From contig ML978133.1 in NCBI GenBank assembly GCA_010015805.1, positions 496,001 to 560,000 of the forward strand: DNA of 64,000 nucleotides. Direction: 5' to 3'. Both the position numbers and the translations under genes were made by a program. Within the stretch, counting starts at the first letter, position 1. Each line of letters begins with the position of its first letter. Shown here one piece after another: positions 1 to 64,000 of the stretch. The notes beneath the pieces are model-generated. The model saw only the letters and a list, made by a program, of their open reading frames with translations, was not told the DNA's origin and made no database searches. This stretch comes from Rhizodiscina lignyota. Its lineage: Eukaryota.

Positions 1-1529
1 AACTCCTGTCACTTCCTGCGGAACTTCTGGATCAAATCTTCGAGTGTTGCGACCGAGGTGCACAATCAGCTTTATGTAGGACATGTAAAGGCATTTATAC
101 TCGAGTTGTGTGTCTGGCAAACCATTCATTTGGGCTCGGCTAACAAAAGCCATTAGATTCCGATACTGTACAGGAACATTGATCTAAGCTGCCACAACTC
201 GACGCTTCGGGGACATACCGGCCCACCTCATTGTGCCCCTACGCATAGGCTCGTTCCGTCAAGGTTCATGGCAAGATATCGCACGCCTCTGGATGACGAA
301 GTTTTCTATCGACAGCAACTTTTGAGCAGAAGTATCTGCAACAATTCGAGGTTGGGCGAATACACGAAATCGTTGGTTTGGACTGTCCTCGATGAATCGG
401 GAAAAGGAGGCCCTGATAAATCTTTTCTGGCTATCTATCCCAAAAAGGACATGATTGGAAGGTGGAATGAAGCCGGATATGAGCTCTACCTGGATGACGG
501 CAAGTGGTTTAAACCCCGCATTAACATCATCGAGTTATATCCCGCCTGACTATGTTTTAGGTAACCTTTGGAAGACTTTCGAGAGTTTCATCAATGTGCG
601 CAACGTGGACATTGCTTGGTTTCGGTTCGTCGATACATTCACTTATGGGCGAAAGGCTGAAGTTGACATTCCATTATAGTGACTGCAGAGAAACAACCGC
701 ATCGATTCCGTCCTTTTTCAGAAGCGCAACTTCGCTTACAGTAGGAGGACAAGCAAGCAAGAAATTCGCAACGAAAGTACTGGGCACAGTCGAACCCCAA
801 AACTTGACTCATCTGTGCTTTTCCAATCTTCAGCAATTCGCCGAGCCACTACCGGCGCCATCAGATCATCCATCGCTTCAGCAACTTGTCGAATATTGCG
901 CAAATATCCGCCATCATACTGCGCCTGGACCCATGCGTGGCCACTTTCAAGATCTGATCGGCAAACTCACATCACTACGTTCCCTGCGTATCGACACCTT
1001 CGCTCCAAGTAGCTCACCGCCCACCAATGAGATTACCACATGCTATCGTGACTGGGCTGCTCTAATACGGTCGGTTAGCGGCACCTTGACGAATCTAACG
1101 GTCGAGCAAGGCCATTGGCACTGGATATACAGAAACCCTTCAAATGCCCACAACGGTGTCCACCAAAGAGAGCGTCCGACGGACAGACTCTTCGTTGACC
1201 ACATTGCACCAGCAATCCTGGAGTCCCAATGGCCGGAGCTCCGTGAACTAGAGATTCGTGGCCTCGGCAGATGCTCCATGCAGATGGTACATCGCGTTCG
1301 ACCAGAGGAGCTTCAACTGAGTGCGGATGAAGGATATGAGATCCTCAGGGAGCGGGGAAATACTTGGATTGGAAACAGGATATTCCATTATAATGGCACT
1401 CGTGCCGCTATTCGGAGACACCTCGAGCCCGACGCTGTTGTCATTATTGAGGAGGAGTCCAAGAATTTTGAGTATTGTGAGAACACAGGGATTCCGGAGT
1501 TCTACGTGGACACGCAAGGACTCGTATAG
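1..1529 (+). CDS. F-box-like protein, 5'-truncated by the window edge, 3 introns
   Basis: From position 3 the frame reads LLSLPAELLDQIFECC..ALCRTCK (F-box motif). Introns 108-156 (GT-AG), 500-560 (GC-AG) and 625-679 (GT-AG) join ORFs 268, 455 and 594 in frame. Confidence 0.75.
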
Positions 1530-1961
1530 CTGAGATTTGGCATCATGATGGTATCGAATATATGCAGGAGTTCTTTCAGAGGTGAAGGTTGGCAGTAGAT
1601 ATGGGACGTAATTCACGTCCACAGTGTACACTTAGAGGTACACGGCATTTAGAGTAGAAGAAAGGTCCCCAAAGTTGGATAAATTATTCACACAATGACA
1701 TCTTTAAGTTCCGTCTAGTTGGTGATGTTATGTGCTGGACGTCTTGTGAATCTTTCCGCGAAATGCATTGAAGTTGAGGAGGCAAGGGGTTATGTAGAGT
1801 CGCAGAGTCATTTGAGGTGCGCCGCTGAGTACTTCTACGGGGGACTGCGGTCGAACTTCTGCCATCAACTCACTCACCTCCACCACCGTCTGCGATCATA
1901 AATTGAAACGATCACGGCGTCGCGTCTTCCAACTCGCATCTCCTATTTCCCGTCGCAAGTC

Positions 1962-2684
1962 ATGACAGAGAGCGATGATGAGTTCTACACCATCCCGATA
2001 AAAGATCAGCGGGTCTTCGGCGCCGGCATCAAGCGCAAGCGCGTGCCTTTCGTCGCCGCCTCGTCTCCTGCCACCTCCGCCACCGCGACACCTCCAACTT
2101 CCGCTCGTTCAATCGCGGAGCGGTACCTCTCCATAGTTGGAGTAGGTCCTGAAGCGGAACGCTCTGTCTCAGCGCCGCCCACCGTTGGTCCAGTGGAAGA
2201 GGCGGAACTGGCGAAATGTGACATCTGCAATCGACCTATCGATGATGACTCCACGGCCGTTCCACATGAAGCCTCTCTTGCGCACCAAGTCTGTCTCGAG
2301 CATTCCCATGGCCCGTCGCATATAGATCGCCAGAGGAAGGGGCTGTCATACCTCCAGGCATACGGATGGAACCCAGATAGCCGCCAAGGCTTGGGAGCGA
2401 GTGGCGAAGGGAGACTGTATCCAGTCAAACCGAAAGAGAAGCGCGACACTGTAGGCTTGGGCGTAGACATCAAGGCTTTGAAAGCCGGGAAAGTGGCGCA
2501 GAAGGTGGAGAGACTGAATGCAAAGGAAGTCAGGCAGCGGGAGGCCAACGACAAAAAGAGAAAGGATAGGATTCAGAAGATGTTCACGGCTAATGACGAT
2601 GTTGAGAGGTATCTTGGGGCGTTAGATACGACTTCTGTACCTTCTGGGTGGCCATTATCCAAGTCGTTCCGAAAGAAAGCATAG
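1962..2684 (+). CDS. G-patch domain protein with a C2H2-like zinc finger
   Basis: G-patch GLSYLQAYGW..GLGASGEGRLYPV..GLG; CDIC...HEASLAH motif; single exon. Confidence 0.9.
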   Translation: MTESDDEFYTIPIKDQRVFGAGIKRKRVPFVAASSPATSATATPPTSARSIAERYLSIVGVGPEAERSVSAPPTVGPVEEAELAKCDICNRPIDDDSTAVPHEASLAHQVCLEHSHGPSHIDRQRKGLSYLQAYGWNPDSRQGLGASGEGRLYPVKPKEKRDTVGLGVDIKALKAGKVAQKVERLNAKEVRQREANDKKRKDRIQKMFTANDDVERYLGALDTTSVPSGWPLSKSFRKKA

Positions 2685-2704
2685 CGATGGTGTTTTGATG
2701 GTTT

Positions 2705-2910
2705 GGCCTTGAAGGCCGGAAAAGTAGCGCAGGAGATGGAGAAGCTGAATGCAAAGGAATCAGGCAGCGGACGACAGGAAGAGGAAGCATAGCATTCAGA
2801 AGATGTTTACGACCAATGACGATGTTGAGAACTTTGGGCAAGGCTTCAATACCTTCTGGGTGCCCACCATCCAAGTCTTTTCGGGAGAGGGCATAGCGCT
2901 GGAGTTTTTG
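2705..2910 (+). repeat. Degenerate tandem duplicate of the G-patch gene 3' end (source about 2474-2697)
   Basis: Co-linear similarity, e.g. ctgaatgcaaaggaa, attcagaagatgtt, aatgacgatgttgaga, taccttctgggtg, atccaagtc and gcatagcg occur in both copies. The copy has small deletions. Confidence 0.9.
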
Positions 2911-3052
2911 GTTGAAAGAGCGTCGAAATTTGGGATGGTGTTTTGGTGAATCTTGCTGGCGCGTTGGTAGAGTCCTCATTATTGCTCGACGCGCCCGCCG
3001 TTAGCCGCGCCGCAGCCTGTATGTGCTATTTCTCATACTGTGTTATATGTAC

Positions 3053-3225
3053 AACTCGCGTATTCTAATCCCTGTGCTTTCGAGCACTGGTTGGGAAAAC
3101 ATCAGGTAATGCTGAGTTTATCCTGGCCCCTCTTGCCCTTAGGGGCTGAGACCTCGTTGAGACGGACTGGGGGGTTCAGGTTTTTTTGCCCTTTGCTACG
3201 AAGGGTTCGATTCTCGCGGACATCA
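3053..3225 (+). ncRNA. Candidate structured ncRNA (H/ACA snoRNA-like), followed by a T12 tract
   Basis: Three hairpins, including a UUCG-capped stem at 3074-3087. ACA at 3220-3222 lies 14 nt after the last apical stem. There are antisense tracts to LSU rRNA, but no clean ANANNA box at the expected positions. Confidence 0.5.
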
Positions 3226-3499
3226 TTCCCTCCCTTTTTTTTTTTTGCTCGACTTTTACAACTACCGCGTTATATACATTTTGCAGAATGAAAATGACAT
3301 CGAAAATGAATTTCCATAGAGAACCACACAAGTATCTGCTTTTTTTCTTGAATCGTGACCCTTTATAGAAATGCTTGCGAGAGATGCATGTGGCCCGAGC
3401 TCCCCTGATGACATCTTGGTCCCTTGAAGCTCTTAAAACTTTCCACTGACCCCCATCCGGCTATTCCACCATCGTCCTTCACAGGACGGATAGTTCACA

Positions 3500-4757
3500 A
3501 TGAAGCCGATAATAGCTGTACCAGCTATTCTAGCGATCGTATACCGTGCCTGGTCTCGTAATTCTCTCACTCCGCTTGGTCTCTTCGTTGCAACATTGAC
3601 CGCAGTCGGGCACGCGATCCACCCATGGAGCTTCTCATTCACCTTACTAGGCGTTTTCTTCCTTGCGGGGACCCGAGTGACAAAGGTATTAATCCTCAGT
3701 ATTTCTTATTTCATTGTCAACCAATTTTAATACAGCGTTGCGGTTCAATTGCTGACGCTGGGTTCAATAGGTAAAGCACGACATCAAAGTTCGCCTCACA
3801 CAATCAGCGTCCGGAGCCAGCGGAGGTGAAGGACCGCGAACGCACGTCCAAGTCCTCGCGAACTCCCTCGTGGCTTTGATCCTCACAGTTCTGCACGCAT
3901 GGGTTCTGTCGAAGCGGGATGTGGCGCAGAGTCAGGAGGACTGCTGGCATCGTCCCAGCGCAAAATATCCGGAAGATGTGCTTGTGGTGGGGATTGTAGC
4001 GTCCGTGGTCTCTCAGGCACACAAGTTAATACCAGGGAAACAAGTGGGCTAACGAGGGCACAGAAACTACGTGGCAGTCGCGGCAGACACGTTCTCGTCT
4101 GAACTCGGTATCCTCGCTTCCTCATCACCGCGACTCATCACGGCTCCGTGGCGGACTGTACCGCGAGGGACAAACGGCGGCGTCACGCTCACAGGCATCA
4201 TTGCGGGACTTGCAGGCTCAGGGCTTCTTGCTGCTACGGCTGGACTACTGCTCCCATTCTGTGCAGGGACAGGAGCAACGAAGCGGAAGATCCCAGGCTT
4301 CGGTCACATAGACGAATACTCATGGGACTGGCAAGGCAAGCTTGGTTTTGTACTTGCCATGACCGCCGTGGGACTCGGTGGGAGCCTGCTCGATTCGATC
4401 ATGGGAGCGCTGGTACAGGCTAGTGTGGTCGATGTGAGGACGGGCAAGGTGGTTGAAGGAGATGGAGGGAACAGAGTTCAGTTGCATAGTCGAAAGTCAT
4501 GGCAGGTCGATGGGCCAGCTTCGAATACTACCGGAGCAAAGGCATCGCTTGGTCAAGCACAACGCAGGAAGGGTGTCGAGAGCAGCGGGACCGAGGAGAA
4601 AGGTGAAAGCAGAAGGCTGGAGGTTGGATGGGATTTACTCGACAACAATGGGGTCAATTTCGCCATGGCATTCGCCATGAGCGCTGCGGCCATGGTGGGA
4701 GCTTGTATAGTGTGGGAGATACCACTCGGTGCGGTTGTCGATAGCATTCTGAACTAA
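3500..4757 (+). CDS. DUF92/TMEM19-family integral membrane protein
   Basis: GGEGPRTHVQVLAN, ADTFSSELG, GTNGGVT, GSLLDS and LDNNGVN motifs; introns 3685-3770 and 4001-4063. Confidence 0.92.
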
Positions 4758-5140
4758 GCGAGTCTTCCAGAAGGCGAAAATATGACGTCTCATCTCAATC
4801 GTCAATCGCCCACACTGCAGATCTGTCAGATCGTGGCGGATCTTCCGACTGAAACCTGAGGAAGGGGATTCAGACACGTCGACTTCCACGTTGACGAGAT
4901 GCATGAAAGCAGGGAAACATGCAGAATGGCGTCGATGAACGCTGCAGGTGCATGACTATACGACATGTCTTATGGGCCAACGTTCAAAGGATGAGAGAGG
5001 AGTCACAATGGGAGTGGCATGGCTGGAAGAGCCGGTTCTTTTGAATTGATCGTGGTCCTTGTATATACGGAGATGAGGAGGTACACAGCATGGAACTTGT
5101 AAAGGCGCCCGTTTCAAAGGATAAAGTGCTGCCATGACTC

Positions 5141-5164
5141 GGGAGGATGGGAGGATGGGAGGAT
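5141..5164. repeat. Short tandem repeat (GGGAGGAT)x3
   Basis: Read directly from the sequence. Confidence 0.9.
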
Positions 5165-6118
5165 GTGCACACGGCATGTTGTGCATGAGAGCACTCGCCA
5201 TCCCTGCGTGCCATCGTCCGGACCGAGCTGTCATCTGCATAGGTCCATCTTCACGGCCATTGTTGACGCACAGCTTTCGATATGCTTTCTGATGGACTCG
5301 AGTCTGGAGATTCGCAGCGTTTCGAAACCAGCGCGTCGCGCGAGTCAATTGGCCTTTATCCTCCGCGTCGCAAGCAGTTGTCCGGGCCATCTCGTGTTGG
5401 AGGAAATTGTGCGGTCGAGCAATCTCCCACGCGCTCAAGGGACCGTAGTCATTTTAAGCCTCAATACCCGCCCGGCCAATGGCAGCACGCCGCTGCTGTG
5501 GCTAATTTCGCGACCTTCCTCGGTCGGGCCAAGCGCGCTGTAATGCTCGCTCCCCGGACGAGGTTGGTGCAGCTTGAGCTTCTGAAGCAGACAGCTCAGC
5601 ACGCTTCCCTTGCTGCCTCGCGTCTGATGCAGCTTTGAAAGCGCCCTGCCTCGTTTCGGCCGCTCTCACTCGCGCCCGCCGACGTCGCCCGCCCAACTCT
5701 TCCCTTCTGCACGTCGTCCCTTCTGCGCTCCACTCCCATTCGCGAGCGCTGCAGCAAGCAGCCACGGCCAACAGAACTCACCCAGTCGCTCATTCATGTC
5801 TGCTTCTCACCGTCATGCAAATACCTCTTTAATCACGCCTTTTGCTCGCCAGCTACCGCTCATTGCGCCCTTTTCACGCTGACGAACGCTTTACGGATGC
5901 TTGTTTTGAACGCAGTAATACTAGTGCTCCCTTTCCACCACCACCGCTCGCCGACCTCCCATCCTGCCTCGCCCGCTGCCGCCCTCTGATCGCTCCGTCG
6001 CTGCGCAGAGAAACAGTCAATCGCTCCTCGAGCTCCCGCTCAATTTCACGGCCACGCGCAACAACTCGAAACTGGGGGTGCCGAGGAGGGATATACCCGC
6101 GAGACCGCGACGGGTGGC

Positions 6119-8114
6119 ATGGGTGCTCCGGCAGAAGCAGCACCGCGACGAACCACGAGCATGAGCTCCCATTCTGCTACACGGCCCCGGCGATGGAGAA
6201 ACAGGAACATTTCAAAGTCGGCGCTCTTCTTGTCGCTCCTCGCCGCCAATTCGCAGACCGCAATGGCGCAGAGCAATTGCATCTCGCTCCAGGGTTCGAC
6301 GGCCTGTCCGGCCTTTAACCAGTCTTCGATATCGACCGATTCGCAATTGACTGGATTATTGTACGTGTCGGGGACTTTTTATATAAGTGAACATTTGGAT
6401 ATCCAGATTTGAGGCTAATTAGATGTCGCGATATAGTCCCTTTCTTTCCTTCGTCTCAGACGCGCAAACCTTCGACACGCGATTACGACAGTACATAGTG
6501 ACACAATTCTCGCAGCAAAGGTACGAGTGGAACAAGAACATGCCTCTGCACGGCATCATTGCTGACTTGGGCATTAGATTTCAGCAGCTGATAGGATGCA
6601 ATAAAGTCGACCTGTCGAATACAACGGACTTGTACGCGAGATACACCACGAGTGTGCTATGCAATGCCATTATACAGAACTCGGTGCAGGCGTGTGGACT
6701 AAATGATAGTCAATCGCGACCACTATGTGCAGATTCATGTGTAAGTGGTGCCATCCCGATGTGTCAGAGCAGAAGTTGATACGTTACAGGCCGAAAACGC
6801 TATCAGTGAGCAGCAAATAGCATCGAGTCCTGACATCTGCGGTACTCCTGGTAATGATGCTATCAATCAAATACGGGCAGACTTTACCAATTGCGCTCTT
6901 CCCGCCAACTCTTTAAGCGGGTCTTGCATAGAAGCCGTCCAGAACGAACCGGACAACTGCGGCTACTCGTCCAACCTTGGCGGCTTGTGCGGTTATTGCG
7001 CTGCCAGCTCTCCCAACGCCACCGACTCGTGCTGTGTCAATTCTCAGGCTGAGTCTCGCTGCTCAAATGTTCACCTTCCAAGGACAACCTCCATGCCACC
7101 CCTATTTACCACGAGCTCCTCGTCTCATGCTCCTTCCTCAACCGGAGCTGCTGCAGGAAGTTCAAGTGGTGGCAGCTCGGGTCTCTCAGGTGGTGCAATT
7201 GCTGGTATCGTCGTCGGCTCAGTTCTCGGCGCGCTTCTGCTCCTAGGCCTCATTGTTGGCGCCTGCATCCTTATGCGTCGCCGGCGCGACAGCCAGCAGG
7301 GCAGCATCTTCAACCAACCTTCGCCGTCCCGTCCTGGCCCTCCGATGAGCTACACGGGTATACAACGCGCACCTGAGGTCACGCCAGGAGGGCGGGTCAC
7401 GCGGATGTCGGCGCTCGAGGCCACTTCGAGCTCTGAACCTCATAGCAGCCCGATCGCAGGCGCTTACAACGGCAGCTCAGACGAATACAACGACAGCCCC
7501 GAGTCTCAACGGTCCATTGGTATGGCGGTGATGCAGAAGCGCGACGGGTCGCTGTCGAGCCACTCCCATGCTAACAATGACTCGTCCTCCCCCGGCAACG
7601 ACTTCAGCTCCCCTGAGGGTGTCGCGTCCGGTCAATCAGAGCAGCTGCAGTTCTTCAAGGACTACTACAGCCAGGATGAGATTCGCCCGAACGACATTGT
7701 TGCTACATTGTGGGCTTACCAACCACGTGCCAATGACGAGTTCGAGCTTGAGAGAGGAGACATGTTGAAGGTTGTTGGTATATGGGACGACGGTTGGGCA
7801 ACGGGAGTAAGAGTAAAAGAGAAGGCAGAAGAGTGGGAGGCTAGAAGAAAGGAAAATAGAGATTCGGGTGTCAGTAATGGCAGTAAGGGTCCGGCAGTTC
7901 GGCCGTCAAGTCCTCAGGCAACGGAAGGAGATATCAAGGCGTTCCCTGTGAGTACCGATGACGAATCCTCTAACCTCGGTGATGAGTACTGACAATTTAA
8001 CAGCTTGTCTGTGTGTGCCTGCCGCAGCATTGGCGGAAGACTATCGAGGGCGACTCAACCACCGAAGCAGCGACATCAACCACTGCAGCGGCTCCGCCGT
8101 CGGGCAGCCCTTAA
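6119..8114 (+). CDS. Single-pass membrane protein with a Cys-rich ectodomain, TM helix and cytoplasmic SH3 domain
   Basis: Hydrophobic leader, many Cys, GAIAGIVVGSVLG TM followed by RRRR, and SH3 motif WAYQPRANDEFELERGD..DDGW..FPLVCV; four introns; stop TAA at 8112-8114. Confidence 0.88.
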
Positions 8115-8270
8115 AGGCTGATGCATCCTTCGCTTGCATTCTCTGTTTGTTTTCCAGCGTCTTGCGTGCAAGAGACTTATGCCGGCATGACGAAATGGCG
8201 TTCTTTCACGGTTTTCCTGCATTCTGGTACATCGTGGACCTGTTCGAGTCCAAATAATATCAGCTCCAAA

Positions 8271-8296
8271 CTCACCGACCTCACCGACCTCACCGA
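8271..8296. repeat. Short tandem repeat (CTCACCGAC)x~3
   Basis: Read directly from the sequence. Confidence 0.85.
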
Positions 8297-9158
8297 TCGA
8301 CCAAGCGACCACTCATCGCATCGACTCCTGTCAGAACATATTGTACAGACCGACAGAGACTTGTACACCCACTGTTGCGGACCCCATTCGGGTAGTCGGT
8401 TCCAAGCTGCCTTTTCAGGCGACGCGGCGCTATCTGCCGCTGTTCATTCTATCACTCCTTTGCTGACCTTTTGCTTCACTTTATACCCACGGCCGCTCTA
8501 GTCGGAATCTAGACGCGCCACACTTGTAATTGCTTCTACTGCATCAACTTTTTCTTCTTCTCGTTTTTTTGCCTTGGAGCCGGCAGAATATACATATAGT
8601 ATCGCGTATGATACCCCCGCCCGCGGCAACTGTGGCCCATTTGGTCTTTCTGCCTCGACCGAAAGATCTTTCTCTTTTGGTTTGGCACTTTCGCACATGT
8701 TCAAGATGAGGATAAAAGCGAGGCGCAGTTGGAAGCAAGTGTACATATTTGGTAGAGAGAAAAAATGGAACAACTCAGCGGATTGTGGATATGCTCTTTT
8801 CGTTGTCCCGCCTGGTCCGCTCTCGCTATCCTATGCCTCCCAAACGGGAGAAGCCGACCACGACGCTAAAGCCGATCAAGAAATGGTCGTTGTATCCCTC
8901 ACCCCACAATGACGTGTTGAACCTAATAGAACTAAATGCGTTGAGAGCAGGGTTCTTGTGGAGAGTGGCAGTGATAATTGTATGATTCTTAGTATAAAAT
9001 ACAAGATTGAATTGTTTTAAAGCCACTAGCGCGCCAAGGCTACCAGGGTCAATTTGCCTAGTTGCTCAATGAGCAAAGCCCTCATCATTCTCAATTGCTA
9101 TTCAATCCTCGGTCAACAGCAGGGTCAATATCCTCGACTAGAGACAGAGCAGTTCACC

Positions 9159-10608
9159 ATGGCGCTCACGCGCCTGCCGAACGAGCTCCTTGACAACATT
9201 ATCGAATGTACTCTACCACAGGGCTTCGAGAGCGTGGCCTTGACCTGCAAGAGAATCCACGCGCGATGCACACCGTTCATCAAGCGCCATAACGAGCTGC
9301 GCTCCCGCTTCCGAGACTTTACTTACTACGTGGATCCTCGCGGCAGCCTGGTGGCTGCTTCCGACCTCATCACTCTTATCGCCGCCGAGCCCATTGTTGC
9401 GCGGTACATTCGAACCGCAAACCTCGTACATGACAGCAGGTTCCTCACGCGTGCACTCGTTCGTGGTGAATGACCCAAGTCGGTGCCGAGCATTGACGAT
9501 GGTGGAGCCGTTGACGAACTGTTTGCCAGCTCCACCTATCTACGGCAAGCCGGTCTCGACTGGAAGGAGTACTATGCTACGTTCGGAGAGGACGTCAGAG
9601 AGAAACGCTACTCGCAGCATGGTACTGCCTTGCTTCTGACGCTGCTCCCTAATACCGAGAAACTTACTATACCGAAATTATGGAGGCCGAACGCCGTAAC
9701 GAATAAGCTACTCGATATCCTTGTTGATAGGGCTAAGCAGTCGAGCCTCCTGTCTCCAGCATCCAGTCTTGCCTTGGTTACGAGATTCGACATATCGTTG
9801 GGCCAAAACGAACAAGTTGACTTAAGCTGGGCGACCCCCTTCCTTACCCTGCCGCGCATAGCGTCATTTCACGGCTCCAGATGCTTAGCATCAGGTGACA
9901 ACCCTAGGAGCCTTGCGTTCAGAGGTTCGCGTCATATGGCAGAGACACTGCAAGTGGCTAATCTAGCTAGCTGTTGCATCGACGACGTAGGTATCGCCGA
10001 GTTGCTTAAGCATACACCACGCCTAAAGACGTTGAGGTACTGGCACTACACGAAGTACGACTCCCCTATTCAAGACTGGGATATCTGTAAGTTTGTTAAC
10101 GTAGTGGCGCGCGAAGCTGGGAGCCATCTTGTCGAGCTCTCAGTTGCTATTCGCGAATTGCGCGGCTCTATCATCCCCGGCAAGGCATCCATGCGCGGGT
10201 TCCAGAAGCTGGAGAAGCTCGAGTATCCTCTGGAGCTTGTCATGTGCAACATCAACGCCACCGGCGCCGCGAGTCACATCGCTACCTTGTTCCAGCGCTT
10301 CCTCAATGGCTTAATAGACCCGTTCGTGCGCGACCTAATACCCACTTCAGTCGCCCAGCTGTCATTAAAGTCCGAGGGGACAGATTCTCATGAGAAAGCT
10401 CTTAACGACTTGTTTCGTCACTTCCGCCCGGTGCGCAAACCTCAGCTACCTGCTCTCCAGGAGATAGATATCGCCTGCCCCAGCTCTGCGGACGATGTCT
10501 ACAAGCAACAATGCCACAAGATCGTTGCGGAGGCCAGTGGTGAAGGTGTGGTTGTGCGTTTGCAGCCGTTCGATTACACGTAGATTCTGCTGGGATGGCG
10601 AACCCTGA
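9159..10608 (+). pseudogene. F-box/LRR-like gene with an in-frame TGA at 9471-9473 and a possible terminal frameshift
   Basis: MALTRLPNELLDNII F-box start. ORFs 9054 and 9483 are in the same frame, separated by one TGA with no intron signals. TpA-rich sequence. Confidence 0.7.
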
Positions 10609-11516
10609 GCCGTTGGTCGCAGACTCCAGGAGAAGGAAGGTGTTCGAGACGTGGGCAATGCTTGCACCAGCTCATATCCCCCACAGCGGACCTTCGGGCC
10701 AAGCAAAAATGTACTTTATGCTGCTTCAGATATATTTGTCCCGAACCGAACTCCGTTCGCCCTGACGACTGCTCTGCCCAGTGGTTCAAAGGGCCAGGAC
10801 AGGATACTCCTCGGCACGTTGCGCGTATGAGGCGCGAATAATTGATTGCTATATGAAAACGGAACGCAAAGCAAGAGGCGACGGGCACCACGCAGTCGCA
10901 AAGAGCTACGTTACGGAGTCGTTAGTTCGCAATTCGCCAATCTTGGAAACGGACTAGAGCTAAGGAGACCCTGCATGAACGCGCAGCTAACCTCCCAAAG
11001 TAATCGCCAAAGCCGAGGCATCAAGGGCATCTTCCGCTCTTCTACACTTTTGGATGAATACGTACGTAGCGGCTGCCTTACTCCACTACCGGTGAATTTT
11101 TGGGGATAAAGGTGCGTGGAGCCAGCTCGTACAGCTCTATCCTCTTTCATTGCTAGTTCTAGTATCCGGTGGGTCGGCCCGGTGTCATTGCCGTTGTCGC
11201 TTTCTCAGCGACCTTTTTCCTGCTGTGACTTGACTACCGAAAGGGGACTTTTGATTCGCCCGTCGCCGTCGGTTTGTTTATACTCCCGCGGGGTAGAAAA
11301 GGGAATTGCCTCTTTTCGATCATTTTTCTTCTTTTTATTTCTCGATCCTGCTTTCTCGAGTCGTGAGCGTGGAGAGAACTTGCGAACGTCAAAAGAGCTC
11401 TTGGGTTTTGGGTGAATTTGCGTCTAGAGAAATTGTTGTCGTTGAGTTAGCTGTTTGAGCATTGCATGCATTTGTAATCCACCGGGAGCACCGATTGTCT
11501 AGAGGAGTCTTGCGAG

Positions 11517-12869
11517 ATGGCGAGTCCAATAGCAGATTTTGAGGCGCAGCTTGAGAAGTTGACGGCGCGGGGCACGAAGGATGTGCCTGCTGTTATATTG
11601 TCGGCGATTGATAGTACAGGTAAGGTTTTATGCTCGCCCATTAGAGCAGTGCCGCGAATTATCGCATGGATGCCCTAAGATCTGCTTCACGTACGTTCAG
11701 TTAGCACGATCTAACAGCATCCGCCAGGCAAAGAATTTTACTCCAAGACTAGCGGCTACAATGGCCTCTCTCCCGATGCGCCGCCCGTCGAAAAGGACGC
11801 CACTCTCTGGATAGCCTCCTGCACGAAGCTTCTCGCATCCATCTCTGCGCTGCAGTTGGTCGAACGCGGGCTATGGGACATTAATGATCCTGTTGAGACG
11901 CTGATTCCAGAGCTCAAGGACCCGGATATCGTTTCCCTGACAGACGTCAACGATCCCAGTAGTTTGCAGACCCAGAAGGCGCAAGGCAAGATCACGCTCC
12001 GCCAGCTGTTGACGCACACGAGCGGGTTGGTGTACGAGTTCACCAACGCGGCTCCGCAACTCGCGGCGTGGCGGGAGAAGACCGGGACTCCACAGATACG
12101 CGGTACGGTCATCGACTACTACAATGTGCCGCTGGTTTTTGAGCCGGGAAAGGGCTGGGCGTATGGGCCGGGCATTGACTGGGCGGGTGTGCTGGTTGAG
12201 CGGTTGAATGGCGGGAAGACGTTGGGGGAGTACATTAAGGAGAACATTTTCGGCAGACTAGGCGAGGGAGTAGGGAAGAGCTCGACGTTTAGGCTGCATA
12301 GTCCCGAGGCGAAAGAGGCGAAGATCAAGGAGAGGTTGCTGAAGAATACGCTCAGACAGGCGGATGGCAACTTTGTGGAGGAGCCGTATGGCTTTGAGGA
12401 GGACACGAAGGAGGACTCGGGAGGTGCGGGCTTGTGGTCCAACGTCCCAGATTATACCGCTGTCCTCGCAGACCTGATTGCACCGGAGCCAAAGTTACTG
12501 AAGAAGGAGACGGTCGAGAAATACCTGTATTCACCACACATTGAGGATCCAGCCGCGCTGCGCATGCTCATCAAGGCGAGGACGAACATGACGCCACAGG
12601 ACGCATCTCTGGCTGCAAGTTACGACCCATCGCAGATGGGCGTCAATCATGCTCTTGGGGGGATGCTCTCGCTGAAGGATACAGAGGTGCTGCCCAAAGG
12701 CACGCTGGCGTGGGGCGGCCTGCCGAACCTGAAGTGGTTTGCCAATCGGGAGAAGGGCATCGCGGCCATGTTCGCGGCGCAGGTCACGCCCGCGGGGGAC
12801 CAGACGACGCAGGAGCTGGCGGCTAGGTATTTCGTGGAAATTTGGAAGCTGGTAAATGCGAAGAAGTAG
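11517..12869 (+). CDS. Beta-lactamase-family serine hydrolase (LovD/EstB-like esterase)
   Basis: SxxK (ASCTK), LRQLLTHTSG, FEPGKGWAYG and WGGLPNLKW motifs; one intron near 11620-11727. Confidence 0.92.
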
Positions 12870-13571
12870 TTAAGTCCTCTGTCTGAAACGGTGCAATTAA
12901 GGGAGCGGCCTCGATAGAGCATAGCCCTAAGTCAATCCGGATGTGCAGCGGGCGTCTATCAGCTCTATTAAGGCAACGCAATATATGATCACAGAGATCT
13001 TAAGCGACATAACTTGTTTTCCAAAGTGTGCTTTTAACTGTTTATTGTGTTCCAGGGCTTCGCGGCTCGCTTGCAAGTGAAGTACCCAACTATTAATTAA
13101 CCACCCCTGCCAAGCGACGTCTTGAAACCTTCTACAGCTACCCGCCTATCACGCCGGTCAAGCTGGGTTAATATATTTCGAAATATGCTTCGTTTCATCA
13201 CACCTTAATCATTAAAACTACTGGCTCTTGCTCCATAATTATCCCTGTCTCCTTGGACGATTGAATGAATGCCATTTGGCCGCCGAACAACCGTTTCCAA
13301 GGCCCTTGTCATACATCTATCTCATTTGCTATCATCTCCGTAGTGTCGTCGACCAGACCCATCTCTCATATCGTGCAGGAATGAGGCTCAATCTACTTTG
13401 AGCCCGCCGTCTAAGGTTAATTATCCTAGGGCTACAAGCTTTTCCTTTTAAATATCTGAGATCTGGCTCTCGAAAGGTAGGCAGGCACGGCAGCTTCTTC
13501 TTCTTCATCCACCACACTCCTTCATTTCGACATTCTATTCTTCCGTCGTCGACGACACCATTCGCTTCAAA

Positions 13572-14420
13572 ATGCATTCCATTCTTTTCGCCTCCCTTCT
13601 TTTTGTCGCCGCGCCACTGGTGGCCGGTCACGGCCACGTCACGTCTCCAATCGCTCGCAGCCCTGGCGATGCCTTCAAAGCCAACTGCGGCGCTCAGCTC
13701 TACAGTCAACAGACCTCCGACATCAACGGCAACCTCCAAGGCGAAATGCAGGTTGCCGCCGGCCAGGCAGACTACAACCCAGCAAAATGCAACCTCAACC
13801 TCTGCAAGGGCTTCCAGTTCGCCGACAACACGGCCAATGTAGAGTCGTACACCGCAGGCCAGAAGGTCCCAATCTCGGTGGTGATTGCGGCACCGCACAC
13901 CGGCAGAATGAACGTGAGCGTCGTGGATCTCGCGAGCAATACGCCCATCGGAGACCCGTTGATCTACGACGGTGACTATGCGAGCAATTCGCACACGATT
14001 CCCGCCAACAACACCGCCTTTTCCATCACCATGCCGGACGTCGCCTCGCAGTGCGCTGAAGCTGGAAAATGTGCCCTCCAGTGGTGGTGGGACGCCACGA
14101 GCATCAACCAGACGTACGAGAGCTGTATCGACTTCACTATGGGAGGATCTGGCAGCGCTGCTGGGAGCTCGCCGGCCGCTTCTTCGTCCGCCGCTGTCCC
14201 TGCTAGTTCTTCCATGGCACTCCCATCATCTTCTGCCGCCGCAGTGTCCGCTCCCTCTTCTGCTGCGACCTCCGCTTTAGCAGTAGCAACAACCTCGGCC
14301 GCGGCAGTCTCGACAACGACTACTGCTCCTGCTGATACAACGCCTTCGGCATCCCCGTCGGCAGGTGGAAGTAGCTGCAAGCGCAGAGTTAAGCGAAATT
14401 CGATGGGCAACAACGCTTGA
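13572..14420 (+). CDS. Secreted copper LPMO-fold protein, AA16 family, with a Ser/Ala/Thr-rich tail
   Basis: Signal peptide ends directly before His1 (HGHVTSP); LCKGFQFADN, APHTG and QWWW..QTYESC motifs match my recollection of AA16 proteins. Confidence 0.88.
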   Translation: MHSILFASLLFVAAPLVAGHGHVTSPIARSPGDAFKANCGAQLYSQQTSDINGNLQGEMQVAAGQADYNPAKCNLNLCKGFQFADNTANVESYTAGQKVPISVVIAAPHTGRMNVSVVDLASNTPIGDPLIYDGDYASNSHTIPANNTAFSITMPDVASQCAEAGKCALQWWWDATSINQTYESCIDFTMGGSGSAAGSSPAASSSAAVPASSSMALPSSSAAAVSAPSSAATSALAVATTSAAAVSTTTTAPADTTPSASPSAGGSSCKRRVKRNSMGNNA

Positions 14421-14779
14421 GCCATGAGGGTATACGAAATGATCTGATTCTGCCTGTAAATACTTAGAGTCGAAACAATTGAAGAGTGATCTTGGAACGT
14501 TAAACTATCGTCGAACAATGCAATTGATCGTGATGAGAGTCTTGATCTGTGCCTAGAGACTACTTTAACGTCAATCTGTACCTTGATCCTACCTGGACGC
14601 AGAATGTGGAGAGGCTTAAATCGTAGAGGCCAATCTTCAGACCAAGGATAGTTGGAGAATTTCAACCCTGATGCGAAACATATGTGATCTTTGCCTCGTT
14701 CCTTGGTCTATTTTAACATGCCACCGAATAGCTGGGTATCGTCATTAATCCGTACAATCAATGAAAAGCAGATCATCTC

Positions 14780-15472
14780 TCATTCCACTCTTCTTTGTGC
14801 GGAGCCTCGCGAATCGCCGTCCGCATCGGCAGCAACTCCTCTAACAGCGTCCGTAATGAGCTCACGGAGTTGCGCTTGACCCTGGTCACTCTGGAAATCA
14901 TCTCTGGCTGCCAGCTCCTCAATCCTGCGCCGGAATTCTGGGTCTGGCCCATCTTCAGGGGGTTCTTGTACAGTGCCCAGATTAATTTGTACATTTGGAG
15001 GCAGTGGCGGAGGAGGATGTACTCCATTGGTCTGCTGTTCGGCCAACGTGGATGTCGATGCGATGCCGTCAGGTCCGGATCGCGTCCTCAGGTACTCTAC
15101 GACTTCCGGATAGTCGCCCTCGCCCTCTATCTTCTCTAATGCCGCCATACCTTCGCTGTTCTTCGCATCGATATCCGCTCCTAGCTCCTCGACTAAACAT
15201 CTCGCGATTTCTTCGCTCTCAACAACGAAGAGCGGTGTCTCGCCGTCCTCGTCTCTCAAATTCACATCCACGCCATAATTGCGGACAAGCTCTCGCAACA
15301 AGTCCAACTGCGCGTACGACGTCGCAGCGTGGACGAGGGAATAGCCGTGCTCATCTTGCTCCGATGCAAGCGACGGGTGTTGCGCCAGCGATTGGAGGAC
15401 TGAGGAGGGCCGATCTGGGACGAGGTTGAGAAGCACAGAGATGTTGGGGATTGGAGTGGGTGGAGGAGGCAT
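14780..15472 (-). CDS. Ankyrin-repeat protein (YCR051W-like)
   Basis: QDEHGYSLVHAATSY and DEDGETPLF ankyrin motifs; the start at 15472 is inferred (the ORF is open to 15556). Confidence 0.85.
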   Translation of the reverse strand: MPPPPTPIPNISVLLNLVPDRPSSVLQSLAQHPSLASEQDEHGYSLVHAATSYAQLDLLRELVRNYGVDVNLRDEDGETPLFVVESEEIARCLVEELGADIDAKNSEGMAALEKIEGEGDYPEVVEYLRTRSGPDGIASTSTLAEQQTNGVHPPPPLPPNVQINLGTVQEPPEDGPDPEFRRRIEELAARDDFQSDQGQAQLRELITDAVRGVAADADGDSRGSAQRRVE

Positions 15473-16027
15473 CGGACCCGCGGAAATGGTGTCTTTTCTA
15501 TTCCAGGAGTGGTCGTAAGCTCGACATTGCGGCTGGTTGGGGCATGAGTGGCTCAATCCAAAAAGTTGACGATGCTGCCCCCCTCACCGAAGTTCTTCCG
15601 CAAGCGAGAAAGGCGGCTCAGCCACGACAAGGGTGACGAAGCTGGTGGCGAGCATCCTGGGCGAGCCAACTGCATGCGGTAAAATGGCACACGACCCCAC
15701 CCATTGTCTGTCCATAGTTTCGGGACGCAACCGAGGGGGCCCAATCATCCGTACGAATATGACATATCAGGCATGAATCATGATGCTAACGGAAGTCAAA
15801 GCGCAAGTCCATGCGGACCGCTGCTCCTCAGCTCCTGCACTGCCATTGTCATATGGCGGGTCGTCGCTTTCATTATAGCTAATCTCACCTGAAGCTTATT
15901 AACCTAGCTGGCCTTTCTCAGCGCGAACCTATCTTTGTTCGATGTCCTTTTACCTCTTGTTGTGATTCTCATTTCGCAGTGCCAGAACTCCTTCGTAGCG
16001 GCAACGGACGATATTCAGGATTTCCAC

Positions 16028-17298
16028 ATGGAGAGGTTCAACTTTGCTTCGAAAAGACTTGTAGTTTCATACATATTTGACTGGTTCGTGATATTGTAGG
16101 TCCACCCATACCCATGTGCCGCCTGTTGTTCGGTAGCAAGCCGCATTTCACTCATCCTCCAGCGACACATTACGCTCATCACGAATCGAGGTTCGCTAAC
16201 GGGAATGATAGCGCTATTGCAGCCGTCGGCGGAGGATGGAATTCCATACATCCATATCACCGGCCATTCTCGGTCACTGATCTCAGCATCTCATATCCGT
16301 ACCAAGACGAAATCATTAAAACGTGGATCCTTGTTCTGGTCGCTCTGATAGCTCCAGGCATCATTATCGTCTTTGTCAGTTTGTTCTTCGTCCCCGGTCC
16401 TACTGCGACTCGGCAAGCATCAAAAGCTCTCGTTTGGAAAAGGAAATTGTGGGAATGGAACGCTGGTTGGATGGGCCTCGGCCTGTCTCTTGCCACAGCC
16501 TTCATGTTTACACAGGGAATGAAACTCCTCTTTGGCAAACCACGTCCAGATTTACTCTCACGATGCCAACCGGATCTAAACGCCCTTGCTGCACATGCGG
16601 TTGGCAGTTACGCGCGAGGTTTCTCGCCCGAATGGATTCTTGTGGATTCGGGTATATGCCAGCAGACTGATAGAGGAATGCTTGATGATGGCTTCAAGAG
16701 CTTTCCAAGCGGTCATGCTTCGTTCTCATGGGCTGGCCTCCTCTATCTCAGTCTCTTTTTGAGCTCTAAATTCGCAATCGCAATCCCATTCCTCCCATCG
16801 AGACTGTATTCACCGGAGTCAGCAGCCCTTGAGAATGAACAACGACAAGTCCTCCCACTTTACCAACAACAAGAACTCGGTCCACTGTCCAAGGCTTCAG
16901 GAGCAGAAGACGGTTCTGCCGCCAATAGATCTGTCATGTCAATACGCAATCAAGCGGCCGCGCCTCCAACATGGACATTGGTCCTTGCCATCATTCCTAT
17001 TGCAGCAGCGATTTACATCTGCTCCACGCGATACGCTCAGTTCTACCACTTTGGCGCTGACATCATCGGCGGTTCGGTTATTGGCATTATTGCTGCCTGG
17101 TTTTCATTCCGGTGGTATCATTTGCCAATCAGAACCGGCGCTGGGTGGGCATGGGGAGCAAGGAGTAGAGATCGCGCATTTGGCATTGGAGTGGGGATGC
17201 TCAACTACGTTGGCCCTGAAGGATGGGGACCGGCGGAGAAGAGAACAGCTGTCAGCGATGCCGAGAATGTGCAAGAGCATGGCGATAGGAGTCGATGA
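16028..17298 (+). CDS. PAP2-family lipid phosphate phosphatase (DPP1-like)
   Basis: KxxxxxxRP, SFPSGH and RxxxxxHxxxD motifs; several TM segments; one intron near 16096-16211. Confidence 0.9.
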
Positions 17299-17698
17299 GA
17301 TATCTGTGGAGGATAAGTGGTGTGAACTCTTGAGGTATGTTTTGATGCCAATCAGCGAACTATATGTCTACATTAGCGCGGCGTTCAATTGTCTGGATTT
17401 AACTCAGCGTACATTTTCTTACGAGCATAATGCCGAATTTAATTACTTAATTTCATCACCAAGTTGAAGAGTTCGTCGACTCATCTTGAAGTCAGAAAAA
17501 TATATCGGGACACGTGCAGACCAGACAGCCGCTTATTTAATCATAAACTTGCTTATTAAGGACATGCAAGGAATAAGCGAAGAATAAATATGGGGCATGC
17601 CAAGGGGTGGAGTGCATTAGAGAGAACGAAATAGCGACTCCTCCTCTCCATCTCCAACATTGCCGCAAAAAGCTTTCGTTTCGAATCCACGCTTCGAA

Positions 17699-18866
17699 TC
17701 AAAACTTCAACACCAGCCTGCCTTTCAAGTGAGGATCCATGTACATCTGGGGCAAGTCTGGCACCTTCTCTAATGGCACTGTCGTGATATGAGAGCGGAT
17801 GCCAAACTTGTCCACGCAGGCCAACATGTCATCAGTCTCCGACTTAGTAGAGACCAAGGATCCTTTGATCGTTTTCTCCTGGAATATGACATCGAAAGCG
17901 TCAAGCTTCCATCCGTCCACTGGTAGTCCAAGAGGTACACAGACTCCGCGCGGCCTCAAAGCCTTCGTGCTCCATTGGATTGCTGAGTTATGATCCGTGC
18001 AGACTACGATGGCGGCAAGGCCTGCTCCCCCGGACCATTTTTTGACTTTCTCTAATGCATGATCGTCAAATTCGCTCAGGACTAGATCAGCCTTCAAGGG
18101 AAATCCCTGGGCTAAGTCTTTCCCTTCGATGCGATTATCGAGTGCGACAACAGGATGGCCAATCGCTTTTGCGAACTGTACGGCCAGAGTGCCTAATCCA
18201 CCGATTCCGATGATTCCAACCGGTTCAGAAGGTTTAGCGCCGCCAGCCTTGATACCATTCCAGACCGTCGCCTAAGGATGCATCCATCAGTGTCAAGTCC
18301 CAAGTTACTCAGTGGAGTCAACTGTACGTACACCTGCGCACATGAGTGGTGCCGCTTGTTCAAAGGGGATCGAGTCTGGAAGCAGGACTGTCGTCGCAGG
18401 GTCTGCGATGAAATACTCGGCCATACCACCATCGTTGTGGAGCCCAGCCGTCTCATTGTTCTCGCAGAATCGGACGTCATTGGTGGCTTTGCATCCTTCG
18501 CAGTGATGACATTGGTGCTTAAACAAAAGGGAGCCCACACGCTGTCCCACCTTCCATGGATCTTTGACTTTAGATCCAACGGCGACAATGGTCCCAACTG
18601 GCTCGTGGGAAGGCACCAAAGGAAGCTTTGAACCGTATACACCCTCCCACACTTGGTAATCTGTATGGCAGAATCCGGCGGCTCCCATTTTCAGAAGAAG
18701 ATCATTTTCGCCCAGCTGTGGAACCGGGATCTCTCGAATTTCATACTTCTTTTTGAACTGTCCGAATTTCATAAGCGCAGTATACAACATGTTAGTGAGG
18801 ATATTGAAGGCATGATACCTCAATCAGTTGAGCAGCTTTCATCGTTTTGGGAATTGATTCAGCCAT
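17699..18866 (-). CDS. Zinc-dependent alcohol dehydrogenase (MDR family)
   Basis: MAESIPKTMKAA start, CHTD, SHE (GHE variant), four-Cys structural Zn site, LMCAG and GIGGLG; two introns. Confidence 0.93.
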
Positions 18867-19373
18867 TGCGGGTCCTGGTCTGCGGAAGCTCAACTACCTG
18901 CTTTAGTCGCAGCTTGTTATTGCGGGCACAGTCTTTATAGGCCTCCTGCTCGCAAGTCATGGCTCATCCATTGCAATTACGGTCCATTGGCACAACAGAC
19001 GTCATGTTACGTGGGCCAAGCTTCGTCGGCTGGTTAACAATGGCGCTACGTGGTTTGGGATGCAACACAGCCAATATTACGAGCTGTCCGGAGTTAAGAT
19101 TCAGATCCTTGTCTCATTTGTCATTGCATTGCATCGTTTTTCTCAGTGTTCTTGGTTCTCCAGCTCCTCGCACTCACTTGGTTACATAATTCCCCATTTG
19201 AGCTATTAAACCCATACGTGTCTTTAGCCTTAGGAATCATTACGACTAAGAGCAAGAGATATTCCTCTTCTCCACGGGCGAACGATTTCCATAGTTCCAC
19301 TTCACATTCAGCTCTTCTTTCTCCATATCGTCGATCCGCATCGGCTGCTGGCACTTACAACCTGATTTGAAAG

Positions 19374-19685
19374 ATGGACAGTTCAACCGAAGTCATTGTC
19401 ACAGCACTCTATCGAAAGACCGAAAATTATAGATTCGACATGGATTACTGGCTCAAGAACCACATCCCACTGGCTCGAGAAACCTGGGGAAAGCACGGTC
19501 TGACCAGCTGCACTGCCTGTGGAATCGAGGATTCTGAATACTTCGCGAAGGCAGTCATTACGTAGACGAGTATGGATGGGTTGAACGCAGCTCTTACAGA
19601 TGAAGCCACAAAGAAGATCAATGACGACTATGGAAATTTCACCAATCTCCAGCCTATCATGATCGTTGGAAAGGTATTGAAATGA
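19374..19685 (+). pseudogene. EthD-domain protein with an in-frame TAG at 19563-19565
   Basis: FDMDYWLKNHIPL..WG and D..NFTNLQP EthD motifs lie in one frame on either side of the stop, which occupies the expected Trp position. Confidence 0.78.
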
Positions 19686-21543
19686 GCCGGGATCGCAAGT
19701 TGTCTTCATCGCCTGAGGTAAATGGAATCTTTGCTATCAATTTCTAAAATAATGCAAGCATTATGAGGACGAGCTAACGGTAGGATGCAACCAGCTCAAC
19801 TGTTTCTCCGAAAAGGCGACTATCGACGGGTTTGGAATCTGGTCGAAGCTGAACAATGATGCCTTGACGAAAGTGTATGCTGGGGCGCCTGAAGAGATAC
19901 TTGCTAAGGGGCTAGAACAACGTCAGCGAGATAAAACCCATCAAAGAAGTTTTTTAAAAAGATATTCCTGACCTTCCGCATACGCCGCAAAATTGCCTCT
20001 GTTTCGTGTTAGCCTGTCCTCAAACGCTATCAGGAGCTCCGCCATTACTGTCAAGGTATTCCCGCTTTGAACATTGGTGTCGAGGTATTCCTTCAAAACA
20101 CCTTAGGGATCTTTGAATGTTGCCGCATCTCTCTTGACGATGAAATTGACAGAACACGCTAGGGCACATGTCAGCAAGCTTGGTGGGCACACGGTGTTGT
20201 TCTCCTTACGGCCACCAGACCGACGGCAGTTGTCGCTGATGTGGGAATTAGTTACTTCTAAAGCAAATAATCCGTTAAATCTATGCCTACCAAAAGCAAA
20301 TCTGGGTGTGTTCAGGGAGACTTGAGAGGGCCACATGGACTCTCCCACAATTGCATGAGCCTTCCGGCATCGTGATGATAATATGGAAATGATCCTTTGT
20401 TTGGGACTTCAATTCAATATCTCTAAAGTAAAACTATGAGAGTCTTGGGCGAAAGCTAGCAATATTTATCGCCTTGGTCAAGATTCCAGATCGTCCTCCT
20501 CGTTCTCCTTTTGCCGTTTGCTGTGCTGTGTACAGGAAGAGATGGCTGTACAGAACCTGCAAATACGAAAGGATATGCCTGATCACAAATCTTGGCACAT
20601 ATCTTGGCCGACGGTCGAACACATATACTCTTTAGCTGAAGGCTCTTCAACTTGAGTTGCTACCAATCGGGAGCATACGATTGTTTTCAGGATTTCTTGT
20701 GAGGGTTGAAGTGCAGAAGGACCCTGAAACTTCCCAGTCTAGCTTAGTCAATCGGCTACGGACGAATCAGGTATTCGATTCCACCATACCATGCTCATTT
20801 CTTACTAGTTCCAACTTCAGCTCTGTCGCGAAGCTCTCTTATTTCGCACGACTCTCGGTCACGCCCAGATCCTCTTGTGCGTTTGCAGTTAATGCTGCTA
20901 TATCTCTGTAGACCTCTTGCAGCTTAACTCCGCCGCTAGATGCCAGGCGATCAGAGAAACTCATTGAAAGATGCGCCCATTCTTTCCCCACTGTTTTACC
21001 ATGTTCTGATTGGACACGCATCTGAAGCATTTCGCGGCGACGACTCGAGTTCTTCGTAGGAATGAGTGTCATTTCACCCTCAGCGCTTCGTCAGCATATT
21101 CTCCTGCTTACTCGAGCAATGCTCCAAACCAGCAACATTTCCGTGGGCTGAGATGGAGCCCACCTTGTTTCCCTGAACGCCCTCCACAAAGTCGCCGAAG
21201 TCACACTGGCTTAGCAGGGATATGCCAGCAACCTAGTTGAATATGATACCTGGAGACCCCGGAGTTTCTGAGTTGTGGTACAAGACTGGAAAGCTGATCG
21301 AAGTTTGGATGGCATCTATTCGCGGAGAATTACTTGTCGTGGCCCGGGCTGCATGCTGTGAACGGTGTGAACTCAGGCCGAGCCATATCCGCTCCAGTTT
21401 CAATCGTAATTTTTCCATTGAAGATTCATACGTCTCGTTTGATTAATGCAAAAGGTTGATGCATCCATTACTGGCCTATTTCGGTCTGTTAGCTGCAAGC
21501 AGAATCCATTGCTGTCAAGGAGAAGTATATACTTGCCCGTTAA

Positions 21544-22827
21544 TCAAGTACGTCCTGTTTCTCGAAGAGCCCAGGCAATGCAATCGTGCCATTCTGGTGG
21601 GAGAGCTTCACGGACAGCATCTACAGTCTCCTCGCCCCATCCTTGCATCCAAATATTGTCTCGTAGCCAATATAAAGCGACCGCATAGTTGGCTAGAATC
21701 GCGAGCGCTAGAGGTTCTCCAACGCATACCATTTCCCAGAATTCGGTTGGACTCAAGATTGGAAACAATGTCAGTGTTAATTGTGCTCGTCCATATGTAA
21801 CTGCAGCAGAGAGGTTGTTTCTCAATGTCTGAATGGCCGAAGTATATATGTCTTTCTCTGTGGCAGTCGAGACTACCAGCGATGTGCGCTGCAGGAGCTT
21901 AGATAGCATATCCTCAATCTCGTCCGGGAGCCTCTCCGAAGGAGGGATGGGTAACAGTAACACAGACCAACGGCTTCGTAGCAGTGCCTCATGGTCCGAC
22001 TTGACGATGACAGCCGATCGACGGAGAAGGACCAGAACTTGATGAATGTTTGCGATAGGGTCCATCCCGGACTCGGAAAAGCGCTGGATTCCAAACGAAT
22101 AAAATGTAACGATACAGGAGCACGCGAAGGCCGCGTCGAACCTGTTGGCCCCCTCAGATTTGATAGCCGCAATGTTGGAAAGGAATGGCCGAAACAAAGC
22201 GATGCCCAGACCATGGTGGTGGATAGCCGACATTGTGTATTTCTGGCGTGATATATCACATAGCGCAAAATGCAGTGCACTTAAACTCAGAAGACCATGG
22301 AGGAGAAAATCGTTTTCCAAGGCGAGCTCCGTGACCCAATCGCTCCAGAGGGATTGATCTCGGTCTTCGGGTATAGTAATGTCAGAAATACTTTTCGATG
22401 TGTGCAGAGTCCAGTGGGCCATCAATCTCAACCGCTCCCGTTCAACATCCGTGAAATGAGCTTCGACATTGGGTTGTTCAGTACTTGGTGTGGAAATGGC
22501 AAATGATCCTGGATCTCCAGACGAGTCATTGCTGTGCTCCTTGGAGGTACTGGATGGGTTTGATCCGCTGTCAGCCGAATTGGTATCTGTTTGTTCTTTC
22601 TGGCCTTCCACATCTTTGGCGGGGATGAATATCCAGTCGGAGGGTTGATCAATCAATGAGCAGTTTACTCCTATCCTCTCGCATCGACCACACTTCGGTC
22701 TATTCTCATCACACTGCACTAGTCAATGTTGAGAACGCAGAGGTAAAGACACACACACCTTTGTTCGATTTTTCTTGCACTGTAGACATCCATGACGACT
22801 CTTCGAGTGAAATCGTCTTTGGGACAT
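21544..22827 (-). CDS. Zn(II)2Cys6 transcription factor (Upc2-like group)
   Basis: HSKSRHGCLQCKKNRTK|CDENRPKCGRC..C across an intron; FLLHGLLSLSALH and ALAILANYAV C-terminal motifs. Confidence 0.92.
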
Positions 22828-23209
22828 GATGCGAATTCTTGCTTTGATTAATTCATGGGTACTCTATGCTTTTGGAGGACTAGATTGGTTTTAAGAATCC
22901 TCGAAATGAGAATGACTCTAGCTTCAAGAACCTATGAGCGTGAAATCTTGGATGCTGATCTTTCGACGTTGTGGTTTGAAAGGGCTGTTCAAGGGGTGTG
23001 CAATCACAGCAACTTATTAAGGCAAGCTATAATCGGTGTCCTCGGATGGCGATACCGATGATTTCGGCTGCTTTCATGGATCGTGCCATTCACGGAGGAC
23101 GGTAAGGAAATGTGGTGATGTCGCGGCCGTAACCACGTCGTAAGAGTCCGCCGGCCAAATTCGAGGAATTCACACGATCGCGCTGATCCCAAAACGGCAA
23201 TCTGTACGC

Positions 23210-23229
23210 TATACGAGATCTATATACGA
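23210..23229. promoter_or_regulatory. Two direct TATACGA motifs (reverse complement TCGTATA, Upc2/Ecm22-type element)
   Basis: TATACGA at 23210-23216 and 23223-23229 in the divergent promoter between the TF and the SDR. Confidence 0.45.
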
Positions 23230-23452
23230 ATCTGAGCTAGCGCGCCCCACTTACTGAGTATCTATCAGCGAATGATATGCCTCATCTTTGTTTAAGCTCT
23301 CGATGCTCGTTCTTCAAGACTGTCTGCTCCAGATCTTTCATGGTAATTATATTAGGGTTTGAGCATATAAATTCCCTTGGTGACGCAGCCATGCTCGGCT
23401 GTTTCCCTCATTCTCAAATGCAATACACTTTCCGACAACTACTTCTTTCACA

Positions 23453-24561
23453 ATGGTCAAGCTGAACGAGGTGCACAGTTTGAATACAGCCGTGGTCCAA
23501 AGTCGGCCTCTGGTTGCTGTATTTTTTAGTACGGGAGGCATTGCGTCTTATACTCTTCGCGCGTTGGCCACTGCTTCTGCGGCCAATGGAGGCAAGGGAT
23601 TTCGCGCATACATGGTTGGAAGAAAGGCGAAACCAGCTGAAGACATCATCTCCGAATGCAGTGCCATTTACCCGCAAGGCCAGTTCAAGTTCGTCAAGGC
23701 TGACGACCTTTCCCTCATACGAACTGTCGATCGGGTCTGCGCTGAAATCATTCAGCTGGAGAAGAAGGAGGGCCAGGATGCGAGAATCGATTATTTGATG
23801 ATGGCTCAAGGAGGTTCAATTTTTCTTCCACGGAAAGGTATGTTTGAGGTAGGGGTTGTTGATACACTTCTGACAATCTCACAGACACTGCGGAAGGAAT
23901 TGACGTCACCATGTCTCTGATGTACTATTCCCGCATGAGGATAATCATGAAGTTGCTTCCACTGCTACTAAAGTCCACTCTCCCCGCAAGAGTCGTTTCG
24001 GTCTATGCCGCGGGAATAGAAGCGAAGCTGTACCCAGATGACCTGTCGCTCCGTGATTTGTCACACTACAGCTACTCTCAAGCCCGATCACATATGGTTT
24101 ATATGCACACCTTGTTTCTAGAAACCCTAGCCGAACAACATCGTGGGAAGCTCGGTGGCCTGATCCACATTTTCCCTGGTCTCGTACTAGGGCCCGGCTT
24201 CTCAAATCCTGAATTACCGAGATGGTTCAGGATAGTTTGGCACTGGATTTTTGTCCCTCTCTTCGGGCGGTTAGTTACTGTCAAGCCAACTGACTGTGGT
24301 GAGAGGATGCTCTCTCTTGCATCCCCTCGCTATCCGCCGCGACCGGTTGACGGGTCAAAGAGCCAGAAGACCGAGGAAATTGCCATTGGGACAGATGGGG
24401 GAGCTGGCACCGGAGTATACTCTCTCACTTGGAATGGAGAGAACAATCTGAACGCCAAAGCTTACGAGAAATTCAACAAAGATGAGATGAGGAGAAAGGT
24501 GTGGGATCATACAACAAAGGCGTTTGATGCCATTGAGGCAGGCAAAATCTTTATAGAGTGA
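23453..24561 (+). CDS. Atypical short-chain dehydrogenase/reductase
   Basis: VAVFFSTGGIA Rossmann variant, YYSRMR, HIFPGLV and VWDHT motifs; intron near 23838-23885. Confidence 0.85.
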
Positions 24562-24786
24562 AGTGGTAATTGGAATAGTTGTTTCATAGCACTAGTATGC
24601 TGCTTTTTTAATCTACAGGCGCCAATGTCAAATTGAATCCTTTAATCGTAATTCGTGAAATCCAATTTTCACTCATCTCATGCTGAAAATCCGTTCCAAC
24701 ATCACCTGATCAAGCGGTAAGGCCGTAAAATGCGAATGTCAGCCGTCGACTTGCGTTTTCTTCCACTAAATCTTCTGCTTCATCGA

Positions 24787-27700
24787 TCATGAGCCAAAGG
24801 ATGGTATGGGAATGCCCAAGCCCAACACCTTAGTCAATACCACCCCAGTAGAAGCATTGATGCTGCTCACATGCCCAAGCAATTGGAAGATAATCGAAAT
24901 GAAGCCTAGGAGCTGAGCCAAAAGACCGCTGGAGTTGGAAGGAAGAGGCAGCGAGTTGACGAAGCTAAGGTCCGATTGCGAGATGCCCGAAACAGCGTCG
25001 GCAATGGCGTCCGTTGAGTTGAGAGCGGCCAGCGATCCAAGCTGAGGATTCATTAGCGGCAGCATACCCATCAGAGCAGCGAGAGCAGGAGCGTTGATGA
25101 TTGCTGGCATATCAAGAAGCATATTTGGGATCAATGTCGACAGGGTCGTCTGTAATGCTGAGAGCTCATCGACGCCGCCTCCTGACGACAAAGCTTGAAC
25201 GAAGGAACCTAGGCCTCCGCCATTTTGTTCAACTCCACTCAAGATGTCCCCCCAATACGGAAGAACATCAGGGGTTGCTACACCGAGGTCACCGGCCCCG
25301 CCCAGGGCGCTCGTGACTGGGAGATTGTTGGCTCCTCCCAAACCAAGACCGACATTGTCCCGCTTCGATAGGTTCTCCTCTTTTATTTCCCTCTTCTGAG
25401 TCGGAACGCCGCTGCTCAGAAGGCTCGTCAGATCCGCTGGATTTTTGGCGATTTCAAACAACATCATTGCCGCCAAAGCGGACCCCATTGCTTGATTAGG
25501 ATTGGCGACAGTTCCGATGAGGCTAGTGACAACATTCAGAAGTTGTGCTGGCAAGATTGCGCTCAGCGAACTGAGGATGTCGGAAGCAGGTGCCAAAGCT
25601 GAAGCGAGACCACCGGGGATGGGCAGATTCCCGAGTGCTCCAGTCGAGGGCAAACCGTCTGTCAAGCCTGAAGCTGCAGAGCCACTTCCGAGGCTAGAGA
25701 CACCAGCCCCCAAGCCCACCGCGGTACCAACAGGTGCGAGCGCTAAACCGGAGGCCCCCCCAAGGCCGTCATTAGAGATTTGGCCCGCAGCATTGGCTAC
25801 ACCGCCGTTCGCCGCCGACGTTGTGAGTTGAGTCAGTCCGCCCAAAGGTGTATTCTGAGTGAGACCGTTCACCGGATCAGTGACTCCATTGGTGGCCTGG
25901 CCGACTGTGTCTAAAACGCCTCCAGCAGCAGTTACGGGTGAATTGCTTCCTCCGACTACGGGCAGTCCATTCGCAGCTCCGCCCACAGCCCCCGCCAATC
26001 CCGCGACAGGAGCTGCAGCGCCAATCCCGGCTCCTATCAACGCATTACCCACAGCACCTGGTACATCACCAGACGTTGCTCCAGAGGCTGCACCAGTGAC
26101 TGATCCCAATAATGCTGCTGGATCAGCTGCACCGCCGAGAGATCCCAACGCGCCCGTTAATGGAGCGGCTGCACCGGCGGCTCCAGTGACAGATCCCAAG
26201 CCTCCTGCTGCTGGAAGTGCACCAGTGAGAGCTCCCAAGCCTCCTGCTGCTGGAAGTGCGCCAGTGACACCTCCTAGGCCTCCTGCTGCACCAGTGACAN
26301 NNNNNNNNNNNNNNNNNNNNNNNNNNNNNNNNNNNNNNNNNNNNNNNNNNNNNNNNNNNNNNNNNNNNNNNNNNNNNNNNNNNNNNNNNNNNNNNNNNNN
26401 NNNNNNNNNNNNNNNNNNNNNNNNNNNNNNNNNNNNNNNNNNNNNNNNNNNNNNNNNNNNNNNNNNNNNNNNNNNNNNNNNNNNNNNNNNNNNNNNNNNN
26501 NNNNNNNNNNNNNNNNNNNNNNNNNNNNNNNNNNNNNNNNNNNNNNNNNNNNNNNNNNNNNNNNNNNNNNNNNNNNNNNNNNNNNNNNNNNNNNNNNNNN
26601 NNNNNNNNNNNNNNNNNNNNNNNNNNNNNNNNNNNNNNNNNNNNNNNNNNNNNNNNNNNNNNNNNNNNNNNNNNNNNNNNNNNNNNNNNNNNNNNNNNNN
26701 NNNNNNNNNNNNNNNNNNNNNNNNNNNNNNNNNNNNNNNNNNNNNNNNNNNNNNNNNNNNNNNNNNNNNNNNNNNNNNNNNNNNNNNNNNNNNNNNNNNN
26801 NNNNNNNNNNNNNNNNNNNNNNNNNNNNNNNNNNNNNNNNNNNNNNNNNNNNNNNNNNNNNNNNNNNNNNNNNNNNNNNNNNAGTGCGCCAGTGACAGCT
26901 CCCAGGCCTCCTGCTGCTGGACCTAACGCACCCGTAGCCCCCGTTGCGCCACCCAGGGCAGAACCGGCGTTAGGCAGAGTTGGGAGTCCTGGTGGAGATA
27001 AGGCTTGTCTTCCTCGAATAAGACCTCGTCGGAGAAGCGTACCAGTAGTATTCGTCCCGGGGGTAATTGGCAGGGCTGGCGCCGAGACAGGGAGGCTAGA
27101 AACCGATGGGATAGCGGATGTAATGCCTTGCAAGATCGTTGAGACGATAGTTGTAAGCAACTGTGTGCCGGTATTGTACAGCTCATTCCACAGGTTAGGC
27201 GATCCTGAGCCCGACAAGTCAGAAGTAGGAAGAGTCGTAGGAAGAGCCGTAGGAAGAGTCGTAGGAAGAGTTGTAAGGAGAGTCGTAGGAAGAGTCAAAT
27301 TGCTGCCATTTACGCTTGGCACAACGATTCCTGGTACGCTCGGTAAACCTGGAGTGCTGGGTAGTCCAGCAGCTGGTACAGAAGGGACACCGACAACCGG
27401 TGCGGCTGGGACACCGACATTTGGCAAAGAAGGGACCCCAATAGCCGGTGCAGCAGGGACACCAATAGCAGGCGCAGCAGGGACACCAGCCACATTAGGT
27501 AGACTGGGAGTGACACCGCCCACAGGGGGAATCGGTATTGCCCCGGCTGGGGCTGCCACAGCAGGTACCGGAACTGATGAGAGAGGTGGCAACGGGGCCC
27601 CAGAAGGTAAAGGCACGGGAAGGGAGACTGGAGGTACCGGCAATGAACCCCCCGCTGGGGGAAGGGGAGGAAGCCCTGGATTGGCACCGGCGACAGCTGG

Positions 27701-28048
27701 GACACCCGGGATACCCAAGGGATTAGCAGGCGGAGCAGGCGGAGCCGAGACTGAGGGCACCGGAGCTGAAACCGATGGGAGAAAAGAGACAGTGGTAGAG
27801 CCGACATTTGCAGCTCCATTTGGAGTAGGTGTTAATGCAGCGGTGGCGCCGATCGGAATATTGGTGGAAAATGCAACCCCTCCTACACCTGGTGCTACAT
27901 TTGGAACTGCTGGAGCAGCTGGAGCAGCTGGAACGGCAGGGACGGCAGGGACGGCAGGGACAGGAAGAGCGCCAAGTTGTGGAAGCGCGAAAGCGAAAGA
28001 ACCTGTCGAAAGGAGCGACAATGCTAAGAGTTTGTGAGAGTCCATCAT
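24787..28048 (-). CDS. Large secreted Pro/Gly/Ala-rich repeat protein spanning the assembly gap
   Basis: Signal peptide; the same GALPAAGGLGxVT repeat flanks both sides of the gap; long open frames on both sides. Confidence 0.8.
26300..26882. other. Assembly gap inside a coding tandem repeat
   Basis: Run of N; the flanks share gcgccagtgaca/cctcctgctgc repeat units. Confidence 0.98.
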
Positions 28049-28712
28049 TAAGGAATGATAGCAGTGATCACTGCGTCTCGGAAAAGACAGTGTAGCTTCT
28101 TCAAAGCTTGTTAGAATGCTCTTGCTGTGTGGATTAATTCATGGTGACCACCCGGGGGATTTTATATGTGGCAAGCATCGTGAATTGCCAAGCATCATTC
28201 TGGAGAAAGGCAGGACGAGACGCCAGGAACGCGCATGAAGAGTATCCAAGGGCTGGCATCCGCGTGTTTGAAGAAATCCCAATGCTCGTATGGTGCCAAT
28301 TTCCATGTGGTGATCGACCAGTGAGGAAACGTTGCACCTCATCGTGTGATTGAGGGAATGATGGTGATGTTATTCGCCCTTGCGTGTCAGGAACAGGTCC
28401 TCTCAATCGGATTTCTGAACCCTCGACCTTGCAGCACTGACAGTTTGCCTTGGATGATGAATGCGTTTTGGCATCGACCAGAGCCAACCTTCAGCGAAGG
28501 TGTTGGGGGAGTCGTGGACGTCTAGGTATTACATGTCCTGAGACATGAGGCTCGCCCACGCATACAGCACGCGAAAATTGTCTCAGTTGAAGAAGACTAC
28601 TGCAGCGGGTCGGTCCGTGTCAAACCTGAGGTTGGAGGAACATACGACGTTGGTGGGGAAGTGCGGAATGTGGCTGGGAGTGATTGTGAAAATGGTCACG
28701 GAATGCGCTTGA

Positions 28713-29624
28713 TCAGGTCGAAGAGCCAACGCGATTACCCCTCGCAGTAAATCCAAACCCACCTCTTCCACTTGAATCTGGTCCCTTCGGCTGGCGAATA
28801 TGCTGCTCTTCGCCAGGAGTTTCCGGCCGGCTGTTAGCGCCTGAAGTTCGCTGCACATAAGCGGATTGGGGTTTCGATGTGTAGTTTGGATCATAAAGCT
28901 GGCGTTTCTGGGTACTTGCGCGTGCTGGAGATTGGTCGGCTGAGGACGCATGACCATCAATGTCACCTTTACCACGTCCCTTACCCCGGGAGGAGTTTCT
29001 ACTGGTGCTATGTTGGCCATTCTTCGACGATGATCGACTTGGCGCCTCCTCCGAGCCAGAGGCGGGAGTACCAAACAGCCTTTCTCTAACCTCGAGATAT
29101 TTGCGCTGCTTCTCTTCGCGTTCTTTCTGAGCTCTTGCCTGCCGTTCGGCAAAAGACTCTGCATTCCGTCTCCTTTCCTCCTCTTCACTGTCTTCATCGG
29201 CAATGCTAAGGCCACCCATTGCACGTGATGCTTCTGCTACTTTGGCTGGAGGCGGTTTCCGGCTCAAGACTTTCATAGCAGGTTTAAATTCGGATGTGAG
29301 TGGCACGTTTTCGCGGGCTTGGAGAAATATTGGTCGTTCAGGAGATTCGCTAATTTGACCGCAATCAGACTTATGCACACACGGATTTCCGAGTACTCAC
29401 GCTGCATCCCAAAGTTGCTTATTCGCTTCGACATGCTTAGCCTTTCTTTCGGCCTTGGAGAGCCTCGCAGGCGGCTCTGGTGTCTGATTTTGCGATGGAA
29501 TCTCTTGTTTCTTAGATAGAGCGTGAGTTAGTCCCGACACCACCGAGCGGGCAATATGCCTTACGTCTGCAATTGTCTCCCAATCATCGTCCCATGCATC
29601 GGGGACGGCATTTTTCCCGCTCAT
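28713..29624 (-). CDS. SUZ/SUZ-C domain protein (SZRD1-like)
   Basis: VPDAWDDDWE start, EKQRKYLEVRERLFG and IRQPKGPDSSGRGGFGF motifs; two introns. Confidence 0.85.
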
Positions 29625-29921
29625 CTTAAGACTGTTACCTGTAACCGCGATGGATAAGAGGCGCTGATGACATGTGAAGATCAGACGATGCTCTTCGCGA
29701 TATTTGTACTCGGCCAACTTGGGGGGCAAGGCAAGTTGGGGGGAAGCTGATCTGCAAGGGTCACCGCCAAGACCGCGCTAAGCCCTACGGCGCGCCGCAT
29801 CGTCACTCCCCGCCTGTGAATGTGAAGATTAAACACCCAGGCCAGTCTATCAACTTTAAGGCTCAAGCTCAGTCGTGTTAACCATCGCTCTTCGACATTT
29901 AACACCGCCAAAGTGTTCAAC

Positions 29922-30548
29922 ATGTCGCGATTGGGTAATTCCCTGGGGAAATACCTCTCTTCGCTTTCACTGACACCTCGTGCAGAACAAGCTCAAGACA
30001 TCGACGCCGACGGTGATTCGGAGATGCACTCTTCCCCCGAAGACAACGACGACATGTTCCCCGACGCTGACACTCCATCTACTCCGAAGCTCAATCAGAC
30101 GTCCTCTGAGATGTCGCCGCCTACTTCTCAAGGCCCTCTGGCCAGCAGTGCAAGCTCGAATCTCGCCCAACAGTCCAGTGCGATCACATCGGCGGGCCCA
30201 GAGCTTAGTGTCACGTCCTCCATGGACCGTTCGACGCTGAATGAAAATGGGAAGCGTGTTGCAGCACGCTCTGAGATGGGCAATGGCGCCTCAAAGGTGC
30301 AGGTGCACAAGCAGAGCGGGTATATGTGGGAACGCGAGGAGGATGCGCCAGGCTACGCGTGGAAGAACAAGAAGGCGCAGGAGGACTTTCACCGCTCCTG
30401 GGAAAACATCGTGGGCAAGGACCACATGATTGGCAGTAAGTCTTTATTTGATGTGGTCTACTAAGATCACAGCTGACATGGTATAGATCGCTACGGAGAC
30501 GTTCTTGCTGGTGCGAACAAGACCACGAAAGCCTTCACAAGCACTTGA
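29922..30548 (+). CDS. Small fungal hypothetical protein
   Basis: Two well-formed introns; PGYAWKNKKAQED..W..RYGD C-terminal block; divergent from the SUZ gene. Confidence 0.7.
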
Positions 30549-30933
30549 TGACTTCTGTCGCCAAGGAATATCTATTACAATCCTGCTCACAAACCACCAC
30601 AGGCGACCTGCATTGAACTTGGCAACCCTGCTGACAGCCGTGTGCGAAGTGTCCTCGATCGAATCTGCCCTGCCACTTCTGGAACTCAGTGCCAGCCACC
30701 CTAAGGATCTCGACGGAAACTTGGCAGAGGGAGAAGACGATTGGAACACCTGAAAAGAGAGATTTGGCATTCCATTTGCCAACAAGAAAGACGGAGCTGA
30801 AGATTCTTCACCATCAAAGAATACTGAGCGCTGAGAAGTCGTCGTACGACACGGTTCTACCCTTTAGCTTAGCTAGCTCATGAAAAAGGATTCTCATCAC
30901 ACCCTTCTGCGCCTGCAATGCAAGTGTCACCGT

Positions 30934-31823
30934 TCAATCACTGTCGTCGCCGTCTGATGCTTCATCGCCTATTCCCTCCATCTCGCGCTCCTCCAGCGGA
31001 TCTTCCGTCATGTGCTCCTCGGTATGCTCCTCTTCCCCATCCTCGTCTTCGTCATCCTCCACCTCGTCATCCTCTTCAACATCATCCTCATCATCCTGCT
31101 CCTCCTCATGCTCCATCGTGTCGTCCTCCCCGTCATCCACAGCCTCCGCATCGCCACCATCAACACTCGACCTCCGAACCTTCTTCGCCGCCGGCTCGCC
31201 ATCGTCTCCCCCCTTCCCCCCAGCATGCACTCCATCACCATCGCCCTCTGGCCTCGGGCCCGACAGAGCCTCCTGCGCGGCCGCAGCCTTCGCAGCCAAC
31301 TGCTCCTCGCGCACCTTCCGCCGATACGTGTTGCGCTTATCGCACTGCACCGTGTTGTACTTGATCAGCTCGGCCTCGAGGCGCGGCAGGAACGCGTCGA
31401 ACTCCAGGTCGTGCACCGCGTCGAAGACGTCGCGCGGCTGAATCGTCTTCTTGTTCGAGCGGAGCGCGTTTTCGTTTGCGCTTTTCGCCCTGCTGTATCA
31501 GCTAAGACTATTCTTTACATATATAGAAGCGGCATGGTTAAGAGAGGAGGGGGACGCACCTTGCGCTGAGGTAGTTCACGAACACCGTTGCGCTCTTCGA
31601 CATTGCCAGGAGTGCGTCCTTCTGTATTTGCGTGTTTGCGGGCAGAACGCCCTTTGCGAGACGCTGGACCATCGTCCTTGGGAGGCTGAGGTCCTGCAAA
31701 GGACATGAGTAAATTTGTCTGGCGCGGTATGCAATGTATGAATTGAATTACCTCGACACTCAAAGTTTCCCTGGCGGCGCCATCCTCGCCGGACGCAGAG
31801 TCCTTGCTCTTGCGGGCGGGCAT
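30934..31823 (-). CDS. DPB4: DNA polymerase epsilon subunit D (histone fold, acidic tail)
   Basis: DLSLPRTMVQRLAKGVLPANTQIQKDA..ATVFVNYL..KKTIQPRDVF across two introns. Confidence 0.9.
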
Positions 31824-31924
31824 TTCGATGTTGTAGATGGGTAAGAGGAATTTCAATGGGTGAAGCGTCTAGTGAGAGTGCAAAAGGGAAGGGCGTTGTC
31901 GTGGATAGAGGGGGGTGAATTTAC

Positions 31925-31975
31925 ACGCGCAAACGCGTGCGCGCGAGCTAAGTGGTGGCGCAAGGACACGATTGG
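31925..31975. promoter_or_regulatory. MCB-like CGCG cluster and CCAAT box upstream of DPB4
   Basis: ACGCGT at 31933-31938 within a CGCG-rich patch; ATTGG at 31971-31975. Confidence 0.55.
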
Positions 31976-32681
31976 CCAGAATGGTAAGTCTCCCTCCATT
32001 AAGTTCTGTGTAAGTTTACCCTACTTCGAAAAATGTATTTTATTGCGTGAATAAACAGTTTCTTTCGTTTACATATCGACAAGATTGATGCACCATTTTG
32101 AATGGTCCACTTGTTGAAGTTCTCGTGGAAGGCAGCGATAGCTCCAGACTGAATTACCTATCTCACAACCAAGAATGACGATAAAGGCCTGAGGAGATGG
32201 GACGATGGACTTCAGAGCAATATCAATTTGCCTTTGCATGTTAGAGTCATGTAGCAGAGAGTATCACAGTGCAGCAATTCATGTCACAAGAAATAGACAT
32301 TCAAGACATGGCCATGAAACTATCTTCATTACGGTTTCATACTTCATTCCATCGTGAACGCACCAAACCCTACGAGACAAAGTATGTAGTGCAGTACAGC
32401 ATTCGGGGTATATAGCGAGGTCCAGCTTGCTGCAGCGTTGCGTATCTGCGAAAAGAATCTCTCTCCTTTGACCATCAGACTCCCCACATGTAAGAACGCC
32501 GTAGACCCTATTGAAGCCCTTCCAGTGGCATTAAAAAAGTATGAATGGTCTCTCCCAGTAGCGTACTGGAAGGGGTAGAGAAGGTTTGACACGAGAAGAG
32601 GGTGATTCTCCACGTGCCTTGCCGCAGCCCTGTGGCGGCGACGTCGAGTCGGTCGTGACCTGTCCATTTTCAGGAACAGCA

Positions 32682-33116
32682 TCACACTCGGCCTTCCAAG
32701 ACTTCAAAGATCCCACCAACAGCAAAGCCGGTCTTCGGTCGTGGCTCCATTATCGTGAGCTCATTCTCGAAGCTTTTCTTCTCCTCCTCCAGCTCCATTG
32801 CCTGGATGCTAGGTCGCCGCTTCATCGCACGTATGTTCAGCAGCTGTCTAATCTTGTAAGATGAGACGGTCGATGAAGGAGAATCGCCAAGCGAAGACAA
32901 GGGAGACAGCGAGGAAGTATCTTCGTTTGATGAGATGCTTGTCCGTGGCAGAGAGAGAGGCGAGGTCGTGTCTGCGGAAGTCGATGACGAAGGGTATCCA
33001 TTAGACGAGTGGCTGGCAGTGGGAGCGTGACGAGAAGGACTCAATGCTGTCTTGAGCCTACGGAGTGAAGAAGTTCGAATGGGCGTAGTGAAGCCCTGGA
33101 AACGGTTCGTCCGCAT
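32682..33116 (-). CDS. Small Ser-rich hypothetical protein
   Basis: ORF ends in an ordered-looking EPRP..GGIFEVLEG motif; long upstream non-coding region. Confidence 0.65.
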   Translation of the reverse strand: MRTNRFQGFTTPIRTSSLRRLKTALSPSRHAPTASHSSNGYPSSSTSADTTSPLSLPRTSISSNEDTSSLSPLSSLGDSPSSTVSSYKIRQLLNIRAMKRRPSIQAMELEEEKKSFENELTIMEPRPKTGFAVGGIFEVLEGRV

Positions 33117-34603
33117 GATGGCAGAATTCTGATGGCGAATTGTCTTGAGCTCTGCGTCCGTCGAAGAAGAGCGTGAGTTTCGCGCCCGAGTAGATATGTA
33201 TATGGACTTTGTGCTGGTGACCTTGCTCGGCGTTTTGAGCGGCAACGACGTCAAGGTGTCCAGGGTACCGAGTACGAAGAGGTCAGACGACGTCAAAAGA
33301 GCGACAGTGCAGTAGCGAAGGTGGAGCTCTTAAATGGTGTCTTCGGCCAAAGGAATCCAGCCCCTCAGCGCATAAGAAAAGAGCAGAAGTTAGGCACGAG
33401 ACGATATTACGGGAAAGAGGCGCAGGTAGGATAAAATAGAACTGGAGAGACAAATTGGCTCCAGCGTAGGTTCGTGTCCTGCGGCAGATGATCTGCAGGA
33501 AGGGGTTGTCTGTTTGGCAACGCAACAAAGGACAAGGAACCCTGTGCGCGAATAGAAAAGAAGACAATGCGGAACGAAGGGAGGAAGGGTAATAAGAGTG
33601 GCCCGCGTAAGGACAGGTCTAATTACGGCGTGCGAGGCATAAGGGAGAGGAGAGGGCATAACATGCAAGTGAGAAAAAGGCCTGCCTTGTACTTCTTATT
33701 ACGAACTGCACTCCTCCCGTCGCGACACGGCTGGGGCACGCAGATCTTGCTAGGAGACGTGCGACGGACGTTACAGGCGAAGGGCCCAACGCAATGGTGT
33801 ACCATCGCGCAGCAGCTCTCTCCTGAGCACGGAGCTGTGCCGTAACGTACATACGTGTCGCGTGGGCCCAGCGAGGACTAGAAAGCGAGGGACTTGGGGC
33901 CTTGGTAGTCACGCCAGCGAGTGCGGCACGACGCGCGAAACACATGGCCGGGGATGGCAAGAGGTGCGTGATGTGGGAGTCTCGCGGATGCGCGATGAAG
34001 CAGCGCAGGGATGCCATTTCACCCTGAGACACGCTGCACCGCGGCTTGTTTGATGCTGATTCGCGCAGCGTGCAACGTCCAACGGCTGCCGCGTCTCAGG
34101 TGCTCGCTGGAGTCGCTGCTCAGACAAGCGCACGCCTTGGCTGAAATCTCCCGTAATTCCACATTCTCCCCCCGCGGCCTCCTTGGCTGACGCCCCGACT
34201 CGTTCTCGAATTGCTAAATTTGCTGGGCGGAAGCTTTCCGACATGACATGTGCAACATGTGAACAGCTGCTTTAGGACCTGGCATATTGGAATATTGCTG
34301 ATAGCATCTGCTTCGCTTCTAAAATAGGTAGTAGACAACCCTCGACATCCATCCCAACGCCGTCGCTATGCATGAACAAAGAGGCCTATTTTCGGACCCT
34401 CCCTCCAATTACCCAATGGCCTCTCGCTCCAAAAACTTATCATGACTCCATGCCTGCGAGCCACATCCGCTCGCGGATCTCGCGTCTCTTCGCTGCGCTG
34501 AAAATCATGCACTAGAATCAAACGTAGAAAGCACAGGCTGCCCCGAGCCCCCTAGATCTCAAACGCCGCAAACCACACCTCCTGCAACAGACCAAGCCCA
34601 GCT

Positions 34604-34604
<1 letters not shown>

Positions 34605-34634
<30 letters not shown>
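34605..34634. repeat. (CT)15 microsatellite downstream of CCH1
   Basis: Read directly from the sequence. Confidence 0.95.
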
Positions 34635-34636
<2 letters not shown>

Positions 34637-34759
34637 ACATGGCCTTTCCACTAGGCATCCACTAATCTGCGCTTTTAACATCGCCACCATTGACGGCATC
34701 ATTCATGTGATCGTAACAGCCAACTCTGCCATCCATTGTGCCAATTAGGGATGGCAGGA

Positions 34760-37700
34760 TCAGCGAGATCTGTCGCGAGCTGGTCTCCGCATCGTGAAGC
34801 TCCTGCGAATACTCTCACCCCACGCAGAATTATCCAGCACCTCCATGACGTCCTGTGCACTAACGCTGCTATTTGCTCGACTGCGTCCAGGTCCGTCTCC
34901 AGGCCCGCCGTGCAACGGACTGACTGGCCGGCTTCCCGCAGCGCTTAGCCACTCTCCACCAGTACTGACATCGGAGCGCGATGCATGGTGCAAAATAGGT
35001 CGTGGTGGATGTTCTCTTGTCGGCGACTGGTTTGGCGTGACCTGGATGGAGTTTGCGCGGCTGCGACTGGATGCATCGGAAGCTGCGGGGGTTATAGCGC
35101 CATCGAAGCCCGTTCTTTCGCTCTCGTCGGAGTCGTAGCGACCAGGAGAGTGCAGTGGCGGCGAGAGGAATGGATTGCTCATGTAATTAGACGGACCTGC
35201 GCTGGGTGGCTCATCGTCGACGTAGATCTCGGGTACCGTAAACTGCGGGACGTCGGTCATTCGGCCTGCATTCTTCTTTTCCTTGCTCTGCCTGAAGCGT
35301 CGAGACCAGTAGACTGTATCGAAGAAACCTCTCACAATATTTCGTCGCACGGCCTCATCGACTCGTTGTAGTCGTGCTCGGCGCCGTAGGAATTCTTTGA
35401 GGCGCAAACTCTTGTTGTCGTTGATGACCTTGTAGTGCGCAAGGATCATCAACACCGCTGTAAAATTAATTCCCCTCTCCGGGTCGCTGGACACAAGGAC
35501 CTCTTCGTAGAATTTATTCATTCGAGCCCTGCGCTTTCGAATTTCTGCCACCGGAAGCTCTCGAAGCCGGGCATTGAGCTTCTTCAAGTCAATCTCTCTT
35601 GAAGTTATCTGACCTTCGACTGGAATGGCAGAAACCCGGTCTGGCTTGCTACAGTCTTCGATGAGTCGAGCAACTGTCCAGTCCCCGTCGTAGACACGCA
35701 TCTCCCAGACGCCCGACAGCTCCTGTAGAAAGTTAGCAACTCGACACAATAGTACTCTCTTTGTATTACTCACCCCAAGTAGTCTTGGGAACGCTTCCTT
35801 GGGGATGAAGCCAGTGCCCTCAGGATCGAATTCTGCCCACGCCTGCTTGAATCGCCTCGTCTCTTCCCGACTGATGACAGATAGGCCACTGCTCCTCTGG
35901 TACACGTAACTGAAGCTCTCGTATATGAGAGAGACAAACAAGTTGACGAAGATGTACATGCTGAGGATATTCCACGTGATGAACAAGGCTCTGGCCCAAT
36001 CTGTGCTACCGCAGTCACTGTTCAGGAAAACGTCGTCATCGTCATGACAGAACGGTGGCTCGATGATTGCGAAATCCTCCATAAGCTGGTTCCACCCTTC
36101 TCCAACGCTGATGCGGAACAGGAGAATGAGAGCTTTCGGTACGCTGCGGAAATTGACGTTGTCGGACTGGTCTGGGCCGAATCTCGTGAGGCCAAACGTT
36201 TGCGTCAGAGCAATCGCGTAAACCAAGAACAGGACGAACCATGTTGCTAGGAGATTCGCAATCCATGGGAGACTAGCTGCGGCGGTCTTGAACAGCTGGT
36301 CGAGCTGGTTATTGCGCGGAATGAGCATGAGCGCAACGAGGACGAGGAAAACGTTGTGGATTTGCACATAAATCGCGTTGTCGAAGTTGGTGAAGAGCAG
36401 GATGCTGCTGATGAACGTGCCGCCGACAGCGAAGATGGAGTAAAAGTCCCAAGAGCTCTTTCGAAACCTCGTCCAGCTGAGACCGATAATACGAATAAAG
36501 ATGTTGGCAATGTATAACAGCGTCAAGACGAAGAAAATGGAGACTAGAGCAATTAGTATGTCAAGGTGAGAAGCGGACAGAGAGGGCGCCTTACCACGCA
36601 GCCGATCCCACCACACCGGAGATGGATAAGTATCAGCGCACAGCAGAATAAGGTGGAAGATCAATGCCATTGTCATGAATCTCTGCCACCGACCTGTTTT
36701 TCGAACAGCTCGACGGTAACACCATTCCTTCCATGTCTCTCGCTTCTTCGTCGGAATCGGTCGCTTGGACGGAGATATTTGACGTAAAAGCTTGCGCAAT
36801 TCCAACCATGACCTTTGATCCGCAGTAAGGAACGCGACGCCAGTTTGTTCTGTGTAGTTACGCATAAAGACGGAAACAAACAGGGTCAGCACGAAGACTG
36901 CACCGAGCAAGTTGAAGACGATGAAAAAGACCGCATTGAACTGGTCCGCAAACAAGTTTGGTTGTGTGAAGACCCCAGTAATGGATTGTGCGGCATTCAT
37001 GACGTCGATCCATCCTTCCTGAGATACGATCTGGAAGAGGATGAATAAAGAGCCTCCGAAATCGTCAAAGTCGTAATATGGATTAGAAGCCACGCGGGGT
37101 GAGAGCACATTCCAATTGAATGGCTGATTCATGTATTCCCCAGTGCAATCGTTAAGGTCGAAGATCCCGCTATTTCCGTCGTTGCACTGCTGTAGACGGC
37201 CGTGAAAAATATTCAGCCCGTAGATGGCGAAGGGTATCAGCAAGCTAAGGGAGACAAAGGCTGCTGATAGCACCTTGATGCCGCCTTGGACGATAACAGA
37301 ATGGAAGGTATTGCGCGCACTGTCGCTGACATTGAGCAATCGCAACGCTCTGAGGGCCTTGAATGCGCCAACAGCCCTGGAAACTTGGCCTTCGTTGAAG
37401 AGAGCTGTTCCGACATTGATCCAGAGAGTGATAAGCACAATGCCATCAATAAAGCCCCACACGCCTCGGAAATAGGCGTTTGGCGTCCAGAAAAACCCAT
37501 CTGCGATAACCTTGATGATCGCCTCTATGGTGAAGAGTATCGCGAAGCCGAGGTCAGTAAAGACGAACCAATTCTTGGGGGTGAAATCGCGCCCTGGTGC
37601 CGAAAAGTACTGCTTTTGATACACGGGCGTCGTGATGCATGCAAGAAGGACCATAGCGACAATGGCACAGTAGATAAAGAATGAGAAGCCGTACCACACT

Positions 37701-40700
37701 GGCACAGATGGGGCAACGCCTTCTATACGATCCCCGCCTCTTCCGGGACCCACGATCCTCTGGCACAGCTTGCGAATCGGATTGTGCGGCTTGAAAATGA
37801 AGAGGGAGACATTGTACGACGGATGCTTCCGCAAGTACTCTCGCTGGGCTTTCTTTCGTCGGTCGCGTGCTGAGACAACTTCCCGGGCCATCTGAGTAGG
37901 CTCAAGTTCCTCGTACGCTTTCGAAAATTCAAGACTAGAGTAAAATGGGTTCGGCTCCTTGTCTTTGAAGAAATTCACGAAGCGTCCCCACAATGTAGAA
38001 AGAAGGCCAGCCTGGACAACCTTCGTCGGAGCAGATCTGAGTATCGGCTGCTCGTCCTCTGGGGGAGGTGAGGCGACCATTTCTATTGGTTCCTCTTGCT
38101 GGTCTAGGAAGTCTTTGACAATAGCGTCTTTGAGGAGCAGCTCAGTTGTTGCGTTGCTGAAAGCTAATGGGTCCCTTCTTCGGCCGGTCGCGAGGCTGAA
38201 CTTGAAGATTGTCGACAGAGAGAGGTTTCCGTGAGAGGTTCCACCGAGATCTTTATCTTGGAGGAACGCCTTTACTTGCTGCAGCCGCTTCTCATCTTCG
38301 GAAACATCGAAACTTTCCTGGATGACAGCAATGAACATGTTCAGGACAATGACTGCTCCCGCGTTAGTAAAGGTGGACCATGATAGCAACAGACCTTATC
38401 GAAGGAGAACTTACAGTTTGCGAGGATGAACCATAAAATGAAGAACGTTGCACCGATCCACGCAGTCTTGAAGTGAACCTCTGCTGCAGTGACACTGTAC
38501 ATGATTGTTGTCCAGTTCTCACTGGAGAATATTTGGTACATCCCAATGAACGAGTTCCAGATGGTGAAGAACGTGACGGTGAGTTGGTTGCCCTGAGAAT
38601 CGACAGTCGGGAGCTCTCCTCGGAACAGTTGCGACGCAAAGATTGCACCAATCCAGTTCAAGAGGAACACAAAGTATATCAAGTTTATGATACCTGACAT
38701 GTTCCCCAGGACGATAAGCTGTACAAATGGTCAGATACGAAGAGCAAAGCCAGAAGTCGGAGTACTCACAACCAAGTCACGCGTCAGTGGAACTGCCAGG
38801 ACAACGCGGTAGATTCTGGCAATTTGAAAGATCGTCAACCACGCGTACGGTTGGCCAGAATTGTGAATGTTAGGTATTTGGATGACCATCGTTACGATGG
38901 CGAGTATCGCGTCCGCGATGTTGCGTCTACTTCGGAAGAAGTTTCTTGGGCCGCCCTCGACTACGAAGCGAATGACAATTTCGACGAATAGGATAATCGT
39001 CACAACCGTTTCGACCGTATTGATGAGCTGTTCGCGCTGGTGGGTCATGCTGGCGCTCCGAAGAGCGGCTATGACAAGATCGAACACGATGATTACAATC
39101 CAGACCCAGGAGAATTTCTGGTAGAGCTTTTTGAGCTTATTCTTCCGGCGTGTAGTCACAGTGTCATTGTGAGGATCCTCATCGAGCATGGGGTCACGCT
39201 CTTCACCTGTAAACGCACTTGCTTTGCTCTCCTCCCGGATAACCTGGAAGGAGGATGTGATGACGGCGATCAGAAGGTTAACCAGCCAGAAGAACATGAT
39301 AACGATCCCAGCAGCAAAGAATAATGCCGCTGCCAGATAGTCACTATCAGTGAGATAGTAGAGCAGATCGGAGAACGTGTTCGAGCTCATCACAACGAAG
39401 ACAAGTTGTAGGGACTGGAGGATGTTGTCGAAACTAACAGTTCCGTTATACGGATTGTCTCCTTGGATGCAACGTGAATTCAGTGGGCACGTATAACCTT
39501 TGTGCCTAGTCGCTCCATGCTTGCCATCAGGCAATAACCAGGGCATCACAGTCCCATTGGGTGCAATCCATCCGCCGCAAAATTGGAAAGGCACCGGATA
39601 GTCGGGTTGCTTTTCATCAGGGTCAATCCAGACACAAGTTCTTCGGAGGCTAGATTTGAATGCTTGCATGCCCACAATAGCAAACAAGAGCCAGAAGAAG
39701 CCGATTAAGAGAGCGACATTGACCAGCATTGGCGCAGCTTTCTTCAAACTCCTCAGAATTACGCCTGTACCGGTGGTCAAAGCGAGGAGTCGAATAATGC
39801 GCAAGCAAGCGAGCATGCGGAATACGTAGGCATGTGTGCTGTGTTCTAAGCCTGAGATCTGAAGGATGAAACTGATCCAATAGGAAACTATGGCCAAAAA
39901 GTCAATCCGATTGAATGAGTGCCGCAAGTACGCGCGATAGGCTAAACGTGCTCGCTGACGGTCTCGAGAACTACCGGAGAAATCCAAGATTGGAGCCTGA
40001 GGTGGTGCGGAGGTGAACGAATCAAAGTGTGACGGTTGCTCGGGGTCAAAGGATGAGTTGGTGCCTCTCGGTGGTTCATGTTCGAGCGAGAAAAGAGTAT
40101 TGAGCTTCAGAGCAATGGCTTTCCTAAAGCCAATGCTTCGATTGATGGTGCTATACTCGCGAGGATTTATGATGAGCCCAGAAACTATGATTCGTATGAC
40201 CATCTCCACAGTGTAGACAATGAACAAGCCAAGCAGGGCGAAATCAATCCATGAATGGCCCCAGAGCCTCGAGTTTGGGTTGTTAAAGACGTCGGTAGCC
40301 GCGTCAATGGTGAGCAGGATGGCCTGCAGAAATATCAGGAAGAGGATGAAAAGCTCAGTCAAGGGGTGCAGAAGTATGTTGCAGCAGAATTGTCGGACCC
40401 TGCTATCTGGGGCAAAAATGCCGAGCGATTTGCCTTTCATCGGGTTTGTGACAATTTTGGGTTCTTCAACAACTCTTTCTTCATCCACTGTCGGCGGTTG
40501 CTTCTCTCCTGGTTCTTCCTGATAGGGAGTGCCATCCACAGAATACTCTTGGACTGAGGGTAGTCGATGAAGCTCCGGCCGTTGCTTGACAGAAGACTTT
40601 CTGCGGATCCCACGCTCAACAACCGCATCCGCGGGCTCGTTGCTGACGTTGACGATACGCTGCGACATCTGCCGAACAATTGTACCAGCCCGGTGAAGTG

Positions 40701-41418
40701 TGTTCCCCGCAGCCATTGGCGATAACGTTCGTTTCAGCGATGCCGAGCGTCGAATATCATCGCTCGAGGGACGCAAACCAGCTTCTGCCATTCCGAGGTC
40801 GTCTCCAAGCATCCCACCACTGTGCGAAGTTCGCTCCATCGGTGCGAACTTGACGCTGTGTCCGCTTAATCTATCATGCCGTTGTCCCCCCGGCGCTGAT
40901 AAGCTTGGTCCAGCCGTATGCTTGATTGATCGATGCGGAGTCGTCAGCGGTATTGTGTCGGTCTCACCAGGAGGAGAGAACTCCTGCCTGTCGTCCTGGT
41001 CGTTCGTTGATTCTGAGTCCGCTCTATCGAGGGTAACAAATGAGGGAAAGCTGGGATTACGATCGGGGGAAGGTCGACTCGTCTCGCCCTGAAAACTCAA
41101 GCCCGCGAATCCCATGGCCTCTTGAAAGCCCGCAACATCTTCCAAAGGCGAGGCATCGCCCACATTGTATTGTGGAGGGGTCTGCAGGGAGCTATTCGGA
41201 GTGACTACGCGCAGACTTGGCCGTACAGGACTGGGATCTCGCTCTGCAATCGCCTCATATGGCCTTGCCCAGCCCTCGCGATTTCTGATGAGATCTCTCC
41301 CTCTTTCGCTCAGTGTTCTTCGGCGTGGTAAGGATCCCGGCGGTCGAGTGAGGTCTTGCAGAGGTATTGATTGCGGCGTAGAGTGACCACGCCGGTGATT
41401 TGGCTCGGTCGGCTCCAT
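34760..41418 (-). CDS. CCH1: High-affinity four-domain calcium channel
   Basis: Four 6-TM repeats with S4 Arg ladders; pore loops SSNTF, SSENW, SQEGW and VGEGW (N-E-E-E); short introns near 38721-38770, 38365-38415, 36547-36594 and 35723-35773. Confidence 0.97.
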
Positions 41419-42453
41419 AATCGCATTTACTTTATGAAAGATCGGAGAGATGCGAGCGGGATTTCATTTGCATCTGCCCAGAGATGTAGTCGTGGGTCGA
41501 GGGGGTGCTATGATGTCTCATGTTCCAGCTTCAGCTCCGGCATCAAGGAAGGTGCGGCGGTTGGCAGGCGCAAGACAGCACAGCTTCTGCGGAGACAACG
41601 AGTGACTGAAAGAGTGGAGTGTGGTCGCGTAGGCGAGAAAGGGTGGCAGGCAGAGGCACACGCAGGTAGCAGTTATCGAAGTTGAAGATTATCTTCGCTG
41701 TTGCTGGCATCCTGTCATTTCTTCGCTCGGCAGAAGTCCGCACGCGTCTCAGCGTCTCATGTGGAACCTGCCGCCACGCAACATATCAGCTTCGCCCCCA
41801 AATATAGCGACGCATTGGGCGATCACTGATTCAGGCTTTGCACGAATTCGCAGGAAGCCGCATGATTGCTCCCTGGTTGCATATGCCTAATCAACGCTTC
41901 TTTCCTATTTCAACGACCTCTCCTGCCAGTCCGGCTTCTGAACTCACACTTTCTGTGCCCTGGCTCTCGCTCTGCTATTGCATTGGCCGAGCGTAGGCCT
42001 GAGAAAGATGTCGGTATATACGAGAGATCATTTTGTACCGTAGATGCAAGAGTTAAAGTCACAAATATAAATCCTACCACATTCTGAAATGTGAGCATCC
42101 AGTCAGTGGCTCTTCTGTCTGCGGCGCTGGAAGACACGCCAGAACCCGCGGTCTGGCCCAAAGCGGAATGGTCGCCAAGCCTTCCCAGCAAGGATAAGCG
42201 GAGTCTCCCGCGCGTGTCCAAACGCCGCACCAAAAGACGCGGTACCTGACCTCACGCTTCCTCAATAATTTCCATTCAACCACAAACACCACATCTTCGA
42301 CCTTCTTAGCCTCTGACCTCAACCACGCTGCACTCGTCTGCAGCACCCATACTGAACTGCTCGGACATCGCTCGTGCGCACCATCAGTCGTCCTCATCTA
42401 CCTACCGGCGCGTTCGACTGCGGAGGCCTGCAGGGCCCGTGGCGGGAGTCAAG

Positions 42454-45177
42454 ATGGTCGCGAGGAAGCGAGCACGTTTGGAGATGGAGGAGGACGGCGC
42501 TGAAGACGTCAAGGCAGCAGAGCCCACGCTTCTGCAGAAGATACGGAACATGTGGGAGTTTGCCAGCCTGATGCAATATTTCTTCATGTTTGGCAAAGCC
42601 GTCAAGATAGACGACATGGAAGTCGAGGTACATTCCATGCCATCCTTTGACTTTGCAGTGAAGCGTACTTGCTGACATGAGTCAAGGACTTTGAGGAAGA
42701 GCTGCTGAAGCCTGACCACTCCCCGAAACTTTCGGAACTTGCTCTCACCTTGTTGAAAGTCTTCGCGTCGCATCGCCCACTCAAGTACGTCAAGCCCTCT
42801 CACTATTTGCGCTGTGTCTAACACGTGTACAGTCTGGAGACCTTTGATGAAGTGACTCGGAGGCAATATAATGCGAAAGCTCCAACTCGTTCTAATCCTT
42901 TTGGTAACGACGAGGAGCCTCGCAAGTTCACCAGCTTCGATGTATTTACAAAGATCCGCGTCCTGCAGCAGTTGTCCATATGGACTTTCCAGAACCCGGA
43001 CCGAATAAGGGAGAGGATGCCTGAGAAGGATACGGAGCAGACTAGCTGGGTACGTAAGCTCAGAACGAGGTAAAATGCCTGTGACTAACTGTCCATAGCG
43101 AATGGAGCCATTTGGCTGGGATGGCGAAGATCGAACATACTTCCTTCTCGATGACGACCGCTTGTACCGCCGCACTGATGCGCCTCTGCCACCAGAGCCT
43201 TCAAAGTCTAAGAGCAAGAAGTCGAGAGGCGGAAGAAGCAGCAAGCGGCGCCGAGTATCTAGAGCTGTCATCGAGAGCAGCGAAGACGAAGAGGAGAAGC
43301 CAGCTGGGAACGGAGAGGGGAAATCTGAACAGCCAGCAGAAGAGCAGGATGGTTTCGGCGGAATGAAGTGGGAGTTGATCGCTGTCACCTTGGAGGACTA
43401 CAATGAGTTCTTGGACACCATTCATCGTCCAAAGGATGATGACGAAAAGAACTTGCGGAAGAGGTTGACCCAAGACGTACTTCCAATTATTGAGAAGAGG
43501 GCCGAACAGCAGCGAGCAAAGGAGACGAGGAGAATGAAAGAATTAGAGAATCTGCAGAAGCTCGCCAGCGCGAAACGATCAAGTCGGCTTGCAGGCAAGG
43601 CGGAGAAGCGTAAAGAGATAGAGGAGGCTGAGGCAGTTGAGCGCAAGAGGCAAGAGGAGCTGGCGATGGCTCACAAAGAGCAGGATAAGCAACGAAAACT
43701 CGAGGAGGTAAGAGTAATGAATCTTTAATTTCATGGACGACTACTAATCCCTCGAAGGCTCGCGAGTCCAGGATGATGACGCGTGAACAACGATTGAAAG
43801 ACCGTGAGGTGCGGCGCATTCTACACGAGGAAGAGCTAAAGAGGCTCGAGGAAGAAAAGGAAAAGGTGGAGTCCAACGAGAGTCGCATTTCCGAGAGGCA
43901 CTTAAAGGCAGAGATGGAGCGTCGCCAAAAAGAGCTTGAGAAGCTCGCCGAGGAAGAGGATTGGACCTTTGACTGTTCTGTGTGCGGCATGCATGGCCAA
44001 AATCTCGTAAGCCGCACAATCTCTCGGACTTGGTTGAACATGGCAATGCTAACTGTATTAGGATGACGGGTCGCATAGCATTGCATGTGACCGCTGTAAT
44101 GTGTGGCAGCACTCTGCATGTCATGGCATCAAACAGCATGAGGCTGAGCGCGATGACTTCCAATTTGTCTGCGCAACATGCAAGCGCGCCGAGGAGAAAG
44201 CCAAGGACCCAAAGATCCCTCCACTGAAGTTCCGATTCTCGGATTCACCAAAGGCCGCCGAAAAGAAGTTGCAGCCGCCAGCGTCGACGAAGCAAACGTC
44301 GCGGCCTCCATCCTCAGCGTCTCCCAAGGGAGTCCACAAATTGGATAGCATGTATGTCCCCTATCAACCTTCGACAAATGGCATTCCGCCGATACAGAAT
44401 GGATATGGCCCCCGGACTACCCAACAGCATGGCTCTCCGCAACAGCCCCGTCCGGGCAGCTCTGGCACTCCGTTCCATCAACCTGCGTCCAACAGCTCGC
44501 TTCACCCTCACTCTTCACCTCCTCGCGAGCAGTATCCTGGTGGAGCTCTGCAATGGCAGCCGCCGCAGACGGCATCCGTCTCTCACTGGTCGCATCAGAT
44601 GAACGGTTACTCAAACGGAATGTCACCACTGCCTCCGATTGCCAACTACAATCGCCCTACTGCAAGTTCTCCTCCGATGGCGAACTTCCAACACTATCGG
44701 CCGCCCTCGCAGCACTCTAACCAAGGCACTCCTGCTAACGCCAGACCTCTCTCTGCTTCTTCTCCAGCTCAGCAAAACGGCCATCTCCCAACAACCTTAC
44801 CTCCTCCGACGGTCAGACCGGCGGTGACCCCTTCGAGCGCGGCAACCACGATGCCAGGTCTCCCTTTCTCACTTCACACACCATCTTCCGGTCGCTCCTT
44901 GCCAGCTTACAACCCGTTGAATCCTTTCGGCCCCCCTCGCCAGACGGCCGGCTATCCCTCACAGACATTATCAGGCCTCTCTCCTGCCAAGCAGGACTCC
45001 CCCCGTCCTGCCTCCGCCCACAGCAGTCTGTCAGCTACGCCTGTTATGCCGCCAGTCACTACTCTGTCGCCAAGTTACGGCAACGTTCAGAATATGAGCC
45101 CTCCAACGAAGAAGGCTTCTCCTGATCATCCGATGGAAGATGCTCCACCTCATGACGGGTCAACAGCTTCCGCATGA
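42454..45177 (+). CDS. PHD-finger chromatin protein with WHIM/WSD-like motifs and a Pro-rich tail
   Basis: EPFGWD..YFLLDDDRLY; PHD FDCSVC..ACDRCNVWQHSAC..FVCATC; five introns. Confidence 0.88.
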
Positions 45178-45712
45178 ATTTCTGCTAGTCTCTTGGGTTT
45201 GTTTCCAGTAGGTTAGATGACGCATCTCAGATGCGTTTTGGATCATTACGGGATGTTTTGCATAGTTGCATTGGGTTGGTTCATGATTTGCATGAGGCCG
45301 TTGGTGGATGCTGCTAGGCATCTACAGCCGATGCGGCGGTTCTCGACTTTATCACACTCAATGTACTTCTTGAGCATGCATAGTGAATATGAATAAAATG
45401 GATCTGCTCTACGGAGTAGCATGGCATGGTACATGATCGTCCTAATTCCTGATTATAGGCTCGTGTAAACTAAATCCATCGACTCTTGCGAAGACGTAAG
45501 GAAGATGAAGCCATGAGAGAGTACTAGAAAGATGTTGCATTGAGCTCGCACCTATCTGACAACACACAACCATCTGCCGAGCGTGAGAACCCCTGCAGCT
45601 CGGCAATCGCCGTGCGGGACCACCTTCGTGGGGCAAAGATTGCTTCGAGTTCTTCAACGAGCTTAACATCTAGAAATTTCAAACGACCCTCATCCTCGAC
45701 ATCATCACCATC

Positions 45713-47280
45713 ATGTCTGCTCCCGCACATAAGTTCAAGGTTTCCGATATCAGCCTCGCGGCTTTTGGCCGTCGAGAAATCGAATTGGCCGAGAATGAGA
45801 TGCCTGGGCTGATGGCAACTCGGGCAAAATATGCGCCTGAGCAGCCTCTTGCCGGTGCTCGAATTGCTGGCTGTCTGCACATGAGTATGTATGATTCTTT
45901 ACCAGTGATACATGGTAGATGTGCTGATGTTGTTTTAGCTATCCAGACCGCCGTTCTCATCGAGACTCTCAAGGCCCTTGGCGCTGAAGTAACATGGAGC
46001 AGCTGCAACATCTTCTCCACTCAAGACCACGCCGCTGCCGCAATTGCCGCTGGAGGAACACCAGTGTATGTCACTTAGTGTAATCCTTATGCTTTTGTCT
46101 AACGAGTCTCAGGTTCGCGTGGAAAGGGGAGACGGAAGAAGAATACAATTGGTGCCTCGAACAACAGCTCACGGCCTTCAAGGACGGCAAGCACCTCAAC
46201 CTGATCCTCGACGACGGCGGCGACCTCACGGCTCTCGTGCACAACAAATACCCTGAGATGCTGAAGGACTGCTACGGCATCTCGGAGGAGACTACAACGG
46301 GTGTCCACCATCTGTACCGCATGCTCAAGAACAAGGACCACGGTCTTCTCTGCCCCGCCATCAACGTCAATGACTCTGTCACCAAGTCGAAGTTTGACAA
46401 CCTCTACGGCTGCCGAGAGTCTCTCATCGACGGTATCAAGAGGGCAACGGACGTCATGCTTGCTGGCAAGATTGCCGTCGTGGCTGGTTATGGTGATGTT
46501 GGCAAGGGTTGCACGCAGGCGCTTCATGCTGCAGGCGCGCGTGTGCTCGTCACGGAAGTTGATCCTATCAATGCGCTGCAGGCTGCTGTATCTGGCTACG
46601 AGGTCGTCACTATGGAAGAGGCTGCTCCTCTGGGCCAGATCTTCGTCACAACTACTGGATGCAGAGATATCATCGTTGGCAAGCACTTCGAGGTTATGAG
46701 AAACGATGCCATCGTGTGCAGTAAGCATCCCTCATTTCATCATTCTTATTTGCTATTTTAACAACTCCAGATATCGGACATTTCGACATTGAAATCGATG
46801 TTGCCTGGCTTAAGGCAAACGCACAGAGCTCCCAGAACATCAAGCCCCAAGTCGACAGATTCTTAATGAAGAACGGCAACCATATCATTCTCCTCGCCGA
46901 AGGCCGTCTCGTCAACTTGGGCTGCGCCACCGGCCACTCCTCCTTCGTCATGTCGTGCTCATTCACAAATCAGGTCCTGGCTCAGATCCTCTTGTACAAG
47001 GCCGAGGACGACAAGTTCCGAAGCAAGTACGCCGAGTTCGGCAAGACTGGCAAGCTCGATGTTGGCGTATATGTGCTTCCGAAGATTCTCGACGAGCAGG
47101 TCGCGCTGCTTCATCTGGAGCACGTCAACGTGAAGCTGACGAAATTGACGGAGAAACAGGCCGAGTATCTGGGTCTCTCTGTAGAGGGTCCTTTCAAGTC
47201 GGACATGTATGTCTCTCTCATATACTTCCCCCCCGCCCACACACCTCGATGCTGACTATTTTCTCAGCTACCGTTATTAA
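45713..47280 (+). CDS. SAH1: S-adenosylhomocysteine hydrolase
   Basis: [47 protein letters not shown] and GCATGH motifs; four introns; ends ..YRY. Confidence 0.99.
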
Positions 47281-47691
47281 GTTGCCATTTCCTTTTGATA
47301 CGATTCAACATGATCGCATGAGAGCATGATACCAAAAGCATCTGTCTTCAACGGCATTGTGGCCAAGGGCCGGGATTGGCGTCTTTTAACATGGGAGGGT
47401 CAAAATAGACCAGAAGCTTCGCACGGCATTTAGAACTTTGGCGCCTCAACTTCGCCAAATAAAGTAAGCTGTGCCTTAGGTGGTATTTCGCCACGGGCTG
47501 TAAATGAAGCACTTTTGCAGATGAATATAATATTTCTCAATGCACTAAAGACATTTGACTCTAGGCATGTGTGAGATACGGTAATTTATCTCTAAATATT
47601 GGGGTATTGACCTTCTGTTTCGGTAGAAAGTTTGATACCCGAGTGAAAAAGGACATCCGGAGTGAAGGGCTGAACGATCCCACGGCCACGG

Positions 47692-47764
47692 TAGGCGACC
47701 ATAGTCACACAACCGCCATAACTCGAAATCTGAGTTATGGCGGTTGTGTGACTATGGTCGCCTA
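47692..47764. repeat. Perfect inverted repeat with 33-bp arms and a 7-nt loop
   Basis: taggcgaccatagtcacacaaccgccataactc-gaaatct-gagttatggcggttgtgtgactatggtcgccta. Confidence 0.98.
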
Positions 47765-48442
47765 TTCTTCGCACTCGCATTCCGAGGGTAGGTTGCAGCC
47801 TCATCGTATTCCCCTGTTTCTGTGTGATCCAAGCATGTTCTTTTGAGGTCCCGTCTCTCAATGGGTGGGGCGAACAGATGGGGCCAGTTTCCCGTTATGC
47901 TGATATGGAATCAACTATGTCCTTTGCTTTGGATTCACTGAAACAATTTCTATACTGCCAGTGGGCGAGTTGACTGCAAAATACTTGAAGGCTCCGGCGA
48001 AGCGTCCATGGTATGCCACTGGAAATCTTCCCTGCGTCCGCAACGTTCCAGCAATTCACACAGGATTGTCAAGTACAACACAATTATTTGAGGATGTTCC
48101 AGACCGCTCCTGTGTGGGGCATTGCAGATGGCGCTTTCGAAAAGGTGATATTACCCGCTTGGTAACACCGTCAACGGCCGCCGTGCACGCTCTCGAAGTA
48201 GTAGTCGCTCTCACCGTCCGTGCATATATATATAAGTATACTTGAGGTCGAGTCCTCGCACAGCTTTCATTTCCCTCCATTGGCCCATTCACAAGATAGA
48301 ACCTGTGTGGTGCTGTTCTGTCTTGAGATATCCCGCTGGTCCCCAGTCGTCAACCCCTGCTGGATCGTCGTTGCAAGATCTCATAGTTGGAATCTATTTG
48401 AATTCGTTCTATTAAAATTCAGCATCACAATCGTCTCATGCA

Positions 48443-49272
48443 ATGTCTCTCGCGGGCAAGTCTTGCATAGTCACCGGCGCTGCCGGTGGATTGGGGTTGG
48501 CTATCGCCAATGCCCTACATGGAGCTGGAGCGTCGGTGACCATCTGCGACATTTCAGAGACGCTCCTCTCGAAGGCTTCAGAAGCCCACCCGCAACTTCA
48601 CACCATTCAGGCTGATGTTACGCAAGACAGCGATATCCAAAAGGTATTCGACAACGCTGTGAATAAGTTTGGCAAGGTCGATGTACTCGTCAACAACGCT
48701 GGCATCATCGATAGGTTTGAGCCGGTTGGCGACCTAAAGAGGGAGATGTGGGATAAAGTCATTGCAATTAATGCGACGGCGCCCATAGTGGCGAGCGGAT
48801 ATGCCGTGAGACAGTTCCTCAGCAGAGAACGGGAAGAAGGCAAGAGTCGTGGAGTCATTGTAAATGTGGCTAGTGCTGCGATTGCGAAGGCCGTTTCCGC
48901 AGGTACTTGATTCAACGTCCTCTCCGATTATTTCGACCAAAAGCTCTCGCTGATGTGCTAAGCTTAGGTGTGGCGTACACTTCATCTAAGCATGCGCTTG
49001 TGGGTGCCACAAAGCACACAGCAGCGACGTATGCCAAGAAAGGAATCCGATGCAATGCAATCGTACCGGGCGGTATGATGACCAACATTGCCGCCGGAGT
49101 TTCGGGTATAAATGAAGAAGGGCAAGCGAATATGTACCTGGAGATGGCAATGCAGCCGGAGCTTTGCTCAGTCGACGAGGTTGCGCAATTGGTGGTGTTC
49201 TTGTGTGAGGACAAGGCGAAGATTGTGAATGGCGCTGTCATCAGTGCTGACAATGGATGGACTTGTTGGTAG
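48443..49272 (+). CDS. Classical short-chain dehydrogenase/reductase
   Basis: TGAAGGLG, NNAG, YTSSK and ADNGW motifs; one intron near 48903-48967. Confidence 0.95.
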
Positions 49273-49426
49273 TGAGCACTGCTCAGGCAGAGCAGTGAAT
49301 TTGATGCCGAAACATTCTATACCAGAGGAGCAGTGACGGGTATCTTAATATGTACAGAAATAGCATGTTGAAACAGTAATTCAGCACAATCATACCTATA
49401 CATCTCCCAGCTCGTGTGACCCCATC

Positions 49427-50407
49427 TCACCCTTCCCCACCAAGAGCATTTATCGCCCATTGATAGCTGCCGAGGAATACGGCGCCACCGGCGCTGATCC
49501 ATGCTACCCTTGGACCAATTCCAGCAAAGAATGCTCTTGCTCCACTTTCCCTCAGGATTTCTCTAAGCAAGGGTATCATTGCTCTGCGTTCCGTAGACAG
49601 CATCATGCGCGTCTTCAGGACATCCAGAGGTGTCGTAACACCGGCAGCAATTGCGCCTGCAATGCTTCCAAAAGCAGCAGACTCGAGCGCAGGAACCTCT
49701 TTTGAGATTGGTCTGGAACGAACGCCTCCTTTAGCCGTCTGCCGCATTCTCCACTGCTTCAATGCCTCCCATAGCGGGAATTGTATGACTGTGAACGGGA
49801 CCTCGCGCATGATGGTGATACTCCAGCCACGGTACAGCTCGCGCCATACAGCGCTAATGCCATGCGTGTGTCGTTGGGCGAGGATGTGTTGTAAGGCTGA
49901 TAGGGAAGAAGGATGCTGGACTGCCTGCGCTCTCTGCTTGATCACTTCCGTGGGCACACGAACCGCACATGCCGCAATCTCACCCAGTGAAGCCGCAAGC
50001 ATGTGAGCAAATGGCTCGCTGGCTATGAATCCATCTCTTCTGCCTACGGCCCCTCCAACGATACTCTCAATGCCGCCAGGACTCCGTGGTGCGAGCAGGA
50101 ATCGTTTTGTGGAATCGTAGGTCACGAAAAACAGCGCGGCTCCAGGCGCAGAGCCTATAAACGCAGAGCCAATGCCTTTGTATATACCATTAAAGCCACC
50201 AGCAGCGGTGAAGCCGACACGAGACTGGAGACGGGTCTTGAGAGTGTCGATGGGATAGAGAGAGAGGTCGACTGTAGTGCCAGCAAGTGCTCCTGCCTTT
50301 TATAACGTAAGTAGGGTATCCCAAATGACAGATAGAGGCAAAAATACCAGCAACGACCGTAAAAAGGGCGAATCAACCCATGGTGACGGATGGGTTTGGG
50401 ATTTCAT
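49427..50407 (-). CDS. SAM5: Mitochondrial S-adenosylmethionine carrier (SAM5/PET8 type)
   Basis: [44 protein letters not shown] and [10 protein letters not shown]; one intron near the 5' end. Confidence 0.92.
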
Positions 50408-50572
50408 TGAGATGAGCATTAAAGAAGATCACAACAACAAAAGTTTCTCTTGATATCCCGCTTAGTCATCATCAACACTTGCCAAGCCCGCATATAATTC
50501 TAAGCTTGTTTACACCATTTCTTGCTCTCACAATTTCTTCTCTCCCACAAACCACGATGTAAAACATCCAGG

Positions 50573-52230
50573 ATGAGCGACAACGCATCAGAAGCCCCAA
50601 AGCTTCGAAAAATCGCGTCGCTCGCGCGCGAATCCCCGGATGAAAAAGCTGACGACGAGTATGTGCCTTTTAGAGACGCGCAATGGTATGTCACTTTCCA
50701 ATTATATTTAGACCTGAGATTAACACGGGCCATCTTATTTGCATCTCTCTTTCAACGATTGCATTACTTGTTCTTGCTCGCTTTTATTCACACTAGAGAT
50801 CTGACACGGTGTTAAAGGTCTCCGGACGGGGCATGCCTTCTAACATGTGGCTGGCAACCATTACCTCCACTTGCCCACATAACCGGTCGAAAAAGGAGCC
50901 AGTTGCACACTTTCCATCTGTAAGTCCTCAAACATGCATATAGATATACTTTTTACTAAAACAGGATTATGCCTGCCGACCTTCTCTCAAAGACGGACGA
51001 GTACAAGGTGAAGCCTTATTCGACATACAACATCGGTGAAACGATCAGTGCATTTGCGCCTTATCCAGGTTGGGACCAAAACGACCCATCCACAACCCTC
51101 GTCTTGACCGCTTTCCCGGAGGCTGGTGGGGACGCCCAGCCAATGAAATTGAGGAATGGTCTTTACTATGAAGGAGGGCCGGTCCACGAGTATCCGCTTG
51201 TTCAGAACGAGAAACACCTCCCGGTCTACTCTCTAGCATTCACACGTTCGGGCGATCACTTCGTCGCTGGATCTGATACCCTCCTCAGCATCTTTGACGT
51301 ACGGCGCAATGCTGAGGGTCCAGTTGAGCAGCACAAGACCAAGCCCTCGAGAGCTGCCGCGAGGAAGCTTAAATATTCTGAACCTGGAATTCGCGGCAGA
51401 ATTAGAGCCCTCGACATAAGTCCCGAGGGACTTCTTGCGGTTGGCACAGGAGATCAGTCCGGGGCATTACGCTCCATTGCCATCTTTGCAGATGAAGGTC
51501 GAGGCCCACCCATAATGAATTCGTTTCTCAAGAACGACCTTCGAGAACGAGACCCATCTGTGTCTGGAATGGGTGTCAGTCAACTCAAGTGGAGCCCTTG
51601 TGGCAAATACCTCTATGTTGCAGAGCGCAAGAGCGATGTTCTGTTACTATACGACGTTCGTGCTAGCACACACCTGTTGGGGATTCTTCGGGGACGAAAT
51701 GCGACCGCGAACCAGACGCTGGGCTTTGACCTTTCACTTACTGATGAGAAAGGGGGCTATGAGATTTGGGCCGGTGGGATTGATGGGAAGGTTAGGATGT
51801 GGAAAGATCCACATCTGAAGGAAGCAGATATCCCCGCAGAAATTGTTCTAGAAGCGCATACAAGTATGTATTGGCAATCATGCTTAGTGGGAGCGAGTAC
51901 TAACCAATGTCATTAGCACCCGTCGTTTCGACCCTTGTCCATCCGACTCGCTCGATAGTTGCTACCTGCTCTGCTCCGGACGCGGCTGCTGCCCGGCTCC
52001 AACTCAACGACGACTCGGATACTGATAGCAGCGAGTCTGATAGCAGCGAGTCTGATAGTAGCGAGTCTGAGGACGGTGACGAGAAAGAGGACGGTGACGA
52101 GAAAGGCGACGCTTCTACGGAAGGCCCTTCTAAGGACAAAAAGAGTGGGTCTAACAGTGATCCTCCTCGCGCGAAGTTCTTCTATCAAGTCCCTCCCCCG
52201 GCGGACTTGAAAATATGGGCATTCCCATAA
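50573..52230 (+). CDS. WD40 protein, TCAB1/WRAP53/Swt21-like
   Basis: AQWSPDG, GVSQLKWSPCGKYLYVAERKSD, NQTLGFD and WAGGIDG motifs; three introns; acidic repeats in the last exon. Confidence 0.82.
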
Positions 52231-52780
52231 AAAAATTCATTGGCTGTCATTCTGTCAGTGATGTTTCGAAACATACGACTAAAGCATGGAGCTCATCGTG
52301 GTCAAAGTCTGCCACTGAAAGAAATATGATTATTCCCATAGAGAAGTAGTTGCGCTAGCAATACAAAGACTTCCATGCGTGACCTGTACGAGTTGTTTGT
52401 ATCTTAAACGGCCAAGTGAGGGTATTTGTATGTTTGCAGATACTATGACGGAGTAATTCAACGGGGGTAAGTTCGTTTTTGCACATGGAAATGGTGATAG
52501 GGAAGCACATGTATTTACATATGCTTCGGCGAAGATCTTTCTCATGACGAGACTTCTGCGAGCGACTCACCCCTGGAGCAGTTCGAAATCGGCCAGAGTA
52601 TCCTTGTAAGAAACGACAGTAATAATGGAGACTGATGAGAGTCTTTTCGTCCTCTTGAGCATATCACTCTGTACGCTTCTGGAACAGCTTTTGCGGCGCA
52701 AAATCAATTTTCGCGGGATATCGAAGCCCATAAACTATCCAGAGCAATTATATACATGGTGCGGTCCTTCTCCACTCCGA

Positions 52781-53592
52781 TCAATATACAGCTGGTCCAG
52801 ATCGTGCGATCGCGGCCAAAGCTTGGTCGAGCGTTATTACGTTTGCCGGAAGCTTTGGAATAATACCAGCTAGAATTGCGTCGTTGATGCCCGGTGTGTC
52901 TGGTGGAGATTCAATAGTGTTGTTTGCAATGACATATCTGCTTCAGTTAGTCCATGCGTTTCACCCATGTTTGCCTGTCTTTCAAATACATACACTTTGT
53001 AGTCCAAATCGAACAAGTGATATGCCGTACTCAAGATCACACCTGATGTCCTGATCCCCGACAGGATGACCGTGTCGATGCCTTGCGTTTTCAGGATCTC
53101 CTCGAGCGCATTGCCCGCGCCAGCGTAAAAGCGCGCCTTTTGAAGCACGACGTCGCCGCCTGCTTCGTCGACAGTGAAGGCAGGAAAAACCTCGGTGATC
53201 GGATTGTCTGCGGTCGCGTTCCCCAGGCCCGCAATTGTCTTTGCAAAGGGCGCATTCGGCCCAACCTCTGGCCTGCGCGCGTTCGAAAAGAAGATCCGCG
53301 TGAAGATTGTCAATGGCCTCGAGGGCAAGGCGTGTACGGCGTCTATCCAACGGGACACACTGCTGATGAATTCACTGCCAGCGGGAGTCGCACTAAGTGG
53401 TGAAACGAGGGCGGTTATCAGGTCGAGATTCAGGACAGCGTAATGCGTGCCGAAGTTCAGAGAGCTGGAAAGATTCGCTGGAATAGTAGACGGGATTTTG
53501 CCATTGTCGTATCCCGGAGTAGTACTTGCATTTTGAGCAACGGCAACGGAGGAGAGGCTGAGGAGGAGGATTGAAGAAAAAGAGAGCTTCAT
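52781..53592 (-). CDS. Secreted isochorismatase-like (cysteine hydrolase fold) protein
   Basis: Signal peptide; AVLNLD, VLQKARF and SGIRTSGVILSTA motifs; one intron (about 52938-52992); the last exon ends ..SGPAVY. Confidence 0.85.
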
Positions 53593-54138
53593 CTTGAATC
53601 GCGCTGTTTAAGAGACTGTAGAAGGGTATTGAAGTTGATTGGCCTACTGAATTATCGACAGAAGTAGAGCGAACGGCGGGGACGCAGCTTCTTTATAAAA
53701 TCAGTGCGATTTGGAATATCGATGCTCCAAAATCCAATTCTCAAGCCACAAATTCACGACTCGACTCCGAGGTAGGATGCGGGACCACAGCTGCAGCTTC
53801 TGCGTAACCCTGACCTCTGCGTGCAATTCTATTTGGTCTCGTTCAAGTTATTGCTGGGATCGCCTCAGCCCCGGCGCGTCATTCGTCACCCAGCCTGGTC
53901 AATTGGTCCCCGGTAGAAGTGGACGCGGACTTTGTGCATGTCTACAGCCTGTTCACTTGATCTCGGCATGCAGTCCTGGCTTTGTAATGCGGTTGTGCCT
54001 GATTCCTTGACGCGCGGATCTGATCGCGGGGCGGGAAGAGACAGGCTTGTCGTAGTACGTAAGCCAGAGCTGCTTCAAAGCCTCAAGCCCTCCACCGTTG
54101 TCCACTACGGACGTGCGAATAATGACATTCCAGCAAAC

Positions 54139-55385
54139 ATGCCCCGACATAAATCCGAGGGGCTCGTTGCATTTGCGAGGCTCAGATCACTGCGTACGTA
54201 TTCTTGCAGACATTGTAGACATCTGAACATGAATGTGTGGGACTTCTGTTCTAATCTCAGAGCACCGCCCCTTTTCGAGCTACGCCACCAACAGAATATC
54301 AATGTTCAGCTGAACAGCATTATTAATGTGGTTGATAGAAGCCTTCCAAGTTGTGGAGATCAAAGCTGTGGAGACCACTTCTTGCTGTGTGACCATGCTC
54401 CACTCTCCTCTATCAGCTTTGTGTGAGCTCAGCTGTCCGCTTTGGCAAAGGCGGAAAATGCAGGAAGAAAAATTAACTCCACTTTATGCCCTCACGACGA
54501 TTAAAGTTCATCGCAAAGGGAAGGCTAGTTGAATACCACACCAGCAATAGAGATGCTCCCTTTGAATTCAACCCGGATGAGGCCATGATGCAATTCTTGT
54601 ACGAAGGAGAATATCATCCTCCGGCCTCGGTGGATCTTGTTGGCTTCCATGCAGCGATGTTTGCTCTCGGTCACCAATATCTTATCAAAGACTTGATGGC
54701 GTATGCTCTGAAAGAATACAAGGTCGTGTTCAAACGGTACGACCACAATCTTCTCCGGGTCCTAAAGCAAGCGCCTACAATATACGGTCTCTTACTCGAG
54801 GATGATTCACTAAAGTCATCTCTCTCGCAGCAGACTGCGATAGACTTTCCACACATACTCTCAGCTCTGTGGTCGAAGCCGGACTTGCTACAATTTGCAC
54901 AATAAGTACTCCAGGAGGCTTTCGCATCAAGCGCCGAGTTCGCATCCGATACAATAGTGAAGGTGGGAGACCGTGTTGACTTTGCTGTTGACAACGGCTC
55001 GCGTTGGCTCAGTATACTGTGCCAGAGCTGCCATAGAGAAAGGTCCCTAACCAGACTCAAATCCGGGAATATTCCCGACTCGATCTGTGACCATTGTTTC
55101 GCAGCACTGGTTGTGACGAGCTGGACGGATGGGAAAGCCGAAGAAGAGAGCAAGGCTGAAGAAGAGATGGATACTGGAGAAGAGAGAGAGACTGAAGGAG
55201 AGGTGGAGACGAATCTGAATGCAGATGCTGAGCTCTTGCCGTTCTATATGAAAGATTCTAGCGTGAGAGATTCCAAGGGGAAAGGTTCTAAAGGGAAAGA
55301 GTCTGAGGTTGAAAATTATAAGGGGCCCTTGCAACGGATTTCTCGACGTGTTGGACGTTGCGTAAATCTTGTGATGACAGAATAG
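54139..55385 (+). pseudogene. Degenerate BTB/POZ-domain gene with an in-frame TAA at 54903-54905
   Basis: AMMQFLYEGEY..HAAMFALGHQYLIKDL..A BTB C-terminal motif; ORFs 54486 and 54957 share a frame; 5' exons uncertain. Confidence 0.55.
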
Positions 55386-57051
55386 CCTGGACCTGCTGAT
55401 GAAATCCAGGGTTGGCAGAGGCGAAATGGGAACCACATGGGCGCAGAATGGACCGAAGGACTTAGCATTGTCGCGAAGACTTTGTAATGATATTTGGAAT
55501 CAAGGCTGCAAACTTGGACGGTCATCATTAGCTACAGTGGCGATTGCTCGCTGTTTTCGTGCTAATATGATGGTCGTTCAACACGCGCTTCTCTGCAATC
55601 TCTTTCATAACCCTCCAGGCCCACCGTAATTCTTTTCCCTCTTACGCTTGTCTAGATACTGTTTGAACGAATCAAAAATATGTCTGACAGCAAATAATAT
55701 GACAGGAATGTTGTAATGAAGGAGACCGAGAACGAGTATGAATATCTCAAGAAGATGGCCGACAGCCGCAATCGAATCCACTCTATCCCGGATATCCTAG
55801 GCTTAGGTCGATGTCGCGTGTGACTAAGGTAGCGATCGAATGACGAAAAGCTTCCGTAATACGGTCTCCACATGCAGCCGTTTCTCTGAAAGTTAGGGAA
55901 GATTTTGGGCATTGGTGCTGTCTGAGGATATCTTTGCAAATGGCATGTTTCATATTGAGAAACCTTGTCCCTCGGCAGTCGGGAGACAAGCTTCCAAGGC
56001 TCGCATCGGGAACAAGCCCTGCCCTGCATGCTGAAGTGAGATTGACGGCTCGTGGGTGTCAGCGCCATGAACTCTTCGCCGTGCTTCGAGAAGCTTGATG
56101 CGTAACCTTTGACGACTTCATCGATGCACACTTGCCTCTCTCAGCGTCGCCTGAAACTTGCTGCAGAGATGTGCCTGCTTGAATCCTCACCTATTGTCTA
56201 AATACTGCTACAACCGGCTCCTCTTAATATACTCGAGCCTATCCTCGATGATTGCCTTTGCATCGGCCATCCGCGCATCGCCGCGCAGAGTGAGAGTGCC
56301 GTTGCTTTTGCGCCTTGCCCATAATCAGCCCGTATCTTGAGCGGGCTTTGCGACGCCGAAGCAATGGCTAGACGCAAGCTGCGCAACGCCACGAGAATAC
56401 TGAGGTTTGAGAGGGCAGCGTCTCCAGGTTTGCAATCCTGGACGTAACATTCCGGCCTAACTCGCGTTCGCCTCAGCACCGCGCGGAAACCCCGAGCCTG
56501 GGCGTCGAGTGGATCTGATGGAAAAGGGTGCGATCACCGCTGCAATCTGATGGTGCGAGCAGGCATGGCGTCTGCACCACCACACACTCACCAACCAGCT
56601 CCGGCGAGCGTGCATACTCTTCTGGAATTCGCGATTGCCTACAGCACGCTATTCGGTAACCTTCGTCATCGCCGTGGGGCTCCCACAAGGCTGTCCCGCC
56701 ATGTGGTGCACGCTTCCATCCTTAGCTCAGCGAATTTTCACCACTCGCCGCTCCGACATCTGTAAGAACGATCTGCACTTCCTGAAAAGCATCCTGGCTA
56801 GCGGCTGCTATCCGCCAAGGTCATAACGTTATAAGTACATTCATCCCTCAGCACACTCTTCGTCGTCGCATCCTGCAAAGTTTGCAAAAAGTCCAGCCTC
56901 ACCACCTCAGCCCGCACGCGAGTGGTTTGCCCTCGTTTGCGCGCACGAGTCGACCGACCAGAGCTCAATCCCAAGGGAAGTTAATGCTGCCCAGACCGGC
57001 ACACGAATTCTTTTACCACGCAACGTTCACTCGCGGTATCCGCTTCGTAAA

Positions 57052-58940
57052 ATGGCGTTGAACCAGGAGAAAGTCCAGGATCTTGAGTCCCAAGAGCCAC
57101 CTTCGTTGACGGATAGAGAGAAGAAGAAGAGCATCTCTGGCTCTATTGCCTCCGACACTCCTGCAGGCCGCCGTCTGAGTCGCATCGATAGAACCGTCGA
57201 TGATGCCGACAATGACAGCAGCATTGGTGTCGGGGCGCAGATCGAGATGGAGAAGGACAACGCGATCAAGTATCGGACGTGCAGTTGGCAAAAGGTGCGA
57301 CTGCCATCCTGTGTATCTTTTTGCATGATACACAATTCAATATCCAATTTCACTTTTCTCTCACTCTCCAAAATCCTGTGGTACGTTGCAGGATGAGTAT
57401 CTAATCACACGTGCTAGACTTCTGCTCTTCTCTTTTCAGAGTACATCTGTCTGGCTATCATGTCATTTCCGTACTCTTATTCGGTACTTGGCCTCGTGCC
57501 TGGTTTGATCCTGACTGTCGTAGTCGCGGGTCTTGTGCTCTACACCTCGCTGATTACCTGGTAAGTTATTCGAGCCGTGTCAACTGCGTGGGGTAGTTCA
57601 TAATCTGTACCAGGGAGTTCTGTCTCCGTCATCCGGAAGTTAGAGATGTCTGCGACATTGGTAAGCCGCGTGAATCATGGAACTCTCAAACTTTGCAGGC
57701 TAAAGGACACAAGGTCAAATGCTGTATTGGAATCAGAAATGGGCCTGGTATTTTACTGCAGTCATGTTCATCCTGAACAATACTTTCATTCAAGGATTCC
57801 ATTGCCTTGTCGGTGCGAAATATCTCAACACCATCTCGAACCACGGTATCTGCACCATTGGCTTCTCCGCCATCATGGCGATCATCTCGTGGATTTGCTC
57901 GCTGCCACGTACATTCTCTGCGCTAGCTAGACTCGCAACGGTATCAGCATTCTTTACCTTTGTCTCCGTCCTGCTTGCGACTATCTTCGCCGGTGTTGAG
58001 GGCAAGAATGGGACTTGTTACGAGGGCGCGAATGGACTTGTGTGCTCTCCGACTCTAGGTGAGCCGACGATCCTTGCAATCCCAACGGCAGGCACATCGT
58101 TCGTCGCAGGGATGAATGCGTTCATGAACATCAGTTACACATTCATTGGCCAGATTACTCTCCCAAGCTTCAGTGAGTCCCATTAGTTCGTCCAATATCT
58201 AGCGCAGCGATACTGACAACCCAACTCAAGTTGCGGAAATGAAGAATCCCAAGGATTTTGGCAAGGCTCTGTGGGTTGTCACCATCGCCGAAGTGATTCT
58301 CTTCTCTCTCGTTGGAGCTGTCATCTACGCGTACACGGGCACACAATACAATACCGCACCAGCATTTGGCAGCCTTGGCAACGAGGTGTATAAGAAGGTT
58401 TCCTTCTCATTCATGATCCCCACGCTCATTTTCCTCGGGGTCTTGTACGCCTCTGTGTCAGCCCGCTTTGTGTTCTTCAACATCTTCCAGGGCACGAAGC
58501 ATATGGGCAACCACACAGTTGTCGGGTGGGCGTCGTGGGCTGGCATTCTCGGCATTACATGGGTTTTCGCGTTCATTATCGCCGAGGTTATCCCCTTCTT
58601 CTCTGACCTGCTGAGTTTGATGAGTTCGCTCTTTGACTCGTTTTTCGGGTTCATCTTCTGGGGTACGGCGTATCTGCGTATGAGGAGGGCAGATCACGGC
58701 CCAGCGTTCTGGAGAGTCAGGGGCATCCGTGGGATACTTGGAGCGGCAGTGAACGTAACTCTGATCTTGATCGGGATTTTCTTCCTTGGGGGAGGCACCT
58801 ACGTAAGTCCTTGTATGCACATCGACTCGACATGAGCTGTTGGACTGATATGGATCCAGGCATCTGTTCAGAGCATTATCGACGGTTACGAGACAACTGG
58901 ATTTGGCGGACCGTTCACCTGTGACAGTAACGGAATATGA
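57052..58940 (+). CDS. Neutral amino acid permease (Aa_trans family, Neurospora Mtr-like)
   Basis: YRTCSWQKT, SEYICLAIMSFP, HPEVRDVCDIG, ILNNTFIQG and EMKNPKDF motifs; five introns. Confidence 0.93.
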
Positions 58941-59493
58941 AAGGTGGTATGAGAGTAATTTGGATACCACGGCGACATCTTTTCAAATAGTACGGTGTTA
59001 AATTGGTACATGGATAATCAGGAAGGATATCAGGACATGCTGCATCGTATTATGGTATTACAGTCGTTTCTAGATGTAGTATATTTCTCATCTTCGAGAT
59101 GAGCCTGTCGCTTCCTCGATATATCGTAATTAGCCTGCGGTTGTTTGATAAGAAGCTCAACCAGGGTGAGAAGATTAAGTGTTCCACGTGCAGTAATAGC
59201 GAGCACTGGATAAGTTCATGAAGCGTTGAACAGTCATATTATAATCCTCCCGAGGTCGCTTGTCCTCATTGCTGCCTAAATAGGCTTAGCCTCCATTCAT
59301 GCACAGTGGTGACCTCACTCAGCTGTCTCATCCCAGCCAAACTTTCCGCGCGTTCCACAAAAGCATCAAAACGTTTGCTTCTGCGCCTCTCAATTTGTCT
59401 ACACTGCTGCTGAGCTGTGGCATGTACATTCGTTTCATGATGTTGTAGTATTCCATCAAGCCTTAACTCTTGTAGTCAATTGAGGGCGCGGCA

Positions 59494-60521
59494 ATGTCAA
59501 ATGGCCAGGCCAAGCGTTCCTCGTCTTGTAAGCCTGCCTTTGGAATAGCCAGGAACTCTACTAATCGCATCTGCAAGCAGCATTCCACTTTGTGGCCGGC
59601 CTGGGCTCTGGTGTCCTAACGGCAGTCCTTCTCCAACCCGCCGACCTCCTCAAAACCCGAGTCCAGCAGTCTCATGCCTCGACCCTATTCGGAACGCTCC
59701 GCGAGATCTTCTCTACGCCTGCACCTGCTCGACAGCTATGGCGTGGCACAGTTCCCAGCGCTTTGCGGACGGGCTGCGGATCAGCCTTGTACTTTGGAAG
59801 CCTAAACATCCTTCGAACGAGCATCGCGAAGGCAGAAGCAGCTGCTCGCGGCGATGACCCCTCGGCGCATGGAGGTAGAGCAGCAGCCTCGTCCTCCTCG
59901 CTACCGAAGCTGTCCAATACCGCCAATCTTGCTACGGGTGCCTTCGCGCGCACGGCGGCCGGTTTCCTAATGATGCCAATAACGGTAATCAAGGTGCGGT
60001 ACGAAAGTAACTTGTACAACTACCGTTCGTTGGCAACCGCGTCGGCAGATATCCTGCGCACGGAGGGCTTTCGGGGGTTCTTTGCGGGCTTTGGAGCGAC
60101 TGCTGTGAGGGATGCGCCGTATGCGGGTTTGTACGTTCTGTTCTATGAGCAGAGCAAGAAGAGGCTTGGTGCTCTTAGTACGATGTCGGCTGGGGCAGGG
60201 ACCTCCGACCGATCGATGAAGATATCTACGTCTGCAAGTATAAACTTTGCATCGGGCGTACTAGCTGCTGGGTTAGCGACCGCGCTCACGAATCCGTTCG
60301 ACGCAATCAAGACACGCCTTCAGCTTATGCCGCGGCGTTACGGGAATATGGTGCGCGCGGCACGCATGATGCTTGCGGAGGAGGGTGTGAGAAGCCTATT
60401 TGACGGGCTGGCGCTGCGAATGGCGCGGAAAGCATTGAGCTCTGCGTTAGCATGGACTGTGTATGAAGAGTTGATTCGCAGGGCGGAAATTCGGTGGGCG
60501 GAAGAGAGGAAGATGTTTTAA
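59494..60521 (+). CDS. HEM25: Mitochondrial glycine carrier (SLC25A38 type)
   Basis: [32 protein letters not shown] and PFDAIKTR; one 5' intron. Confidence 0.92.
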
Positions 60522-61011
60522 AGGTTGGGGCGCAGTTGGGACTCCCTTCTCCGAAGCACTGCAAGACCAATGAGGTATTAAGATACCCAGACATTTTTTG
60601 GCGATAAAAGTTAAATTACTAGATTATCCTCTCTTCTCATTATCAATTGAAAACTTTCTACTTCACCCTTTTCAAATTGTTGCTTTTCTTGCCCGCTCAG
60701 TATCTCCAAATTTCCATTTGCCCTAAGTCGTTTACCCTGGTCCGGATCTATCGGTTTACTCTTGCTCTAATTGTGAGATTAAGGAACGAGTAGGTACTGG
60801 ATGGACTTGAGATCAACTCCTCGGAACGTTGCCCACCTATCGTAGTTTGAAATTTGCTGGATTGCTGACTGACGCGAGACCACTCGTTGACAATACCAAG
60901 CTACGAAATCTCTTATCCGCCATCCGTCCTCTGCTTGACTTTAAATCCGGGAAACAAATTGTAAGATATACCTCACAAGACTTTTCGAAACCCTCCCGAC
61001 GTGATCATGTT

Positions 61012-62405
61012 CTAAGGCGACTTGAACACTTTGCCCCCTTTCCACACATGCGTAATATGCTTCACCTTTGCCAGCACTGATATATCTTCTAAGGGATTCT
61101 TGTCCAGGGCAATCAAATCCGCATCATAGCCCTTCTTCACCTGTCCACTCATCGGAGCCTGCGGTCCCAGGGTTAATGGACCGTTCGCTGTCGCCGCCTC
61201 TATTGCCTGCAATGGAGTCATGCCGGCGTCGACAAGGTAGCCAGGCTCGCCGCCACTATTGCCATGACTGAGACTCTTGCCAGGTTCGCTGATGCTCAAG
61301 TCGCACCCAGTTGCCATCTTGACGCCGTGTTTGATGGCTAGCTTAACAGCAGCTTCGTGATATTTCGCGGTCAGCTTCATTTTCTCGTAGCTCTCGGGGG
61401 ACTGTTCATGTTAGCTCCTGCTTTCACAGATTACACTTTCCAATCGCCGTTTACCATTAGCTCTGGGTGTTTGACTCCTTCAACAACCACGGTACGAGTC
61501 GCTACATATACGATATCCTTCTCTTTTGCCAGCTTAATGGTTTCCTCGTCCAAAAATGTGCCGTGTTCGAGAGTCTTGCAGCCGGCTCTCAAGGCTGCCA
61601 TAATTCCCTCCTTGCCGTGAACATGCGCGGCAACAATTCTCTTTGCACGTGCGGCTTCCTCGACGATGATCTTCAGCTCCTCATCTGAGAATTGCTGGTC
61701 CAGGGGATTGTCGTCACGAGATAATACACCACCGCTCGCGAGCACCTTGATGACCTTCGCTCCTCGACGGATGTTCAAACGTACCGCTTTCCGGACCTCA
61801 TCTACACCATCTGCTAGCATCAGCGGAGCCATCCCTACGTTATCTCCGTTTGCATGAACAGACACGCCAGCTCTCTGCCATGCCCACCCGACGGGTACGT
61901 CGAAAACGTCTCCGTGCCCGGCGGTCTGTGATATAGCACTGCCAGCGCTGTAAATGTTGGGCCCAGGAATGATACCTTCGTTCACCGGTATGGCGACTTC
62001 ACACGCGTATCCGCCAAGATCTCGAACTGAAGTGAAGCCGGACATGATGATATCGTGGAGAGACCTAGCTAGCCGTGCGCCCATCGTAGCAGGATGAGCC
62101 ATGAGCATGCCGGCGAATTGGAAGTCCTTCGCACCCATCAGGTGGATGTGGCAATCCCAGAGGCCTGGCATGAGCACTGGTACTGAAATTGATGGGAGGT
62201 CCTTGAAAGCGTCCGATAAGGAGGATTTGGTCGTTATATCGGCGATTTTATTATCCTTGACCACGACAGAGACATCTTCCATCGGATCGCCTCTGCCAGG
62301 AATTAGGAGGTCGGCGTGAATGACGAAAGATTCCTCGTCATCGTCAACCGAATCGTCTTGGAACTTGTCAACCATTACGAAGTCTTCTTCTTTACAGGAG
62401 GCCAT
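61012..62405 (-). CDS. Metal-dependent amidohydrolase (prolidase/ochratoxinase-like)
   Basis: PGLWDCHIH, IKVLASGGV, AAHVHG, LEHG, GCD and GYDADLI motifs; one intron near 61402-61455. Confidence 0.92.
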
Positions 62406-62452
62406 TGTCCTCCTTCCTCACTTGTTCTGATGAGCGGAGACAGTGAATTGAG

Positions 62453-62496
62453 AAAGGAAGAATAAAGGAAGAATAAAGGAAGAATAAAGGAAGAAC
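62453..62496. repeat. Tandem 11-mer (AAAGGAAGAAT)x4 in the amidohydrolase 5' flank
   Basis: Read directly from the sequence; the last unit ends in C. Confidence 0.9.
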
Positions 62497-63288
62497 TAGG
62501 CGAAAGTATCTCCGTCGCGAAGTACCCAGTTTCAAGCACTCGGGGTCAGGTCAGAGCGTAAGGCTGAAGGCGGAGATTAAGAACGACATTTCACTGGACG
62601 TCTCCAGGGACTTGTAGTTAAATACTCGCCTTATCGGACTCGCAGTCGATGTGGATCCATTTACAATCACAATTGGAGCCCGCATGTTGCATACTCCCAG
62701 TGTCAAGGTTACGCAGGTACATCTACGCACCTGCCACATGGGTCGATGGTTTGTCTGTCAGAGTGTGTGATACAAAGCGCGGAGCAATCGCGGATACCGG
62801 AACGTCAACGCAGGCGATCAGTATCGTATACCTATGCAGGGCATGATGAACGAATCATAGGACGGGCGACAGGACCGGGGAGAATTTGGAAACATAGCAC
62901 ATTCCCACACGTGATATCGTCTTTTCTTAAGACCGTATTCACGATCTCGCCTCCATCGGAGTTTTCGACGCATATTTCTTTTTGAGCCCTGCCTTTGCCC
63001 CAGAGGGTCCTCCCCCAGAAGCCCTTGGAGAGCCCGACATCCGCGTTGCCACCGCTGCAGGGCCCACTCACGTGACTCGATCATCGGCGTCTCTTCTCCG
63101 CTCTCAACGGCTCGAGTCCCAGAAAGCATCATTTATCGCCATGCGACCAATTCTATCCCCTGCGCGTTGTCACCCTTGATCTACTTGCCACGATATTGCT
63201 CTGCTTAATAGATTCGCTCTGTTCAATTGTCTCTCCTAGATCATATGTTTCCCCATATCGCGTCATCTCCCCGCAATCATCTTCCAAG

Positions 63289-64000
63289 ATGCCAACGCCA
63301 AATGCTGCAGTCGTCTCTCTTCCTGCGCCAATAAACATCTCATCACCGCGGCAGACATGTCCTCCAGACCAAGAGCGGATAGTGGACAGAATCATTGAGT
63401 TGGAAAATGGTTCGGAAAGCTCAGGTGCTTCTCCAAGAAGCGTCGAGTCAGAAGCTCAGTCACGTTCGACACCTGCGACAACAATGAGCGACGGAAGCGA
63501 AGCAGGTATTACTCAAGGGAAGGAGCGCATTGGCGAGGAGCTTGCGCCGCTACGCGACACGCCGAGTCCGATGAGCGCATTAGAAGAAACGTCGTCGGAT
63601 ATTGACGTTCGATCCGCGCAGTCCCAAACTACAATGGATGGAATGGCGCTCTATCCCGATGGTATTATTGGATCGCCATACCCGAAGACGAGAGTATGTA
63701 TGTCCGATTCTTGCGCGACGGATTATAATTGACTGGGCTCCAAAACAATAGTTCTTACCCAATTCCACATCATCCTTCCTTCGGCCCGGGAGCAGATTTA
63801 CAGGCACGCAACAGTCAGACCACCAAGTCTATGAGGTCCAAGTAGACTTGAAACATGTTGATATGGATAATTCATTCCTCTGCGGCTATCTGCGGATCCA
63901 GGGTAAGCATGGTGATCGTCTGATCCGCGACCAGACCAGAAGCTAATCAGAGGACATCAATAGGGCTCACTGACGACCACCCTACTCTCACCACATACTT
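63289..64000 (+). CDS. VID24: GID/CTLH complex substrate receptor, 3'-truncated by the window edge
   Basis: After splicing it reads SFLRPGSRFTGTQQS..YEVQVDLKHVD..FLCGYLRIQ|GLTDDHPTLTTY, the Vid24/GID4 domain. These exons are missing from the ORF track. Confidence 0.9.

Follow-up and report, generated by a model that had tools for sequence, protein, structure and literature searches.

A short dispersed repeat with Pol III-type gene signals between a G-patch gene and a DUF92 gene in a fungal genome

Between two ordinary protein-coding genes of a fungal, Dothideomycete-like genome lies a short repeat that carries gene signals of the Pol III type. The window referred to throughout is the whole 64-kb stretch of DNA that was analysed, and the locus within it is made up as follows.

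1962 to 2684, plus strand: G-patch gene, upstream of the repeat (PF01585, E 1.8e-07)
3012 to 3228, plus strand: copy of a dispersed repeat, at least 90% identical with other places in the genome
3045 to 3169, plus strand: identical core of the repeat, recovered as a 125-nt contig with 0 differences at a depth of 637, against about 150 for single-copy DNA
3500 to 4757, plus strand: DUF92 gene with introns, downstream of the repeat (PF01940)

The preliminary description of this DNA had named the neighbours as a G-patch and a DUF92 gene, and the Pfam matches bear this out; in the DUF92 gene, PF01940 is matched by exon 1 (E 1.3e-10) and by the large exon (E 2.7e-39). The G-patch protein has 736 homologues, the nearest of them 73% identical, and those of the Dothideomycetes Lepidopterella palustris, Glonium stellatum, and Coniosporium apollinis are 55–57% identical. 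With identities of this order, no relative is near enough for synteny to be followed at the nucleotide level.

Both genes have surroundings worth recording in their own right. The G-patch open reading frame (1962–2684) encodes 240 aa and the database protein of the window has 215 aa, covering 90%; a later ATG is probably the start of the annotated model. The 3' end of this gene (2474–2696, the stop codon region included) recurs as a degenerate tandem copy at 2705–2908, in three collinear blocks that are 80–85% identical and spaced 212–231 nt from start to start, and about 100 nt separate this degenerate copy from the start of the dispersed repeat. Further upstream, 594–1529 holds a 311-aa open reading frame without a Pfam match at E up to 0.01. 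On the other side, a T7 run (3340–3346) stands between the repeat and the start codon of the DUF92 gene, and of the five runs of at least T7 that the window has on either strand, three fall within 3181–3346; this T-run-rich region before the start codon may be the DUF92 promoter region.

The repeat stands out when the contigs of one public DNA run (probably the source assembly) are aligned to positions 1900–4900 at a likeness of at least 80%. Twenty-nine pieces aligned, 16 of them at 99% identity or more, 10 at 95–99%, 3 at 90–95%, and none below 90%. The summed contig depth is 147–152 in the flanks, rises to 1596 in the bin 3011–3111 and to 1938 in the bin 3112–3212, and is back at 229 in the bin 3213–3313. 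The locus's own contigs (1900–3059 and 3171–4900) break at the element, and at least four other long contigs (70,791, 52,869, 20,865, and 11,167 nt; depth 151–159) end inside it; they bring other flanks, show 2–3 differences, and match this locus in depth. Given the jump in depth and the long contigs that end inside the element, it is close to certain that 3012–3228 is one copy of a dispersed repeat. The number of copies is roughly 5–12, an approximate figure since summed contig depths over-count.

The copies are not equally alike over their whole length. The core at 3045–3169 is identical in about four genomic copies, and in the shared edges there are 2 differences over 55 nt and 2–3 over 58–61 nt. 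Among the loose ends listed, those on the left lie before 3012, 3017, 3022, and 3044, and those on the right behind 3210 and 3228. In two left-flank consensus strings, a resemblance to the window at 2982–3011 can still be made out by eye, and thus the 5' edge of the repeat may fall near 2983. Behind 3228, two right flanks are pyrimidine-rich and agree with each other at 0.72, unlike the CCTCCC-T12 of this copy, and neither contains a run of T4 or longer in its 30 nt.

Elsewhere, nothing similar turned up. No further copy was found within the 64-kb window, neither by blastn (word size 7) nor by repeat search. Neither metagenome contigs nor viral contigs had a match to a 20-mer of the core, prokaryote genomes had 0 matches to a 23-mer taken from the element's 3' part, and the 83-aa open reading frame across the element has no homologue among proteins at E up to 10. 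What looked like a second partial copy downstream (direct repeats D1–D3) was rejected, its local alignment score of 20 comparing with 21.2 ± 3.1 for shuffled sequence and being equalled in 203 of 300 shuffles. Flanking direct repeats were not significant either (300 shuffles), and no inverted repeat joins the ends of the element, whether it is taken as 2983–3228 or as 3012–3228. A MITE was likewise rejected, terminal inverted repeats being absent at these ends and the fold having a z of about −1.

Within and just behind the repeat, the following smaller features are of interest.

3044 to 3048, plus strand: TATA-like TATAT, 30 nt upstream of G3074; its role is suggested by analogy with yeast U6 genes, as treated in the excerpt of PMC5855946
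3074 to 3087, plus strand: 5' hairpin GTGCT-TTCG-AGCAC, the putative start of an RNA, present in every predicted fold
3081 to 3093, plus strand: A-block-like GAGCACTGGTTGG, imperfect and weak, compared with the consensus by eye
3125 to 3131 with 3141 to 3147, plus strand: hairpin B, GGCCCCT with AGGGGCT, 7 pairs, partly present in the minimum free energy (MFE) folds
3181 to 3187, plus strand: T7 run, possible Pol III terminator of a putative RNA about 110 nt long
3189 to 3195 with 3199 to 3205, plus strand: apex of hairpin C, CCCTTTG-CTA-CGAAGGG, above a G-U-rich base
3204 to 3214, plus strand: B-block match GGTTCGATTCT, the sole GGTTCGANTC match in the window
3220 to 3222, plus strand: ACA triplet inside the shared repeat, with no supported role
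3229 to 3246, plus strand: CT-rich tract and T12 (3235 to 3246), outside the shared repeat

A TATA element at about −30, a B block (GGTTCGATTC at 3204), and a T-run terminator are thus all present as motif matches. Taken alone, the B block is not significant, as GGTTCGANTC occurs once in the 64 kb on both strands with 0.73 occurrences expected. The A block consensus is TRGCNNAGTGG, to which GAGCACTGGTTGG bears a resemblance by eye, with mismatches and one extra base. The T12 run is the window's only run of T8 or longer (0.41 runs of T9 or longer are expected); it starts 21 nt after the B-block match, which itself lies 17 nt after T7, and for any given site the chance of such a T run starting no more than 40 nt away is about 0.0003. 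The preliminary description had allowed for a Pol III unit marked by GGTTCGATT and the T run, and this hedge gained support, the window's only B-box match standing 21 nt before its only long T run. The extent of the repeat points the same way: the shared stretch begins about 30–60 nt before the TATA element and ends 14 nt beyond the B block, which fits what a unit needing both TATA and B block would keep.

Considering these motifs, which were read in this one copy, we suggest that the repeat may be a Pol III unit, or derived from one, with a yeast-type (SNR6/tRNA-like) layout, and we give this reading a probability of about 0.5. TFIIIC would bind the B block (and the A block) of the repeat, TFIIIB would be placed over the TATA element at 3044–3048, and Pol III would produce an RNA starting at G3074, which termination at T7 would leave about 110 nt long and termination at T12 about 165 nt long. 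We infer transcription, its start and end, and the spread of the copies from a repeat and a set of motifs that are themselves directly observed. The CT-rich tract with T12 (3229–3246) could be a second terminator, a DUF92 promoter tract, or both. As for the family as a whole, it is most likely SINE-like or pseudogene-like, and selfish or decaying.

Several observations speak against a Pol III origin. None of the candidate spans folds significantly: on the plus strand, 3053–3246 has an MFE of −60.6 kcal/mol against −56.4 ± 4.4 for 200 shuffles (z −0.96; 30 of the 200 shuffles equal it), and the alternative spans 3074–3239 and 3074–3187 reach z values of −1.29 and −1.25. The minus strand of 3053–3246 gives a z of −0.09 against shuffles. 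No Rfam family matches, U6, tRNA, 5S, and SRP included; at the gathering score there were 0 Rfam matches across the whole 64-kb window, and the tRNA, 5S, and SRP families do not match the element at E up to 10. By itself the B-box match does not exceed chance, and the A-block-like stretch is imperfect. Moreover, T12 lies outside the shared part, and the right flanks of two other copies are without T4 or longer in 30 nt. Against a SINE-like form in particular, there is neither a significant flanking direct repeat nor an A-rich tail, the tails of the element being pyrimidine-rich and variable, and the homology takes in at least 30–60 nt before the putative start, sequence that would be missing from a retroposed SINE.

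Among known Pol III systems, the U6 genes of yeasts offer the closest layout. In Saccharomyces cerevisiae SNR6 and in Schizosaccharomyces U6, as far as the excerpt of PMC5855946 describes them, the counterparts of the element's TATA at about −30, A-block-like stretch, and T-run terminator can be recognized, and SNR6 shares the late B block, which in the element comes 17 nt after T7. The putative RNA would also resemble SNR6 in its G-start 5' hairpin and, if T7 terminates, in a length of about 110 nt. In SNR6 itself, about 200 bp lie between the A block and the B block, the latter being downstream of the coding region. In Schizosaccharomyces, Frendewey is said to have placed the B box inside U6 introns in 1990. 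On the other hand, the element differs from SNR6 in not being U6 and in being multi-copy, at about 90–100% identity. The box ACAGAGA is a motif of U6 snRNA and is absent from 3074–3239, and RF00026 has no match at E up to 10, hence a U6 snRNA was rejected.

Among described fungal repeats, AfuSINE2 of Aspergillus fumigatus belongs to the class that comes closest. According to the excerpt of PMC5063351, AfuSINE2 copies are 140–493 bp long and low-copy, have degenerate A and B boxes and no cloverleaf fold, and sit in gene-rich intergenic DNA; the element is similarly short, low-copy, intergenic, and without a cloverleaf. It differs from AfuSINE2, within the limits of the same excerpt (PMC5063351), in that its B box lies near the 3' end, whereas the A and B boxes of AfuSINE2 belong to a 5' tRNA-related head, and in that none of the 4–14-bp target-site duplications of AfuSINE2 was found for it. 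A further difference is that the homology among copies includes sequence upstream of the putative start. In being a dispersed, multi-copy, short element, it has what is expected of a SINE; a typical tRNA-related SINE was nevertheless rejected, as the B box lies 14 nt from the 3' edge and the homology begins at least 50 nt before the A-like box. To our knowledge, short Pol III-type repeats have been little described in Dothideomycetes.

A possible, though doubtful, alternative is that the repeat is the relic of a mobile element that Pol III does not transcribe, such as an LTR on the minus strand (solo or truncated) or some other small non-autonomous element, with its B box and T runs coincidental or belonging to the insertion site. 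A multi-copy stretch with unique flanks and without a significant fold is what such a relic would leave. If the element is taken as 2983–3225, with edges that are uncertain, its ends would also fit a solo LTR, with TG (2983) at the start and CA (3224–3225) at the close. On the minus strand of this copy, TGATG follows immediately upon a polypurine tract, and the same junction occurs in two other copies (in the loose-end consensus behind 3228), much like the passage from a polypurine tract into an LTR. The agreement of 0.72 between two right flanks further suggests that the element may extend past 3228 in those copies. What is missing, however, are the accompaniments of an insertion: by eye, no 4–6-bp target-site duplication was seen at the 2983/3225 ends, flanking direct repeats are not significant, and there are no terminal inverted repeats. 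No retroelement-like sequence adjoins the element, and the open reading frame across it is without a homologue. The left edges vary among copies (3012, 3017, 3022, and 3044), the DUF92 gene begins 254 nt after the T12 run, and the relic would demand that the window's only B box and only long T run came together in a coincidence of roughly 1 in 3000.

Within the Pol III reading, a working small-RNA gene family is less likely than a selfish or decaying one. Such a family would be a multi-copy set of U6/SNR6-style genes for a non-U6 RNA of about 110 nt, its copies kept alike by selection or gene conversion, and we regard it as unlikely. In its favour, the core shows 0 differences in about four copies while the edges vary, the homology is bounded by the promoter elements with fuzzy, copy-specific edges, and up to 20 U6 gene copies are possible in fungal genomes (Canzler 2016, as cited in the excerpt of PMC5855946). 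However, recent copying predicts an identical core equally well. No known family matches, the U6 box is lacking, the fold is not significant, and no look-alike appears in the metagenome, viral, or prokaryote collections. That the repeat is a U6/SNR6-style Pol III gene family with an identical core, making an RNA of about 110 nt that is neither U6 nor tRNA and possibly forming an undescribed fungal class, is a slightly less likely proposition again.

Very improbable, by comparison, is a tRNA gene hidden by mRNA-type introns. A tRNA-like T loop and an acceptor-like 3' end at 3204–3225 are followed by a T run, and about 110 nt separate the A-like box from the B box, yet no cloverleaf emerged from the element directly or after removal of inserts. 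ARAGORN found none, and Rfam tRNA is unmatched at E up to 10. GT-AG removal yielded 0 tRNAs in 482 constructs (unspliced and all one- and two-intron combinations), and removal of any single stretch of 15–170 nt yielded 0 in 15,366 at the default score, with ARAGORN run without a positive control; the relaxed score gave 6 weak matches split between two isotypes. By eye, the 5' strand of the T stem is unpaired and the 3' strand of the acceptor has no partner inside the repeat.

The preliminary description had favoured yet another identity for 3053–3246, namely an atypical H/ACA snoRNA with three hairpins, of which hairpin A would guide pseudouridylation in LSU rRNA at UUUCCC-UC-AGGAUA. Its account of the DNA itself is accurate: all the listed hairpins, the ACA, and the T12 run were found in the sequence at their given positions. 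The basal stem of hairpin A pairs 3053–3060 with 3110–3118 (8 pairs, one bulged T), and its apical stem joins 3067–3070 to 3089–3092 beneath the GTGCT-TTCG-AGCAC hairpin at 3074–3087. The ACA does fall exactly 14 nt after the apex of hairpin C, and the absence of a properly spaced H box, already conceded in that description, holds true, with no ANANNA in the hinge (3119–3166).

The rRNA side of the proposal is likewise correct in part. The LSU motif given there, GTTTCCCTCAGGATAG, is genuine and occurs in at least 109 metagenome stretches; LSU_rRNA_eukarya was found on all six long loci tested that carry it, complete in five and cut at the 3' end in one. In the rRNA, AATCGAACC and GTAGC sit just upstream of GTTTCCCTCAGGATAG, and the segment reads AATCGAACCATCTAGTAGCTGGTTCC..CCGAAGTTTCCCTCAGGATAGC. 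Yeast 25S rRNA carries m3U956, Psi960 (snR8), and Psi966 (snR43), and the spacings of the three fit the U's of the LSU motif (table of PMC5699541, in excerpt). By the same spacing, the proposed pocket would address Psi960, the known snR8 site, rather than Psi966/snR43 as had been claimed (PMC5699541, in excerpt). A U that is modified in yeast would thus be flanked by a 6+6 pairing that includes one G-U and has its strands in the right topology. Compared with yeast snR8 and snR43 (25S Psi960/Psi986 and Psi966, respectively), the element shares this bipartite complementarity of 6+6 nt around the Psi960-equivalent U and differs in lacking an H box and, for this pocket, any box at the proper spacing, in its three hairpins, in matching no Rfam family, and in being multi-copy.

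The pairing loses its weight once it is set against the rest of the window. Both strands were scanned for pockets of 6 nt, an upper stem closed by at least 4 pairs, and another 6 nt around an unpaired UN, with the rRNA of one locus (L060: LSU, 5.8S, and part of SSU) as the target. With any number of G-U pairs permitted, the scan gave 1573 matches; a limit of one G-U left 48. The pocket at 3061–3066 and 3093–3098 therefore does pair with LSU rRNA, as was proposed, but it is 1 of 48 equal-or-better ones in the window. An H or ACA box stands 14–16 nt from the pocket in 4 of these 48, and the proposed pocket is not among them. Hairpin C, which does have its ACA at 14 nt, leaves 3 nt for the 3' strand of a pocket and has no target. 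The layout of three hairpins also departs from the hairpin-hinge-hairpin-tail order of H/ACA RNAs, and the T7 run lies inside the proposed RNA.

The further antisense tracts, which the preliminary description took to cluster on the same rRNA segment, fare no better. As a control, 1316 other 194-nt windows were each scored on their best 62-nt LSU segment, and 56% (6-mers) or 60% (7-mers) of them cover some LSU segment equally well. The segment that the candidate covers best differs from the claimed one; the claimed segment is covered equally by 1.5–3% of the control windows, as expected from the after-the-fact choice of one segment among about 60. In a blastn search of 2960–3260 against six rDNA loci, the best match had an E of 0.21 and lay off the claimed site. 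The complementarity to rRNA is at chance level in the pocket scan, the window cover, and blastn alike, and a fragment derived from rDNA was rejected on the blastn result. The covariance-model check fails the proposal too, as no Rfam snoRNA family was matched near the element at E up to 10 beyond C/D-box noise, the best being SNORD48 at E 0.55. A C/D snoRNA on either strand was rejected as well: a single C-like box occurs, on the minus strand, and the rRNA matches of the guide stretches are limited to 9-mers in single reference loci.

With no H box, an unspaced pocket, no Rfam match, complementarity at chance level, and a multi-copy locus, the H/ACA reading is refuted for practical purposes. 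The new rRNA pseudouridylation guide that had been proposed is, at this level of confidence, not there, and bench work on the wrong model is spared. One observation made among the rRNA sequences stands apart from the repeat: a metagenome contig of 5969 nt (L019/L020) carries the LSU motif twice, in opposite orientation and about 2.9 kb apart, which means either that the rDNA there is arranged in inverted orientation or that the contig was misassembled.
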